DNA of 63,697 nt, the filler included. It is 6 parts of 6 records of this genome, joined end to end, with 100 filler letters (N's around TTAATTAATTAA, not from the genome) between each part and the next. Parts side by side here need not be neighbours in the genome. Positions count along the whole stretch, not along the records: positions 29,653 to 35,992 come from SRR31156797_24779; 5 more parts are not named here. One strand, written 5' to 3'. This document shows positions 1 through 63,697 of this stretch, piece by piece. The notes under the pieces were generated by a model. The model did no database searches and was not told the DNA's origin. It saw only the letters and a program-made list of their open reading frames with translations. Every line of letters begins with the position of its first letter. The first letter of the stretch is position 1. Both the position numbers and the translations under genes were made by a program.

Positions 1-14
1 CAATTCTAATTTTG
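1..14 (+). repeat. Left terminal inverted repeat of the IS (partial)
   Basis: CAATTCTAATTTTG, 14/14 match to the reverse complement of 1720-1733. Confidence 0.8.
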
Positions 15-170
15 GCTTCAAGCCATTTTTGATGTTATGGGTTTTCTTCAACTATTTTTATTTGCACTGCGTAACTATTTGTTATTGAGGAAAATATTTC
101 TCCTGGACATTTGATCCCATTCCTGCTAATAGATAATGGGTAAGTCAACCTGTTATCGCTGGGAACAAAG

Positions 171-1520
171 ATGCCCTCAGGAAAAAAGCAGCGCAGTAAA
201 CTCCAAAAGCTCACTTTCGATAGTATGGTCAGCCACCTTCGCTCAACAATGGCTGGTTTTCCTGATAAACGCACGGGCAAAAACACCCGCTATAGCATTG
301 AAGATGCAGCCTTGGGTGCTTTTTCTATTTTCTTCACTCAAAGTCCTTCATTCTTGTCGTTTCAAGAAACCATGTTGAAAAATAAAGGCAAAAGCAATGC
401 TCAAACCCTGTTTGAAATGGATCAAATTCCTTGTGACAACCATATCCGGGACTTGATGGACGAGGTCGAACCTTCTAATGTGTACCCCACCTACCACTAC
501 ATCTTTAATGTTATAAAGGACTCAGGCCGCTTGGATGCGTTTCGTTCATACGGCGACAAATTGTTGTGTGCACTGGACGGAACGCACTTTTTTTCTTCCA
601 AAAAGATCTATTGTGAAAACTGTAGCACCAAAGAGCATAAGAACGGAACTACGACCTATTACCATAGTGCAATTACCCCTGTTTTTGTTGTACCGGGACA
701 AAACAAGGTTATTTCTCTGCCCCCGGAATTTATTACGCCCCAGGACGGGCACAAGAAACAGGACTGTGAAAATGCCGTTGCCAAACGCTGGATAAGCCAA
801 TTTGGACCATTATATAAAGAACTTGGAATCACCATCTTGGGTGATGATTTATATTGCCGACAACCGATTTGCAATTTGATATTGACCCATGATCTCCACT
901 TCATCCTTGTGTGCAAGCCTGATTCTCACAAAATACTTTATGAATGGATCGAAGAGCTGCAAGCAATGAATGCCGTTGAAACATTGGTGGAAAGAAAATG
1001 GACCGGTAAAACCCACCATATTTATACCTATCGTTTCGTAAACCAGGTTCCCATACGTGATGGCGAAGATGCTCTGGCAGTTAACTGGTGTGAACTGACC
1101 GTCACTTCGGCTGGCGGCAAACGGTTATACAAAAATGTCTTCGCAACTGATTTCACCATATCAAAAGACAATGTCGAACAAATCGTAGCTGACGGCCGAT
1201 CCTGTTGGAAAATTGAAAATGAAAACAACAACATATTAAAAACCAAAGGGTATCATCTTGAACATAATTTCGGTCATGGGAAAAATCATTTGTCCAACCT
1301 GTTATTAACCTTAAATCTCTTGGCTTTTCTCTTTCACACCGCTTTGGAGATGTTTGACGAAACATACAGGCTAATTCGAGATGATCTACCAACTCGAAAA
1401 ATCTTCTTTGATGACATACGAGCATTGACCCGGTATATGTGTTTCAACAACTGGGAGGTGATGCTGACGTTCATGGCACGGGGGCTAGAGTTAGATCTCC
1501 CGGATACAGGCCAAAAATGA
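171..1520 (+). CDS. ISNCY-like transposase
   Basis: Motifs ALDGTHFFSS, CENC, QDCE, LGDDLY, WKIENE, GYHLEHNFGHG typical of ISNCY/IS4-like DDE transposases. Confidence 0.88.
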   Translation: MPSGKKQRSKLQKLTFDSMVSHLRSTMAGFPDKRTGKNTRYSIEDAALGAFSIFFTQSPSFLSFQETMLKNKGKSNAQTLFEMDQIPCDNHIRDLMDEVEPSNVYPTYHYIFNVIKDSGRLDAFRSYGDKLLCALDGTHFFSSKKIYCENCSTKEHKNGTTTYYHSAITPVFVVPGQNKVISLPPEFITPQDGHKKQDCENAVAKRWISQFGPLYKELGITILGDDLYCRQPICNLILTHDLHFILVCKPDSHKILYEWIEELQAMNAVETLVERKWTGKTHHIYTYRFVNQVPIRDGEDALAVNWCELTVTSAGGKRLYKNVFATDFTISKDNVEQIVADGRSCWKIENENNNILKTKGYHLEHNFGHGKNHLSNLLLTLNLLAFLFHTALEMFDETYRLIRDDLPTRKIFFDDIRALTRYMCFNNWEVMLTFMARGLELDLPDTGQK

Positions 1521-1719
1521 ACTGTTTTGGGTGCGATATGTTGAAACCGATCCAAACTTGGCGGAGCGATATGTTCGATTTCCTTGATTTTCATGTGAAA
1601 AAGTTTTGTTTTTCCATCGGGATATTGACCTCCGCTTTTTCTGGGGAAATCAACTCTCACCCTTCATAGATTTCTAACCAATATTGGCCAGTGACGTACT
1701 CTGCACTCAAAGCTGCGGA

Positions 1720-1736
1720 CAAAATTAGAATTGCTG
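1720..1736 (-). repeat. Right terminal inverted repeat of the IS
   Basis: CAAAATTAGAATTGCTG, about 200 bp after the transposase stop; complementary to the window start. Confidence 0.8.
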
Positions 1737-1752
1737 GGAAACGACAGGCGGT

Positions 1753-1782
1753 TTGACATGTAACCGTCCTGTTTTGTATGAT
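1753..1782 (+). promoter_or_regulatory. Putative sigma70 promoter of the waaA operon
   Basis: TTGACA (1753-1758), 18-bp spacer, TATGAT (1777-1782), about 70 bp upstream of ATG 1851. Confidence 0.55.
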
Positions 1783-1850
1783 CCCTTTTTGGGCGGCCGT
1801 GGCTCGGCCGAAAGACGTTGTTTTGGGTAGGGAGAGACCGCGGCACCACC

Positions 1851-3161
1851 ATGAAATTGATGCTTTTTCTCGGCTATAACTGTCTGGCCCTGTGCTGTTT
1901 CCCTTTCCTTCTGCTTTTTGTCCTGTTGCACATCCTGCTGAAACCCCGGCATGCCCGTTTTTATCTTCAGCGGTTGTCCCTGGTGCTGCCCGAAACCACC
2001 CGCAAAACCGGGAAAAGGGCATGGGTTCACGCTGTCAGCGTGGGAGAGGTGCTGGCGTGCGCCCCGCTGATTTGGAGGCTGAAAAAAAACCACGTCTTTG
2101 TTTATCTTTCCACCGGTACGGAAACCGGGTTCGAGACCGCCAAGCGAAGATATGCCGGAGTAACACTTTTCTATTTTCCTTTTGATTTTTCGTTCGCTTC
2201 AGGGCGTTTCCTTAAAAGGATCAATCCGGACGTGATCATGTTGGTTGAAATGGAAATATGGCCCGGCTTTGTTCGGCAGGCCCACAAAATGGGGATTCCC
2301 CTCTACATGGTCAGCGGGAGGATGGTGGAAAAGGACTTCCTGGGGTATTGTCGATTCAAACGGTTTTTCAATCCTGTTTTTTCCATGTTCACGGGCCTTT
2401 ATATGCAAAACAGGACCTATGCCCAAAGAATTCGAACCCTTTGCCCCCGCGGGCGGATTAAAACCCTTGGCAATATCAAGTTTGACGCGCGTCCGGAAAC
2501 AGAAAAGAGCGCCGTCGCGGAACTCCTGCCCGAAGGATTTAACCTGTGCGCCGTCTCAACCCACCGGGGCGAGGAACGGCTCATCATCAGGGCTTTTCAA
2601 TCCCTGTCGGCGGAATTTCCGCAACTGAGGCTTGTGATCGTTCCCAGGCATCCCCATCGAACCGGGGAAATCGTTCGGATTCTCCGGAAACGAAAGATTT
2701 CCCACACCTTGAGGTCCAAAAACGAACAATGCACAACAAAGGTCTTCCTGGTGGACACGGTGGGCGAAATGACGGGAATTTATGACGGGTGTGAAATCGT
2801 CATCATGGGGGGAAGCTTTACGAGAAAAGTGGGCGGTCACAACATCATTGAGCCGGCCCTTTACGGAAAATGCATCCTGTGCGGAAATCATATGGAGAAT
2901 TTCGAGGATATCCATGGGCTTTTTAAGGGAAACGGCGCCCTGGTCTCCACCGGCAGGGACCGTCTGACGGATGATTTGAGAACGCTTATCCCGGATGGAC
3001 CCCGAGTCGACCGGATCGGAAGAAGGGCTTTCGAGGTGGTCCGGAAAAACCGGGGCGCTTCCCAGCGGATCTATGCTGAAATCTTTAATGGGTCCCGGGC
3101 GACCCATGGGATCGGCAAAGACCGGGAGCATTCTCACCCAAAAATCCGGGGTTGTCATTGA
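1851..3161 (+). CDS. waaA: 3-deoxy-D-manno-octulosonic acid (Kdo) transferase
   Basis: WVHAVSVGE, EMEIWP, VPRHPHR, DTVGEM, GGS..GGHNIIEPA motifs; N-terminal membrane anchor; ATG 1851 preferred over TTG 1818. Confidence 0.92.
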   Translation: MKLMLFLGYNCLALCCFPFLLLFVLLHILLKPRHARFYLQRLSLVLPETTRKTGKRAWVHAVSVGEVLACAPLIWRLKKNHVFVYLSTGTETGFETAKRRYAGVTLFYFPFDFSFASGRFLKRINPDVIMLVEMEIWPGFVRQAHKMGIPLYMVSGRMVEKDFLGYCRFKRFFNPVFSMFTGLYMQNRTYAQRIRTLCPRGRIKTLGNIKFDARPETEKSAVAELLPEGFNLCAVSTHRGEERLIIRAFQSLSAEFPQLRLVIVPRHPHRTGEIVRILRKRKISHTLRSKNEQCTTKVFLVDTVGEMTGIYDGCEIVIMGGSFTRKVGGHNIIEPALYGKCILCGNHMENFEDIHGLFKGNGALVSTGRDRLTDDLRTLIPDGPRVDRIGRRAFEVVRKNRGASQRIYAEIFNGSRATHGIGKDREHSHPKIRGCH

Positions 3162-4069
3162 TGGAAAAAGGCCCCTCCTTTATGAGGAAAATAGGTTTTG
3201 TTCTGGAGGCGGCGGCGGTCATTCCCCTGGGGAATCTGGCTGCGTTTATCCCCTTAAAAACCGGAAGGTTTCTGGCCGCGCTTGCGGGCCGGCTCCTCTT
3301 TTTTCTGAACCGGAAGGCATGCAGGCGGGCGGAAAGGAACCTGGACATCATTTATGCCCAAAACCCTCTTGGACCCGTTGAAAAATCGCGCATCATCAGG
3401 AGGCTGTTTATCAATATGGCCGTGAGCGCTTACGAGTACCTCAACATCGGCCGCGTTACGGAAGCCAATTACCTTGACTTTGTCCGCCTGGAAAAGCCTG
3501 GGAGCCTTTTCCGGGCGATCCGTTCCGGCAAAGGCTTTATCGTGGTCACCGCCCACATGGGAAACTGGGAATATTTGGGAAGCATTTCGGCCAAACTGGG
3601 AGAAAATCTGGGGGCGGTCATTCACCGCCAGCTGAATCCCCATACGGACAAATGGTTGCGGAAGATCCGTGAAAGGGACGGCTGGGTAAAATGTTACTAC
3701 GACGAGGTTTCAGACATGCGCGGGATGGTTTCTCACGTGAAAAATGGGGGAACCCTGGCCATTCTTGCAGACGAGCACCGGGCCCGAAACCCGATCCATG
3801 TTCCGTTTTTTGGACGATGGGCCGCAGCCCCGGACGGCCCCGCCAGGCTGCATCTCCGTTTCGGTTCCCCCATTCTGTTTTGTTTTGCCATCAAACAGGA
3901 CGATGGAAAATATCTCTTCACCTTTGACGGTCCCCATGTTTTTAAAGGGACGGGGCATCTGAAAAAAGATTGTGAATATGTGATGGGCCGGATATACCAA
4001 AAGTACGAAAAGGTGATCCGGAAGCATCCGGATCAATGGTTTACCCTTTTAACCGCCAGATGGCCCTGA
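3161..4069 (+). CDS. Lipid A biosynthesis acyltransferase (LpxL/HtrB family)
   Basis: TAHMGNWE catalytic HX4E motif, VPFFG, HPDQW; TGATG coupling with waaA. Confidence 0.88.
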   Translation: MEKGPSFMRKIGFVLEAAAVIPLGNLAAFIPLKTGRFLAALAGRLLFFLNRKACRRAERNLDIIYAQNPLGPVEKSRIIRRLFINMAVSAYEYLNIGRVTEANYLDFVRLEKPGSLFRAIRSGKGFIVVTAHMGNWEYLGSISAKLGENLGAVIHRQLNPHTDKWLRKIRERDGWVKCYYDEVSDMRGMVSHVKNGGTLAILADEHRARNPIHVPFFGRWAAAPDGPARLHLRFGSPILFCFAIKQDDGKYLFTFDGPHVFKGTGHLKKDCEYVMGRIYQKYEKVIRKHPDQWFTLLTARWP

Positions 4070-4076
4070 GGCGATC

Positions 4077-5249
4077 ATGACCCTTGCAATCGTATGCGAT
4101 CGATGGGATAGAAGGGGCGGGGGGTGCGAGCAGTACCTTTCCAATCTGCTGTCACACACGACGGTATCGGGTATCGAGACGCGCGTATATGCCCCACGCA
4201 TCCGTAAGCCGGCCCCCGCGAATGTCCGGAAGATTTCGCGCCTTGGACGTCTAGGCGTATTGAGTAACCGGTATTGCGACAACAACAGTGCCCGGGGTCC
4301 GGCACTGTCCGGAAAAACAATCCTGGCCCTCAGACCGTTTCCCGGCGCGACCCATTACCAGATCCATACCGGGCTCTACGCCTCAACGTTTAAAGCTGAA
4401 AGGGAGTCGTTGCCCTCACCCCTCCGCAGGCTTCTCTACCCCGCGGCCAACCGCCTGAATATCAACCGCCAAAGACTCCTGGGACTGCAGAAAAACTGGC
4501 TGACGGGCCCCCAAAAGCCGTCCATCATGGTCTTCTCTCATCTTACGGCCCTTGAACTAAAACGTAGTTTCCGAATCCCCCTTGAAAAGATCGCCGTTGT
4601 TCCCCATGGCGTTGATCCGGAAAAATTCCACCCCCGGGCCGGGGCTCCATCCGGAACGTCAACCCTCAACAGACCCCGTGGGAGCGGAAAAAGAGCCCTC
4701 CTTCTTTTTGCGGGTCACAATTTTTTCCTTAAAGGCCTGCACTGTCTTCTGGAGGCCATGGGCCGGCTCCGAAAATCAGGAGATGAATTCACCCTTACAG
4801 TTGCCGGCGCCGGGCCGATCCCATACTTCCGACGGCTGGCGGAAAAGCATAAAATAGGGTCACAGGTCACGTTTCTGGGCCGGGTGTCGCAGGATGATCT
4901 TGTCCGTCTCTACAGGGAAAGCGCGGCACTGGTTCATCCCACCTTTTATGATCCCTGTTCCCTTGTGACCCTGGAGGCCCTGGCGTGCGGCTGTCCCGTG
5001 GTGACAACCAAAAGAAACGGCGCTTCCGAGCTCTTTGAATCGGGCAGGGAAGGATTTATTCTGGATGACCCGCGGGATACGGATGCACTTGCCGGTCTAT
5101 TGTGCCGATTCCGGGATCCGCACACAACAAAACAGATGGGTCATGCCGCATCGGAACTGGCCCCCGGCCTGGACCTGAACAGGCACATGCTCCAAGTAAC
5201 CCAATGGCTTGGACTTTCAGGGGAAACCGGGTCTTCCCGCAACCCGTGA
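4077..5249 (+). CDS. Glycosyltransferase family 4 (WaaG-like LPS core)
   Basis: GGGCEQY N-terminus, VPHGVD, KGLHCLLEA, HPTFYDPCSLVTLEALACGCPV. Confidence 0.88.
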   Translation: MTLAIVCDRWDRRGGGCEQYLSNLLSHTTVSGIETRVYAPRIRKPAPANVRKISRLGRLGVLSNRYCDNNSARGPALSGKTILALRPFPGATHYQIHTGLYASTFKAERESLPSPLRRLLYPAANRLNINRQRLLGLQKNWLTGPQKPSIMVFSHLTALELKRSFRIPLEKIAVVPHGVDPEKFHPRAGAPSGTSTLNRPRGSGKRALLLFAGHNFFLKGLHCLLEAMGRLRKSGDEFTLTVAGAGPIPYFRRLAEKHKIGSQVTFLGRVSQDDLVRLYRESAALVHPTFYDPCSLVTLEALACGCPVVTTKRNGASELFESGREGFILDDPRDTDALAGLLCRFRDPHTTKQMGHAASELAPGLDLNRHMLQVTQWLGLSGETGSSRNP

Positions 5250-5250
5250 A

Positions 5251-6699
5251 TTATTTAAGGCCTTCAAAGCATTTACACCAGATAAAATCGACGCTGTTAA
5301 CCGGATGTCCGTTGATCTTAATTTCCATCTTTCCCGCTTGCTGAACGCTCGTGCAATTTGCGATTTTGTTGATATCCTTATTAAAGGAATAAGTATTTAT
5401 GAAAAGCAAATCAAAACCCAAAAGATTTTCATCGCTCCATAAATCAAACTGATCATTGCGTTTGTCCACAACGAACACTCGATTGTCAAATTTTTCATTA
5501 TAAAAATTCGACCTGCTCCCTAAAACCCAGTGATGTACGGCGAGTGCCTTTTTTCGGTTTTCATTTTTTTTCAGCAATATGTTGGCTTTCTCCATGATTT
5601 GATCCCAACCGTAAATATCCTTCAAGGGATGATTCGGGTGCGGAAAAGGGATGAGTTTAAAGATCAGTTCGCCATAAACAAACAGTGTCAGCATGAATGT
5701 TATCAGAACAGACCATCGGCAAAAATTTTGCAGATATTTTTTCCCGCTGATCAAAGCGTAATAGACACCCATGGGGATAAAAAGAAAATAAAAGGTTAAA
5801 CTCCAATGGGGAAGGTTATAAGAGAAAAAACTTGAATACAGGAAAAAAATGAGATTAATGACACCCACTGAAACAAAGAGCCGAACAACCTTTCGCCTGT
5901 CCGTCAATGCCCTTAAAAAACCGTAGAAGGCCAAAGCAAACAGAAAGGGGCTGTAAGCGGCAAATTGTGCAAAAATGGATACGCCGAAGTTTTGCCAGCC
6001 GAATACCCTTTTACCCAGAACATGGTCAAACTGATAATTAAGACTCACCCATTCATTGACGGCATTCCAGTAAATAACCGGCAGAATCAATATGAGAGCA
6101 ACGACAACCGTTACAGGAACATATGGATGAAACAGAATATCCCATCTTTTCTGCCATATAAAAAAGAGCAGGATGGACGGCAGCAACAAGACCGCGGTAT
6201 ATTTCGACAACCCGGCCAACCCAAGGGCCAGGCCCAACAAGACGAACTGTTTTAAACTCGGATTCTCCTCCAATTTCAGGATCGCCAGTATGACCAGCAG
6301 AACAAATAAGATGAGCAGGCCATCGGGCATGAACATCAATGAAAGGGCCGCGATCATAAAAGCGCTGTTGACGGCGATGATGGCCAGGGCCAGAATCGTT
6401 GTGGATCCGGTTATCCGCCTCAGAAGGAGATAGAGGGCAAAGGAAGAGGCGGCGGCGATGAGGATGGCGGGCAATCTGAAGACCCGTTCGGAGGTCCCGA
6501 TAAAATGATAAAACAGGGCCTGAATCCAACCGGTCAGGGGGGGATGGTCGTAGTAACTCCAATCAATATATTTGCCGTAGAGCACATAGTGCGCTTCATC
6601 GACGCCCAAGCCGAAAAAGGGGGAGATAAACAACCTGATTGAGGTGAAAATCAAGATTGTGCCCCATATTATTCGGTTATTTGATAAACAGAGCTTCAT
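5251..6699 (-). CDS. ArnT/PMT-like (GT-C, GT39/GT83) polytopic glycosyltransferase
   Basis: DEAHY..YYDHPPL loop, RLPA, GLAGLSKYTA, many hydrophobic helices. Confidence 0.85.
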   Translation of the reverse strand: MKLCLSNNRIIWGTILIFTSIRLFISPFFGLGVDEAHYVLYGKYIDWSYYDHPPLTGWIQALFYHFIGTSERVFRLPAILIAAASSFALYLLLRRITGSTTILALAIIAVNSAFMIAALSLMFMPDGLLILFVLLVILAILKLEENPSLKQFVLLGLALGLAGLSKYTAVLLLPSILLFFIWQKRWDILFHPYVPVTVVVALILILPVIYWNAVNEWVSLNYQFDHVLGKRVFGWQNFGVSIFAQFAAYSPFLFALAFYGFLRALTDRRKVVRLFVSVGVINLIFFLYSSFFSYNLPHWSLTFYFLFIPMGVYYALISGKKYLQNFCRWSVLITFMLTLFVYGELIFKLIPFPHPNHPLKDIYGWDQIMEKANILLKKNENRKKALAVHHWVLGSRSNFYNEKFDNRVFVVDKRNDQFDLWSDENLLGFDLLFINTYSFNKDINKIANCTSVQQAGKMEIKINGHPVNSVDFIWCKCFEGLK

Positions 6700-6777
6700 G
6701 TTTTATGTTGAAAACGGCTGAAAAATGTAAGGGAAGCGTTTCCCGGCGCAAAGGGCCGCGCATTTTCGTCCGTATGT

Positions 6778-8355
6778 TTATTCACGGAAAACCAGCTGGA
6801 AGAGGATCATCTCCCCGGTGGCGGGATGATGCCAGCGGCCCAATTCTTTGAAGGCCTTTTCAAAGGGTTTGTCAACCAGGTCCAGTTTCCCATCGGGCCA
6901 ATGTTTTTCCTCCCATACAAAATATCGGACGCCTTTTTGTTTGAGGTGTTGCACGAATCCGTTTTCGTCGTTTTTAAAGGCCCGGCCGTCATAATCATAT
7001 TGTTGGGCACAATGGGTTCCCCTGTAATTCAAATTGGCGTAAAACGGAATCCATGGGGGAGAACACTGGGAAGTGGCTATGGCGATTTCTCCGGTTCCAT
7101 CTTCTTTGGAGGCGATAACCGCTGCGATTTCCTTGAAAACAAGTTTGTCGCCCCCCCTGGGCATGAGGTCATTGGGCAGGGCGAAAGCCAACACCAGGAA
7201 AAAAACAAGGGTTAAGGCCGTTTCTTTTTGCAGCCCTGATTTTGATTGGAGAAAACGGAGAATTTTTTGCAGGCCCAATCCCGTGAAGATTGAACAAAAG
7301 ATAATTAAAACGATCATATGCCGATATGCGAGGGTCCAGGTCAGCAATGTGTGAAAATACAATATCAACAGTGCGAAAAAAATCAGCATGGAGAAATAGA
7401 TGATGCGACGATCTTTTTTGATGCTGTTCCCCATCCCGACCGCTCCCAAAACAACAATTACAAAATAGGGGAAGAAAAAAGCTTCCAGGGAACGATTCAG
7501 CAGGGTCCCGATGGTGATCAGCCAGATGTTGTTTCTCGCCTCCGGGAGGAAATATTTCATAATGTCGTATGAGGTATGGTGGACCATATCGGTCAATATG
7601 AATTGGAGGAAATGATAGTTATCAAAGGCAGCCCATATTCTCAACGGAATTTCGTGGAAGCGGAAGATTTCTATAATGGGCCAATTGAATGCCATTTGGG
7701 CCGCAAAAATCATGAGTGTGCCCGTTAAAAGCGGGAGAATAAAGACAAGGGTTTTTTTGAGCCGATGATTCTGTTGGACGGCCATCAGATAGAAACACGA
7801 TATGGGGATCAAAAAAACGGCTTCCACCCTGGCCCATGCAGCCATTAAAAAGCAACAGCAACTGAGAATAAGGGAGGCGCCCTTTCTTTTTTCCCTTTGA
7901 TCCACAAAAAAGTAGAGCCCCAGAGTAATGAAAAACCAGGATATGGGGTCCCTTATGACATAGGCACTGCTCCATACCAGGACCGGCGTGAGGGCGATCA
8001 CCAAAGTGGCGAGCAAACCGATTTCCGTGTTAAAAAAGGATCTTAACAGAAGATAGAGCGGCATCAGCGCGGCAAAACCGAAAAGCAATGAAACGAATCT
8101 GGCGGAGGCGACCCAGTCGCGAAAAATCGAATATGCGCCGGCAATCAAAAATGGATAACCGGATACGCCGGGTACATGGCAGGAGGAGATCTCCTTCCAC
8201 TGGCCATGATAGACGGCTTTCGCCTGGCAAATATATTTCGCTCCATCGGGATTGATAATCATTGTATTCTGGCAGGAATGGAGACGAATGAGGAACGCCA
8301 GCAGGAAAACAAGGATGATCAGCATGGAGGGGTGATGTCTTTTTGGTTCGGACAA
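6778..8355 (-). CDS. ArnT/PMT-like (GT-C) membrane glycosyltransferase
   Basis: PDGAKY, GYPFLIA, ARFVSLLFG, VIRDP, ARVEA motifs; many TM helices. Confidence 0.75.
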   Translation of the reverse strand: MSEPKRHHPSMLIILVFLLAFLIRLHSCQNTMIINPDGAKYICQAKAVYHGQWKEISSCHVPGVSGYPFLIAGAYSIFRDWVASARFVSLLFGFAALMPLYLLLRSFFNTEIGLLATLVIALTPVLVWSSAYVIRDPISWFFITLGLYFFVDQREKRKGASLILSCCCFLMAAWARVEAVFLIPISCFYLMAVQQNHRLKKTLVFILPLLTGTLMIFAAQMAFNWPIIEIFRFHEIPLRIWAAFDNYHFLQFILTDMVHHTSYDIMKYFLPEARNNIWLITIGTLLNRSLEAFFFPYFVIVVLGAVGMGNSIKKDRRIIYFSMLIFFALLILYFHTLLTWTLAYRHMIVLIIFCSIFTGLGLQKILRFLQSKSGLQKETALTLVFFLVLAFALPNDLMPRGGDKLVFKEIAAVIASKEDGTGEIAIATSQCSPPWIPFYANLNYRGTHCAQQYDYDGRAFKNDENGFVQHLKQKGVRYFVWEEKHWPDGKLDLVDKPFEKAFKELGRWHHPATGEMILFQLVFRE

Positions 8356-8427
8356 TGAATGACCCTTTCAAGGAAAGGCGTTTTTGCTGTTTTCCATTTT
8401 GCGGGCGGTCTTTTGCAGGCAAAGGCT

Positions 8428-10167
8428 TCAGGACTTGGCGTAGGTGTAGAGTCTTTGGAAAAGGCCGTCTCCCCTGAGTAAGTTTCTGCGGGTATCGTAC
8501 TGAACGATCCGTCCGTTATCGAGCACCATAATGTGATCCGCGTTCCGGATGGTGGACATGCGATGTGCCACGATAATGGTGGTTCGACCCTGCCAGAGCG
8601 ATTGAAGAGAATCGTTAATCAGATGCTCCGATTCCGGATCCAGGGCGGAAGTGGGTTCATCCAGGATCAGCAAGCGGGGATTGATAAGAAACGCTCTGGC
8701 GATGGCGATTCTCTGGCGTTGTCCCGCTGACAAACGGTTTCCATACTGTCCGATGGGCGTGTCGTACCCCATGGGGAGCTTCCGGGCGAATTGATCCACA
8801 TGAGCGGCTCTCGCGGCAGTCTCGATTTCATCCCTTGTGGCGTTTTCTTTCACAAAATAGAGGTTTTCCCCCAGGGTGGCGTCAAAAAGAACCGGCTCCT
8901 GGGGTACGAAACCGATCTGTTTCCTCAGGCTGTCCATACGGTACCGGTGGATGTCATGGCCGTCCATCAGGATGGTTCCGGAATAGGGGTCCAGAAAGCG
9001 CAAGGCCAGGTTGATCAGGGTCGATTTTCCCGCGCCGCTTGGCCCCACGATGGCCAGGGTTTCTCCAGGCTCCATTTGAAACTGGATGTCCGCCAGGTGA
9101 AATCCGTGTTGATGGTAGCGGAAAGAGACGTTTTCAAAACGGACGCGCCCCTCGATTTTTGGGAGCCTGGGAAGCTTTTTGCTCTTTATGGGTTCCGTGG
9201 GCAGATTAAAAATTTGATCAAAACGATCCATGGCCGCAAAGGTCTTGCCCATGGATCCGAATGAACTGGAAATTCTGGTAATGGGCGTAAAAACAAGCAG
9301 AAGGCATGTCACAAAGGGGGTCAAATTATCCGTGGACAACAGGCCGTGCGTAAACATCCACGAGCAGATCAGGACGAGCAAGCCGATGGTGATAAAGGTC
9401 TGGCACGAAACAATGGCGGGATTGATACCCCTTAATCTGTCCTGCTGATTATGGGCTTTCAAGGCCCTGTTGTTCAGTTCTAAAAACCGTTCTCCCACAC
9501 CCTCTTCCCGGCCGTAGCATTTTATCTCTTTTATCCCCTTCAACGATTCATCCACCATGTTGTTGACCAGGCCCATCTTCTCCTGGGCGGCCCTTGCCTT
9601 TAATCTGATTCTACGCACAAAATAATGGATGGCCCACGTCATGGGCGAAACCAGAATTACGGTAATAACGGACAGGGGTAGTGAATACCAAGCCATCATA
9701 ACCATCAGTCCCAGGGAGACCAGCAGGTTTGGAATCAAGGTCAAGAGGCCGAACCGGATGCCGTCCCCGAAAATTTGAACGTCACTGGATATTCTGGAGA
9801 TCAAATCGCCGGTTCTCTGTTCGGGAAGGATGTTCAGGGGCGCCCGGATGATTTTTCGAAACAATCGGGCGCGAACGGCCGCTTCAACACCATTGCTCAA
9901 GCGAAATTTTCTGAGCTCTCTCTCAAATTCAAAAAAGAGAATGGCAACAAAAAGAAGCAGCCCCCACATGAGATGCTTGAACAAAAGGGCGAAATCCTTT
10001 TTCAACAAAATTTCATCGATGAGGACCTTGGCCCAGTAAGGGACCAGTATGACAACCCCTGAAAACAAACCCATAAAGACCAAAATCAGCATGAATTCAC
10101 GACGATTGTGGCTCAACATGCCCAGGAGGTCTTTAAAATGTTTCGATTTCAGTCTGAAAATGGGCAT
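8428..10167 (-). CDS. ABC exporter, fused TMD-NBD (MsbA-like)
   Basis: Six-TM N-domain with TGDLISR; Walker A GPSGAGKST, signature LSAGQRQR, Walker B LILDEPTSALD, IVAHR. Confidence 0.9.
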   Translation of the reverse strand: MPIFRLKSKHFKDLLGMLSHNRREFMLILVFMGLFSGVVILVPYWAKVLIDEILLKKDFALLFKHLMWGLLLFVAILFFEFERELRKFRLSNGVEAAVRARLFRKIIRAPLNILPEQRTGDLISRISSDVQIFGDGIRFGLLTLIPNLLVSLGLMVMMAWYSLPLSVITVILVSPMTWAIHYFVRRIRLKARAAQEKMGLVNNMVDESLKGIKEIKCYGREEGVGERFLELNNRALKAHNQQDRLRGINPAIVSCQTFITIGLLVLICSWMFTHGLLSTDNLTPFVTCLLLVFTPITRISSSFGSMGKTFAAMDRFDQIFNLPTEPIKSKKLPRLPKIEGRVRFENVSFRYHQHGFHLADIQFQMEPGETLAIVGPSGAGKSTLINLALRFLDPYSGTILMDGHDIHRYRMDSLRKQIGFVPQEPVLFDATLGENLYFVKENATRDEIETAARAAHVDQFARKLPMGYDTPIGQYGNRLSAGQRQRIAIARAFLINPRLLILDEPTSALDPESEHLINDSLQSLWQGRTTIIVAHRMSTIRNADHIMVLDNGRIVQYDTRRNLLRGDGLFQRLYTYAKS

Positions 10168-10483
10168 TGTCAGAAAAAGCGTCTGTTTTCCGGCATCACA
10201 GTTTTTTCAACAGCTGGTTGGCGGCGGTGAGCATGATATCCCAAACCGGGCCGAAGGGCGGCCGCTCCATGGCCTCCGCCGGATGACCCCATCTGACCCT
10301 GCTTTTCCCTGAACACGGAAGCGCTTCCGACCACCAAAGCCTCCATTTCCCGGTTCCGGAAGAACGCCAGAGAAATATTTGAGGCCTTTTGAAGCCCGGA
10401 AATAATTCAGGGAAAGGGACATCATGTCCCCTTCCCGCTTTGTTGCCGATACCTGGTTAATATGGATGGAATTCCCTTACACG

Positions 10484-10583
10484 NNNNNNNNNNNNNNNNN
10501 NNNNNNNNNNNNNNNNNNNNNNNNNNNTTAATTAATTAANNNNNNNNNNNNNNNNNNNNNNNNNNNNNNNNNNNNNNNNNNNN
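10484..10583. other. Artificial contig linker
   Basis: N44-TTAATTAATTAA-N44 (stops in all six frames); identical in five places. Confidence 0.97.
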
Positions 10584-10584
10584 T

Positions 10585-10773
10585 ACCCTGACCCCCACCT
10601 TCAGCGTCTGCCCCGCCCACGGGTATATCCCGGGCGAGCATCCCACCTGCCCCAAGTGCGAGGAGGCCACCGAGGTCTACTCCAGGGTGGTCGGTTACCT
10701 GCGGCCCGTGAAGCAGTGGAACAACGGCAAGCAGACCGAGTTCTGCATGCGCAAGACCTTTAAGGTGGCATAG
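10585..10773 (+). CDS. nrdD: Anaerobic (class III) ribonucleotide reductase, C-terminal fragment, 5' truncated
   Basis: Manual translation TLTPTFSVCPAHGY..CPKC..EVYSRVVGYLRPVKQWN: zinc-binding CxxH/CxxC plus the glycyl radical RVVGY motif; directly upstream of nrdG. Confidence 0.92.
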   Translation, partial: TLTPTFSVCPAHGYIPGEHPTCPKCEEATEVYSRVVGYLRPVKQWNNGKQTEFCMRKTFKVA

Positions 10774-10775
10774 CC

Positions 10776-11480
10776 ATGAAAATCGGCGGTTTCCAGAAAA
10801 ATTCCATGATCGACTTTCCAGGGCTGATCTCATCGGTGATCTTCACCTCGGGCTGCAACTTTGTCTGCCCCTACTGCCACAACCCCGATCTGGCCGCGGG
10901 CCGGTTCCCGGAAGGGACCGAGCCCATTGACGAAGAGGCGGTATTCGCCTTTCTCAAGAAGCGCCAGGGACTGATCGACGGGGTTGTGATCACCGGCGGG
11001 GAACCCACCCTCCAGCCCGACCTGGAACGGGTCATCACCAGGATCAGAACCCTCGGGTTCAAGGTGAAGCTCGACACCAACGGAAGCCGCCCCGAAATTG
11101 TCGAGGCCCTGCTTGATAAAGGATTGCTGGACTATGTGGCCATGGATATCAAGGGCGATCGTGACGGATACCGCCTGGCTGCCGGAGAGCGGTTTGACAC
11201 CGGCACGGTCAAGGAGAGCGTCCGCATCATCATGGCCAAGGCACCGGCCTATGAGTTCCGGACCACCTGCGTCAAACCGCTGCTGACCAGGGAAAAGATG
11301 GCGGACATCGGAGAGCTGATCCAGGGCGCGGAGAATTATATCCTCCAGCCCTGCTCACAGGGAGTGAGTATGCTCAACCCCCGCTTTTTCACGGAAGGGG
11401 ACCGGTTTTTCTCAGATGACGAGATGCTCGCCCTCAAGGCCGAGGTGGAACCCTCGGTGCATCACTGCCATATACGCTAA
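10776..11480 (+). CDS. nrdG: Anaerobic RNR activating radical SAM protein
   Basis: GCNFVCPYCHN (CX3CX2C), ITGGEPTLQ, KLDTNGS, YEFRTT; follows nrdD. Confidence 0.92.
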   Translation: MKIGGFQKNSMIDFPGLISSVIFTSGCNFVCPYCHNPDLAAGRFPEGTEPIDEEAVFAFLKKRQGLIDGVVITGGEPTLQPDLERVITRIRTLGFKVKLDTNGSRPEIVEALLDKGLLDYVAMDIKGDRDGYRLAAGERFDTGTVKESVRIIMAKAPAYEFRTTCVKPLLTREKMADIGELIQGAENYILQPCSQGVSMLNPRFFTEGDRFFSDDEMLALKAEVEPSVHHCHIR

Positions 11481-11492
11481 TACGAGGACGGA

Positions 11493-12677
11493 ATGCAGAT
11501 GAAAAAGCGCCCATCCCCCCTGGTCTGGAAGCAAATCGACCTTGAGGCCATTGCCCACAACCTCAAGGTCCTGAAATCCCTCACCCGGCCCGGCACATCG
11601 GTCATGGCCGTTGTCAAGGCCGACGGATACGGCCACGGCGCGGTCCGGGTCGCCCAAACCGCCCTTGAAAACGGGGCGGACCGCCTGGCCGTGGCGCGGT
11701 TCCATGAAGCCCTGGAACTGAGGGAAGCGGGCATAACCGCCCCCATCCTCGTCCTGGGATACAACCGGGAAGATCACATCGAGCCCCTCATGGACCTGGA
11801 TATCACGGCCACGGTGTTTGACCTTGAAACCGCCCGGATGCTGTCTGAAAAGGCCGCAGCCAAAGGGGGCACCATCAAGGCCCACCTCAAGGTCGACACG
11901 GGCATGGGACGCCTGGGCATCCTGCCGGACGCAAGGAGAAGGGCGCCCGTGACAAAAGGGGAAGCCGCGGCCGAGGCGGCCGCCATTGCCGGAATGAAAG
12001 GCCTTGAGCTTGAAGGGATCTACACCCACTTTGCCTCGGCGGACAGCCGGGACAAGACCCATGCCGGGTACCAGAACGAGCTGTTTAAGGACTTTATCGA
12101 AGAGTTAAAGGCGCAGGGGATCGAATTTCCCCTGGTGCACGGGGCCAACAGCGCCGCCATCATGGAGCTGCCCCAGGCCCATTTCAGCATGGTCCGGGCC
12201 GGCATTGCCATGTACGGGCTGGCCCCCTCCGGGGAAGTGAAGACGGATCACCTGGGCCTGAAACCGGCCATGGAGATCCACAGCATTGTCACCTCGGTGA
12301 AAAAGGTGCCAAAGGCGTTCACGGTGAGTTACGGCATGACCTATGAAACCGAAGGCGAGAGCGTGATCGCCGCCGTGCCCGTGGGCTATGCCGACGGATA
12401 TTCACGGCAGCTCTCCTCCAAGGGAAGCATGCTGGTCCGGGGACAACGGGCCCCCATTGCGGGAAGGGTCTGCATGGACCAGACCCTGATCGATGTCGGC
12501 CATATTCCCGGTGTCAAACCCGGGGACAGGGTGGTGATCCTGGGGCACCAGGAAGAGGAGACCCTCCCTGCGGACGAGATCGCCCGCCTGACAAACACCA
12601 TCAACTACGAGGTCGTCTCCTCCCTCACGGCCCGGGTGCCGAAAATCTATTCAGGTTCAGGCGAGGATTGGGCGTAG
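11493..12677 (+). CDS. alr: Alanine racemase
   Basis: AVVKADGYGHG (PLP lysine), HLKVDTGMGRLG, YTHFA, GYADG, GRVCMDQ, TINYE. Confidence 0.96.
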   Translation: MQMKKRPSPLVWKQIDLEAIAHNLKVLKSLTRPGTSVMAVVKADGYGHGAVRVAQTALENGADRLAVARFHEALELREAGITAPILVLGYNREDHIEPLMDLDITATVFDLETARMLSEKAAAKGGTIKAHLKVDTGMGRLGILPDARRRAPVTKGEAAAEAAAIAGMKGLELEGIYTHFASADSRDKTHAGYQNELFKDFIEELKAQGIEFPLVHGANSAAIMELPQAHFSMVRAGIAMYGLAPSGEVKTDHLGLKPAMEIHSIVTSVKKVPKAFTVSYGMTYETEGESVIAAVPVGYADGYSRQLSSKGSMLVRGQRAPIAGRVCMDQTLIDVGHIPGVKPGDRVVILGHQEEETLPADEIARLTNTINYEVVSSLTARVPKIYSGSGEDWA

Positions 12678-13576
12678 ACCATCCTGCCTGACATGGAAAG
12701 GTCGTACCCGCCAAGGCTTACCGCGGCATCCTTGAAGAAATCCTCCTTAAGGGTGCCCAGGAACAGCTGAATTCCCTGGTCAAAGAACCGCTCCTTGGAG
12801 ACCAGCAGGTCAAACCGCTCCCAGCAGATGGGAACAAACCCCAGATCCAGGCGGTTTGCCACGGGCCGGATGCCCGGGCCCGCATCGGCCTCCCCCTCAT
12901 GGATGGCCAGCCCGATGTCCATGTGCTTTGCCCGGACATTCTCATACCCGGCAATGCTCTCCCCCTTGATGCCCGCTTCTTTCAACTCCTTGTCAAAGAG
13001 CTTCCGGGTGCCCGTGCCGAGAATCCGGTTGACCATGGTCACCTTCTTTTTGGCCAGGTCCGCAACGGAAGTGATGTTCAGAGGGTTGCCCTTTTTCACG
13101 AGGATGCCCTGCTCCCGCATGCAGAAGTTAACCACGGCCGGCATCCGTTCCATCTCCTTTAATATATAAGGAAAGTTATACTCGTCCCCCTCCCCGGCCA
13201 CCAGATGGCTGGAAGCGATATGGCAAAGGTTCTGGCGAAGGGCCCGAAGGCCCCCCATGCTCCCGGCAAAGCCGAACATGGCCATGTGATCCGGGAACCG
13301 TGTGTTGAAGGCGGAAATGGTCCGATCCAGCAGCAGGTCGTTGCTGCCCGCAATGAGCACCAGCCCGTGGTAGGGGGGCAACTTGGTGGCAGGCTCGGGA
13401 TAGTTCACCGTGCCCGCCTCGATCCACTGTTTGACAAGGTCCAGGGGAAAGAGCCACTTGCCCGTCACCTTGGTGGCCGGCAGCCCCTTGTCCGAGATCA
13501 GGGTATAGACCATCTTCTCATTGATATTGAGGAATTTAGCCACCTCTTTGGTTGAAAGCAGTTCAGTCATCATCAT
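12647..13576 (-). CDS. Excisionase-type HTH (HTH_17) fused to a PBP-like molybdate/tungstate-binding domain; putative regulator
   Basis: N-terminal LLSTKEVAKFL..GLPATKVTGKWLF; C-terminal GSND, GSMGGL, REQG, NRILGTGTR, ERFDL. Confidence 0.82.
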   Translation of the reverse strand: MMMTELLSTKEVAKFLNINEKMVYTLISDKGLPATKVTGKWLFPLDLVKQWIEAGTVNYPEPATKLPPYHGLVLIAGSNDLLLDRTISAFNTRFPDHMAMFGFAGSMGGLRALRQNLCHIASSHLVAGEGDEYNFPYILKEMERMPAVVNFCMREQGILVKKGNPLNITSVADLAKKKVTMVNRILGTGTRKLFDKELKEAGIKGESIAGYENVRAKHMDIGLAIHEGEADAGPGIRPVANRLDLGFVPICWERFDLLVSKERFFDQGIQLFLGTLKEDFFKDAAVSLGGYDLSMSGRMVYAQSSPEPE

Positions 13577-14096
13577 CCTCCTTGAGCCTTGGCAGTTCGT
13601 CGAATGTCATCATGGCCGACAGCACCTGGTCCGGCGTCATGGAACCGCATTGGACGGTCAGGTCGGCGTACTGTTCGTAGAGCGGGGTCCTCTCGTGGTA
13701 GAGCGCTGAAATGCCCTGGCCGGGAGAGCGGATCACTCCCCTGGAATCAAGGGACGAAAGCCGCTTTTCAAGATGATCAAGCCCTGTTTCAAGGTAGGCA
13801 ACCACCCCGGTTTTTGAGAGGTGCTCCATGCCCCGGTCGCTGTAGACCGCGCTGCCACCCGTTGCAATGACATGATCTGTAACGTTTAAAGAACAAAGAT
13901 ACTCCTGTTCCAGGGCCTTGAACCCTTTGCAGCCCCTTTCCTCGATGATCTCGGAAAGAAGCTTTCCCTCACCTGTCTGAATCAAAATATCCGTATCAAG
14001 GAACGACAGTCCTGTTTTTTTTGCCAGCAGAATTCCCAGGGTGCTCTTTCCCACCGCGGGCATCCCGATCAAAACGATATTTGTTTTCTTCTCCAT
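13563..14096 (-). CDS. aroK: Shikimate kinase
   Basis: GMPAVGKST Walker A, DTD, ATGGS, ERTPLY. Confidence 0.88.
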   Translation of the reverse strand: MEKKTNIVLIGMPAVGKSTLGILLAKKTGLSFLDTDILIQTGEGKLLSEIIEERGCKGFKALEQEYLCSLNVTDHVIATGGSAVYSDRGMEHLSKTGVVAYLETGLDHLEKRLSSLDSRGVIRSPGQGISALYHERTPLYEQYADLTVQCGSMTPDQVLSAMMTFDELPRLKEDDDD

Positions 14097-14245
14097 TCAC
14101 CAATCCCATTTTACAATAATTCATCATCTGCTTTTCCATATCATACTTGAACCCAAATCACCATGGTCCGGTGATCCTGCTTGACTTTATCGGCCATGCA
14201 AACTATTCATAAGGGCTGGAGTAACCAATAACCCATGATGATACT

Positions 14246-14773
14246 ATGAGACCAACCATAATCGCAATTGCAGGAAAATCGGGATCAGGCAAGACCACCC
14301 TCCTCGAGAGACTCATTCCCGTACTGAAGGACCGGGGGCACCGGCTGGGCACGGTCAAGCACGCCCACAAAAAATTCGAACTGGACAAAAAAGGCAAGGA
14401 TTCCTGGCGCCACAGGCAGGCCGGGGCCCATGCCACCCTGGTGGTCTCCCCGGAGACCATTGCCCTGGTCAAGGAACGGGAGGACGCCACCCTTGCGGAG
14501 CTGGTTCACCATCTTTCGGACATGGACCTTGTCATCGTCGAAGGGTTCAAGCAGGAGCGCCTGCCCAAGATAGAGATCTTCCGGACGGGCAGCGGCCACC
14601 AGGTGCCCCTCTGCCTTGACGACCCGGACCTTGCGGCCTTTGTGACCGATTCCCGTCATGCCCCGGCCGTACCGACCTTTGGCCTGGATGATATCGAGGC
14701 CCTGGCCGACTTTATCGAGGCCACCTTTATCCTGGCCGAAGAGATCCCCTTGAACCGAGAAAGCACCAATTGA
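14246..14773 (+). CDS. mobB: Molybdopterin-guanine dinucleotide biosynthesis protein B
   Basis: GKSGSGKTT, VKHAH, GKDSWRHRQAGA, DLVIVEGFK. Confidence 0.93.
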   Translation: MRPTIIAIAGKSGSGKTTLLERLIPVLKDRGHRLGTVKHAHKKFELDKKGKDSWRHRQAGAHATLVVSPETIALVKEREDATLAELVHHLSDMDLVIVEGFKQERLPKIEIFRTGSGHQVPLCLDDPDLAAFVTDSRHAPAVPTFGLDDIEALADFIEATFILAEEIPLNRESTN

Positions 14774-14779
14774 GGCCCC

Positions 14780-15577
14780 ATGGAACCCAAAGAACTTGAC
14801 CACTTAAAACAGCTGTTCCATGACTATGCGGACACCTTTATCGATCCCGACCGGAACGACGGCCCCTATCTGCTGAAGAAAAAGCATACCATCCGGGTGT
14901 GCGAGGAGATCCTGGGCCTGGGCCGGGAACTGGGACTGTCCCGGGAGGAGCTCGTCCTGGCCGAAGCCGTGGCCCTGCTCCACGACATCGGAAGGTTCGA
15001 GCAATTCAGGACCTACAACACCTTCCTGGACCTGGTCTCGGAAAACCATGCCCACCTCGGCCTCCGGATAATCGAGGAGATGAAGCTCCTCCATGGCCTG
15101 TCCGACCGGGACAAGGAACTCATCACCGACGCCGTCGGTTTTCACAATGCCGCATTTCTTCCCACGGACCGGGACGACACGGCCCTGTTCTTCATGAAAC
15201 TGATCCGGGATGCGGACAAACTGGATATCTGGCAGGTGGTGATCGACCACTACCGGTCCGCGTCCACAAACAACGACAAATTCATCGAACTCGGACTCAA
15301 GGATGACGGCGGGTACTCACAAGAGGCGTTCCAGGCCATCTTCCGGCACGAATTTGTAAAAAGCACCCATATCAAGCGGCTGAACGATTTCAAACTGATG
15401 CAGATCTCCTGGGTCTTTGACCTCAACTTCGCACCCTCCATTGCCCGGGTACAAGAGCGGCGCTACATCGAAGCGCTCGCGGCCACCCTGCCGGGCTGTG
15501 CCGACCTTGACAAGGCCCTTGACCACGTTTTCGACTACATGGATACCTATATAAATGACACTTGCAAGCCAAGTTAA
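14780..15577 (+). CDS. HD-domain phosphohydrolase
   Basis: KHTIRV, LLHDIGRFEQ, NHA, FHN, RDADKLD. Confidence 0.85.
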   Translation: MEPKELDHLKQLFHDYADTFIDPDRNDGPYLLKKKHTIRVCEEILGLGRELGLSREELVLAEAVALLHDIGRFEQFRTYNTFLDLVSENHAHLGLRIIEEMKLLHGLSDRDKELITDAVGFHNAAFLPTDRDDTALFFMKLIRDADKLDIWQVVIDHYRSASTNNDKFIELGLKDDGGYSQEAFQAIFRHEFVKSTHIKRLNDFKLMQISWVFDLNFAPSIARVQERRYIEALAATLPGCADLDKALDHVFDYMDTYINDTCKPS

Positions 15578-16409
15578 AGCAGCACTCTGCCTTTTTTTCA
15601 TATCAACGGCGCTCCTGGTTCCCTCCCTTCAGGCAGAAGAGGAGCACCAGTGCGTCACCCGATATGAACACGGCAGTGTCAACTGGAGCACAGGCTCGGT
15701 TCAAGCCACCGGCAAGGCCTCACCCGTGGAGAAGGGACTCGACATATCCCCGGACGCCATTCCCGGCAAGGCCAAGCAGGACGCCAGACGCAACCTGATC
15801 GAAATCCTCACCCGGATCGCCTTTGAAAATGAGAGCGAAGGCTCGCCCCCGCCCGGGGATACCATCATGGCGGGCATCGAGAAACTCGCCATGGATGCGG
15901 CCATTGCGGAACAGCACTTCACCTCGGACCGGGCCATGGAAGTGACCCTTGAGACGAAGATGTTCGGGGGCTTTCTCCAGCTGGTGCTGCCGGAGGAGAT
16001 CGGGGAGATCCCGCCCCTCAAGATCATTCCCCCGGAGGACGGGCCGAAAAAACCGATAGCCGGCAAGCAATACACCGGCCTCATCATCGACGCAAGAGGC
16101 CTTGGCATCCAGCCGTTGATCTATCCTGTGATCGTCAGCGAACAGGGGGACGAGGTCTACAGCGCCCGGTTCATCAGCCGGGAATTTGCGGTTCAGGAAG
16201 GGGTCTGCCAGTATGTCTGCACCCCGGACCATCCCCTGGTGACGGAAACCGCCGGCCCCGCCCCCCTGGTAATTCGGGGATTGAGAAAGGGGGGCAAAAC
16301 CAACCGGTTTATCGTCATCTCCAGATCCGATGCCGAAACCATCGAAAAAACCGCCGAGCGCCACGGGTTCATGAAACAATGCCGGGTGGTTATTGTGCTG
16401 GATCAATAA
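15555..16409 (+). CDS. Exported protein of unknown function (LPP20-like family suspected)
   Basis: Signal-peptide-like N-terminus, VNWSTG, YTGLIIDARGL; overlaps the preceding gene. Confidence 0.65.
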   Translation: MTLASQVKAALCLFFISTALLVPSLQAEEEHQCVTRYEHGSVNWSTGSVQATGKASPVEKGLDISPDAIPGKAKQDARRNLIEILTRIAFENESEGSPPPGDTIMAGIEKLAMDAAIAEQHFTSDRAMEVTLETKMFGGFLQLVLPEEIGEIPPLKIIPPEDGPKKPIAGKQYTGLIIDARGLGIQPLIYPVIVSEQGDEVYSARFISREFAVQEGVCQYVCTPDHPLVTETAGPAPLVIRGLRKGGKTNRFIVISRSDAETIEKTAERHGFMKQCRVVIVLDQ

Positions 16410-16438
16410 CCCAGGTTATTGTGCTGGGTCAATAACCC
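16388..16438. repeat. Tandem 25-bp duplication; each unit is a hairpin
   Basis: GGTTATTGTGCTGGATCAATAACCC (16388-16412) and GGTTATTGTGCTGGGTCAATAACCC (16414-16438), one mismatch. Confidence 0.9.
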
Positions 16439-17267
16439 TGTTGTCAATGAGCCGGGTGGTGCCGACCTTCACGGCCAGGGCCACCAGCACCGGGGCGGAA
16501 ACACGGTCCACATCCTCCAGGGTGTCGGGATCGCACACTGCCACGTAATCAATGGCGGTGTGATCAAATCCGGTGATCAGCTCAACCACCTTGGCCCGAA
16601 TGGCTCCGGCATCCGTCTCGCCCTCCCGGATCAGCCCTTCCGCCAGTTCAAGGGAGCGGGACAGACTTAAGCCCGAGGCCCTCTCATCCGGGGACAGATA
16701 GACGTTCCTCGAACTCATGGCCAACCCGTCCGCCTCCCTGACAATGGGATTGCCCACGATCCGGATATTGAAGTTGAGATCCTTCACCAGCTGGCGGATC
16801 ACCTGGAGCTGCTGAAAATCCTTGGCCCCGAACACCGCCACCTGGGGTCGTACGATATTGAACAGCTTGGTCACCACGGTGGCCACCCCCCCGAAATGAA
16901 CGGGCCGGTCCAGGCCGCACAGATGCCGGGGCAGGGAGGCAAGGGCCACACTGGTCTGGAAGCGGTCCGGATAGACCTCCTCCCGCGGGGGAGCAAACAC
17001 CACGGACGCCCCTTTTTCTTCGGCCAGCTTGAAATCCCTGTCAAGATCCACGGGATAGGCGTCCAGGTCCTCGTTCTCGCCAAACTGGGTGGGGTTGACA
17101 AAGAGACTCACCACCAGATGGTCGCACATCTGTCCTGCGGTCTCCATGAGACTTAAATGGCCCTCGTGAAAATATCCCATGGTGGGCACCAGCCCCACGG
17201 TTTCTCCCCGCTTTTGAACGGTCTCAGACCATTGCTGCATCTCTTCTACTTTCTTTATCACCTTCAT
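16416..17267 (-). CDS. panC: Pantoate-beta-alanine ligase
   Basis: VPTMGYFHEGH, FVNPTQF, RPVHFGGV, FGAKDFQQ, GLAMSSRN, RLIDN. Confidence 0.96.
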   Translation of the reverse strand: MKVIKKVEEMQQWSETVQKRGETVGLVPTMGYFHEGHLSLMETAGQMCDHLVVSLFVNPTQFGENEDLDAYPVDLDRDFKLAEEKGASVVFAPPREEVYPDRFQTSVALASLPRHLCGLDRPVHFGGVATVVTKLFNIVRPQVAVFGAKDFQQLQVIRQLVKDLNFNIRIVGNPIVREADGLAMSSRNVYLSPDERASGLSLSRSLELAEGLIREGETDAGAIRAKVVELITGFDHTAIDYVAVCDPDTLEDVDRVSAPVLVALAVKVGTTRLIDNRVIDPAQ

Positions 17268-19437
17268 CGGTCAACTCTTCCTTTATAGCTTTTCCCAGGT
17301 CAACAACAGTATAGGGCTTTTGGATAAAACTTCCGGCCCCAAGCTTCTGGATCTCAATAATATCCCGCTTTGTGGCATACCCGCTGGCCACCACGGCCCT
17401 CAGGCCCGGCGCGAGTTTCTTCATCTTTTTGTAAGTGGTAAACCCTCCTATGCCAGAATCCATGATCATGTCAAGCACAACCAGGTCGACCCGATGTTTT
17501 TTCAGGAACGCCAGGGCCTCATGGCCGCTGCCCACCCCATGGCTTTCATACCCGAGCAGATCCAGGGCGCGGCAGGCGATCTCCTGCTGGACAGGCAGGT
17601 CATCCACCACCAGCACGGTTTGGCCCGCTCCCATGACCTCGTCCATGGAGACCGCTTTGGGCTTTTCCACCCTTACCTGCCCCACGGAGGGGAAGAACAG
17701 GTCAAACCGGGTGCCCCTGGCGCCGGAGGAAATCTCCACATACCCCCCATGGTCCTGGACCGTGTTCCACACGATGGTGAGCCCCAGGCCGGTGCCGCTT
17801 CGGCCCATCTCCTTTTTCGAGTAAAAGGGCTCAAAGATCTTCCCAAGGGCGCTCTCCTTGATGCCGCAGCCGTTGTCACAAACGGTGATCACGTTGTACG
17901 CCCCGGGAATAACCCTTTCATACCCCTGGAGCGGGCCGGTAAGCCAGCGACCGGCCGTGGTAATCACCACCCGGCCGTCACGCTTGCCGGACACCTCTTC
18001 CACGGCGTTGATCACAAGGTTCATGAGGCTCTTTTCCATGTGAACGTAGGAGGCCCGGGCATTCAACGGCCCGGGGGCCAGTTCCACCGCCACCTCCACC
18101 TGGGGATGCAGGGCCGCAAGCCGATGGTATTCAGGTGAGTCCAGATAGTTTTCCACCATCCGGTTGATGTCGATCACCTCAAATTCCGCCGACCGTCCCC
18201 GGGAGATGGTGAGAAGATCGCCCACAATGTCGGCGGCCTTGCGCCCCGATTCCTTGATGGTGTTGAGTCCCTTTCTCACCGGTTCCTCAAGGGTCTCCCC
18301 CATGAGCAGGATCTCGGGGTAGGTGGCGATGCCGGACAGGATATTGTTCAGGTCATGGGCCACCCCGCTGGACAGCAATCCCAGGGCCTCCATCTTCTCG
18401 GCCCGGAACAGCCGTTCCCGCAAGGCCTCCTGCTTGCCCTCCAGCTGCTTTCTGCGGGTGATGTTCCGGATCGATCCCTGGAACAGGTTGTGGCCCGCCG
18501 GGTCATGGATCCGGGTGCCGGTCACCTCCACATGGATCCGGGTGCCGTCCTTGTGCAGCATCACCGACTCCACACTCAGATGCTTCCTTTTTTCGGGCGC
18601 CTCCCGGACAAACCGATCATAGGCCTCGACCATGTCCCAGGGGAGATGGTCCTTGAAGGAACAGCCGATCCACTCAGCCTGATCATATCCGAACATGGTC
18701 CGTACACTGGGACTGACATAGGTGAACCGCATCTCCCGGTCCAGAATCCAGATCATATCGACGGTATTGTCCGCCAGCAGCCGGAACTTCTTTCCCGACT
18801 CATCAATGGCCCGGACCAGCACGGCAAGGAGGAGGGTCAGCACCGTGTTGAGAAAAACAGAGGTCACGGAAATCACAAACCAGTCCTCAACCCTCAAAGG
18901 CAACATATTGGGCAGGACAATATGACCCCGGTAGTGGAGAATCCCCGCACCAAACAGGGTGACGGCATTCAGGCACAGGGTCGCCACCCCGCCCTTCACC
19001 CCGGTGAAAATCCCGGCAAAAACGGAAAAGCACAAAAAGCACAGCCGCGCGCTGCCGGCCATGCCCGTGGTGAACAGAAGAAACAGCCCCATAAAATAGA
19101 AAAAGAAAAGCCCGGTCCTGACCCTGACGCCAAAGGGAATGCGCCGGATAAGAATAAAGGCGACCACATAGATATAAAAACCGGTGTAGGCATACACCTT
19201 GAACCAGTCATGGCGTTGCACGGCATAGGCAAGCCCGGTGAGATAGGGAACGATCCCCAGGATCACCAGGGAGAGGAACAGCAGGAAAAACATCCGCTCC
19301 TTCCAGAAAAGGAGGCCCCCCCCGGTTTCATCGATGGAGACCTTCTGTTGGATCCGCTTTAAAAGCACGCTATCGCTCCATAGCTTCCTGGCCCGGGGCA
19401 AGGCAATCATCCGCCCCATGCAAGCCGGAACGCCCAC
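17224..19437 (-). CDS. Membrane hybrid sensor histidine kinase (TM-PAS-HisKA-HATPase-REC); true start may be slightly downstream
   Basis: About 6 TM helices, PAS (YVSPSV..GY), VAHDLNNIL, NLVINA, DNGCGI, FEPFYS, GTGLGL, REC VVDD..LDMIM. Confidence 0.92.
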   Translation of the reverse strand: MGVPACMGRMIALPRARKLWSDSVLLKRIQQKVSIDETGGGLLFWKERMFFLLFLSLVILGIVPYLTGLAYAVQRHDWFKVYAYTGFYIYVVAFILIRRIPFGVRVRTGLFFFYFMGLFLLFTTGMAGSARLCFLCFSVFAGIFTGVKGGVATLCLNAVTLFGAGILHYRGHIVLPNMLPLRVEDWFVISVTSVFLNTVLTLLLAVLVRAIDESGKKFRLLADNTVDMIWILDREMRFTYVSPSVRTMFGYDQAEWIGCSFKDHLPWDMVEAYDRFVREAPEKRKHLSVESVMLHKDGTRIHVEVTGTRIHDPAGHNLFQGSIRNITRRKQLEGKQEALRERLFRAEKMEALGLLSSGVAHDLNNILSGIATYPEILLMGETLEEPVRKGLNTIKESGRKAADIVGDLLTISRGRSAEFEVIDINRMVENYLDSPEYHRLAALHPQVEVAVELAPGPLNARASYVHMEKSLMNLVINAVEEVSGKRDGRVVITTAGRWLTGPLQGYERVIPGAYNVITVCDNGCGIKESALGKIFEPFYSKKEMGRSGTGLGLTIVWNTVQDHGGYVEISSGARGTRFDLFFPSVGQVRVEKPKAVSMDEVMGAGQTVLVVDDLPVQQEIACRALDLLGYESHGVGSGHEALAFLKKHRVDLVVLDMIMDSGIGGFTTYKKMKKLAPGLRAVVASGYATKRDIIEIQKLGAGSFIQKPYTVVDLGKAIKEELTDEGDKESRRDAAMV

Positions 19438-19531
19438 GCCCCACGATTACGAACAAGAGAATTGACTAATTCACCAATTGCCGATATTGATTCCTCATTG
19501 CATAAACCGATTAAAACTTCAAGGAGTTTCA

Positions 19532-19714
19532 ATGGAAACGATTCGACCGACCCGGCAGCAAGCCTTTGATCTGTTAAGGGAATTCAACCAATCCGAAAGC
19601 CTGATCCGCCACGGCCTCGCCGTGGAAGGCGTCATGGGCCATTTTGCGGAGAAATTCGGGGAAGACAAGGAGATGTGGCAGGTGATCGGCCTGGTCCACG
19701 ACCTGGATTATGAA
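19532..19714 (+). CDS. HDIG/HD-domain protein, 3' truncated
   Basis: AAGGAG RBS; LIRHGLAVEGVM..GLVHDLDYE runs into the linker. Confidence 0.8.
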
Positions 19715-19814
19715 NNNNNNNNNNNNNNNNNNNNNNNNNNNNNNNNNNNNNNNNNNNNTTAATTAATTAANNNNNNNNNNNNNNNNNNNNNNNNNNNNNN
19801 NNNNNNNNNNNNNN
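19715..19814. other. Artificial contig linker
   Basis: N44-TTAATTAATTAA-N44. Confidence 0.97.
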
Positions 19815-19816
19815 CG

Positions 19817-21742
19817 GATCTGTCAGGACTTCCCCTGGCATTGAAAAAACTCCTGCCCCAGACCCTTCTGGCAAAAGAACTTGACCGCTGTAACCGGATC
19901 CGGGGCAATGCCCAGGGCGTTCTTGGCCTAAAAAAAGACACCGGCGATCTTGCCGTAACGGTCAAGGCCACAGAAATCACCCTGGATGGTGAATACAACC
20001 GCATTCCCGGAGAGATGCATATCATGGCGAAGGAGTTCACCTATGATACCGCCGGCATTTCCGTCACCGGCATGGATGCCGCATCCGGCATGGGAACGCT
20101 CTCCAATGTCTCCGGCGCGATCACCCTGGGAAACCATCCTGTTCTCACCATAAAGACAGCCGGGGCCCGGCTCGACCTGTCCGGTTTCTTTCCGTGGCTC
20201 ACCTCGTTCAGGCCCATCCGGACCGCAATGTCCCCCATCACCTCAGCCCTGGGAGAATTAGCGGTTGACGGGGCCACCATGGACGGGCCGGTTCTCACAC
20301 CTGAGAAATGGCAGTTCGACATCACCGGCACCCTGGCCGGCCTGGACCTGGGAACCGGCGTGTCAAAGGCTGAGATCCAGAACGCGGCCTGTAACTTCAA
20401 TGTTTCCCACAAAAACGCGACCCTCTCCGACATGGCCGGCACCGTCAACCGGCCGGAATTGATCAGCTCACTGACCAGGGCGCCCTTCTTAGACGAACTT
20501 GCCATGCCCCTCACCCTGTCCAACGGATTTTTCACAACAGGAGAGGAAACACCCGAGTTCAAGGGGCTCCTTACATTTAACAAGGTGACCGGCCTCTTCC
20601 TCAACATCAAGGGCACACCCGACGACTATGTGGTCAACCGGGCGGAACTCAGGGAAAAAGATCGAACCGATGCCCGGGTGTCTTATCCGGAGGGGATCCT
20701 GAACTTCCAGGGCAGCCTGGATACCAGAACCCTGGAAACCCTCCTGGCAGGGAACAGCCTGACCCTGGAACGCCTCCTGGCCCTGACCCAGGGGAAACAT
20801 TTTTTGATCGAATCAAACTTCGAAAACAGCATTACAGTGACGGCCGATTTCATCAACCTTGATACAATGGAAAAGACCGGGGCAAAGACCCCAAGAGCGC
20901 CTGCCCTCAAACAGGTTTTCTCCAAACCCATCACCATAAAAGCCAAAGCCCTCAAGTACAAGGGATACATATTCAGCCCGTTTGAAGCCAAGGTCTCCCT
21001 GAACGGCCCCAAAACAGCAATCTCCATCGTCCACGCCCGATGCTGCAGCCTGGATGGTACCGCCACCCTGGTCAATAATGACGGTGCCATTGAGATAAAA
21101 GCGGCCGTTGATATCCCCAATGGCGACCTGAACAAGACCTTTTCATGCATCTGGGGCAAAAAAGACCTGATCAAGGGAACGTACTCCCTCAAGGCAAGCC
21201 TGCAGGCAAGCGGCAGGGCGGAGACCGTGGCCGGCAAGGCCCAGGGCCGGATCGACCTCTCCTCTATCGGGGGACGCATTTATAAACTGACCCTGCTTTC
21301 CAGGATTCTCTCGGTCATCAACATATCGAATTATTTCAAAGGCAAACTGCCGGACATCGAACAGAACGGCTTTGCCTACAACTCGCTGACAGTGGATGCC
21401 AATGTGAAAGACAGCCGGATCGTCCTCAATAGCGCCGTAATTGACGGTGCGGACATGACCCTCATCTTCACCGGCTGGATCGACCCGGTAGAGAAAACCA
21501 TGGAGCTCACCTGCCTTGTCGCCCCGTTCAAGACCGCCGACCTCCTTATCGAAAAGGTCCCCATCCTTGGAAGGATTCTCAACGGAAGACTGGTATCCAT
21601 TCCTGTAAAGGCGGTGGGCGGACTCCATGATCCAAAGGTGTTCCTGCTTCCCCCTGCCGAAGTCGGCAAGGGGCTTGTCAGAACCATGCAGCGGATTCTT
21701 GAAACACCGTTCAAGCTGATTGAAAAGCTTCCGGGCAAATGA
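19817..21742 (+). CDS. AsmA-like/YhdP family protein, 5' truncated
   Basis: Frame open from the contig edge; beta-rich; AsmA_2-like C-terminus (GFAYNSL, IDG, VAPFKTAD..KVPILG). Confidence 0.78.
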   Translation, partial: DLSGLPLALKKLLPQTLLAKELDRCNRIRGNAQGVLGLKKDTGDLAVTVKATEITLDGEYNRIPGEMHIMAKEFTYDTAGISVTGMDAASGMGTLSNVSGAITLGNHPVLTIKTAGARLDLSGFFPWLTSFRPIRTAMSPITSALGELAVDGATMDGPVLTPEKWQFDITGTLAGLDLGTGVSKAEIQNAACNFNVSHKNATLSDMAGTVNRPELISSLTRAPFLDELAMPLTLSNGFFTTGEETPEFKGLLTFNKVTGLFLNIKGTPDDYVVNRAELREKDRTDARVSYPEGILNFQGSLDTRTLETLLAGNSLTLERLLALTQGKHFLIESNFENSITVTADFINLDTMEKTGAKTPRAPALKQVFSKPITIKAKALKYKGYIFSPFEAKVSLNGPKTAISIVHARCCSLDGTATLVNNDGAIEIKAAVDIPNGDLNKTFSCIWGKKDLIKGTYSLKASLQASGRAETVAGKAQGRIDLSSIGGRIYKLTLLSRILSVINISNYFKGKLPDIEQNGFAYNSLTVDANVKDSRIVLNSAVIDGADMTLIFTGWIDPVEKTMELTCLVAPFKTADLLIEKVPILGRILNGRLVSIPVKAVGGLHDPKVFLLPPAEVGKGLVRTMQRILETPFKLIEKLPGK

Positions 21743-21767
21743 CAGACAAGGAGGTATAAAAAGGGCC

Positions 21768-22124
21768 ATGTATCTTTTATCGTTTTATGTCCCCGAATCC
21801 CACCTGGAGACCGTAAAAACAGCGCTGTTTCAGAAAGGGGCCGGCAAATTGGGCAACTATGATTGCTGCTCATGGCAGACAAAGGGGATGGGACAATTCC
21901 GCCCCCTTGACGGCAGCACCCCTTTTATGGGAAACACAGGAAAAATTCACCTGGAAGAGGAATATAAGGTTGATTTGATTTGCAACAATGATATTATCAA
22001 GGATGTTATACGTGAGCTAGTCAGGGTACACCCCTATGAGGAACCGGCTTACCATGCGGTGAAAATATTAACCTTGGACGAACTGATGTCGACAGAGACT
22101 GAAAAAAACGACCATGATGCCTGA
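21768..22124 (+). CDS. YqfO/NIF3-like small protein
   Basis: FYVPESHLE, GAGKLGNYDCCS, GQFRP, HPYEEPAY; AGGAGG upstream. Confidence 0.88.
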   Translation: MYLLSFYVPESHLETVKTALFQKGAGKLGNYDCCSWQTKGMGQFRPLDGSTPFMGNTGKIHLEEEYKVDLICNNDIIKDVIRELVRVHPYEEPAYHAVKILTLDELMSTETEKNDHDA

Positions 22125-22881
22125 TCCTGATTCCATCCACACGAAAACCGCTGATATCGGATACTCGACACTGGGTTCCCAGGGACAGCTCAAGATCGTT
22201 AGCATTCTCAACTTTCTCCAGGATGCTGCATCGGAACATGCGGCGGCCCTGGGGGTTTCGGGATTTGACCTTGCCAGGGAAAACCTTGCCTGGGTCATCT
22301 CACGATATCATATAGAAATAAAAGCAACTCCCAAATGGCGTGATGAGATCTGGATAGAGACCTGGAGAACTCCGGTAAAGAACCTCTACGAGTTGAGGCA
22401 GTTCAGAATTATAGACAGCGAGGCCAGGGAGCTCATCACAGCCCGGGCATTCTGGGTGATGGTCAAGAAGGAGAACGGCCGGCCCGTCCGGTTGAGCAGA
22501 TATCTTTCAGACAGATTCCTGGAAAAGAACCCCCACTCCGGCACCACAGAGATGTTCCAGACACCCAAAGGTCCCGGCGGGGTAGATTTTGAACTACCGT
22601 TCAAGGTACGGATGCACGATCTCGACCTGAACCACCATGTAAACAATGCCATCTACGTGGAGTGGGCCGTTGAAACGGTACCGGAGCCCCTGCTCTTGAA
22701 CTACAGGCCGGAAACCATCAATGTCAGTTTTCACAGGGAATCGTTTTACGGAGATGCCATCGTATCCAGGACCCAGATCGTTGAAACCCAGGAAGGGCCG
22801 CAAACCCTGCACTCGATCCTGGGAAAGGAAGGCACGATGGAACTTGCCCGGATCAACATCCTATGGAGGCCCCAGGACTGA
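22114..22881 (+). CDS. Acyl-ACP thioesterase
   Basis: LQDAASEHA, WVISR, DLDLNHHVNNAIY double hot-dog motifs. Confidence 0.9.
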   Translation: MMPDPDSIHTKTADIGYSTLGSQGQLKIVSILNFLQDAASEHAAALGVSGFDLARENLAWVISRYHIEIKATPKWRDEIWIETWRTPVKNLYELRQFRIIDSEARELITARAFWVMVKKENGRPVRLSRYLSDRFLEKNPHSGTTEMFQTPKGPGGVDFELPFKVRMHDLDLNHHVNNAIYVEWAVETVPEPLLLNYRPETINVSFHRESFYGDAIVSRTQIVETQEGPQTLHSILGKEGTMELARINILWRPQD

Positions 22882-22883
22882 GG

Positions 22884-23360
22884 ATGAGTGAATGTTCAAA
22901 GGCCTATAACCAGGCGATCCGGTTCCTTGCCCCCCGGGCAAGGAGCATCATGGAAACAGAGGCGAACCTCCAAAAAAAGGGGTTTGATCCCCAGGTGATC
23001 GACGAAACCGTATCGATACTCAAACAGGAGCGCCTGCTCGATGACAGGGAATTTGCCGCCCTGTTTGTCGAAAACAGAGAGCGATTTCGACCGAAATCCA
23101 GGTTTGCCCTGAAATATGAGCTGAGACAAAAAGGGATCAGCGACACCATTATCCAGGAGGCCCTGGAATCGGTTGACGATTTTGAGGCAGCCCGGAGAGC
23201 CGTCAGATCCAAACTCGGCCAGTGGCAACATCTTGACAGGGAAACCTTCAAGAAAAAGATGATGAACTATTTACGAAACAGGGGATTCGGCTATGAGGTC
23301 TCGATTTCAACCTACCGCACGAGCCTGATCCAGGACCATTCATCGGAGGAGTACCGTTGA
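22884..23360 (+). CDS. recX: Regulatory protein RecX
   Basis: AIRFLAPRARS, LLDDREFA, ELRQKGI, YLRNRGF. Confidence 0.88.
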   Translation: MSECSKAYNQAIRFLAPRARSIMETEANLQKKGFDPQVIDETVSILKQERLLDDREFAALFVENRERFRPKSRFALKYELRQKGISDTIIQEALESVDDFEAARRAVRSKLGQWQHLDRETFKKKMMNYLRNRGFGYEVSISTYRTSLIQDHSSEEYR

Positions 23361-23842
23361 AAATCAAATTTTTCACCCTGGGCGGCACCATTGACAAGGT
23401 CTATTTTGACGCCATGAGCAGGTACGAGATCGGACCGCCCAGTATCCGGGATATCCTGAAGGATGCCCGGATCAACTTTGACTACGAGGTGGAATCCCTC
23501 CTGAGAAAAGATTCCCTGGACATGACCGACCAGGACAGGAACATCCTCTTCGAGGCGGTGAGGACAGACAGCAACGACCGCATTGTCATCACCCACGGTA
23601 CCGACACCATGACTGAAACGGGGAGACGCCTCAAACAGATCAAGAACAAGACCATCGTCCTCACCGGCGCCATGGAACCCGCCGGGTTCAAGTCAAGCGA
23701 TGCGACCTTTAACCTAGGCTGTGCCATTGCCGCGGTCCAGACCCTGCCCCCTGGCATCTACATCGCAATCAGCGGAAGGATCTTTGACCCGGAAAAGACC
23801 CAAAAAAACCGGGAGCGAAAACAATTTGAAGAACGGCGATAA
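23357..23842 (+). CDS. Short single-domain L-asparaginase
   Basis: LGGTIDK, KDSLDM, ITHGTDTM, LTGAM, SDATFNLG; 161 aa. Confidence 0.88.
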   Translation: MKIKFFTLGGTIDKVYFDAMSRYEIGPPSIRDILKDARINFDYEVESLLRKDSLDMTDQDRNILFEAVRTDSNDRIVITHGTDTMTETGRRLKQIKNKTIVLTGAMEPAGFKSSDATFNLGCAIAAVQTLPPGIYIAISGRIFDPEKTQKNRERKQFEERR

Positions 23843-24111
23843 ACATATAGGTCAATTGAGAAAATTATTCCATAAGAAGTATTACAACTTCTTCATATTT
23901 ACACAAAATTTCGAACAGTTACCCGACGAAATCCGGTAACACGATGTACTCTTTCTCATTAAATGGCGACGAAAAAGGCGATCGTTCCTTTGGTGACGAT
24001 CCTATCCCCGCCATTCGGCAAAAAGCAAAAAAAAGCGGTATATTTTTTGCATTATTACCTTCAATATCGTTATTTTAACATGCATTGGTGTCTACAAAGG
24101 AAATCTCAAAC

Positions 24112-24513
24112 ATGGCTACCAGAAAAAGAACGGTTGAAAGACGAAAAAACAAACGGTACAGAGCCAAAGAGGGGGCTTATGCAGCGATCAGCCCTCACTC
24201 CAGAAAGCTAGGGCAGATCGTCGATATCAGCATGGGTGGACTTGCTTTCAAATATATCGACAACAACGATGAAAGAGAAGATCAGCCGGAACGCTCAATC
24301 TTTTTGAGCAGCCTGGGCTATTACGTCGGAGAACTGCCCTTCAAGACCATCGAAGATTACGAAGTAACCAACTACCCATCGTTCAGTTCCATGAAATTGC
24401 GGAAACGGCGTGTCAAGTTCACGGAACTGACCTTTAAACAGTTGTTCGATCTTGATTTCTATCTGAGAAACAACGTGATCGAAACGGTGGAAGACAATCC
24501 CCAGACACCCTAG
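24112..24513 (+). CDS. PilZ-domain (c-di-GMP binding) protein
   Basis: ERRKNKR (RxxxR) and DISMGG (DxSxxG). Confidence 0.85.
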   Translation: MATRKRTVERRKNKRYRAKEGAYAAISPHSRKLGQIVDISMGGLAFKYIDNNDEREDQPERSIFLSSLGYYVGELPFKTIEDYEVTNYPSFSSMKLRKRRVKFTELTFKQLFDLDFYLRNNVIETVEDNPQTP

Positions 24514-24540
24514 GCCTGGGGTCATCACCAGCCAACGATT

Positions 24541-27381
24541 CTAGTCAATGGGTCTTATAACAATTGAAGTCCCTGTTCTTTTGTTGCAGTAATTCTTTGC
24601 GAGCGCGTTGATCTCATCGACGGTTATCGATTCATAATCATCGATAATGCTCCGTGCCCAGTCAAATTTTTCAGGATGATCGCCAGAACCTGAAAGCACG
24701 GATTCGAGCCAATACCCATTGGCTTTTTTAACATCCTTGATATGGGTGATTACCGGCTTGCGCGCAAGATCAACCTCCTTCTGGCTCACCCCGTTCTCCG
24801 CAAGGGAGGCGGCAATTGCCTGGATCTCTTTCATCACCATGGGCGCCGCATCCGGCTCGACGCCCACGACGGCGCGCAGGATTCCATACCCGTCATAGCA
24901 GCGGGAGGGATCGTTATAAGCATAGGGCGAATAGGATGCCCCTAGTTTCTCACGAACGCTCTTCCTGAGCCGTTCCGAAAAAATGGCGGCAACAAGGTTC
25001 AAGCGCCTTGTCTGCCGGATATCCCAAAAATCGTCGGTTGGAAACGCCAGCTGAACCAGGGCCTTATTCAGGGTCGTATCAACGGTTAATTCCAGGTTTT
25101 TCCCCTTGGGAAATCCGGGATCCGGACGATGCTGTTTAAGCACGACCCCGTTCCGCCCTGGCAGGGTCCCCAAATACCTTCCAACGGCGTCGACCACCGA
25201 GGACGGGTCCACATCCCCGACCACGGAAACCTCTACACTGCCCTGCTCGAAAAAGGGCTTCATCCAGGTTTCAATATCCTTGAGGGAGATCGCTTCCACG
25301 GCCTCCAGGGACGGCAACCCGAACCGGGAATCGCCGTTTGCCAGAAACCTGGCCCCCTCGAGCTCCATGACACCTTCCGGTGTACCAATGAGCTGCTTGT
25401 GCATCTGCCTGTACCGCTCCTTTGCAAGGACCAGGGCGTCGGCCCTGCTTCCCGGATCGAGGAAATAGGTACGAACCAGCTGAAATACCAGCGCGGCCTC
25501 ATCCGGTCCGGCAGATCCTTCAAGAAAGAACCGGTCCTGGCCGGCCACAAAGTGGATATTTACATTCCTGCCCGCCAGGGCTTCTTCCAGCTGATCCTTG
25601 TCAATCCCCCCGAATCCGCTCTCATTGATGACACTTGCACCAAGAAGGGCGAGCCCCGGCATATCTTCAGGTTCAGCCTTGATCCCCTGCCCGAACCCGA
25701 CCTTAAAAATAAATTCCCCCCGCTTGAAATCGGTGGGCTTGAGACTCAATTTCACCTGGTTCTCAAATTCAACAACCGTAATCCCCAGATCATCGATGAC
25801 GTTCAGCGCCTTGATGCCGCCAGAGGTTGCGGGTTCCGGAAGATAGGGGAAACCTGCCCGGTCATGGGCCTCCAGGGGCAGCACGGTCTGGGAACGGCTC
25901 CGGTGAAAAGTCCCCAGAATAGCCTGGTCCGCCCCGGTCCCGTTTGGAGAACCGATGACGGCATTCCCGGTCACAAGCACCAGCCGATGCTCCTTGGCCC
26001 ATGTATCCCTGAAAGCCCGCGCCACATCCTTAAGGGTCAGGGACCGGATATAGGGTACCAGGAGATCCCGTTTCTGCTGGGGAGACTGGAACACCTGTTT
26101 CTTGTTTGTCGTCCGGATGATCTCCCGGGCAAGCTGGCTGCTCTTCCGGGTGGAGGCCTCTTTGACGGCGCTCTCCAGCTCCAGGATATAGTCGGCCTTG
26201 ACACGGTCCAGCTCCTGGTCCGAGAAACCGAACGCAAGCGCCCGCCGAAGGCTCTTCTCCAGAACCCCGAGGGTTTCTTCCCACCGGTCGGGCGGGGTTT
26301 CCGCGCTGATGGCGGAAAAGTAGACGCCTTGAAGGAAACTGCCGGAATAGATCCCGGCATCGGAGAGAAGGGAGCCCTGTTTTCTCACGGTTCTGGCCAG
26401 CCTGTTCCGGACAATGGCCTCGGCCACATCCCGCACCACCCTTTCCTTGAGCTTCGGCAGGGTGTCTGCCTCAAACGGCACGGGCGCCACCGTCTCAATG
26501 GTCACCGTGGTGTTTCCGGCTTCCGGCTCAAAGTGATAAAACGCCCTGTCCCGGTCATACCCTTCCCAGGAGTCCCTGCCCGCGACCTGCTTTGCCCCCC
26601 TGGGTTTCATCCCGGAGAAACGCTCCTTGATGAGCCCTTCCACGGTTGCAACATCAAATTCCCCGACCACAACCAGCACCATGGTGTCAGGCCGGTACCA
26701 GGTATCGTAAAATTCTTTTAACAGCGCACGATCGGCCTTGGAGATCACTTCTTCCGTGCCAATGGGCAAACGCCTCGCAAGCCTGGCCCCGGGAAGTTCA
26801 AACCCGAGGGTGGCCTCAAAGGTTCTATAGGAAACCGAATCCCTCTCCCGCTTCTCCGACAGGATCACCCCCCGCTCCCTGTCGACTTCCGATTCAAGGA
26901 GCAGCGCCCCCCGGGCAAAGTCGTCAAGGACCAGGAGCCCCTGGTCAATGCTGTCCCGGTCTCCGGCAGGAAGGAAAATGTCATAAACGGTTTCAAAAAA
27001 ACCGGTATGGGCATTGGCATCCGAACCGAAACTCATCCCAATGGACTGAAAATATTCGACCAGCTCATCGGGCTTGAAATGGGTGGAACCATTAAAGAGC
27101 ATGTGCTCCAGGTAATGGGCAACCCCTCGCTGTTCCTCGGTTTCGTTCATGGAACCGGCCTGGATGTCGAGGTGCATGCTGACCCTGTTTTCAGGATTTG
27201 CGTTTTCAAGGAGAAGATAGGTAAAACCGTTGGGAAGAGTTCCCCGAATGAGGCGGGGATCGGGTTCAAGACGTTCCGACCCGGACAGGGTCCCAGGTGC
27301 AGTGGTTATACTTTTGCCGGCAGGGGTGCAGGCGGCGATAACAAAAAGACAAAGAACGAAAAAAAACTTTACCCGATACAT
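24541..27381 (-). CDS. M16 family zinc protease (PqqL-like), probable lipoprotein
   Basis: IAAC lipobox, GVAHYLEHMLFNGS (HXXEH), ANAHT, ERGVILSE, VREKLGASYS. Confidence 0.92.
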   Translation of the reverse strand: MYRVKFFFVLCLFVIAACTPAGKSITTAPGTLSGSERLEPDPRLIRGTLPNGFTYLLLENANPENRVSMHLDIQAGSMNETEEQRGVAHYLEHMLFNGSTHFKPDELVEYFQSIGMSFGSDANAHTGFFETVYDIFLPAGDRDSIDQGLLVLDDFARGALLLESEVDRERGVILSEKRERDSVSYRTFEATLGFELPGARLARRLPIGTEEVISKADRALLKEFYDTWYRPDTMVLVVVGEFDVATVEGLIKERFSGMKPRGAKQVAGRDSWEGYDRDRAFYHFEPEAGNTTVTIETVAPVPFEADTLPKLKERVVRDVAEAIVRNRLARTVRKQGSLLSDAGIYSGSFLQGVYFSAISAETPPDRWEETLGVLEKSLRRALAFGFSDQELDRVKADYILELESAVKEASTRKSSQLAREIIRTTNKKQVFQSPQQKRDLLVPYIRSLTLKDVARAFRDTWAKEHRLVLVTGNAVIGSPNGTGADQAILGTFHRSRSQTVLPLEAHDRAGFPYLPEPATSGGIKALNVIDDLGITVVEFENQVKLSLKPTDFKRGEFIFKVGFGQGIKAEPEDMPGLALLGASVINESGFGGIDKDQLEEALAGRNVNIHFVAGQDRFFLEGSAGPDEAALVFQLVRTYFLDPGSRADALVLAKERYRQMHKQLIGTPEGVMELEGARFLANGDSRFGLPSLEAVEAISLKDIETWMKPFFEQGSVEVSVVGDVDPSSVVDAVGRYLGTLPGRNGVVLKQHRPDPGFPKGKNLELTVDTTLNKALVQLAFPTDDFWDIRQTRRLNLVAAIFSERLRKSVREKLGASYSPYAYNDPSRCYDGYGILRAVVGVEPDAAPMVMKEIQAIAASLAENGVSQKEVDLARKPVITHIKDVKKANGYWLESVLSGSGDHPEKFDWARSIIDDYESITVDEINALAKNYCNKRTGTSIVIRPID

Positions 27382-27411
27382 GAGGATTCTCTACCTTAAT
27401 TAAGGAGGGGG

Positions 27412-27444
27412 AAAAAGGGGTGCAGGCGAAGGACCGCCTGCACC
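27412..27444 (-). terminator. Rho-independent terminator after the PpiD-like gene
   Basis: 10-bp stem GGTGCAGGCG/CGCCTGCACC followed by a T-tract on the minus strand. Confidence 0.7.
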
Positions 27445-27461
27445 AGCTTATTTGGAAATGG

Positions 27462-29354
27462 TTAGTCCTGGAACCCCGGCTCAATTTCGACAGTGCCGCG
27501 CTTCTTCAGCTCCTGGATCCACTCTTCGTAGGTTTTACCCTGTTTTGACTGGACAACCGCTTTTTTAACATCCGCCAGATTTTCGTTGATCTCGGCTTCC
27601 TCCGGCAATTTCTTCTCCCGGAAAGCGATGACATAGTAACTGCCATTGCCCGGGATCACCTTGGAGCAGATGGGAGCCTTTTCGGTGAGATCAAAGGCGG
27701 CCTGTGTTATTTCCTGATTCCGGCCGAACTCGGGAGCAGAACCGCTCCTGGAAAACAGGGATGACGCCTTTACCTCAAGCCCCTTTTCCTTGGCCAGCGC
27801 CTTCAAATCCTTGCTCTCCTTGAGGGCTGCAAGAAACGTTTCGGCCTCGAGTTTTGCCCGCTCCCGCCTGAGCTTGGCCGTCAGATCCCTTACAACCGTT
27901 TCACGCACCGCGTCAAGGGCCCGCACCTCCGGCTCGATCCTGTCGACCGGCTTGACAATGTAGTAGGCATCCCCGATCTCCAGGACCTCCCCGATCTCCT
28001 TCATGGGCAGTGCGAACGCCGCTTCAGCAAACCGCCGGCTGTCTGCGACGACAGAACCGGGACCCGCCTTTGTAAACGGCCCGGCAGTGAGCACCTTGTG
28101 CCCGGTGACCAGACCAGCCTGCTCCAGGTCATCCCCGTCGATGATGCCGTCAAAGGCCTTGCCGGCATCGTCGTAGGCACGATTCTTAATCTCGGCGGAT
28201 TCAAGTTTATTCCGGATATCGGCTGTCGCCGCCTCGAGGGAGGTCGTGGATGCCGGGAATTTGGCTTCGACCTTGATCACGTGCCAGCCGAAACGGGTTT
28301 TGACAGGCTTGCTGATCTCCCCGGCTGCCATGGCAAAGGCCGCATCTGCAAAGGGTTTTACCATGGTATCCCTGGTGAACGACCCGAGATATCCGCCGCT
28401 ATCCTTTGACGGTCCCTGGGAGAATTTCTTTGCAAGCCCAGAGAAATCCTCACCGGCAGCAGCCTTTGCATAGACCGCTTCAGCTTCTTTCTTCGCCGCC
28501 TCAACCGCAGCCTCGTCAGCCTCCTCCGGAACCTTGATCAGGATATGACGGGCCTCCACTTTCTCAGGCACCTGATACTGTTTAAGATTCTCTTCGTAAT
28601 AGGCTTTGATATCCCCATCGGATACCGCAACCGTTTCCTTGTAATCGTTAATGTTGAACTCAAGGTATTCGACACTGACCTTGGGCTCGGACTTGTAATT
28701 TTCCTTGTTGGCCTCGTAATATTCGGCAACGGCCTTGTCTTCGGGTTTGACATCTTCGTAATCGGAAGGCGCAAAGGTCAGATAGTCGATGCCCATCTGG
28801 GTCTTTCCATAGATGAACCATTCCCTGGCCTCCTGGTCCGATGCCGAAATGGTACTAAGCACAAGCTCCCGTACCTTCTGCTGCTTCAGCGCCTGCCGCT
28901 GCATCTGCTCAAAGGATTCCGGGCTCAACCGATTCCTTGTCAGCACCATCTTGTAGGTTGCAAGATCAAACGCACCGTTTTTCCTGAAAGCCGGGATACC
29001 AAGAAGGGAATCCCGAAGTTCCTGGTCGGATACGCTGATCTTGAGCCGGTCTGCCTCGCTCAGCACCAGGCGCTCCTCGATGAGCCGGTCAAGGGCCTGT
29101 TTTTTCACCTGGAGCATTTCAAGGATTTCATCGTTGAGATTGTCTCCAAACCTTTGTCGCATCTGCTCAAGAATATTTTGATAGGATCGTTTGTACTCAT
29201 CCAGGGTTATAGGTTCATCGTTGACCGTGGCAACCTGGTTGCCACGTTTGGATCCGATGGAACCCATTCCAAGAAAAACAAACACCAAAACAATAAGACC
29301 AAGCAGAATTTTAATAATCCATGACCCGGTGTTCTCCCGCATGTACTTGAGCAT
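27462..29354 (-). CDS. ppiD: PpiD/SurA-like peptidyl-prolyl isomerase chaperone
   Basis: MLKYMRENTGSW N-terminal anchor, SurA_N domain, parvulin motifs ARHILI, GGYLG, MVKPF, FGWHVI; GGAG RBS before ATG 29354. Confidence 0.88.
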   Translation of the reverse strand: MLKYMRENTGSWIIKILLGLIVLVFVFLGMGSIGSKRGNQVATVNDEPITLDEYKRSYQNILEQMRQRFGDNLNDEILEMLQVKKQALDRLIEERLVLSEADRLKISVSDQELRDSLLGIPAFRKNGAFDLATYKMVLTRNRLSPESFEQMQRQALKQQKVRELVLSTISASDQEAREWFIYGKTQMGIDYLTFAPSDYEDVKPEDKAVAEYYEANKENYKSEPKVSVEYLEFNINDYKETVAVSDGDIKAYYEENLKQYQVPEKVEARHILIKVPEEADEAAVEAAKKEAEAVYAKAAAGEDFSGLAKKFSQGPSKDSGGYLGSFTRDTMVKPFADAAFAMAAGEISKPVKTRFGWHVIKVEAKFPASTTSLEAATADIRNKLESAEIKNRAYDDAGKAFDGIIDGDDLEQAGLVTGHKVLTAGPFTKAGPGSVVADSRRFAEAAFALPMKEIGEVLEIGDAYYIVKPVDRIEPEVRALDAVRETVVRDLTAKLRRERAKLEAETFLAALKESKDLKALAKEKGLEVKASSLFSRSGSAPEFGRNQEITQAAFDLTEKAPICSKVIPGNGSYYVIAFREKKLPEEAEINENLADVKKAVVQSKQGKTYEEWIQELKKRGTVEIEPGFQD

Positions 29355-29481
29355 TACACTCTCCTTACTATCCAAAATAAATAAATTCGATTATGAAACT
29401 GTTTTCATACCGTTATATAAGAGGTTGTGTCAATACTTTATTGAATATCGCTATTTTTTTCATGCCATATCATTTTTTTTG

Positions 29482-29510
29482 TTGACACAACAAAGTCCAT
29501 CGACTATAAA
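29482..29510 (+). promoter_or_regulatory. Sigma70 promoter of the tRNA
   Basis: TTGACA, 17-bp spacer, TATAAA, 16 bp before the tRNA 5' end. Confidence 0.7.
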
Positions 29511-29526
29511 GTGCGAAGTTTTTTGA

Positions 29527-29552
29527 GGGGCTGTAGCTCAGCTGGGAGAGCG
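29527..29552 (+). tRNA. 5' part of a tRNA, most likely tRNA-Ala (anticodon not visible)
   Basis: GGGGCTGTAGCTCAGCTGGGAGAGCG: acceptor strand plus D-arm typical of bacterial tRNA-Ala; cut by the linker. Confidence 0.8.
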
Positions 29553-29652
29553 NNNNNNNNNNNNNNNNNNNNNNNNNNNNNNNNNNNNNNNNNNNNTTAA
29601 TTAATTAANNNNNNNNNNNNNNNNNNNNNNNNNNNNNNNNNNNNNNNNNNNN
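29553..29652. other. Artificial contig linker
   Basis: N44-TTAATTAATTAA-N44. Confidence 0.97.
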
Positions 29653-29683
29653 CCCGGAGTGAATTCACTCCGGGGATTTTTTT
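29653..29683. terminator. Hairpin terminator, possibly bidirectional
   Basis: Perfect palindrome CCCGGAGTGAATTCACTCCGGG followed by a T7 tract. Confidence 0.65.
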
Positions 29684-29715
29684 CGCGCTTGTTAATCTAA
29701 TGCAGCGAAAACGGT

Positions 29716-30099
29716 CTAACCGTTAACTACCTGCAGCTGTTTTTTTACAAATTCCAATTCATTTTCTGATTTAGTAACAGCCTGCTCAGCCAAAGCCTGA
29801 GCGCAGAAGGTAAGCATAACATCCGTATCCAGTCCCAGCAGAATGGAGCCGTTGGAAACTATGCAGGTCTCACCCTGATCTTCCATCAGATACGCTCTCT
29901 TGTCGCGCTCTTCACCATTTCTTGTTGCAATGGAATAGCCTGTGCGCCCCTTTTCGGTACTGTAAACCTTCTCAGAAACCAGCTCCCCGCTGTCTTCATT
30001 GTAATTGAGGGATTCATTTTCAAGTTTTCCGACAAAGGAAATCTGGCCGCCAAAATCATTTTCCAGAGTCACCCTTTTAAGGGCAGCTGACTTTTTCAT
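29716..30099 (-). CDS. Hypothetical protein (127 aa)
   Basis: AAGGA RBS, protein-like composition, 22 bp downstream of the HTH gene; no recognisable motif. Confidence 0.75.
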   Translation of the reverse strand: MKKSAALKRVTLENDFGGQISFVGKLENESLNYNEDSGELVSEKVYSTEKGRTGYSIATRNGEERDKRAYLMEDQGETCIVSNGSILLGLDTDVMLTFCAQALAEQAVTKSENELEFVKKQLQVVNG

Positions 30100-30121
30100 G
30101 ATCCTTGTCCACCGATGTTTC

Positions 30122-30379
30122 TCAAATGGGCAGTTTCAGTTGCTCAGAACCCTTCTTGTCATCCTTCCCCTTCTTGGGGGCCGCCTGCAAACCGGACTCA
30201 ATATATTCCAGCAGGGAACTTTCCGGCACACGCCACTGGCTGCCAACTTTGATACCGCGGATTTTTCCCTCCTGAACCAGCCTGTAAGCAGTTCTCGGAT
30301 GGATTCTCAGCGTGTCGGCAATCTCACGCACCGTGTATAGCATGGGCGAAGGAGTCAAAGCCTTGTCCTGATTTTTCAA
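30122..30379 (-). CDS. Excisionase/BldC-like HTH_17 DNA-binding protein (start may be the later ATG of MLYTV)
   Basis: LYTVREIADTLRIHPRTAYRLVQEGKIRGIKVGSQWRV matches the HTH_17 pattern. Confidence 0.88.
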   Translation of the reverse strand: MKNQDKALTPSPMLYTVREIADTLRIHPRTAYRLVQEGKIRGIKVGSQWRVPESSLLEYIESGLQAAPKKGKDDKKGSEQLKLPI

Positions 30380-30586
30380 AATTACACTACGATGTAGACG
30401 TTATGACATTATTTGTCAAAAAATGTCAAAGAAATGCATTTATGTCTTTTGTTTTCTACGACAAGACTCCAACAACCGTTAAATCAACTGAAATTACAAA
30501 GAAAATAACGCATATATTGATTTCAATTGAGAACCGTCGGCAAACCCATGCTGAAAATAAATTTGTTTTTTTAAAAAAAAACACGC

Positions 30587-30616
30587 AAAAAAACCCTTCC
30601 GGTAAAACCGAAAGGG
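30587..30616 (-). terminator. Terminator after the GT-C gene
   Basis: CCCTTCCGGT/ACCGAAAGGG stem with a T-tract on the minus strand. Confidence 0.6.
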
Positions 30617-30640
30617 CTTAATTTTTTGCTGGAACTGACT

Positions 30641-32233
30641 TTAGAATCTCAAACGAGGATCACGCGGCCAATAACCATTATAATCGTAACAAAGATAGAC
30701 CGTGAATTTTCTGGACGGTTTCCCGCGAAAAGTAGTTTGAATAAAGATGGGCGAACTGACTCGCTTGAACATCTTCTTCATTTCCTCATTAGCATTGTTA
30801 TTAAATTTTTTGATCACGTAAACGGCATCCCATCCGATCTTATCTGTGGGCCCGGGCCACATGTCATACTGATTCATGCGACGGTCAATCCAAGCGCAAT
30901 AAGTACGCGGCTGTCCCGGCACATAAAAAGCCAATGCAGCGGTCATGTCATACTCATCACTCAAAACAAAAACCTTGGAAGGGTCTTTAAACTGAGTCTT
31001 TTCCAACTCCACCACTTGCTGACCGAGGTCGGTCCAGCCTTTAAGACGATGAGTGGGGTTGAGATGATCCGGTAAAGGAACAAGGTTCTGAAAATGAAGA
31101 ACCACAAAAATAATGATGCTCAAGGACATCCATAAAGAGCGAAAACGACCTCTGCGGCCCCAGAAACTCTCAAAAGCAAACCCGGCAATCATCACCCCGC
31201 TAACATAGGAAATCACCGCCCAGTTGCCGAGCACCTTGGCGTGAAAACTCCAAATAAAAAAGAAAATCCAGACCGGAAGAAAAAACACGGAAAGCAGTGC
31301 GCTCTGCCTATGGTTCAGATTCATGAGGTTGCGCCCTTTTCCTTTGAGCACAAAAAACAGAGCGGCGAACCCGCCTATGAACATAAACACAAGCCACCAG
31401 GGAGTAGCCATACCAACCTGCTCACCAAAAAACGGCAGGAAACGGTCAAAACGCAGCAAGTGTGATGCCTTGTTTCCAGAAGCACCAATCAGATGCAGAA
31501 CGTGTTTGTAACCCACAAAATTATTCTGCATATTCCAGATCAGGGTTGGCAGGAATCCTAGAAAAACACCACCCGCCAACGATAGGAACAGCTTTCGCCA
31601 GAAGCCGCGCGGCAACCTTTCCCTGCGCATAAGCAGCAGCCCGTACATAACCGAAAGCCCCGCAAAACCGAGCATTGTGTACTTGGCCAGAATTCCAATG
31701 CCGAAAAATATACTGATCAGAAGAAAAGGTTTGGTTTGCGACTCATTCGAATCCCGTTCCAACCCCGGAGGATGCGGAATGGATGCCTTGTACAAGGCAA
31801 AAAGTGCACAACTCCAACAAAGAATAAAAGGATTATCCGTAGTCATCAAAATTCCAAGGGCCAAATAAACGGGCATGGAATTATAGATGATCAAGGTCCA
31901 GACAGCGGCAATTGGCCGCTTCCACATGCGTGCAACACCCCAGAAAAGTACAATCTGGGTCAGCAACGAACCTACCACTGAACCGAAGCGGACTCCGAAT
32001 TCAGTATTACCGAACACGGATGTCCAAAGCCCGATAATCCAAGCGATCAACGGCCCCTTAGAGTAATAGGTAAGCTGCATATGCCGGGTCCAGTCCCAGT
32101 ATTGGGACTCATCCTGCACAAGGTTAAGCTGTCCGGTTCCGAGGAACCAGAGGCGGGCAAAAGTACTGATAAAAATTATTGCTACAGCCCAGATTACGGG
32201 CTTGCTTTTAAACGAATCATTTAACGATGACAC
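30641..32233 (-). CDS. ArnT/PMT-like (GT39/GT83) glycosyltransferase
   Basis: DESQYWDW..YYSKGPL, GVRF, MTTDNP, LAKYTM, NQYDMW; AGGAGG RBS. Confidence 0.88.
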   Translation of the reverse strand: MSSLNDSFKSKPVIWAVAIIFISTFARLWFLGTGQLNLVQDESQYWDWTRHMQLTYYSKGPLIAWIIGLWTSVFGNTEFGVRFGSVVGSLLTQIVLFWGVARMWKRPIAAVWTLIIYNSMPVYLALGILMTTDNPFILCWSCALFALYKASIPHPPGLERDSNESQTKPFLLISIFFGIGILAKYTMLGFAGLSVMYGLLLMRRERLPRGFWRKLFLSLAGGVFLGFLPTLIWNMQNNFVGYKHVLHLIGASGNKASHLLRFDRFLPFFGEQVGMATPWWLVFMFIGGFAALFFVLKGKGRNLMNLNHRQSALLSVFFLPVWIFFFIWSFHAKVLGNWAVISYVSGVMIAGFAFESFWGRRGRFRSLWMSLSIIIFVVLHFQNLVPLPDHLNPTHRLKGWTDLGQQVVELEKTQFKDPSKVFVLSDEYDMTAALAFYVPGQPRTYCAWIDRRMNQYDMWPGPTDKIGWDAVYVIKKFNNNANEEMKKMFKRVSSPIFIQTTFRGKPSRKFTVYLCYDYNGYWPRDPRLRF

Positions 32234-32313
32234 TTAATGTGACCTCCTTGCGAGGAAACTTCTTATCCGAGGCTGCATAAGAAAACAACAACCCCTTTAG
32301 GGCAGATAATGCC

Positions 32314-32341
32314 AAAAACAAAGCCCCCGTTAGCAGGGGGC
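32314..32341 (-). terminator. Possible terminator after fliN
   Basis: GCCCCC/GGGGGC stem with a T-rich tail on the minus strand. Confidence 0.45.
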
Positions 32342-32385
32342 GGAGCATTCAAAAAAATCTTTTCCCGGATTCCGGCTGGCCCCGG

Positions 32386-32655
32386 TTAAAGTCCCAGCTT
32401 TTTAATCCTATCCTCAGGCTTGATGATCTCGGTAACCCTGAAACCAAAATTCTCATTGATTACAACTAGTTCACCGCGCGCAACCAAACGCCCTTCAACA
32501 TACATGTCCAGCGGTTCCCCGGCCAGTTTATGCAATTCGATAACTGTACCTTGACCGAACTGGATAATTTCGTTGACCAGAAGCTTGGTCCGCCCCATTT
32601 CAACCTTAACTTCAAGGGGAATATCCAGAATGCGTTTCAGACTTTGCTCAGCCAT
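32386..32655 (-). CDS. fliN: Flagellar motor switch protein FliN (SpoA domain only)
   Basis: ILDIPLEVKVEMGRT..GTVIELHKLAGEPLD..VARGELVVINENFGFRVTEI. Confidence 0.92.
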   Translation of the reverse strand: MAEQSLKRILDIPLEVKVEMGRTKLLVNEIIQFGQGTVIELHKLAGEPLDMYVEGRLVARGELVVINENFGFRVTEIIKPEDRIKKLGL

Positions 32656-32754
32656 TTATATAAACTCCACTAAAAAAACTTAATTAACAGGAGGCAGGAT
32701 ACAGCAAAAATCCGCAAACAACCAGCAAAAGACCTGCTCTTTAATTTCAGACCC

Positions 32755-33390
32755 TTACTTGACTCTTTCCACAGACGGACCAGACTCTTTCTGCGGTTGC
32801 AAAGCAAGAATTGCATCCGCGCTTTCAGAAAACAAATCCAGCGGATGATGACTGATAACCAAAACCTGAAAGCCCAACCGCTCCGCAATGGTCCCAATCA
32901 ATTCCATGAACCGGGGTACAAGATCAGGCCGCAGCCAGCAATCCTGCTCGTCCAGCACCAGAAAAGGCCGATGTGCTTCCGGATTCAACCTCGACAAAGC
33001 AATAAGCCTCAGTCCTACAGATAAAATATTACAAACCGAGCCGCCCTGCCCGACCATGATGTCTTCTTCGCCACCCTGATTCAAAATCTGAAAATCAACC
33101 TGCAATTTCTTATCGCGGATAGAGGCAACAGCCTTAACTTCGCGATCCTGTCCCAGAATTTCACGGATGGCATGAGTCAGGTTAGTCTCAAGTTCGCTCA
33201 ACAATTCCCCGAACAAGGCGGTCGAAAGTTCTTCCAGCCGCTCAGCCGCGCCCGGGGCCAGTTCCAGAAATTCATCAATTTTACGGCCCGCTTCACGCAA
33301 GGACTGCCAATCTTCCATACGTGACGAAGCCTTCGCGCTTAAGCGGTCAGCTCTGCGCTCTAAAGATTCAAGTGTTGGAAGATCTGCCAT
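32755..33390 (-). CDS. C-terminal half of a Rad50/SbcC-type ABC ATPase
   Basis: N-terminal helical stretch, then signature-like GQGGS, SVGLRL, Walker B FLVLDEQ, H-loop VLVISHH; no Walker A. Confidence 0.85.
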   Translation of the reverse strand: MADLPTLESLERRADRLSAKASSRMEDWQSLREAGRKIDEFLELAPGAAERLEELSTALFGELLSELETNLTHAIREILGQDREVKAVASIRDKKLQVDFQILNQGGEEDIMVGQGGSVCNILSVGLRLIALSRLNPEAHRPFLVLDEQDCWLRPDLVPRFMELIGTIAERLGFQVLVISHHPLDLFSESADAILALQPQKESGPSVERVK

Positions 33391-33707
33391 TAATTATTGC
33401 CTTCTAAACTATCCAAGCCTTCTTTAATGGACATGATATGCTTACGGTACTCAGTGACCAGCCGTGCATTTTCAGCCTTTTTTTCTTCCAGCAACTTACT
33501 CAATTCCTGAGGATTGCTGGTGCCATATTGGGCCTTGGCTTCTTCTTCAAGGGCAGCAAGCTGACTGGTAGTACTGGCTAGTTCCTGTTCAGTTCGGATT
33601 TTTTTATCGTGCAGCCATTTGTGCTGATCCTTAAGAAGGTTAAGTTCCTGTTCCAGACCATTCGCAGGCTGATTTGCGCCGTTGTTCATTCCATTACCCA
33701 TTGCCAT
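33390..33707 (-). CDS. Small coiled-coil protein (105 aa)
   Basis: Two heptad-rich helices separated by YGTSNP; overlaps both neighbours. Confidence 0.8.
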   Translation of the reverse strand: MAMGNGMNNGANQPANGLEQELNLLKDQHKWLHDKKIRTEQELASTTSQLAALEEEAKAQYGTSNPQELSKLLEEKKAENARLVTEYRKHIMSIKEGLDSLEGNN

Positions 33708-34647
33708 CGGTGACCTCCGTATACAATTCCCAGATGAGCGGGCTTTCCGGCTCTTCGGGGTCGATATTATCTGTTAAAAACTGCTTAAGGCCTTCGCCTT
33801 CATGGGTTCGTTTCCATGCAAGACGTTCAAGACCCTGTAAAAATTTTGATTCCGCTGTTGCTGCATCTTCAGCCTCAGGCAAAAACTCCTGATCCGGAAA
33901 AACTTCGTAAAAATCGCGATGCGGAATTTCCCATTTATCAAGATCATCACAATCGGGAGTCCAGATTCCTGCCTGCGGTTTGCGCTCAAGGGACCGCCGC
34001 GAAAAAACCATCCGGCTAATATTACCGGGATTGGCCCATGTAGTCATACCCTTGGTAATTGAATCTCGCGGACCATGGATATGTCCGTTGATAATCCAGT
34101 CTATACCCGGTTTTTCTTTAATGGCGTGCTGCTTTTTCTCGCACTCAGGAAAAGAAATATTGTGATGGGTCACCCAAACCACTTTTAAATATTTCCCGTC
34201 TTCACGCTCAAATTCTTTTGGGATAGGTGTGGAATCCGGAGATGCGCCAATCAGCACCACCCCCTGCGGGGTTTCCAACTCAAAGGCCGGCCCTTGCTCA
34301 CTGATCAAGTTAATTACTCCGGCAGCATCAAGCACGGCCATGGAAACATCCGGGGTAAAGCGGGCCTGATATTTATCATGGTTGCCCACCAGCACGAACG
34401 GTTTGTACTGTGCAAACAGCCCGATCATATCCACCAATAGGGAGTTACCGTTATCGCGCGGCCAATGAAAAAGATCGCCAAGGATAAGCGGAACCATGTC
34501 CAGTTCCGCAGCATATTTGAAACAAGCTTCCAGCTTATCCAACACATCGGCGGCGAAGTCGCCGAGCCGCTGGCCCGGAGGAGTTGAAGCTATATGCGGG
34601 TCCCCGATAAGAAAAAGACCTTTAGCTTCTACTTTCTCAAGACTCAT
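33694..34647 (-). CDS. Mre11/SbcD-like metallophosphoesterase nuclease
   Basis: GDPH, LGDLFH, VGNHD, VTHH, NGHIH, NPG phosphoesterase motifs; sits between the ATPase halves. Confidence 0.88.
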   Translation of the reverse strand: MSLEKVEAKGLFLIGDPHIASTPPGQRLGDFAADVLDKLEACFKYAAELDMVPLILGDLFHWPRDNGNSLLVDMIGLFAQYKPFVLVGNHDKYQARFTPDVSMAVLDAAGVINLISEQGPAFELETPQGVVLIGASPDSTPIPKEFEREDGKYLKVVWVTHHNISFPECEKKQHAIKEKPGIDWIINGHIHGPRDSITKGMTTWANPGNISRMVFSRRSLERKPQAGIWTPDCDDLDKWEIPHRDFYEVFPDQEFLPEAEDAATAESKFLQGLERLAWKRTHEGEGLKQFLTDNIDPEEPESPLIWELYTEVTDGNG

Positions 34648-35977
34648 GACTATCCTCCCCGATCAACTTTTGCGCATCCAGATCACCGCCGCAGAGCGGA
34701 CAATTGCCAATCTCATCCAGACGATTCTCAATGCGCTGCTTGAGTTCAGCTTCGGACTCTTCCAGTTCGATCAAACGGGACTGCGCTTCAGCCTGCGCTT
34801 TTCGCAAGGCTGACAGATTATTCATAACCTGCATAAGATTTGAAAAATCGTGAAGTTCCGGCGGCTCTACCAACGGAGCCAGTACAGCAGCACGCCGTGA
34901 AATATTATCCCGGACTGCATAGTTGCGGGAAACATTGCTGATGGTTGCGGAAAGAACTGAAACATCTTCAAGCTCCGGCGGAGAAGCAAGCTGTTCCAGC
35001 ACCTTACGCCGTGCTTTTTGCTTATCTTCGGCAAAGGAAAGTTGATTTTGCCGCACAAGGTCCGCTTCCAGCCGCTGCACCGGAAAAAGTTCCGGCGGAG
35101 TTTGCAATCCGCCAAGGGATTCAGAACTTTTTTTCAGCCGCTGCTCCTGAGTACGCAGATTTTCCATACCCGAAACCACTCGCTCCAGCGGTGCGGAAGG
35201 AAAAAGTTCCGGTGCTTCTCTCAATTCAGACAATTCCTTTTCACGCGCGCCAAGGCTGCCTTTGTAGTTTTCCAGCTCCCCCTTACACTGCAAGAGTCCT
35301 TCAACCGCCGGGATTTCCTTATCAAAGACATCTATCTGTCTTTTAAGTTCGTGGGCGGTTTCCAGTTCCAGACTCACATCCGGCAAGGTCTGCAATTCAT
35401 CAAGCTCAACACGAATTTCATCAAGTTTCTGTTGCTGAAACTTCTTCTCCCGCTTGGCAGCACGGACCCGATTTTTTAGTTCGGTCTGCATAGCCAGCAA
35501 ATGCGAAGCTTCGGAAGATGAAGCAAAAAACTGAGCCGCAACAGACGAAGGCTGGTCGAGCAGAAAGATAGGATTACGCTGGTTACCAATATGTACATCC
35601 AGTGACTTGCCGCCTTCCAAGGGGACCTGATTGAGTCGCAGAATATTTAAAATATCTTCCGGGGTATTACGCCCGAATTTTGCATAAACTTCCCATTCCT
35701 CTTCGCCCGGACGCAGTACTTCGTACCAGGCAGTAGCCTTTTTGCGAATCCACGCAACGCGCACGCCATCATCCATTTCCAATTCAACACGGGCCTGCTT
35801 GGCACCATGGCGAATGAAATGTTTAGGCAGCGGATTGGTCGCAATGCAGCGCAAAGCCTCAACAACCGAAGATTTACCGCTGTTGTTGGGACCGGTCAGC
35901 ACGGTCATGCCCGGACCGAGTTCAATCTCGGTTTCCGCATGGGCTAAGAAATTTTTTAGTAGGATTTTTTTGATCAT
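34637..35977 (-). CDS. N-terminal half of a Rad50/SbcC-type ATPase with helical arm and terminal zinc hook
   Basis: IKKILLKNFLAH, Walker A GPNNSGKS, FIRHG, Q-loop GNQ, long helical region, CPLC at residues 426-429 of 446; no Walker B or signature. Confidence 0.9.
   Translation of the reverse strand: MIKKILLKNFLAHAETEIELGPGMTVLTGPNNSGKSSVVEALRCIATNPLPKHFIRHGAKQARVELEMDDGVRVAWIRKKATAWYEVLRPGEEEWEVYAKFGRNTPEDILNILRLNQVPLEGGKSLDVHIGNQRNPIFLLDQPSSVAAQFFASSSEASHLLAMQTELKNRVRAAKREKKFQQQKLDEIRVELDELQTLPDVSLELETAHELKRQIDVFDKEIPAVEGLLQCKGELENYKGSLGAREKELSELREAPELFPSAPLERVVSGMENLRTQEQRLKKSSESLGGLQTPPELFPVQRLEADLVRQNQLSFAEDKQKARRKVLEQLASPPELEDVSVLSATISNVSRNYAVRDNISRRAAVLAPLVEPPELHDFSNLMQVMNNLSALRKAQAEAQSRLIELEESEAELKQRIENRLDEIGNCPLCGGDLDAQKLIGEDSHES
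34851..35220 (-). repeat. Intragenic 117-bp (39-aa) periodic repeat, four PPEL-type units
   Basis: APELFP, PPELFP, PPELED, PPELHD each exactly 39 residues apart; the DNA core AG(T/C)TCCGG(C/T)G recurs every 117 bp. Confidence 0.85.
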
Positions 35978-35992
35978 TGATGCCTTCGGCGA

Positions 35993-36092
35993 NNNNNNNN
36001 NNNNNNNNNNNNNNNNNNNNNNNNNNNNNNNNNNNNTTAATTAATTAANNNNNNNNNNNNNNNNNNNNNNNNNNNNNNNNNNNNNNNNNNNN
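35993..36092. other. Artificial contig linker
   Basis: N44-TTAATTAATTAA-N44. Confidence 0.97.
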
Positions 36093-36182
36093 GAAGAGGC
36101 CGAAACCTGGCTGGAAGAGATGATAGGCAGTACGCATGTGACCCGTCAGAAGAAACGAATGAGCCGCAGGATTTCCCAGTAA
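36093..36182 (+). CDS. Possible 3' end of an unidentified gene
   Basis: Frame open from the contig edge: EEAETWLEEMIG..RRISQ-stop; too short to identify. Confidence 0.3.
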   Translation, partial: EEAETWLEEMIGSTHVTRQKKRMSRRISQ

Positions 36183-36246
36183 GCCGCTACCAGAAAAAAC
36201 ATCCTTATGCTAGGATAGCAGACGTATTATTTGAAAAGAGGTTTAT

Positions 36247-37944
36247 ATGGCTGCAGAGAAGAATCAGACAGAAGAAAAAACAAAAGGACCGGATTTCATC
36301 CGGCAGATAATAAACGAAGATCTTGCACAGGGAAAGAACGACGGCAAGGTTCATACGCGATTCCCCCCCGAGCCCAACGGCTACCTCCATATCGGACATG
36401 GAAAATCTATCTGCCTCAACTTCGGAATAGCAGAGGATTACAAGGGGATATGCAACCTGCGCTTCGACGATACCAATCCCACCAAGGAAGACCAGGAATA
36501 CGTTGACTCCATCATCGAGGACGTCAGATGGCTGGGATTCGATCCTGAGATCTTCTTCGCATCAGACTACTTCGACCAGCTATACGCCTGGGCCCTGGAG
36601 CTGATCGACGCGGGCAAGGCCTATGTGGACTCCCAGAGCGCCGAAGAGATCCGCCTGAGCAGAGGGACCCCCACGAAGCCGGGCAGCGACTCACCCTACC
36701 GGAACAGATCGGTCGAGGAGAACCGGGAACTCTTCGCGAAGATGACTGCCGGTGAGATGGAGGAGGGCTCCTGCATACTCAGGGCCAGGATCGATATGGC
36801 CCATCAGAATATGAATATGAGGGATCCCGCCATCTACCGGATCCGCAAGGAGAGTCACCACAGGACCGGCGACAAGTGGTGCATCTATCCCATGTATGAT
36901 TTCGCCCACGGATTCGAGGACGCCATCGAGGGGATTACCCATTCCATATGTACCCTGGAGTTCGAAAACCACAGGCCCCTTTACGATTGGTTCCTGGACA
37001 ACGTTTCAGCGCCCTGCCATCCCCGGCAGATCGAATTCGCCCGCCTGAACCTCAGCTACACGGTGATGAGCAAAAGAAAGCTTCTGGAGCTGGTCAGCGA
37101 AGGCATGGTCAAAGGCTGGGACGATCCCAGAATGCCCACCCTGTCCGGATTCCGCAGAAGGGGTTACACCCCCGCCTCCATCAGAAGATTCGCAAAAGAG
37201 ATCGGCGTGTCCAAGGTGAACAGCCTGGTGGATATAGGGTTCCTTCAGTACATCATCCGGGAGGAGCTGAACGAGAGCGCCGACAGGGTTATGGCCGTTT
37301 TGAATCCTCTGAAGGTGACCATCACCAACTATCCCGCGGAACAGAGCGAAGAGTTCGATGCAGAGAACAATCCCGGCGATCCCGAGGCGGGCAGCCGCAA
37401 GATTCCCTTCGGACGGGAGATCTATATAGAGCGGGACGACTTTATGGAGGATGCCCCCAGGAAGTTCTTCCGTCTGGCTCCGGGCAGGGAAGTCCGCCTG
37501 AAGCACGCTTACTTCATCACCTGCGACGAGGTCGTGAAGGACGAGAAGGGCGAAGTCATTGAGCTCCTGTGTTCCTACGATCCCGCCACAAGGGGAGGCG
37601 ACTCGCCCGACGGTCGCAAGGTCAAGGGCACCCTGCACTGGGTCAGCGCCGAGAAGGGCGTTGAGGCGGAGGTACGGCTGTACGACCAGCTCTTCACCCT
37701 GGAGAATATGGACGATATGGAAGAGGGCAAGGATTACAAGGACTATCTGAATCCCGATTCCCTGGTGATCAGAAAGGCCATGGTGGAACCCTCCCTGGCG
37801 GCGGCAGAGGCCGGCAAGAGCTTTCAGTTCCTCAGACAGGGCTACTTCTGCGCCGATGCGAAGGAGCACGCTTCCGACCGTCCCGTATTCAATAGAACCG
37901 TGGCCCTGAAGGATTCCTGGGCCAAGCTTCAGAAGAAGAACTGA
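36247..37944 (+). CDS. glnS: Glutamine-tRNA ligase
   Basis: [48 protein letters not shown]. Confidence 0.97.
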
Positions 37945-37959
37945 ATATAAGGAGGCATC

Positions 37960-39291
<1,332 letters not shown>

Positions 39292-39296
39292 CCGGT

Positions 39297-39668
39297 TCAG
39301 AGGCGGTCGATCTTCAGCCCGCTCTTCCCCCGGAAAAGACGCAGACACAAGGCGCACAGCCCGAACAGCAGGCCCCCCGACAAGAGGGACAGACTCGTTC
39401 TGACACCCGAGAAGGAGAGAGCCGCAGCCGCGGACAGGGGCAAGACGATCAGAACCAAGCCATCCAGTGCGGCCCCCCGGGAACGCAGGGACAGGACGTC
39501 TCCCTCCCTCCATTCCTCACCGTCCGGAAGGTCAATTTGCATAGTTTTCAGTCCTGTAGAGCACTTGCAGCCCCCGCAGCCGCCTGTCCCGCACTCTCCC
39601 TTATCGTCCAAGAGCCCGACAAGGGCTCTGCTGTCATCAATCTTTATAATTCTGGCGTTCATAGTCAT
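39297..39668 (-). CDS. RseC/MucC-like (SoxR-reducing/Rnf accessory) membrane protein
   Basis: Cys cluster ECGTGGCGGCKC, GDV motif, two C-terminal TM helices; divergent from an Rnf/Nqr-like operon. Confidence 0.65.
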   Translation of the reverse strand: MTMNARIIKIDDSRALVGLLDDKGECGTGGCGGCKCSTGLKTMQIDLPDGEEWREGDVLSLRSRGAALDGLVLIVLPLSAAAALSFSGVRTSLSLLSGGLLFGLCALCLRLFRGKSGLKIDRL

Positions 39669-39815
39669 TACTCCATTATACTACCATTTTAGTAGTTAAA
39701 GTCCTGCTTTCAAGTATTGTTAAACAGAAAATTATAGATTCCTTTTGCAATCTCCCATATAATTCGTTTATCATAATTACGTATAGAACCGGCACATGAA
39801 GGAGGCTTAAATCAG

Positions 39816-40715
39816 GTGTTTCAGAAACAAATCATGATGCGACGGGTGCTCTACACTCTGATCCCATTATCCGCATATTCGATCTATCTCTACGGTCTGC
39901 GCTCATTGCTGATCCATTTCGTTGTGTTCCTTTTCGGAATCGGAACAGAGTACTTCTTTATGAAGACAAGAAAAAAGAAGGTTTCCGAAGCGGTCCTTGT
40001 CACCTCCGCGCTCTACGCCCTTTCCATGCCCCCCATGGTTCCGCTGTGGATCGCCGCTCTGGGAATCGTATTCGGAGTTTTGTTCGGCAAGTGCATCTAT
40101 GGAGGCTTCGGTCGCAACATCTTCAATCCGGCCATAACCGGCAGGCTCTTCGTCTATATCACCTTTCCCTCTCCCATGACCTCGGCCTGGATGAATCCGG
40201 GGGCCTTCGGACGTTCCGCCGATACCGTTTCCGCCGCGACGCCTCTGGCCCAGATGCGGGAGGGATCTCTTCCCGATATAATGAACCTGATAACAGGCAT
40301 CCGGAGCGGCTCCCTGGGAGAAAGCGCGGCAATCCTCATTATCATTGCCGCGATCTATCTCATATACACGAAAACGGCTTCATGGAGGATTATCCTTTCA
40401 TCTGCGTTAAGCTTTTTCCTGCTGTCCACCGCGCTGTTCCTGTCGGGCGTTCCCACCTCGTTTCCTCCCCTGGAGTCCCTTCTTTCGGGATCGGTTCTCT
40501 TCGTCATTGTATTCATGGCTACGGATCCCGTTACCGGGCCCAAAAAGAACGGCGCCCAGTACGTTTACGGTATGCTGATAGGTTCGATAACCTGCCTGGT
40601 CAGGATCTTCTCCCTCTTCCCCGAAGGCACGAGTTTCGGCGTCCTTATGGGCAATACCTTCGCCTCTCTCATTGATGAGTGGTTCACTCCCCGCAAGAAA
40701 GGAGGGGCCCAATGA
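39816..40715 (+). CDS. RnfD/NqrB-family subunit (short, 299 aa)
   Basis: GGFGRNIFNPA, FMN site DTVSAATPL, GSLGES, FMATDPVT, MGNTF; GTG start with AAGGAGG. Confidence 0.9.
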   Translation: MFQKQIMMRRVLYTLIPLSAYSIYLYGLRSLLIHFVVFLFGIGTEYFFMKTRKKKVSEAVLVTSALYALSMPPMVPLWIAALGIVFGVLFGKCIYGGFGRNIFNPAITGRLFVYITFPSPMTSAWMNPGAFGRSADTVSAATPLAQMREGSLPDIMNLITGIRSGSLGESAAILIIIAAIYLIYTKTASWRIILSSALSFFLLSTALFLSGVPTSFPPLESLLSGSVLFVIVFMATDPVTGPKKNGAQYVYGMLIGSITCLVRIFSLFPEGTSFGVLMGNTFASLIDEWFTPRKKGGAQ

Positions 40716-41299
40716 AAAAAGACAGCCTTATCTATACGGTCGTATTTACATTTCTGACCGCTTTCTTCTTCGTTTTTTTCCTGTCTCTGGCCAACGGCGC
40801 GACGGAGGACCTTGTGCGCCGCAACCAGCGGGCGGCCCTGCAGTCCGCCGTATTGAATTCGGTGGGCCTGGATTTCTCCGATCCCTCGGAAAGCTATGAA
40901 AAGAGCTTCGACTCCCTTCCGGAATCGGGAACGATCATGAGGAGCAGGGTCGGCGGAAAGCCCGTCCTGATCTATTACTTCTCGGGAAGTGGATTATGGG
41001 GAACCATAACGGGGATACTGGCCGTAGACAACGACCTCAGCCGGATTGTCGGACTGGATATCATAAGCCATAACGAAACCCCCGGCCTGGGAGGCCGCAT
41101 AGACGAGTCCTGGTTCAAGGATCAGTTTCGGGGGGAACGGATTCCCTCCGAAGGCATACGGGTCCTGAAGGGAAGCGGCACGGGCGACGAAGATAGTGAC
41201 AACGGCATAGTCGACGCCGTCACCGGCGCCTCGTTAACGAGCAGTTCCATGCAAACCATAATCAACGAGGCCCTGGCGGCCCTGAAAGGAGATGCCTGA
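40712..41299 (+). CDS. NqrC/RnfG-family FMN-binding subunit
   Basis: GSGLWGTI, HNETPGLGGRI, DAVTGASLTS; single N-terminal TM. Confidence 0.9.
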   Translation: MKKDSLIYTVVFTFLTAFFFVFFLSLANGATEDLVRRNQRAALQSAVLNSVGLDFSDPSESYEKSFDSLPESGTIMRSRVGGKPVLIYYFSGSGLWGTITGILAVDNDLSRIVGLDIISHNETPGLGGRIDESWFKDQFRGERIPSEGIRVLKGSGTGDEDSDNGIVDAVTGASLTSSSMQTIINEALAALKGDA

Positions 41300-41910
41300 T
41301 GAATGAGAGCTCACCTGCGGCCATCCTCAAAGACAACGTATGGACCAACAACCCTGTTTTCATACAGATACTGGGAATATGTTCGACCCTGGCGGTTACG
41401 AACAACCTGACAAACACACTGATCATGACAGTGGCCCTTGTTTTCGTCTCCGCCCTGACCAACTTGACCGTTTCGCTGATGAAGTCCCTGATACCGAGAA
41501 AGGTGAGGATGATCGTACAGACACTGATTATAGCCTTTTACGTCATCATCGTGGATATCCTTCTGAGGGCCTATATGCCGGCGGTCAGCAAGTCGCTGGG
41601 TCCGTATGTGGGGCTGATCATCACCAACTGCATCATCATGGGCAGGGCGGAAGCCTTCGCCCAGGCCAACGGCCCGCTCCTCTCCTTCTGGGACGGCGTT
41701 ACATCGGGCCTCGGCTATATGTGGGTGCTGATGGTCATCGCCTTTATCCGCGAGCTTTTGGGATTCGGAACGCTTTTCGGCGTCCCGGTCCTGCCCGAAG
41801 GCTTCATGCCCTGGACCATTATGGTCATGGCGCCCAGCGCCTTCTTCCTGTTGGGCTCCTTCCTCTGGGTGGTGAAGTCGATAATGCTTAAAAAAGGAGA
41901 TCCCAAATGA
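41299..41910 (+). CDS. NqrD/RnfE-family subunit
   Basis: NNPVFIQILGICSTLAV, VGLIITNCIIMGRAEAFA, IRELLGFG, MAPSAFF. Confidence 0.92.
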   Translation: MNESSPAAILKDNVWTNNPVFIQILGICSTLAVTNNLTNTLIMTVALVFVSALTNLTVSLMKSLIPRKVRMIVQTLIIAFYVIIVDILLRAYMPAVSKSLGPYVGLIITNCIIMGRAEAFAQANGPLLSFWDGVTSGLGYMWVLMVIAFIRELLGFGTLFGVPVLPEGFMPWTIMVMAPSAFFLLGSFLWVVKSIMLKKGDPK

Positions 41911-42500
41911 CCCCGGACATAAACCCCTTTGTGCTACTCTTCGCATCCGTCTTCACCAGCAACATTCTTCTAGCCAATTTCCTGGGGATGTGCTCCTTCA
42001 TCTCCATTTCGAAGGACATAAAGTCTTCAAACGGACTGGGAATGGCGGTCACAGTGGTTCTGACGCTTACCTCCGTAATCAACTGGGCCATCCTGAACTA
42101 CCTGCTCATTCCCATGAACCTCCTGTATCTGCGCTACATCGTCTTCATCATCGTCATCGCCGCTACCGTGCAGATACTGGAGATGGTCATAGACCGCGTA
42201 TCGCCGGGACTGTATATGTCCCTGGGAATCTTCCTGCCCCTGATTACGGTGAACTGCGCGATCCTGGGGGTGGCCCTGTTCTTAGAGATCAGGCACTATG
42301 ATTTCCTCCAGTCCCTCTTCTACGGACTGGGATCGGGCCTCGGCTGGTGGCTGGCCATCATGGCCCTTGCGGCCATCCAGAAGAAGATTCAGCGTTCCCC
42401 CGTTCCGGCGGGACTGGAAGGCCCGGGCATCACGCTGATCACCATAGGTTTTATGGCCATGGCCTTCGTCGGCTTTTCCGGCATGCTGGCCGTGCAATAG
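41907..42500 (+). CDS. NqrE/RnfA-family subunit
   Basis: FLGMCSFI, GLGMAVT, LGIFLPLITVNCAILG, MAMAFVGFSG. Confidence 0.92.
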   Translation: MTPDINPFVLLFASVFTSNILLANFLGMCSFISISKDIKSSNGLGMAVTVVLTLTSVINWAILNYLLIPMNLLYLRYIVFIIVIAATVQILEMVIDRVSPGLYMSLGIFLPLITVNCAILGVALFLEIRHYDFLQSLFYGLGSGLGWWLAIMALAAIQKKIQRSPVPAGLEGPGITLITIGFMAMAFVGFSGMLAVQ

Positions 42501-42509
42501 GAGGTAGAG

Positions 42510-43622
42510 ATGAGTTTTCTGATAGCACCATTGACAATAGCCCTTGTTTCTGCCGTACTCGCCGCCCTGATCGCCCTGGTAGACGGCGTAGTCAACAACT
42601 ACGGCGAATGCGAGATCGATATCAACGAGGGGACGAAAAAACTGACCGTGAAGGGGGGCGACGCCCTCCTGGGCCTCCTCGCCTCGGAAGGGATCTTTCT
42701 GCCGTCCGCCTGCGGGGGCAGGGGAAGCTGCGGCGCCTGCAAATGCCAGATCGTGACGGATGTGGGTCCCCATCTTCCCACGGAGACGCCCTACCTGACA
42801 GACGATGAGATCGCTGAGGAGATCCACCTCTCCTGCCAGATCAAGGTAAAGAAAGATCTGGCCATCCGCATCCCCGACGAGCTGTTCAATGTCAAACAGT
42901 TCAAGGCCAAGGTCCTGAGCATCCGCGATCTGACCTATGACATCAAGGAGGTCCTTTTCGACCTGGGAGACGAGGATATCAGCTTCAAGGCGGGGATGTA
43001 CACCCAGCTTGTCATTCCTCCCTACGACAAGATAAAGGGGACGACCCAGAGAGCCTATTCCATGTCCTCCCGTCCCCTGGACAATAAGCGGATCGAGGTT
43101 CTCGTCCGGCTCGTTCCCGGCGGAATCGCGACAAGCTATGTCCACAATCATCTCAAAGAGGGACAGATGATGGAGCTCGTGGGGCCCTTCGGAGATTTCC
43201 GTCGCTCCGAAAGCGATGCGGCGATGATCTGCGTGGCCGGAGGGTCGGGGATGGCCCCCTTCAAGTCCATCATCCATGAGATGATTGACAACGGCATAAC
43301 CAACAGGGAGCTCTGGTACTTCTTCGGAGCCCGCTCCCTGAAGGACATGTTCTATATGGATGAGATGAGGGCCCTGGAGGCTGAGCACCCCTGGATCCAT
43401 TTCGTCCCCGCCCTGTCAGAGCCGGCACCGGAAGACGGATGGACGGGAGAGACGGGCCTTATCACGGATGTCCTGGACAGGTTCATAAAGGATAAGATAG
43501 GTCCTGAAACGGATATGGAAGGTTATCTCTGCGGAAGCCCGGGCATGATCGACGCCTGTAACAACGTAATGACGGCCAACGGTATCGCCCTGGAAAAAAT
43601 TTATTACGATAAATTTGCATGA
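42510..43622 (+). CDS. NqrF-like NAD(P)H:flavin oxidoreductase with [2Fe-2S] domain
   Basis: N-terminal TM, SACGGRGSCGAC..LSCQ, RAYSMSS, GPFG, AGGSGMAP, FGAR, LCGSPGM. Confidence 0.92.
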   Translation: MSFLIAPLTIALVSAVLAALIALVDGVVNNYGECEIDINEGTKKLTVKGGDALLGLLASEGIFLPSACGGRGSCGACKCQIVTDVGPHLPTETPYLTDDEIAEEIHLSCQIKVKKDLAIRIPDELFNVKQFKAKVLSIRDLTYDIKEVLFDLGDEDISFKAGMYTQLVIPPYDKIKGTTQRAYSMSSRPLDNKRIEVLVRLVPGGIATSYVHNHLKEGQMMELVGPFGDFRRSESDAAMICVAGGSGMAPFKSIIHEMIDNGITNRELWYFFGARSLKDMFYMDEMRALEAEHPWIHFVPALSEPAPEDGWTGETGLITDVLDRFIKDKIGPETDMEGYLCGSPGMIDACNNVMTANGIALEKIYYDKFA

Positions 43623-43637
43623 TGAGGAGGGAAAAGT

Positions 43638-44090
43638 ATGAAACTGACGCCTAATATGAGGAAAGCCCAGGAAAACATGGCCCCCGGAGTCATCACTGCG
43701 GACGGTTTCCTGGGAGAGGACAAACGCCCTCTTCAGGACATGATCGTCGAATCGGAAGAGCTGATGCGCCATCAGGGACTGGATATTGACAATGTCTTCC
43801 AGATGCTGAAGGATCTCATGGAAGAGGGGCGCAACGGACTGGGAGAGCCCATCACCGTAGACGGGAAGTGGATCGTGCAGACCACCGAGGCACGGGGCCA
43901 TCTGGCCTGTCCCTTCGAGGACGGCATCGAGCGGAAGATAACGACGACCATCCGGAACATAGAGAAGGGCGAATCTCTCATGGTGTCGGCCCTGTCTCTC
44001 CATCTGCTCAAAAAGCACCATTTCCTTGAGGGAAAGGGGGCTCCGTTCCGCCTGGAGCCCGCCATGATCAAGAGCGTTCTCGAACTCTAG
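43638..44090 (+). CDS. Hypothetical protein (150 aa) in the Nqr-like operon
   Basis: GAGGAGG RBS 15 bp after the nqrF-like stop; GFLG.D.R, RGHLACPFED, HLLKKHHF motifs. Confidence 0.8.
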   Translation: MKLTPNMRKAQENMAPGVITADGFLGEDKRPLQDMIVESEELMRHQGLDIDNVFQMLKDLMEEGRNGLGEPITVDGKWIVQTTEARGHLACPFEDGIERKITTTIRNIEKGESLMVSALSLHLLKKHHFLEGKGAPFRLEPAMIKSVLEL

Positions 44091-44112
44091 ACAGCAAAGC
44101 GAGGGAGACTTT

Positions 44113-44709
44113 ATGGAAGGAACTGTAGAAAACATCAATCCCCAGGACGAGATGAGACAGAAGGCCTGGTTCTATACCCTGGTACAGGGTGTGATTAGCG
44201 CGGCCATCGGCCTGATCCTCATTATCTTTCCCTCAATCGGAATGGTATTCATATCTGTGGTATTCGGCCTGGGCCTTCTCTGGATGGGCCTGACCCAGAT
44301 CATACTGGGATTCAAGCTCTCATCCTTTCGGGACCAGTGGGCTATCATCATCGCAAGGGGGACGGTTCTTCTGATATGCGGCATCATCGTTCTGATTTTC
44401 CCCATGAGCTTCGCCCGACTGGGAACGGGCATACCCCTCGTGCTGACCGGGCTTGTGCTTATGTTTTTCGGCATCCATGACCTCGTTTCCAGGGGGACTC
44501 CCGGCAGCGGACTCCCTCATGTCGTTTCCAATATCATCATGATCGTCACGGGAGCGCTTCTCTGTTTCGCTCCCGTCGCCTCTGCCATAGTGATCTTCCG
44601 CATCCTCGGATTCACGACCATCGCCGGGGGGATACTCAATATCAGCAGGGCGCTGTTGAACCGCCGCTGGTCATCCGTCCGTATGGAAAGCAGCGAATCT
44701 CAGGAGTGA
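44113..44709 (+). CDS. HdeD/DUF308-like membrane protein
   Basis: Six TM helices in repeated G..GL..I.FP pairs. Confidence 0.72.
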   Translation: MEGTVENINPQDEMRQKAWFYTLVQGVISAAIGLILIIFPSIGMVFISVVFGLGLLWMGLTQIILGFKLSSFRDQWAIIIARGTVLLICGIIVLIFPMSFARLGTGIPLVLTGLVLMFFGIHDLVSRGTPGSGLPHVVSNIIMIVTGALLCFAPVASAIVIFRILGFTTIAGGILNISRALLNRRWSSVRMESSESQE

Positions 44710-46820
44710 ATCTGCAGGGCCAGGAAGGTCTGGTCGTCATGCTGCTTGGCGTTCTCGGAAAAGTTGTTGATAAATCCGTCCACCTCCGGAATCAGTTCTT
44801 CGGGGGCTTTCCCCACGTTCCGCCCCAGGAAGCGAAGGAGCTCTGATACGGACAGCTCGTCCCCGTTTTCGCTCCGGGCTTCCGGCAGGCCGTCGGTGAA
44901 GAGGAAAAGATAGTCCCCTTCCTCAAGCCTGATCTGCTTATGTCCGAACTCACTGTTCTTATCCACGCCGATGGGCAGCCCGTCGGTGTCAAAGCTCCTG
45001 AAGCGGCTCTCCTTTTTCCTGTACAGATAGAGGGGATGGTGGGCCGCGTTGGAATAGGAGATCTCCTTCTTCTTCTCATCCAGGATAAACACGGCCATAG
45101 TAGCGTACTGATCCACGCCGATACGCCCGGATATATGATAGTTCAGCTCTTTCAGCAGGGCGTTGGCGCTTCGGTGACGGGAGCAGATCGTATGCAGTAT
45201 GGTCCGGATCATGATCATGAGCATGGAGGCGGGAACCCCTTTCCCCGCAACATCGCAAACCGTATAGAGGATTTTATCATCATTCAGTCTGATCGCGTCG
45301 AAGTAGTCGCCGCTGATCCCCCTGGCGGGCTTTGAGTGAATCTGAGCGCTGCCTGAATCAAATTCCGGCATGGTCGCCGGCAGGAGCCGCCTCTGAATGC
45401 TTGCCGCGATATCGACCTCCCTCTGGATCTCTCGGTTCTCCAGCAGGCCCTGGTACTTATACAGGTTGTCGATGGCCTGCGCCGTATAGTCGGCGTATGA
45501 CTTCATAAACGTGTAGTCCAGATCGGAGAAGATCTTGTCTCTTTCGGACATGCAAAAAACCAGCATTCCAAGCAAGCGCTTGCCCACGATCATCGGAAGG
45601 GCCATGAACGACGAGATGAAGAGCCATTCGTAGCTGTCCGCATTATCGGGAAGCTCCTTGCTACTGATATTGTCTTTGATAAAGAGGCTCTCCCCGTTTA
45701 CAACGGGACCGAGAACCTTTGTCTCCGGGTTGATAGGATGGGTTTCAAAGTAATTCTCCACATTGGACCTGACCCGCGAGATCTCCTTGCTCAGGGAGAA
45801 GGGAGGAGGGCAGAAGCCGTTCCGCTTAGCCAGGGTCAGCTCCCTGGTCTCGTTGTCTACCAGAAAGAGAAGTCCCGCGTCCGCTCCCAGGGAGTCCATA
45901 CCCAGCTCGACAACCGTCTCTTCGAAGCTCTGCAGGTCGGTATCCGAACTGACGGCGTTGCCGATATCCTGAAGCAGGAATTTCAGGGAATTCAGACGTT
46001 CGGAAAGGCCTGTGGAGAAGAAATGATAGTCGTGGACCAGCTCGTCGAACTCATCCCTGAACTGGGCATCCGCATCATACTCCAGATTGCCCTCTGCCAT
46101 CAGGGCGACCTGCTCTCCCGTTTCATTGATCCTGCGGACCATGGTCCTCGAGAAGCGGGACGATATGACCAGGGATGCCAGAAGGATCAGGACGATGGCC
46201 GTGAACACGATGATGAAGCTCTGATTGATATAGTCGTTCACTTCCTTTTCCGAATCCTCGCTAAGGTTCTTCATGCTTTCGAGATAGTCGATCATAAAGC
46301 GGTTGATATCCGTCTGCAGAGCGGCTATCCGGTCCATCTGTTCTACCACCGCATTGCTTCCGAACCTTTTCTGGTTCAGATAGAAGCTGTAGAGCCCCTG
46401 GTAGTCGCCCTCAAGGGAAGCCTCATCGCTGACGAAGCGGTTGATCTCGAGGACCATGGGATCAAGAGTCTCCTCATGAAAACTGTTCCACTGCTTGGCC
46501 CTTGTGTTCAGCAGGCTTCTGTATACGCGCCCGAGTCTTCTCGGGTCTTTCGAGTCCATAACGACTCTCATGGTCTCCTCAAGCTCGATCATATCGTTCA
46601 GCCAGTACTGGCAGATGATCCTGGGATGGCTCTGCTGGGAGAAAAGCATAAGATTCCTGTCCGAGAAGCGGGCGAGTGATTCGTTCAGCTCAACGCAGTT
46701 CAGCTGGAATTCCTTCAGCCTGTATACCGAATTGAATCTGAAAAAGAGAAGCCCCGACGAGAGCATGAGCCCGACGATCAGGATAACGGTTGTCAATGTG
46801 ATTCGGCTCTGGATTTTCAC
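44700..46820 (-). CDS. Membrane sensor PP2C/SpoIIE (RsbU-like) phosphatase with HAMP and GAF
   Basis: 2 TM, HAMP (RDEF), GAF, AASIQRRLLP, SGDYFD, DVAGKG, FTDGLPE, DDQT. Confidence 0.9.
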   Translation of the reverse strand: MKIQSRITLTTVILIVGLMLSSGLLFFRFNSVYRLKEFQLNCVELNESLARFSDRNLMLFSQQSHPRIICQYWLNDMIELEETMRVVMDSKDPRRLGRVYRSLLNTRAKQWNSFHEETLDPMVLEINRFVSDEASLEGDYQGLYSFYLNQKRFGSNAVVEQMDRIAALQTDINRFMIDYLESMKNLSEDSEKEVNDYINQSFIIVFTAIVLILLASLVISSRFSRTMVRRINETGEQVALMAEGNLEYDADAQFRDEFDELVHDYHFFSTGLSERLNSLKFLLQDIGNAVSSDTDLQSFEETVVELGMDSLGADAGLLFLVDNETRELTLAKRNGFCPPPFSLSKEISRVRSNVENYFETHPINPETKVLGPVVNGESLFIKDNISSKELPDNADSYEWLFISSFMALPMIVGKRLLGMLVFCMSERDKIFSDLDYTFMKSYADYTAQAIDNLYKYQGLLENREIQREVDIAASIQRRLLPATMPEFDSGSAQIHSKPARGISGDYFDAIRLNDDKILYTVCDVAGKGVPASMLMIMIRTILHTICSRHRSANALLKELNYHISGRIGVDQYATMAVFILDEKKKEISYSNAAHHPLYLYRKKESRFRSFDTDGLPIGVDKNSEFGHKQIRLEEGDYLFLFTDGLPEARSENGDELSVSELLRFLGRNVGKAPEELIPEVDGFINNFSENAKQHDDQTFLALQIHS

Positions 46821-48877
46821 GATGCGGCTCCTTTGAACTTGGCGACGAAGAGGGTTCTGTCATCCCTCTGCTCCAGATGCCTTTCGAAATACTCGAGATC
46901 CCTGTTCACGGCGTCCTGAAGCCAGGAGGCATTCTTGTCGCTATGGTCCCTCAGGATCTTCTTCGCCGGTTCCCATCCGTAAGGCTTGCCCTCTTCGTTG
47001 GTGGTACTGTAGAATCCGTCGGTCATAAGAAGAAGGAAAACATCGCTTCGCAGAGATCCCTTTACGGTGATGTAGCGATGCAGGCTCTTCTGCCGTGCGG
47101 TGATCAGCTTCTGCATATCCGATGATCTGTCGTAAAGCAGCAGATTCTGGCCCTCGGTTCCGCAGAACTCGAAGCGCCTCTTGTCGCTGTCCATCAGGAG
47201 CAGGCTTATCTTCAAGGGGATATCAAGCCCCGTCGTTTCCCTGAAGTTGTCCATGATATTGTTCATCATCTCCGCCGGCTCCTGATTGGTGCTGACGAGG
47301 ATGCGCACCAGGGTTCTCAGGATAACAAGGAGCATGGAAGAGGCTATTCCCTTTTCCATTACCTCGGCGATACAGAGCAGCCAACGGTTCCGGCCCAGAG
47401 GGAAGAAGTCGTAAATATCCCCGCTTATCCCCTTGAGCGAGTAGGTCTTCACGGTCAGGTCGAAACCGCGGACGCGGGGCAGCCTGGGAGGCAGCAGGCT
47501 CTTCTGGATATCCGATGCGATCTCCATCTCCCTGTTCAGCCCCGACGACTGGAGGAGCTCGTTGTACTGGGTCAGGTTGTTCAGGGTTACCGCCGCGAAC
47601 TCGATGAAAGACTGAATGTTTCTGAAGTCCATATCCGTAAAGTGTTCGGATTTTCTGTTTTTCTCCAGGCAGAGTATGCCGACGACTTGCTTCTCCGAAA
47701 CGAGGGGAAGCAGAATACAGGAGCTGATGAAACGACCGACGGGGCTTCCTCCCGAAGGGATGAGGTTCTGACCCGCCGTGTCTTTCAGGAAGAGCGGCTC
47801 TCCCGACAGCACGGACATTCCCAGAACGGTTTTGCCGAAGGGAACCTCCTCTCCGTATTCATCCACATCATAGGGAGGGATGAATACGCCTCTATGATGG
47901 CTGCAGCGGAGGACCCTCGCCCCCTGGTCGGGGACATAGAACGCTCCGGAATCGGATCTGGTGTTTTCGATGGCCGCCTCCAGGATATTCCGCTCCATAC
48001 CTCCCTTCTCTGATTCATCGGTCAAAGACTGTCCCAGGTCATGCATCATGCCCCCGATGTTCTCCAGCTTCTGCCAGATCGTGGAGGTCAGGGCATTGAA
48101 GTTTCTGGCTATCAGGGCCATCTCGTCTTTTGAGTTCTCGTTGATACGGATCTGAAGATCGCCCGAGGAGATCTTCTCAATACCGTCGCGGACATGTTTG
48201 AGCCGGCCTATCATGTTGCGGAACATGAGCAGTATGATAAGAATGGACAAAAGGATCCCCAACAGCAGGGTGATTCCCGTCTGAATCATCAGTCTGCGGG
48301 TAAGGCTTTCGATCTCATCGATGATATCGTCGGCGATGGTGGTAAAGGCGTCCGAGAGAGGACTATGGCGAAGGATAAAGGATCGCACATCCATTTGGGC
48401 CTTTTTGATAGTGTAAAACGCCGGGTCATCCTGCCGGCCGGCGATCTCGAGCTCTCGCATCAGGTTCTCCGCGGTCGTGCCGGCCAACCGGGGTCTGATG
48501 GAGGTCAGAGGGCCGGCCACGGATTGGAAATAGCCTCTGAAATCGAGTCTCATATACATCTGCTCGATCACCTCGATTCTGTAGCTGGTCTTTCTTTTCA
48601 GATAGCGGAGATTGGGATCATACTTCAGCTCCCGGAGACTGGTCTCCACCTGCTGCCCCGCCCAGTCGAGAAGGTGGAGGGGGAGACTCTCCGAGTTCAA
48701 TACGGCCCGGTTGGCATACTCCAGTTCAAGGATGTTGTTACGGACCTTCGCGGCCTCCCTCTCCAGGTCCTTAAGGTCGAGGAGTATGAAGGCTGAGTAG
48801 ATAAAAACAGAAAAAACGATGACGAAGAGGGAGAATACGGCGGCGTTTATCAGAAAGAGTTTATTACGGATTTTCAT
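46817..48877 (-). CDS. Paralogous PP2C/SpoIIE sensor with a degenerate catalytic motif
   Basis: Same architecture; SGDIYD, AEVMEKG in place of DVxGKG, MTDGF, DDRT. Confidence 0.88.
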   Translation of the reverse strand: MKIRNKLFLINAAVFSLFVIVFSVFIYSAFILLDLKDLEREAAKVRNNILELEYANRAVLNSESLPLHLLDWAGQQVETSLRELKYDPNLRYLKRKTSYRIEVIEQMYMRLDFRGYFQSVAGPLTSIRPRLAGTTAENLMRELEIAGRQDDPAFYTIKKAQMDVRSFILRHSPLSDAFTTIADDIIDEIESLTRRLMIQTGITLLLGILLSILIILLMFRNMIGRLKHVRDGIEKISSGDLQIRINENSKDEMALIARNFNALTSTIWQKLENIGGMMHDLGQSLTDESEKGGMERNILEAAIENTRSDSGAFYVPDQGARVLRCSHHRGVFIPPYDVDEYGEEVPFGKTVLGMSVLSGEPLFLKDTAGQNLIPSGGSPVGRFISSCILLPLVSEKQVVGILCLEKNRKSEHFTDMDFRNIQSFIEFAAVTLNNLTQYNELLQSSGLNREMEIASDIQKSLLPPRLPRVRGFDLTVKTYSLKGISGDIYDFFPLGRNRWLLCIAEVMEKGIASSMLLVILRTLVRILVSTNQEPAEMMNNIMDNFRETTGLDIPLKISLLLMDSDKRRFEFCGTEGQNLLLYDRSSDMQKLITARQKSLHRYITVKGSLRSDVFLLLMTDGFYSTTNEEGKPYGWEPAKKILRDHSDKNASWLQDAVNRDLEYFERHLEQRDDRTLFVAKFKGAAS

Positions 48878-49020
48878 ACTTTATTTCTCTTCATTGTGAA
48901 TGCTTGAGTAGAGGACAGCATACCACATCTTACAATTCTTTAGCCAGTCATTTTTCTTCCGCCCATTTACTGCCATAGCCCTTTACTAAAGCCGGATGTA
49001 TCAGCATAATCAGGCCTGTT

Positions 49021-50052
49021 ATGAAAACCATCAACCGGGGACTGTTTTTTCTCAGTCTCATCCTACTGTCCTGTACGCCTCGATCCATGTCGGACCCCAT
49101 CAGCTCTTCGAGGATGCTGCTGGGAACGACCTGCGTCATCACCATATTCGATATGAAGGATCCCTCCGCCGCCGCAAGGGTGCTGAACGAAAGCTTCGCG
49201 CTTATCGACGATCTGGAGAAACGCGTCAGCGTCCATATGCCGGACAGCGAGATCTCCGTTCTGAATAGAGAGAGATCCGCCCGCTTGAGTCCGGACAGCC
49301 TGCTGATCCTAGACAAGGCCCTGGCGGTGGCCCGGGATTCGGAAGGCCGCTTCGATCCCACAGTGGGCAGACTGGTGAGCCTGTGGGACATTGGAGGAGA
49401 GAAGCCCAGAGTGCCCATGCAGAGCGAGATCGATTCGGTCCTGCCGGGCATCGACTACAAGGGCTTAATGAGAGAGGAAAACGGGGAGGGGGATAACGTG
49501 ACCATCCGCAATCCCGAGAGCCGTATCGACCTGGGGGGTATAGCCAAGGGACACGCCGCCGATCTGGTGTCGGAGCATCTCAAGTCCTCGGGAGTGGGCT
49601 CGGCCATAATCAACCTGGGAGGAAACGTTCAGCTCGTCGGTTCCAAACCGGACGGGTCGAAATGGAAAATAGGAATTCAGAAGCCCGACGACAGCCGGGG
49701 TGAGTTCATGGGCATTCTCAAAACCTCCGAGACGGCTGTCGTGACCTCTGGCATCTACGAACGCTTTTTTCTATGGGAGGGAACCAGGTACCATCATATC
49801 CTGGATACAGCCGACGGTTATCCGGTGGATAACGGACTGCAAAGCCTGACCGTCATCTGCGGCAGCGGGACGGAAGCCGACGGGCTTTCCACGGCTCTTT
49901 TCGCCATGGGCATGGAGAAGGCGGCCGCCTATGCGGAAAAGAGGGACGACCTTGATATCATTGCAGTGAACGCGGATAACCAGGTCTGGGTATCGTCCGG
50001 TCTCCGCGAGTCCTTCACTCTGACCGATAAGAACTACAGCCCTCTGTTCTAA
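49021..50052 (+). CDS. apbE: FAD:protein FMN transferase lipoprotein
   Basis: LLSC lipobox, FDPTVG, IDLGGIAKG, INLGGN, VTSGIYER, YHHILD, ADGLST. Confidence 0.94.
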   Translation: MKTINRGLFFLSLILLSCTPRSMSDPISSSRMLLGTTCVITIFDMKDPSAAARVLNESFALIDDLEKRVSVHMPDSEISVLNRERSARLSPDSLLILDKALAVARDSEGRFDPTVGRLVSLWDIGGEKPRVPMQSEIDSVLPGIDYKGLMREENGEGDNVTIRNPESRIDLGGIAKGHAADLVSEHLKSSGVGSAIINLGGNVQLVGSKPDGSKWKIGIQKPDDSRGEFMGILKTSETAVVTSGIYERFFLWEGTRYHHILDTADGYPVDNGLQSLTVICGSGTEADGLSTALFAMGMEKAAAYAEKRDDLDIIAVNADNQVWVSSGLRESFTLTDKNYSPLF

Positions 50053-50107
50053 GCCCTCGTAAAGCGTTCAGCCCCTGGCTCGCCCGGCCCCGAACGCCCT
50101 CCCTTCC

Positions 50108-50863
50108 TCAGGCCTCCTTACGGGCCATCAATATCAGATGCTCCGCCTTATGATCGTAGGGAGCCTTCTCAAAGCTGCCGTATATCTCTATCTCCGGAAA
50201 GCCGGCTTCCCACAGCATAGCCGCCATCTCGGACGCGGAAAAGATCCTGTGGCTGAAGCTGTACTCGGTCATCCGCTCGTCCTTGTAAAAGAGCCAGCGG
50301 TTCACCAGTTCCGTCCAGTTCAGGTCCACGCTGTATTCCAGCATGATCTTGATCCCCTCCCGCTCGAACCAGACCCTCTCTTCAAAATCCCTGGCAAGGA
50401 TCTCCTTCCCGCTCATTTCCATGAAGAGTATCCCCCCGGGCTTGAGGGATCTGTAGAGGATTTTCAACAGCCTCAGATCGTCGTCGGGATCCTCAAAATA
50501 ACCGAAGGACGTAAACATATTGATCACCGCATCGAACTCTTCATGATAGTCCAAATCCCGGACATCCCTGCGGATGAACTCAGGGGACAGCCCGCGGGAG
50601 GAAGCCTCCCGGGCCGCAATCTTCAGATAGCCCTCCGACAGGTCCACGCCCGTGACATCACAGCCCAGACGGGCAAGCTCGAGAGAATGGCGCCCCATTC
50701 CGCAACAGCAATCGAGCACGGAGGAGCCGTCGGACAGGGAGCAGAGTTCAAAGAGGCTCTCCGCTTCGTAGGGAGTTCTCTTCATCCTGAGCTCGTCGAA
50801 CATAATGGGACCATAGGTCTCCCAGAACCACTCATCCGAGTACCAGTTATCTTTTTTCGTCAT
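50108..50863 (-). CDS. Class I SAM-dependent methyltransferase
   Basis: VLDCCCGMGRH, GVDLS, FTSFGYF, LKPGG. Confidence 0.9.
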   Translation of the reverse strand: MTKKDNWYSDEWFWETYGPIMFDELRMKRTPYEAESLFELCSLSDGSSVLDCCCGMGRHSLELARLGCDVTGVDLSEGYLKIAAREASSRGLSPEFIRRDVRDLDYHEEFDAVINMFTSFGYFEDPDDDLRLLKILYRSLKPGGILFMEMSGKEILARDFEERVWFEREGIKIMLEYSVDLNWTELVNRWLFYKDERMTEYSFSHRIFSASEMAAMLWEAGFPEIEIYGSFEKAPYDHKAEHLILMARKEA

Positions 50864-50983
50864 TAAGGACTTCCTTTGAGGACTTTTTTTATTCCAAACG
50901 GTATATTGAAATGATATTCATGATAAGTTTAACATAGCTGCGATTCATTTTAAAAGGCATCAGCATGAAACAGGAGACAGTAG

Positions 50984-53900
50984 GTGAACAGGTTAAACAA
51001 AACGGCTCTGACAGTATTCTTTTTTCTCATAACGGCCCTGTCGTGGGCTGATTCTTCGGGAGAACTTGCCGGCTCGCTTTACTCTCCTCTCTTCCTGGGG
51101 GGCGGCAGCTCGGCGATCAATATGGACACCCCTCAGTCGGCCTCACTAAATCCGGCGGCCGCTGGAAACTTTCAGAGGACCATCGTCGACTTGAACTATA
51201 TCAACCTGACCAATTTCGATGAAAGCGGCATAGGCCATGCGGCCAACGCGGGCCTCTCTTATCCGACCCGCTACGGAGTGTTCACCGGAGCTCTTCATTT
51301 TCTCAGCACCGACGGCCTGAACTCGGACGTTCTGGATTTCGGAACCCTGGGCGCACTGGACGTCTCCTTTTCCAAGGAGATCTACAAGGATCTGTTCACC
51401 GGCTTCGGCGTATCGGGCAGCTATGGCAGCGAGGACTGGGGAGCGGGGCTCAATCTGGGCATCATCCACAAGGCCGGAACTCTGGGATTCATGAACAATT
51501 TCGTGTGGGGAGCCTCTCTGCGTGGACTGGGCAGGGGCTACGGCAGCGCCGACAATTACATGAAAGCCGTTCCTGAAAACCTGACCCTCAACCTGAGCGC
51601 GGGCTTCGATATGATATCCCGGGACGATTTCGTATGGAACATTAACGGAACCGTCGGTTTCCCCACCTTCACCGATCTGAGGATGGAGCTGGGGCAGGAG
51701 ATCAGGATCCAGGAGAACCTGCGGATCACCACCTCTTCCTCCTTCATCGCCTCCGACCTGGCCGATGGAAACTACCTGACCCTGATTCCCTCTGTGGGCG
51801 TATTCTACAATCTCCCCCTGGGCGGCGGATCGAATGGAAGGAGCAAACTCCAGAGCAACGAGATGGAACTGCAGGCGGCGGGGGCTCCCCTGTATGACGG
51901 CGTCGCCGCATTCGGTGCCGGCGTGACCGTGCCCTTTGGGGTAAGGGACTCCGAGGCACCCGAGATCGGCTATGAGTACGACGACACCATCTACCTCTCC
52001 CCCGACCTGAACGGCGTTCAGGACGAGCTGAACCTTGCCTACACGGCGGAAGACGAACGCTATATAATGGGCTACAATTTCTCTGTCTACAACGAAGAAG
52101 GCGACCTTGTCCGTGAGTACAGAAACAAGGACGAACGACCGGAGAACGAGAGCTTCAGGAACATATTCGACCGCATGTTCTCGGCTAAAACCGGCGCGAC
52201 CCTTCCCGAAACCTTCCGCTGGGACGGCGTCATGGAGAGCGGAGAAGTCGCTCCCGACGGCAACTACACGATACAGATGTCCTTCTGGGATGACAATGAG
52301 AACAGATCGACCAGCGAGGAGATGGAGATCGTCCTAGACACGGTGACTCCGGCTGTCTCGCTGGACAAGCCCTCGGGCGCCGATCTGATCTTCTCTCCCG
52401 ACGGCGACGGCAACAAAGACGAGTTGAGGTTCAAACAGGACGGAAGCCGCGAGGGGCTCTGGAGCGCCGCCATCCTCGACCAGAGCGGGAACACTGTAAA
52501 GACGCTGGAATGGAAAGATGAGAAACCGGCCTCCTTCAGCTGGGACGGGACCGACGATGCGGGCGTGATCGTCCCCGACGGGCTCTATAGCTACCGCATC
52601 GAGTCGACGGACCCCTCGGGCAACTTTACGGAAGACGATCTGAACAACATCCTCGTTAACACGGAACAGCCCGAGGTCGCCCTCGCCATCGACAGCGCCT
52701 GGCTCAGCCCGGGCAACAGCGAGGGGGCCGACCTTATCAACTTCAGCCCCGATCTTTCTGTCACATCGGGGATCGTGGAGTGGGAACTCCAGGTCCAGGA
52801 TACGAGGGGCCGCAGCTTCTGGACCTTCAACAACAGGCGTCAGGGGATCCTGGAGATCCCCAGGCAGCTGGCATACGGCGGCGAGGCCGGGGTAAACGGA
52901 ACCATTACAGAGGGGAAGTACAGAGGTTACCTGACCGTCGTCTATCAGAACGGCTATCATCCTGAGGTCTACTCTCCCGTGTTTACCGTGGACACCACGG
53001 CGCCCGTGGGCGTCGTGAGCGGTTCGGACATACTCTCTCCCGACGGCGACGGATTCAAGGACGCCCTTGTCCTGAATCTGGAAACCTCGGAAGAGGACTA
53101 CTGGGAAGGATTTATCCGGAACGCCGAAAGCGAGGTCGTGAGATCGTTCTTCTGGCGCGGCAAGGCGGATCCCGAGCTGCGATGGGAAGGCCGGGACCAG
53201 GAAGGGCGTCCCGTTCCCGACGGTCGCTACAGCTTCCACCTGGAAGCCTTTGACAAGGCGGGTAACCGCGGATTCTCCAGACCCCATGCCTTCACCCTGG
53301 ACACCAGGGAGATGACCGTCCAGCTGACCGTCAGCGAAGACGCCTTCTCTCCCGACGGCAACGGCGTCAAGGATGAGGTCCGGTTCTATACGGCCGTAGA
53401 CAACCCCGAAGGTCTGGAATCCTGGACCTGGGAGGTCCTCGGAGACTCGGCGGACAATGTCGTATACAGCCGCAGCGGAGAGGGTTCCCTGCCGGAAAGC
53501 TTCGTCTGGAAGGGAGAGGGAGCATCCGGACAGGCGAGTGACGGGGACTACAAGGGCCGGCTTTCCCTGGTCTACATCAAGGGGGACAGACCGGAGACCT
53601 ACAGCGGTTCCTTTACAAAGGACACCTCGGCTCCCGTGCTCAACATCTCCTCGGAACGGACGCTCTTCTCTCCCGACGGCGACGGCATGGGCGACAGCGT
53701 TACGATTCGTCAGAGCGCCTCTCCCGAATCCGAGTACGCAGCGGAGATCCGTGACGACAGCGGCGCGGTTGTCAGATCCTGGTTCTGGAGAGAGGCTCTC
53801 GAAGACCAGGTCTGGGACGGTAAGGACGAGAACGGAAACATTGTGGATGACGGAAGCTACAGCTACCATCTCACATCCAGCGATGCCGCGGGCAACAGCT

Positions 53901-54982
53901 CGGAGCGGGTGCTCAGCGGACTCCGCGTGGACACGAAGCCGACATCCGTATACCTTACGGCCGAGAACTCCCTCTTCTCGCCCCTCTCTGAGACCTACGG
54001 CAGCCAGAACTTCACGGTCCATCTCAGCAATACCGAGGGCGTGGAGTCCTGGAGCATGGCTGTCAAGGACGCCGCCGGCAATCCCGTCCATGCCTTCGGC
54101 GGCCCGGCACCGGTTCCCGAAGAGCTGAACTGGGACGGCAGAGACCGTGACGGAAAGCTTCTTGAGGGCTCGTTCGCTGCAGAAATGACCGTCGTCTACA
54201 CCAAGGGGAACAGACCAGTCGGAAGGAGTCGCGACTTCATCGTCGACAACTCGGCGCCCCTGGTCGATGTGGGTCTCGGACCCGTACCCTTTTCCCCCGA
54301 TGACGACAATGTGGACGATGAGCTTAAGATAGCTCTGAATGTGAGAGACCTTTCTCCTATCAGGGACTGGGAGATGGTCATCAGGGATCCCAAAGGGAAG
54401 GAGTTCATTCGTTTCGGCGGCAAAGGACGCCCCTCAGAAAGGATCATCTGGGACGGCCGTTCCCGCCAGGGAGAGCTTGTCCAGTCCGCCGAGGACTATC
54501 CCTTCGAGATCAGGGTGACCGACTACCTGGGCCATTCGACGCTGGAGCGGGGGGATATCCCCGTGGATATCCTGGTTATCCGGGAGGGGGGAAGGCTGAA
54601 GGTCAGGATCTCCAATATAACCTTCAAGCCCTACAAGGCAGAGCTTGTGACCGCCGGCAAGCAGGGCGCGAAGAATCAGGAAGTCCTGAAGCGCCTTTCC
54701 CAGGTACTCAAAAAGTACGGTTCCTACAGGATCCTTATTGAAGGTCATGCGGTGAGTGAATATTATGACAACGCCGCCAGAGCCGCCAGGGAGGAGAAGG
54801 AAGAGCTTCAGCCCCTGTCTCTGGCCAGAGCGACCACCGTTCGCTCTGCCCTTTCAGGGCTGGGAATACAGAACTCCCGTATGGATGTGGACGGTAAGGG
54901 CGGAACAGAGCCCATCGTACCGCACAGCGATCTGGATAACAGGTGGAAGAACCGCCGCGTGGAATTTATACTGATTAAATGA
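50984..54982 (+). CDS. Large envelope protein: N-terminal beta-barrel-like domain, eight FlgD-Ig/CHU_C-like repeats, C-terminal OmpA domain
   Basis: Signal peptide, NPAA motif and alternating beta strands; repeats FSPDGDG.KD...WDG.D..G...PDG.Y; IEGH, LSLARA, NRRVEF. Confidence 0.85.
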   Translation: MNRLNKTALTVFFFLITALSWADSSGELAGSLYSPLFLGGGSSAINMDTPQSASLNPAAAGNFQRTIVDLNYINLTNFDESGIGHAANAGLSYPTRYGVFTGALHFLSTDGLNSDVLDFGTLGALDVSFSKEIYKDLFTGFGVSGSYGSEDWGAGLNLGIIHKAGTLGFMNNFVWGASLRGLGRGYGSADNYMKAVPENLTLNLSAGFDMISRDDFVWNINGTVGFPTFTDLRMELGQEIRIQENLRITTSSSFIASDLADGNYLTLIPSVGVFYNLPLGGGSNGRSKLQSNEMELQAAGAPLYDGVAAFGAGVTVPFGVRDSEAPEIGYEYDDTIYLSPDLNGVQDELNLAYTAEDERYIMGYNFSVYNEEGDLVREYRNKDERPENESFRNIFDRMFSAKTGATLPETFRWDGVMESGEVAPDGNYTIQMSFWDDNENRSTSEEMEIVLDTVTPAVSLDKPSGADLIFSPDGDGNKDELRFKQDGSREGLWSAAILDQSGNTVKTLEWKDEKPASFSWDGTDDAGVIVPDGLYSYRIESTDPSGNFTEDDLNNILVNTEQPEVALAIDSAWLSPGNSEGADLINFSPDLSVTSGIVEWELQVQDTRGRSFWTFNNRRQGILEIPRQLAYGGEAGVNGTITEGKYRGYLTVVYQNGYHPEVYSPVFTVDTTAPVGVVSGSDILSPDGDGFKDALVLNLETSEEDYWEGFIRNAESEVVRSFFWRGKADPELRWEGRDQEGRPVPDGRYSFHLEAFDKAGNRGFSRPHAFTLDTREMTVQLTVSEDAFSPDGNGVKDEVRFYTAVDNPEGLESWTWEVLGDSADNVVYSRSGEGSLPESFVWKGEGASGQASDGDYKGRLSLVYIKGDRPETYSGSFTKDTSAPVLNISSERTLFSPDGDGMGDSVTIRQSASPESEYAAEIRDDSGAVVRSWFWREALEDQVWDGKDENGNIVDDGSYSYHLTSSDAAGNSSERVLSGLRVDTKPTSVYLTAENSLFSPLSETYGSQNFTVHLSNTEGVESWSMAVKDAAGNPVHAFGGPAPVPEELNWDGRDRDGKLLEGSFAAEMTVVYTKGNRPVGRSRDFIVDNSAPLVDVGLGPVPFSPDDDNVDDELKIALNVRDLSPIRDWEMVIRDPKGKEFIRFGGKGRPSERIIWDGRSRQGELVQSAEDYPFEIRVTDYLGHSTLERGDIPVDILVIREGGRLKVRISNITFKPYKAELVTAGKQGAKNQEVLKRLSQVLKKYGSYRILIEGHAVSEYYDNAARAAREEKEELQPLSLARATTVRSALSGLGIQNSRMDVDGKGGTEPIVPHSDLDNRWKNRRVEFILIK

Positions 54983-57168
54983 GTGAACTGAACCTATTTG
55001 CCGTATGTCCCCGCTACCTGGAGGACCTTCTGGAACAGGAAATCCTTGAAGCCGGGGGCGAAACGAAGGGACGGAGCGCAGGCGGCATTGCCTTCGCTGC
55101 CGGCCTGGAACAGGCCTACGGCTTCTGCCTGAACAGCCGCATCGCCAGCCATCTTTATCTCCTGTTGGAGGAATTTGATTTTGATCCGAAGCAGGCGGAT
55201 AAGCTGCCTGACGAGATCTACCGCAGGTCCCATGGATTCGACTGGGGTGCTGTGATGGACAGCGGGACGAGCTTCGCCTGCCGGGCCACGGTAAAGGGCA
55301 GGATCAGGCTGAACGAAAGATGGGCCTCCCTGAGACTCAAGGACGGACTGGCCGACTTCTGGAGAGACAGGACGGGCGAGCGCCCGGATGTGGATAAGTC
55401 GGAACCCGACCTCAGGTTCACCATCCATGTGGACGGAGCGGGAAAAGCCATGATCTACCTGGACCTGTCGGGGGACTCCCTCTCGGACAGGGGGTACAGG
55501 CTGGACTCCTCCAAAGCCGGACTTCGGGAAAACACGGCTGCGGCCATGCTCCTGAGAAGCGGATGGAAGGAGAAGAGCAGGGAGGGCTGCTTTCTGCTGG
55601 ACCCCCTCTGCGGCAGCGCAACCATCCTGGTGGAGGGAGCCATGATCGCCGCTGACCTGCCCTGCAACCTGAACCGCAGCCGATACGGCTTTATGGCGTG
55701 GAAAGGCCACGACCCCGATCTCTGGGAAGATGTCTTCGACCGGGCGGAGGCGCGGTGGAAGGAGAACGTAAAAGATCTCCCTCTGATCCTGGGATTCGAC
55801 AGAGACAAGAAGGCCGTCGCCGCCGCGCTGGGCAATATAAAGCGCGCCGGACTGGACGGCCGTATCCATGTGGAAAAGAGAGAGTTGACTGATTTCGTCG
55901 TTACCGAAGCGATGGACAAAGCCCCGGGCGGCTGTATCGTCACCAATCCCCCCTACGGTGTCAGAATAGGGAACAAGGCCTCTCTCCACTCCCTGTACAG
56001 AGAACTGGGGGATCTGGCGTCCCGTCCGGTATTCGCCGGAGGCAGGTTAACCCTCATATCCGATGACAAGGCCCTTTTAAAGTCTGTGGGACTCAGAAGC
56101 AGCCGGGACAACAGGATCATGAACGGTCCTATACCCTGTTTCCTCAACCACTATGAACTCTTCCGGCATGACGGGGAAACGCGGAAGAGGCAGGAGAAGC
56201 GGAAAGAGGAGAAGATAGAGTTAACAGACGAGGGCCGGCAGTTCTACAACAGACTGCATAAAAGAAAGAAGCATCTGACAAAGGTCATGAAACGGGAAGG
56301 GGTAAGCTGCTTTCGTCTCTACGACGCGGACCTTCCCAATTTCAACTTCGCCGTGGATCTGTATGAAAGCAAATGGGCCCATGTCCAGGAGTACAAGGCG
56401 CCCTCTACCATCGACAGGGAGAAAGCGGACAGGAGGATGGACGAAGCCCGGGCCGTGCTGAAGGAGCTTCTGGAGATCCGGGACAGCGAGCTCTTTATGA
56501 AGCAGAGGCGGAAACAGAAGGGAAGCGACCAGTATGAGACCCTCAGCCGCCGGGGGGAACGCTTCCTGGTTAACGAGTGGGGACTGCGTATCTGGGTGAA
56601 CTTCACCGACTATCTGGATACGGGCATATTTCTGGACCACAGAAAGATCAGACGCTACATACTGGAAAACAGTGAGGGCAAAAGCGTGCTGAACCTGTTC
56701 TCCTATACCTGTACTGCCAGCCTGATGGCTGCGGCGGGAGGAGCCAGCCGAGTCGTTTCCGTGGACAGTTCCCGGGCCTACCTGGCCTGGGGAGAGGATA
56801 ACTTCAGGCTGAACAAGCAGGTTTCTCCGGATTTCCACTTTGTGAAAAAAGACAGTTTCGACTATCTGAAAACGGATAAGGAGCGCTTTGATCTTATCTT
56901 TCTGGATCCTCCGACCTTTTCCAATTCCAAGTCCAGGAAGAACAGTTTCGATATCCAGTCCGACCATGCCGGCCTTATCCGCCTTGCCATGAAGCGTCTT
57001 AATCCGGGTGGACTGCTGATCTTTTCCAACAACTACACCCGCTTTGAAATGGATCGTGAAATCGAGGGACAGTTCAAGGTCTCCGAACAGAGCGGCTGGA
57101 CCTCATCCGAGGATTTCCACAGAAAAAAATCCGGTCACCGCTGCTGGTTCATCTCATCCCGGGACTGA
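54979..57168 (+). CDS. rlmKL: Bifunctional 23S rRNA methyltransferase RlmK/RlmL
   Basis: THUMP, LRENTAAA, DPLCGS, TNPPYG, RLYDADLP, DYLDTGIFLDHR, LNLFSYT, DPPTFSNSK. Confidence 0.93.
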   Translation: MSELNLFAVCPRYLEDLLEQEILEAGGETKGRSAGGIAFAAGLEQAYGFCLNSRIASHLYLLLEEFDFDPKQADKLPDEIYRRSHGFDWGAVMDSGTSFACRATVKGRIRLNERWASLRLKDGLADFWRDRTGERPDVDKSEPDLRFTIHVDGAGKAMIYLDLSGDSLSDRGYRLDSSKAGLRENTAAAMLLRSGWKEKSREGCFLLDPLCGSATILVEGAMIAADLPCNLNRSRYGFMAWKGHDPDLWEDVFDRAEARWKENVKDLPLILGFDRDKKAVAAALGNIKRAGLDGRIHVEKRELTDFVVTEAMDKAPGGCIVTNPPYGVRIGNKASLHSLYRELGDLASRPVFAGGRLTLISDDKALLKSVGLRSSRDNRIMNGPIPCFLNHYELFRHDGETRKRQEKRKEEKIELTDEGRQFYNRLHKRKKHLTKVMKREGVSCFRLYDADLPNFNFAVDLYESKWAHVQEYKAPSTIDREKADRRMDEARAVLKELLEIRDSELFMKQRRKQKGSDQYETLSRRGERFLVNEWGLRIWVNFTDYLDTGIFLDHRKIRRYILENSEGKSVLNLFSYTCTASLMAAAGGASRVVSVDSSRAYLAWGEDNFRLNKQVSPDFHFVKKDSFDYLKTDKERFDLIFLDPPTFSNSKSRKNSFDIQSDHAGLIRLAMKRLNPGGLLIFSNNYTRFEMDREIEGQFKVSEQSGWTSSEDFHRKKSGHRCWFISSRD

Positions 57169-57202
57169 TCGGAAGCGGATCCGGAACAGATGCGTATAAT
57201 CG

Positions 57203-57231
57203 TTGAATATAAAGGAAACTGAGTTTATCAT
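57203..57231 (+). promoter_or_regulatory. Putative sigma70 promoter placing +1 at the ATG of a small ORF
   Basis: TTGAAT, 17-bp spacer, TATCAT, then 6 nt to ATG 57238. Confidence 0.5.
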
Positions 57232-57237
57232 AGAGGT

Positions 57238-57369
57238 ATGTTCTGGAAGCGAATCATTACATCCCTTATGTTCGGTCTGGGCCTTGCCATGGTCCTGAGA
57301 AGTCTGATAAACATCATCCCCTGGTACAGGGAAAAGAAAAAAAACAAGAGGTCCCACGACGATGAGTGA
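57238..57369 (+). CDS. Small single-TM protein (43 aa), not in the ORF track
   Basis: MFWKRIITSLMFGLGLAMVLRSLINIIPWYREKKKNKRSHDDE: hydrophobic helix plus basic tail; stop overlaps the next start. Confidence 0.6.
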   Translation: MFWKRIITSLMFGLGLAMVLRSLINIIPWYREKKKNKRSHDDE

Positions 57370-58494
57370 TGAGCCTAAGGACAGGGATGAGCTGCCTGCC
57401 GTATTTCAGATGGATCTGCCGAAGAGAGAGGAATTCCTTTCTCAAGTAGGAAGTTTCACTCAGGAACAGCGGCGGATCTTTCATAGGATTTGCGACTTCT
57501 ACGATCCCGCGCTTGACTACAACCGTTTTGTTCTCCACGCGGGAAAGGACATCCTCTTCGCCAACAACCAGATAGAGATCCTCATGAAGAAGCTGAAGAC
57601 GGCCCACTACGGACTCCTTCAGTTTCATGTTCACGAGGGGGAGCTTAAACCGGAAAAGATCATCGTCAGCAACAGGGATTCCAGGGAATATTACGCCGCC
57701 CTGATCGATGATGAGATCCAGCGCATCCTGATCGATGACACCCGATCCTTCCTGACCCTGGAAGAGCTGGAAGAGATGAACCAGCGCGTGCCCTTCGACA
57801 TGGTGGACGGCATAACCCCCGAGGTTCTGGGGCCCAGGGCTTTCGGCGGAGGGAAAAGCGGAGCGCGGATTCTGTCCATTCATCTGAAGAACGGCGGCTC
57901 TCTGCTGATGACGGGGAACTCGGCAAGGACGGTCATAGGCATCGGACAGCTCCGTATCAGAAACGCCCTGAACAACACGTCTTTCATAACGATGATGTCC
58001 CGTTTTATGGATAATAAGATAAGCGACATACAGAAAAAAATGCGAACAGGCGACCGCAGGTTCTGGCTGGACATATCTACGAAGATCCTGCAGAACCAGG
58101 AGGATCTGCAGCTGCGCTTCAAGTATCTGGAATCCTCCCTCTTCCAATCGGCAGAGCTTCTGTTTCACTACTATACGAACGCGGTAAAGCAGGAGGAGCA
58201 GGAGAGGCAGGAGAACGCGGCCAAAGAAGCGGCTATGGAGGAGGTCTGCATGGACATCCTCAAGAAGGAGAATTTCCTCGTCTCCGATGAAGATCTGATG
58301 CGCCTTCTGGAACCCTTTGAAAAGAGATGGCCCGGATTCAAAGAAAGCTTCTACGAAAAAGCCGTCAAGGTGAACACGAAAATAGGTTTGCCCCTTATCA
58401 TAAGCCTCTCGGAAAAATACATCCACAGGGATCATCTCTATCCCTTTTTCAGGGCCGAGCTGGGTGTGCAGACCAAGGAATTGAAATACCACTA
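57362..58494 (+). CDS. Hypothetical helical protein, 3' truncated
   Basis: Long ORF with the same codon style as its neighbours, running into the linker; no motif recognised. Confidence 0.8.
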
Positions 58495-58594
58495 NNNNNN
58501 NNNNNNNNNNNNNNNNNNNNNNNNNNNNNNNNNNNNNNTTAATTAATTAANNNNNNNNNNNNNNNNNNNNNNNNNNNNNNNNNNNNNNNNNNNN
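58495..58594. other. Artificial contig linker
   Basis: N44-TTAATTAATTAA-N44. Confidence 0.97.
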
Positions 58595-58688
58595 GGGAGG
58601 ATAGGTATCTGCTAAGCTTTTTTTTTAGTTTATTTTAAATTTACTTATTGATCGAAGCATGGATTTTATTAAAAATAGGAGATAATCA

Positions 58689-59939
58689 ATGAAGAAATAT
58701 GATGTAAATAAACTGCCAAATTATGCTTTGGCACTTCTGATTTTCGTACCATTGCTTTTTTTATTAATATTAGGAATAGCGAGTATTGCCAGTTCAGGGC
58801 TTAGTAGTGCACTAGCCAAGGGACAGATAATCGGGTTATACCTGGCTCAGAGGCAGATAGCTTTTGCACTTTTGGGGATATTATCAATGCTTGTTTTAAC
58901 CTTTGTTATACCATATACTTTTTTTCAGAGGTATGAGGTACTTTCTCTAATGTATTTTGGACTTGTAGGAGCTTTGTTATATGTAGATTTCTTTGCTCCG
59001 ACTATCAAAGGTGCTAGGAGATGGATCAGGTTAGGGCCTGTAAATGTTCAGCCATCAGAGTTTGGAAAGATAGTATTTGTTATTTTAGCAGCGAAACTTT
59101 TTTCAGAGATGGAAAAGCATGAAGTTAGTGTTGGCTTTAGAGAATTAAAAAGATATTTTCCTAAATTTATATTATTAGCTATTGTTCCTTTTCTTGTAGG
59201 AGTAGGAAAAGATATGGGAACAGTTCTTCATTATTGTATTATATTTTTCGCAATGTTATTTGTATCAAAAATAAAACTCAGATATATTCTTACACTAATC
59301 CTTCTAGGAGGTTTTTTAGTAAGTGTAACTTTAGTAAATGAGTATAACTCAAATAACTTCCGTAGTAAAAGAATGAAAGAATTTATAGACGGACATAGAG
59401 AGAATGGTTACGGTGGAGGATATCAGACAATACAGTCAGTTATCGGTATCGGTAACGGTGGTTTGTTTGGTAAAGGTTTTGGTAACGGTATCCAGAAATA
59501 TAGTTACGTTCCGGAGATACACACGGATTTCATATTTTCAACTATAAGTGAAGAGTTTGGATTCTTAATGTCATTCTTGATCTTTCTGGCTTATGTGAGT
59601 ATATTTTACTCCGGCATAACGATAGCCATTAGGTCGCGGAACTGTTTTGCAAAGTTCTTAGCGACTGGAATTATATTTAAAATTGCCTCTCAGGCATTAG
59701 TTAATATATATGTAGTATCAGGTCTTATACCTGTAACGGGAATTCCATTACCATTCTTAAGCTATGGTGGGAGTTCGGTAGTATCACTGATGACATCTAC
59801 AGGATTACTGCTTAGTATAGTTAAATATAGTAATGATCAACAAGTCAAAACGACTCCGGAATTTGTCCTATCACCAACGGAACCGGAAGAAGACTACTTG
59901 AACGATAACAGTGAATTAGAGATTAAAATTAATAGATAA
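58689..59939 (+). CDS. FtsW/RodA/SpoVE (SEDS) peptidoglycan polymerase
   Basis: GARRWI, QPSEFGK, KDMGT, GYQ..QS, PEIHTDFIF, EEFG, GIPLPFLSYGGSS. Confidence 0.94.
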   Translation: MKKYDVNKLPNYALALLIFVPLLFLLILGIASIASSGLSSALAKGQIIGLYLAQRQIAFALLGILSMLVLTFVIPYTFFQRYEVLSLMYFGLVGALLYVDFFAPTIKGARRWIRLGPVNVQPSEFGKIVFVILAAKLFSEMEKHEVSVGFRELKRYFPKFILLAIVPFLVGVGKDMGTVLHYCIIFFAMLFVSKIKLRYILTLILLGGFLVSVTLVNEYNSNNFRSKRMKEFIDGHRENGYGGGYQTIQSVIGIGNGGLFGKGFGNGIQKYSYVPEIHTDFIFSTISEEFGFLMSFLIFLAYVSIFYSGITIAIRSRNCFAKFLATGIIFKIASQALVNIYVVSGLIPVTGIPLPFLSYGGSSVVSLMTSTGLLLSIVKYSNDQQVKTTPEFVLSPTEPEEDYLNDNSELEIKINR

Positions 59940-59949
59940 AATAATATAC

Positions 59950-59976
59950 AAACCTTCGCAATTGCGAAGGTTTTTT
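59950..59976 (+). terminator. Rho-independent terminator
   Basis: AAACCTTCGC-AATT-GCGAAGGTTT followed by Ts. Confidence 0.8.
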
Positions 59977-60094
59977 CTATTATAGAACAAATTTGAATAT
60001 ATAATAGATGAATTCATAAAGGAAATTAAAAATTAAATTAATATATGATATACTCTAAAAAAATAGTGTATGTAAAATAAAATTTGGAGGGAAA

Positions 60095-63043
60095 ATGAAA
60101 AGGATATTAGGATATTTACTATTGATTGTTTTTTTACCGGTGACAATTTCAGCTAGAAGCTATTTACAAGAAATTGAATCTAATTTTATTTATTCAAACT
60201 GGACTTATAATAAAGGATTTCCAACGAATAATGCACTAGATGTATACCAAAATTCTGAAGAGTATATTTGGATAACAACTTATGAGGGTTTGATTCGATT
60301 CGATGGAAAAGAGTTTAAACTATTTAACAAATTTAGTGGGGAAGGATTTGAATTTAACTCAGCAACTACTCTGTTTGAAGATAGCCAAAATAGACTTTGG
60401 ATAGGAACAAATGAGAATGGAATAGCATATTACAAAAACGGAAACTTTTACTCTTTAAACTCTTCGGACGGTTTTAATTCCACATCAATAAATGATATAA
60501 AAGAAGATAGTCAGGGAAATATCTGGGTTGCAGGAGCAAACGGATTAACTGTATTAAAAAAGTCTGATAATTCCGAAACTTTTGAAATAAAGGAAATAAT
60601 TAAAAACGAATATTCAATTAGCCAGTTAGCTTTTTTGAATTCAGAGGAAATCTTGTTAATTACGGGAAATGGAAAGTTATTAACCTATAGTGATGGAGGA
60701 ATTAACGATTTTTTGCCTGAGAATGACTCACTTCAAAACTATAAATATCAAAGTCTAATGATAGATTCTAATGATAATAAGTGGTTTGGAGCTACATCAG
60801 GTGAAATTATAAAAATTAGTAAAGATAAAAAAGTTGAAATCTTCAAAAATGAAGGTATTTTTTCTATTAATATGTTGCTGGAGGAAAGCAATAGAAATTA
60901 TGAAAAACTTATAATATTTTGTTCTGATAACGGAGTAGGAGTATTTGATGAAGAGAATAACAGATTTGATCTTGTAAGAAAAAGTGATGGATTAATAAGT
61001 AACTCAATTGAAAGTATATTTCTAGATAGAGAAAAGAATATTTGGCTGACTTCTAAAAGAGCTGGTTTACAAAAAATAACTGTTGGGAAATTTAAAAATT
61101 ATAAGAAAAAAGATGGTTTGCCTGACGAAATAGTAAATACTATCGAGCAGTCTGCCGCTAATGAGTATTGGATTGGAACGAATCAAGGTTTGGCAATTTT
61201 AAAGGCTGATAAATTTGAAAAAAACAGATTTACCGATTATTTTAATAATACAAGAATTAGACAAATATTTGAAGATAGTGAAAATACTATGTGGATATCA
61301 ACATATAGCAATAAAGCTCTAGTGAGAATAAAGAATAATCAAATAAAATCATTTAATACTGAAACAGGTCTGGCATCTTCAAAAGTTAGAGTTGTATTTG
61401 AAGATTCAAAGGGTTATATCTGGATTGGAACTACAGGTGGATTAAACGTAATTAAAAATCCGCAAAGTGAAGTGATTGAAATTGAAAAAGGACCGGGAGA
61501 GCTAGCTTCTAGTTATATAATGTGTATAGCTGAAGACAATGAGGGAAACATTATAATTGGAACAAACGGTAAGGGGATATATAGTTTAGATTCAAATTTT
61601 AATATTAGAAATTACACCAAAAGTAAAGGATTATCAGGAAATGTTATATTTAAAGTTTTCTATGATTCGCTTGGGAATGGATGGATCGCAAGTAATGAAG
61701 GAGTAAGCTTATGGGCTGAAAATAGATTTTATAACTATACAATTAACAATGGTTTGATGTCTAATGCAGTTTATCAAATTATAGAGGATAACAATAAAAA
61801 GCTATGGTTTACTAGCTCTAAAGGTGTATCATCCGTAAAAATAAAAGAGTTGATTGCAAAAAAAACTGATTATTCAGGAAAGTTGAATATGGAGAAATAT
61901 GATCTGACAGATGGTTTTCTCGAGAGCAGTACTGCGACGTCGTGGGGGATTAAGGATAGAAACGGAAAACTTTGGTTTCCAACTTTGAAGGGAGTTTCGG
62001 TATTAGATATAAATAATTTATCTTTAAATTCCAGAACAAACAGAGTAGTTATAAATGAAGTTAATATAGATGGAAATAATTATTCGCCAAATAGTGAAGT
62101 GATAGTTAATCCTAGTGATAGAAGAATTAGATTTAAATTCGCAGCATTAAGTTACTCTAATCCAAGCAAAATTAAGTACAGCTATTATTTAAGCAATTTT
62201 GATACAACATGGTCTGAGCCGTCATATGAGCAGGAAGCAGTTTATACTAATCTATCACCGGGAAGTTACACATTACATGTTAAAGCTTCAAATAGTGACG
62301 GGGTATGGAGCTCGGATTCTATTAAATATTTTTTTACAAGGAAAGCAGCATTTTATGAAACAGTATATTTTTACTTGATAATAATTATTTTGATCGTTTC
62401 ATTTGTGACGGGAGTATTTTTGGTTAGAATTAATAGGCTTAATGCTAAACGAAAATTAATCTCAACTATGTTAGAGGATACAATCACAGCACTAACTAGT
62501 GCAATAGATGCGAAAGATTCATATACAAAGGGACATTCGCTTAGAGTTGCAGAGATCTCTCAGAGAATAGGAGAAGAGCTGAAATTAGATGAAGAAAGTC
62601 TTAAAGATTTGAGATATACGGCTTTACTCCATGATATAGGAAAAATAGGGGTAGATGATAGAATTATTAGAAAAAGCGAAAAGTTAACAGATGAAGAGTT
62701 TTCTAAAATGCAGGAACATCCAATAATAGGTGGAAATATCCTGGATAAGGGTTCACTGAAAAGATTCTCGGAAGGAGCACGATATCATCATGAGAAATAT
62801 AATGGTAAAGGTTATGGTTATAAAAAACAGCTGTCTGGCGATAGTATTCCAATATTTGCAAGGATAATATCTGTTGCTGATGTGTATGATGCTCTTATGT
62901 CGGATAGACCATATAGGAAAAGTTTGGGGAAAAAAGTTTCTCAGGAAATAATTAATAAAGACTCAGGAGAGCATTTTGATCCAAAAATAGTAGAAGCCTT
63001 CAATAACATTATTGATGATTTAGATGATTTGAAATTTACATAA
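60095..63043 (+). CDS. Beta-propeller (Reg_prop) and Y_Y_Y sensor fused to an HD-GYP phosphodiesterase
   Basis: Repeated EDS.G.IWIGT..GL blades, YTNLSPGSYTLHVKA, one TM, DAKDSYTKGHS, LLHDIGK, HHEKYNGKGYG, ADVYDAL.SDRPY. Confidence 0.9.
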   Translation: MKRILGYLLLIVFLPVTISARSYLQEIESNFIYSNWTYNKGFPTNNALDVYQNSEEYIWITTYEGLIRFDGKEFKLFNKFSGEGFEFNSATTLFEDSQNRLWIGTNENGIAYYKNGNFYSLNSSDGFNSTSINDIKEDSQGNIWVAGANGLTVLKKSDNSETFEIKEIIKNEYSISQLAFLNSEEILLITGNGKLLTYSDGGINDFLPENDSLQNYKYQSLMIDSNDNKWFGATSGEIIKISKDKKVEIFKNEGIFSINMLLEESNRNYEKLIIFCSDNGVGVFDEENNRFDLVRKSDGLISNSIESIFLDREKNIWLTSKRAGLQKITVGKFKNYKKKDGLPDEIVNTIEQSAANEYWIGTNQGLAILKADKFEKNRFTDYFNNTRIRQIFEDSENTMWISTYSNKALVRIKNNQIKSFNTETGLASSKVRVVFEDSKGYIWIGTTGGLNVIKNPQSEVIEIEKGPGELASSYIMCIAEDNEGNIIIGTNGKGIYSLDSNFNIRNYTKSKGLSGNVIFKVFYDSLGNGWIASNEGVSLWAENRFYNYTINNGLMSNAVYQIIEDNNKKLWFTSSKGVSSVKIKELIAKKTDYSGKLNMEKYDLTDGFLESSTATSWGIKDRNGKLWFPTLKGVSVLDINNLSLNSRTNRVVINEVNIDGNNYSPNSEVIVNPSDRRIRFKFAALSYSNPSKIKYSYYLSNFDTTWSEPSYEQEAVYTNLSPGSYTLHVKASNSDGVWSSDSIKYFFTRKAAFYETVYFYLIIIILIVSFVTGVFLVRINRLNAKRKLISTMLEDTITALTSAIDAKDSYTKGHSLRVAEISQRIGEELKLDEESLKDLRYTALLHDIGKIGVDDRIIRKSEKLTDEEFSKMQEHPIIGGNILDKGSLKRFSEGARYHHEKYNGKGYGYKKQLSGDSIPIFARIISVADVYDALMSDRPYRKSLGKKVSQEIINKDSGEHFDPKIVEAFNNIIDDLDDLKFT

Positions 63044-63053
63044 ATTTAAATAT

Positions 63054-63092
63054 AAAAAGAACAGTCCTGCTAATAAAACAGGACTGTTTTTT
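63054..63092. terminator. Bidirectional terminator between convergent genes
   Basis: A-tract, AACAGTCCTG/CAGGACTGTT stem, T-tract. Confidence 0.8.
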
Positions 63093-63498
63093 ATAATTTT
63101 ACGTATAACTCTTTTTCTTCTTTTGACATTCTAAGCTCAAGAGCTCTTAAAATATTAGTTGTATCTCTTTTGAAATTATTCTCATTTCCTACTATTTTTG
63201 TTGCAATATTATATTTATCTTTATACTCCGTAAAAGTTCCTGCTAATCCACCCATCTCGTTTTCAAATCTTTCAGCTAATCTTTTAGTAGCTAAATCTTC
63301 ACTATTTCTTAGTGTTGGATATAGGTATTTATCTTCTGATGCTAAGTGTACTTTTAATTTACCAGCTAAGCTGTTTACTTTCATTGCGATATCTCTTGCA
63401 TTATCTGTAATGTTTCCTGATTTAATAATATCCTTTAAATATACTATAACCTCTTCTATATCTCTGTGTTGTCTTAAATAATTGTTTAAATTTGACAT
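63091..63498 (-). CDS. Hemerythrin-like four-helix protein
   Basis: QH, HLASEDKYLYP, RMSKEEKELY; GGAGG 9 nt before ATG 63498. Confidence 0.82.
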   Translation of the reverse strand: MSNLNNYLRQHRDIEEVIVYLKDIIKSGNITDNARDIAMKVNSLAGKLKVHLASEDKYLYPTLRNSEDLATKRLAERFENEMGGLAGTFTEYKDKYNIATKIVGNENNFKRDTTNILRALELRMSKEEKELYVKL

Positions 63499-63697
63499 TT
63501 TTACCATCCTCCGAATTTTTTATTTTTGCGTTCCCGCTTTTCTTGTAATAAGTTTATCAAAATAATTAAAATATGGCGGTAACGGATGTTACACAGTGAA
63601 AAATTTCTTTAACTAATAGATTATACTCATAATATTATATAAAAACAAGTCAGATTTTAAAATTAATGATTTATAATGATTGTCTAAATCTAAAGCA

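Follow-up and report, generated by a model that had tools for sequence, protein, structure and literature searches.

How can a Rad50-type ATPase work when its head is written in two genes that are not even adjacent? In Rad50/SbcC and SMC proteins a long arm folds back and the ends of the chain form one ATPase head, the canonical Rad50 being a single chain that runs from the N-lobe through an ascending coil, a central hook and a descending coil to the C-lobe. The locus discussed here lies in a stretch of 63,697 nucleotides (the window), consisting of six contigs with N spacers between them; its contig (29653-35992) belongs to a Maridesulfovibrio, a sulfate-reducing bacterium. ORF calling on the window gives four overlapping ORFs on the minus strand at 32755-35977, in the order g1-g2-g3-g4 (Table 1). 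Neighbouring ORFs overlap by 11 bp (g1/g2), 14 bp (g2/g3) and 1 bp (g3/g4), just as a preliminary description of the locus had it; the motifs it had assigned to g1, g2 and g4 are each found in place by translation, and the contig edge that it had placed 15 bp upstream of g1 agrees with the contig bounds. We think it likely that the four genes specify one trans-assembled, ATP-driven nuclease of the Mre11-Rad50/SbcCD type, acting on DNA ends and hairpins, with Rad50 made as two polypeptides, and that this machine replaces SbcCD in the lineage. DNA repair, not defence, is the best reading of its role.

Table 1. Genes and motifs of the locus, in coordinates of the window.
Feature	Position	Strand	Basis
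g1: Rad50/SbcC-type N-lobe, helical arm, C-terminal CPLC hook	34637..35977	-	446 aa ORF, Pfam, profiles
Walker A GPNNSGKS in g1	35870..35893	-	translation; columns invariant in alignment
Q-loop GNQR in g1	35576..35587	-	translation
g1 arm: four ~39-aa repeats, pattern R-x3-L-x2-L-x2-PP-x-L	34778..35248	-	alignment consensus, AF2 helices, length classes
CPLC zinc-hook motif, then 17 residues to g1 end	34691..34702	-	translation, conservation, profile
g2: Mre11/SbcD-like metallophosphoesterase	33694..34647	-	317 aa ORF, Metallophos, profile
g3: helical protein, conserved, no known family, central EYGTxDP break	33390..33707	-	105 aa ORF, 29 homologues
g4: Rad50-type C-lobe after ~65-aa N-terminal helical stretch	32755..33390	-	211 aa ORF, motifs, profile
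Signature-like GQGGS in g4	33037..33051	-	translation
Walker B/D-loop FLVLDEQDCW in g4	32935..32964	-	translation
H-loop ISHH in g4	32845..32856	-	translation

The motifs of a Rad50 ABC head are complete and invariant, but they are shared out, Walker A and the Q-loop belonging to g1, the signature-like motif, Walker B, the D-loop and the H-loop to g4. The profile searches proposed at the outset find AAA_23 in g1 at 1.1e-14, together with a weak Rad50_zn_hook match (0.008, below cut-off), and a profile derived from g1 matches both Rad50 heads (1.7e-7) and the zinc-hook structures 6zff (3.5e-4) and 1l8d (7e-4). An alignment of 28 g1 sequences shows K35, S36, Q133, C426, P427, C429 and G430 without variation, CPLCG being kept in 28 of 28, and g1 is predicted to carry a zinc-binding hook at the apex of its arm. 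Against Pfam, g4 gives weak C-terminal matches to SMC_N and AAA_21 and nothing else. The single chain with its intramolecular antiparallel coiled coil is not what we find: g1 stops 17 residues after CPLC, g4 brings some 65 residues ahead of its C-lobe and no more, and sequence comparison reveals no return coiled coil in any chain, either of the split family or of the wider family to which it belongs.

The identification of g2 with Mre11/SbcD in the preliminary description is borne out. Metallophos is matched at 3.2e-9, the motifs GDPH, GDLFH, GNHD, THH, GHIH and NPGN are in place, and motifs I-V of the calcineurin-like phosphoesterases are all present and conserved in g2 and its homologues; at the C-terminus, where Mre11/SbcD has a helix-loop-helix that contacts the base of the Rad50 coil, the last ~60 residues of g2 hold conserved amphipathic stretches. 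A phmmer search of the PDB with g2 alone returned nothing useful. It is the g2-derived profile that succeeded, with P. furiosus Mre11 (4.5e-8), T. maritima Mre11/SbcD (1e-5) and E. coli SbcD (3.4e-3) as the best solved relatives, its top 10 rows being all P. furiosus or T. maritima nucleases of the Mre11/SbcD type (4.5e-8 to 8.3e-4). The SbcD model TIGR00619 does not match g2 at E <=0.1, and the best NCBIfam Rad50 model reaches 60.7 bits where its cut-off is 1000. Scores so far below the curated cut-offs make g1 and g2 distant relatives of Rad50, SbcC and SbcD. Like Rad50-Mre11 of P. furiosus and T. maritima, SbcCD of E. coli and gp46/gp47 of phage T4, the locus encodes an ABC head of two parts and a helical arm that bears a CxxC hook, next to a gene for an Mre11-type phosphoesterase (g2 overlaps g1). 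It differs from them in having its lobes on two chains and its hook 17 residues from the end of g1, in the lack of a descending coil, in an arm made of a variable array of ~39-aa repeats, and in a fourth, conserved small subunit, g3.

A gene in two pieces may be a gene in decay. Here the halves of a broken sbcC would be non-functional remnants, and it is true that the ATPase comes in two pieces, neither of which reaches the curated Rad50/SbcC cut-offs. Relatives of the locus, mapped by HMM and tblastn, tell another story. Gene order had been named beforehand as one of the points on which the interpretation could fall, and g1-g2-g3-g4 are all present in this order at 67 of 80 related loci, which also agrees with the earlier statement that the split is not a frameshift. 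The remaining 13 comprise nine cut by contig ends, two ORF-calling artefacts where tblastn restores the normal order, and two with g4 elsewhere; in these last two g1-g2-g3 are still together and g4 is an intact gene at another genomic site. Both ATPase pieces are intact across genera at 40-60% identity, with invariant catalytic residues. Since the halves are separate and intact in relatives, catalytic residues included, the arrangement is far from chance; this conservation already contradicts the remnant, to which we give almost no credence. In some relatives g4 seemed to have an N-terminal extension of ~320 aa, rejected as an alternative-frame artefact: a gene for a CPBP-type membrane protease is inserted there between g3 and g4, and the false extension overlies it.

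If the pieces are functional, what is the whole to which they correspond? The preliminary description saw a normal Rad50 cut at its hook, and in this it must be corrected. A search with the g4 profile yields 1591 representatives. Some g4-like proteins of 475-531 aa carry a C-terminal extension and are candidate split forms from other families of bacteria. Among the best 150 of these, on which our counts of the fused form rest, 92 reach 570 aa or more and begin with the g4-like part; Walker A lies at residues 200-300 in 88 of the 92, and all 92 have CxxC within their last 60 residues. The chain is thus circularly permuted, running C-lobe, N-lobe, arm, hook, without a return coil, and the order of Pfam domains in sampled members agrees. 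It belongs to a three-gene operon, g3 - [g4 fused to g1] - g2: a g2-like gene follows the fused ATPase at 66 of 67 loci with room for it, and a g3-like gene precedes it at 63 of 72 metagenome loci with room. This operon shares with the window homologous g1-, g2-, g3- and g4-like parts, the hook at the C-terminus, periodic breaks marked by proline in the consensus of the arm, and a cyclic gene order, g1-g2-g3-g4 being a rotation of g3 - g4::g1 - g2; it differs in that g4::g1 is one polypeptide, whereas the window's ATPase gene is cut between the lobes. Judging from these comparisons, the split locus represents one of the forms taken by a larger family that has no name yet.

The head assembling in trans from two genes, as first proposed, gains much from these natural homologues that have both halves on one chain. 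Indeed, the AF2 model of one fused homologue (pLDDT 82) has the N-lobe and C-lobe chains of P. furiosus Rad50 among its best Foldseek matches, and its residues 218-369 superpose on the N-lobe of Rad50, SMC and RecF proteins with Z 10-12. In a midpoint-rooted tree the 52 split loci (support 0.999) and the 40 fused ones (1.0) are reciprocally monophyletic; the tree gives no polarity between fission and fusion.

The arm deserves particular attention. The ~39-aa pattern appears four times in the g1 consensus, and the AF2 model of g1 (pLDDT 73) has separate helices at 262-288, 301-328, 340-366 and 379-423. Homologues gain or lose single units, and the length classes of g1 (407-412, 431-458, 486-499 and 526-528 aa) suggest that the number of repeats varies from about 3 to 6. 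Because these steps of ~39 aa in the g1 arm go with no matching change in g3 or g4, the earlier proposal that g3 perhaps provides part of the return coil is weakened. As for g3 itself, it is conserved across 29 aligned homologues; Pfam and further family searches give no family above a curated cut-off and no convincing match, and an ESM Atlas search returned only what appear to be its own clusters, with an automatic name that we regard as unreliable. A complex prediction with g3 as partner of g1 and g4 gave a score of 0.23, the mark being 0.34, which has no bearing on binding either way. One may conceive, tentatively and with the odds somewhat against it, a Rad50-type machine that dispenses with the intramolecular antiparallel coil by which the family is commonly defined: one-way arms built of interchangeable 39-aa modules would pair in parallel, clamped by zinc at their C-terminal tips, with g3 as a new obligatory subunit, and the operon would have been rotated cyclically, by a tandem duplication and a subsequent loss of its ends, from or to the permuted form. 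Parallel pairing of two such arms would automatically match them in length.

What would this machine be for? Repair or defence had been left as alternatives, of which repair is favoured and defence is not. In the latter reading, the complex would be SMC/Rad50-like in the manner of Lamassu, sensing foreign DNA ends that g2 then destroys. In Lamassu, LmuB carries both lobes on one chain and has LmuA and LmuC as partners. The PADLOC check suggested earlier was run, and LmuB (PDLC03859, 6.3e-19, residues 2-436) is the best match of g1, a likeness to the SMC/Rad50-like defence ATPases LmuB and DdmC that is limited to g1, the N half only; g4 weakly matches MADS mad3 (1.3e-6). PADLOC has no family for g2 or g3, and the locus, unlike Lamassu, holds no LmuA- or LmuC-like partner and does not sit in a defence island. 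Where relatives have upstream sequence, they carry housekeeping genes there (a methyltransferase, MurJ, Fpg) in conserved synteny and not in a variable island, and in the closest relative g1 follows a 27-bp gap; the further upstream components at which an ATGA overlap had seemed to hint thus find no support. The locus is present in one copy per genome and widely kept within the clade.

The distribution is more telling still. Among 201 genomes sampled in the family, g4 is present in 74 and an SbcD-like gene in 106, both in 3 and neither in 24. Likewise, the cut-offs for SbcC (TIGR00618) and SbcD (TIGR00619) are reached in none of 5 genomes that were found through related loci, four of them titled complete or chromosome-level, the controls being positive in 13-14 of 14. 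Related genomes are not independent, so that this near-exclusivity may go back to a single ancestral event or to a few. It argues nevertheless for the same job as SbcD and, with the core-chromosomal position of the locus, makes defence less likely: we hold it to be improbable, even though fused relatives reside on large plasmids.

These plasmids invite another interpretation. The fused form is frequent both in metagenomes and on non-mobilizable megaplasmids, its plasmid hosts being Bosea, Rhizobium, Variovorax, Pseudomonas, Vibrio, Aeromonas, Alteromonas, Methylorubrum and Acidiphilium; all 22 plasmid records are non-mobilizable and measure 253 kb to 1.3 Mb. The trio of g3, fused ATPase and g2 is present in the 3 megaplasmids inspected, next to a helicase and a topoisomerase in Pseudomonas and Vibrio, plus a DNA polymerase in Vibrio, and with an NHEJ ligase nearby in Bosea, none of which is a known defence gene. 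A role aimed at a particular replicon is therefore conceivable. A replication or segregation factor of large replicons, distinct from end processing of the SbcCD type, might resolve or protect certain DNA structures on large chromosomes and megaplasmids, in keeping with the size of the plasmids and with the helicase and topoisomerase on two of them and the polymerase on one. Large plasmids simply have more genes, though, the set of genes matches that of an Mre11-Rad50 nuclease exactly, its nuclease motifs being intact, and exclusivity with SbcD speaks for the same job, so that we regard such a factor as quite improbable.

An alignment of the fused form found no relative in viral contigs, and phage records searched with g4 by tblastn yielded a single marginal match. 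Yoshida, Claverie and Ogata 2011 (PMC3175470) describe Mre11::Rad50 fusion proteins, including gp8 of Bacillus phage 0305phi8-36, and say of one P-loop NTPase segment that it 'was not observed'. We find that gp8 contains Metallophos, the Rad50 N-lobe and an arm, and that gp5, an 'ATPase' of 236 aa three genes downstream, matches the g4 profile (hhalign 91.7%), so that in this phage, too, the C-lobe seems to have a gene of its own. It is unlike the window in that its nuclease is fused ahead of the N-lobe and in having an additional 238-aa gene in between. Against the g3 profile, gp7 is not significant (hhalign 15.6%); gp7 and g3 have a KVR-E / G-x-DP pattern in common, suggestive at most. Neither a split nor a permuted Rad50 is described in the portions of the literature searched, which include PMC5105663, PMC3175470, PMC7824862 and PMC1193525 and do not extend to the likeliest place, Krishnan et al. 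2020, NAR 48:10045, and the four-gene layout appears undescribed.

We may now picture the repair machine as a whole. From g1 would come the N-lobe, a one-way arm of ~39-aa repeats and the CPLC hook at its C-terminal tip; from g4, behind a short helical stub, the C-lobe with its signature-like motif, Walker B, D-loop and H-loop. Docking of g1 with g4 would make one ABC head, and ATP would bring about the engagement of two such g1:g4 heads, with a dimer of g2 as the Mre11-like phosphoesterase that provides the nuclease. Two CPLC tips would hold one zinc ion, tying the two arms together, and g3 would be a further obligatory small subunit. In the core chromosome of a Desulfovibrionaceae lineage, the operon would stand in for canonical SbcCD in genome maintenance.

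There is still debate on how the arm and zinc hook of Rad50 pass on to the nuclease the changes driven by ATP. A conserved and widespread family with a head made of two chains or of a permuted chain, a hook at the end of the chain, and an arm whose length changes by single 39-aa modules lets one test on natural variants which features the arm needs, and offers structural work a small complex that is easily dissected. For the trio on megaplasmids of Pseudomonas, Vibrio, Rhizobium and others, at present annotated as 'AAA family ATPase' and 'metallophosphoesterase' only, it gives a first functional guess. Finally, it closes what looks like a gap: sulfate reducers of a large group, seemingly without SbcCD, carry this operon instead.

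The operon lies on a 6.3-kb contig, one of six that N spacers join into the window, and the coordinates of its genes overlap by 11, 14 and 1 bp at the g1/g2, g2/g3 and g3/g4 junctions. Translation places Walker A (GPNNSGKS), a Q-loop (GNQR) and the zinc-hook motif CPLC, with 17 residues left to the C-terminus, in g1, the phosphoesterase motifs GDPH, GDLFH, GNHD, THH and GHIH in g2, and GQGGS, FLVLDEQDCW and ISHH in g4; the preliminary description of a four-gene operon was right in all details that can be checked (ORFs, overlaps, motifs). Against Pfam, g1 matches AAA_23 (1.1e-14) and, below threshold, Rad50_zn_hook (0.008), g2 matches Metallophos (3.2e-9), g4 shows weak C-terminal matches only (SMC_N and AAA_21) and g3 gives nothing above curated cut-off, and NCBIfam yields Rad50 hits only far below threshold. 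In profile comparisons, g1 recovers Rad50 heads (1.7e-7) and solved Rad50 zinc hooks (6zff, 3.5e-4; 1l8d, 7e-4), and the best solved relatives of g2 are Mre11 and SbcD. As read from sequence, the four genes would encode a four-subunit SbcCD-like nuclease, its head assembled in trans and its hook terminal. This complex would work like Mre11-Rad50 or SbcCD, but without a defining structural feature of Rad50, the single chain with antiparallel coil and central hook. Because it lacks this architecture and reaches none of the curated family thresholds, we regard the system as a variant, outside family membership.

Coordinates of the operon and of the other features discussed
Feature	Coordinates	Strand	Description
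Operon contig	window 29653-35992
g1	window 34637-35977	minus	446 aa ORF; Rad50 N-lobe, arm and hook
g2	window 33694-34647	minus	317 aa ORF; Mre11-like
g3	window 33390-33707	minus	105 aa ORF; small helical protein
g4	window 32755-33390	minus	211 aa ORF; Rad50 C-lobe
FliN-type gene	window 32386-32655		stand-alone, 89 aa, directly 3' of g4
HTH_17 gene and neighbour	window 29716-30379		85 aa (excisionase-type); 127 aa, without family
Last contig	window 58595-63697		30-36% GC
g3-g4 gap gene	L168 5382-6257	same as operon	291-aa membrane protein
0305phi8-36 cluster gp8-gp5	L081 3990-8026		Mre11::Rad50-N-lobe gp8; gp7, 92 aa; gp6, 238 aa; g4-like 'ATPase' gp5

The nearest proteins are found in Maridesulfovibrio (about 86-87% identity for g1, 93-94% for g4), and separate g1-like (about 445 aa) and g4-like (about 215 aa) proteins are present throughout the Desulfovibrionaceae, g4 being better conserved than g1 (about 60% versus 40% identity in Pseudodesulfovibrio). 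A scan of species-representative genomes yielded 264 loci; in 67 of the best 80, HMM mapping places the complete set on one strand, ordered g1-g2-g3-g4, so that the gene order singled out for a neighbourhood check in the preliminary description is conserved. Contig ends break off 9 of these 80, and 2 were flagged through over-long ORF calls alone, tblastn giving the usual order. In 2 others g4 stands by itself, one of these genomes carrying g1-g2-g3 together on another contig, and this isolation leads us to consider g4 a free-standing, movable gene. Residues K35, S36, Q133 and C426-P-x-C429-G are invariant in g1 (28 sequences), as are D147, E148, H181 and H182 in g4 (15 sequences). The four-gene feature is real, conserved and functional-looking.

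In seven loci (L168, L018, L026, L039, L048, L049 and L077), g3 and g4 stand about 1 kb apart. The intervening stretch of L168 encodes a membrane protein with an EEFGWRGW...LWH pattern, which we take to be that of a CPBP/Abi intramembrane protease. An apparent lengthening of g4 by 320 aa in some relatives was rejected as a wrong-frame reading over a membrane-protein gene of this type.

The model of g1 (pLDDT 73) comprises an N-lobe (residues 1-150), a 95-residue helix (156-250) and further helices (262-288, 301-328, 340-366 and 379-423) separated by linkers of 11-12 residues, then the hook. A pattern with a period of about 39, R-x3-L-x2-L-x2-PP-x-L, recurs in the linkers, and single units are missing in 4 and extra in 3 of 28 aligned sequences. 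Over 58 loci, g1 falls into length classes of 407-412 (9), 431-458 (37), 486-499 (6) and 526-528 (6) residues, which the lengths of g3 and g4 do not track (r = 0.23 and 0.10). This disfavours a return strand contributed by g3 or g4, which would need to vary with arm length, yet does not. The repeat region would pair with the same region of a second g1 chain, in parallel, so that lengths would always be matched, and the two CPLC tips may share one zinc. For the helical stub of about 65 residues before the C-lobe in g4, the predicted partner is the base of the g1 helix, the same arrangement as that of the final turns of Rad50's descending coil.

Yoshida et al. (2011) list gp8 of Bacillus phage 0305phi8-36 as an Mre11::Rad50 fusion without one P-loop segment. 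Three genes downstream, gp5 matches the g4 profile (hhalign 91.7%) and, by sequence, seems to be the segment absent from that listing. PHROGs keeps the two halves in separate families, phrog_16465 and phrog_15167. The literature searched yielded no description of the system.

Searched against 1.84 billion representatives, the g4 profile matches 1591 proteins, 546 of them at or below 1e-10. The best 150 comprise 51 of at most 300 aa, 7 of 389-531 aa and 92 of at least 570 aa; the 92 long proteins all carry the g4-like part at their N-terminal end and a CxxC inside the last 60 residues, and in 88 Walker A falls within residues 200-300. Sampled long proteins show, in Pfam order, the C-terminal part of SMC_N, then AAA_23, an order that confirms a circular permutation in these members. 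In the AF2 model of one fused protein (pLDDT 82), residues 218-369 can be superposed on the Rad50, SMC and RecF head N-lobes (Z 10-12, rmsd 2-3 Å), and Foldseek ranks both P. furiosus Rad50 chains, one for the N-lobe and one for the C-lobe, among its best matches. The fused ORF was detected in 74 of 80 metagenome loci; where the locus extends far enough, a g2-like gene lies 3' in 66 of 67 cases and a g3-like gene 5' in 63 of 72, and these counts define a second layout, g3 - [g4::g1] - g2, of which the order in the window is a cyclic rotation. A tree was built with FastTree (LG) from the concatenated g4 part, N-lobe of g1 and g2 of 92 loci, de-replicated at 90%. Rooted at its midpoint, it places split (52 loci) and fused (40 loci) forms in two clades with supports of 0.999 and 1.0; a single event, fission or fusion, separates them.

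The fused form has its named carriers in 22 plasmid records, which range from 253 kb to 1.3 Mb, are without exception non-mobilizable and stem chiefly from Bosea, Rhizobium, Variovorax, Pseudomonas, Vibrio, Aeromonas, Alteromonas, Methylorubrum and Acidiphilium. The trio was found in all three records inspected. In two it adjoins helicase and topoisomerase genes (in Vibrio also a DNA polymerase gene); in the third, an NHEJ ligase is nearby. In loci L101-L103 the fused operon is enlarged: the ATPase measures 966 aa, and the g2-like protein, 815-818 aa long, has about 330 extra N-terminal residues. Proteins P0243 and P0245-P0248, 43-50% identical to g4, have a third architecture, an N-terminal g4-like C-lobe followed by a 270-300-aa extension; no Pfam family was found in P0243, scanned here, and none is precomputed for the others. 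In P0241 (503 aa, a single metagenomic contig), PAS and GAF domains follow a g4-like C-lobe; this fusion may be genuine, or it may be an artefact of assembly or gene calling.

Upstream of the operon, relatives keep Fpg, MurJ and a small methyltransferase (26, 31 and 37 of the best 80 loci, respectively), and downstream, in Maridesulfovibrio, come FliN and a PMT-type glycosyltransferase; with such neighbours, the operon belongs to the core chromosome rather than to an island. The FliN-type gene shows 100% identity to its counterparts in the four closest relatives (tblastn), and its linkage to the operon is confined to Maridesulfovibrio (8 of 80 loci). The HTH_17 gene and its neighbour co-travel with a PMT_2 glycosyltransferase in relatives. 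The last contig, of lower GC than the 43-60% found elsewhere in the window, may belong to a different organism, or to a mobile element, in the bin. PADLOC, proposed as a check in the preliminary description, gives LmuB as the best match of g1 (6.3e-19) and no match for g2 or g3. That the operon is a defence system is a minority reading, and we hold it improbable.

Neither SbcC nor SbcD rose over cut-off in any of five genomes reached via related loci (four titled complete or chromosome-level), the same searches being positive in 13-14 of 14 control genomes. Of 201 family genomes sampled, 74 match the g4 profile and 106 have an SbcD-like gene (E <= 1e-8); 3 have both (one such SbcD match being a 94-aa frame with a stop) and 24 have neither. 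The exclusion has a Fisher p of 3e-29, related genomes not being independent and the events possibly few. In a phylum-wide sample, the profile occurs in 14 of 401 genomes, always in short frames. Given this near-exclusive distribution and the five genomes devoid of SbcC and SbcD matches over cut-off, our reading is that this operon would have replaced SbcCD in one part of the Desulfovibrionaceae, where the most probable role of the four-subunit nuclease, held with fair assurance, would be genome maintenance.
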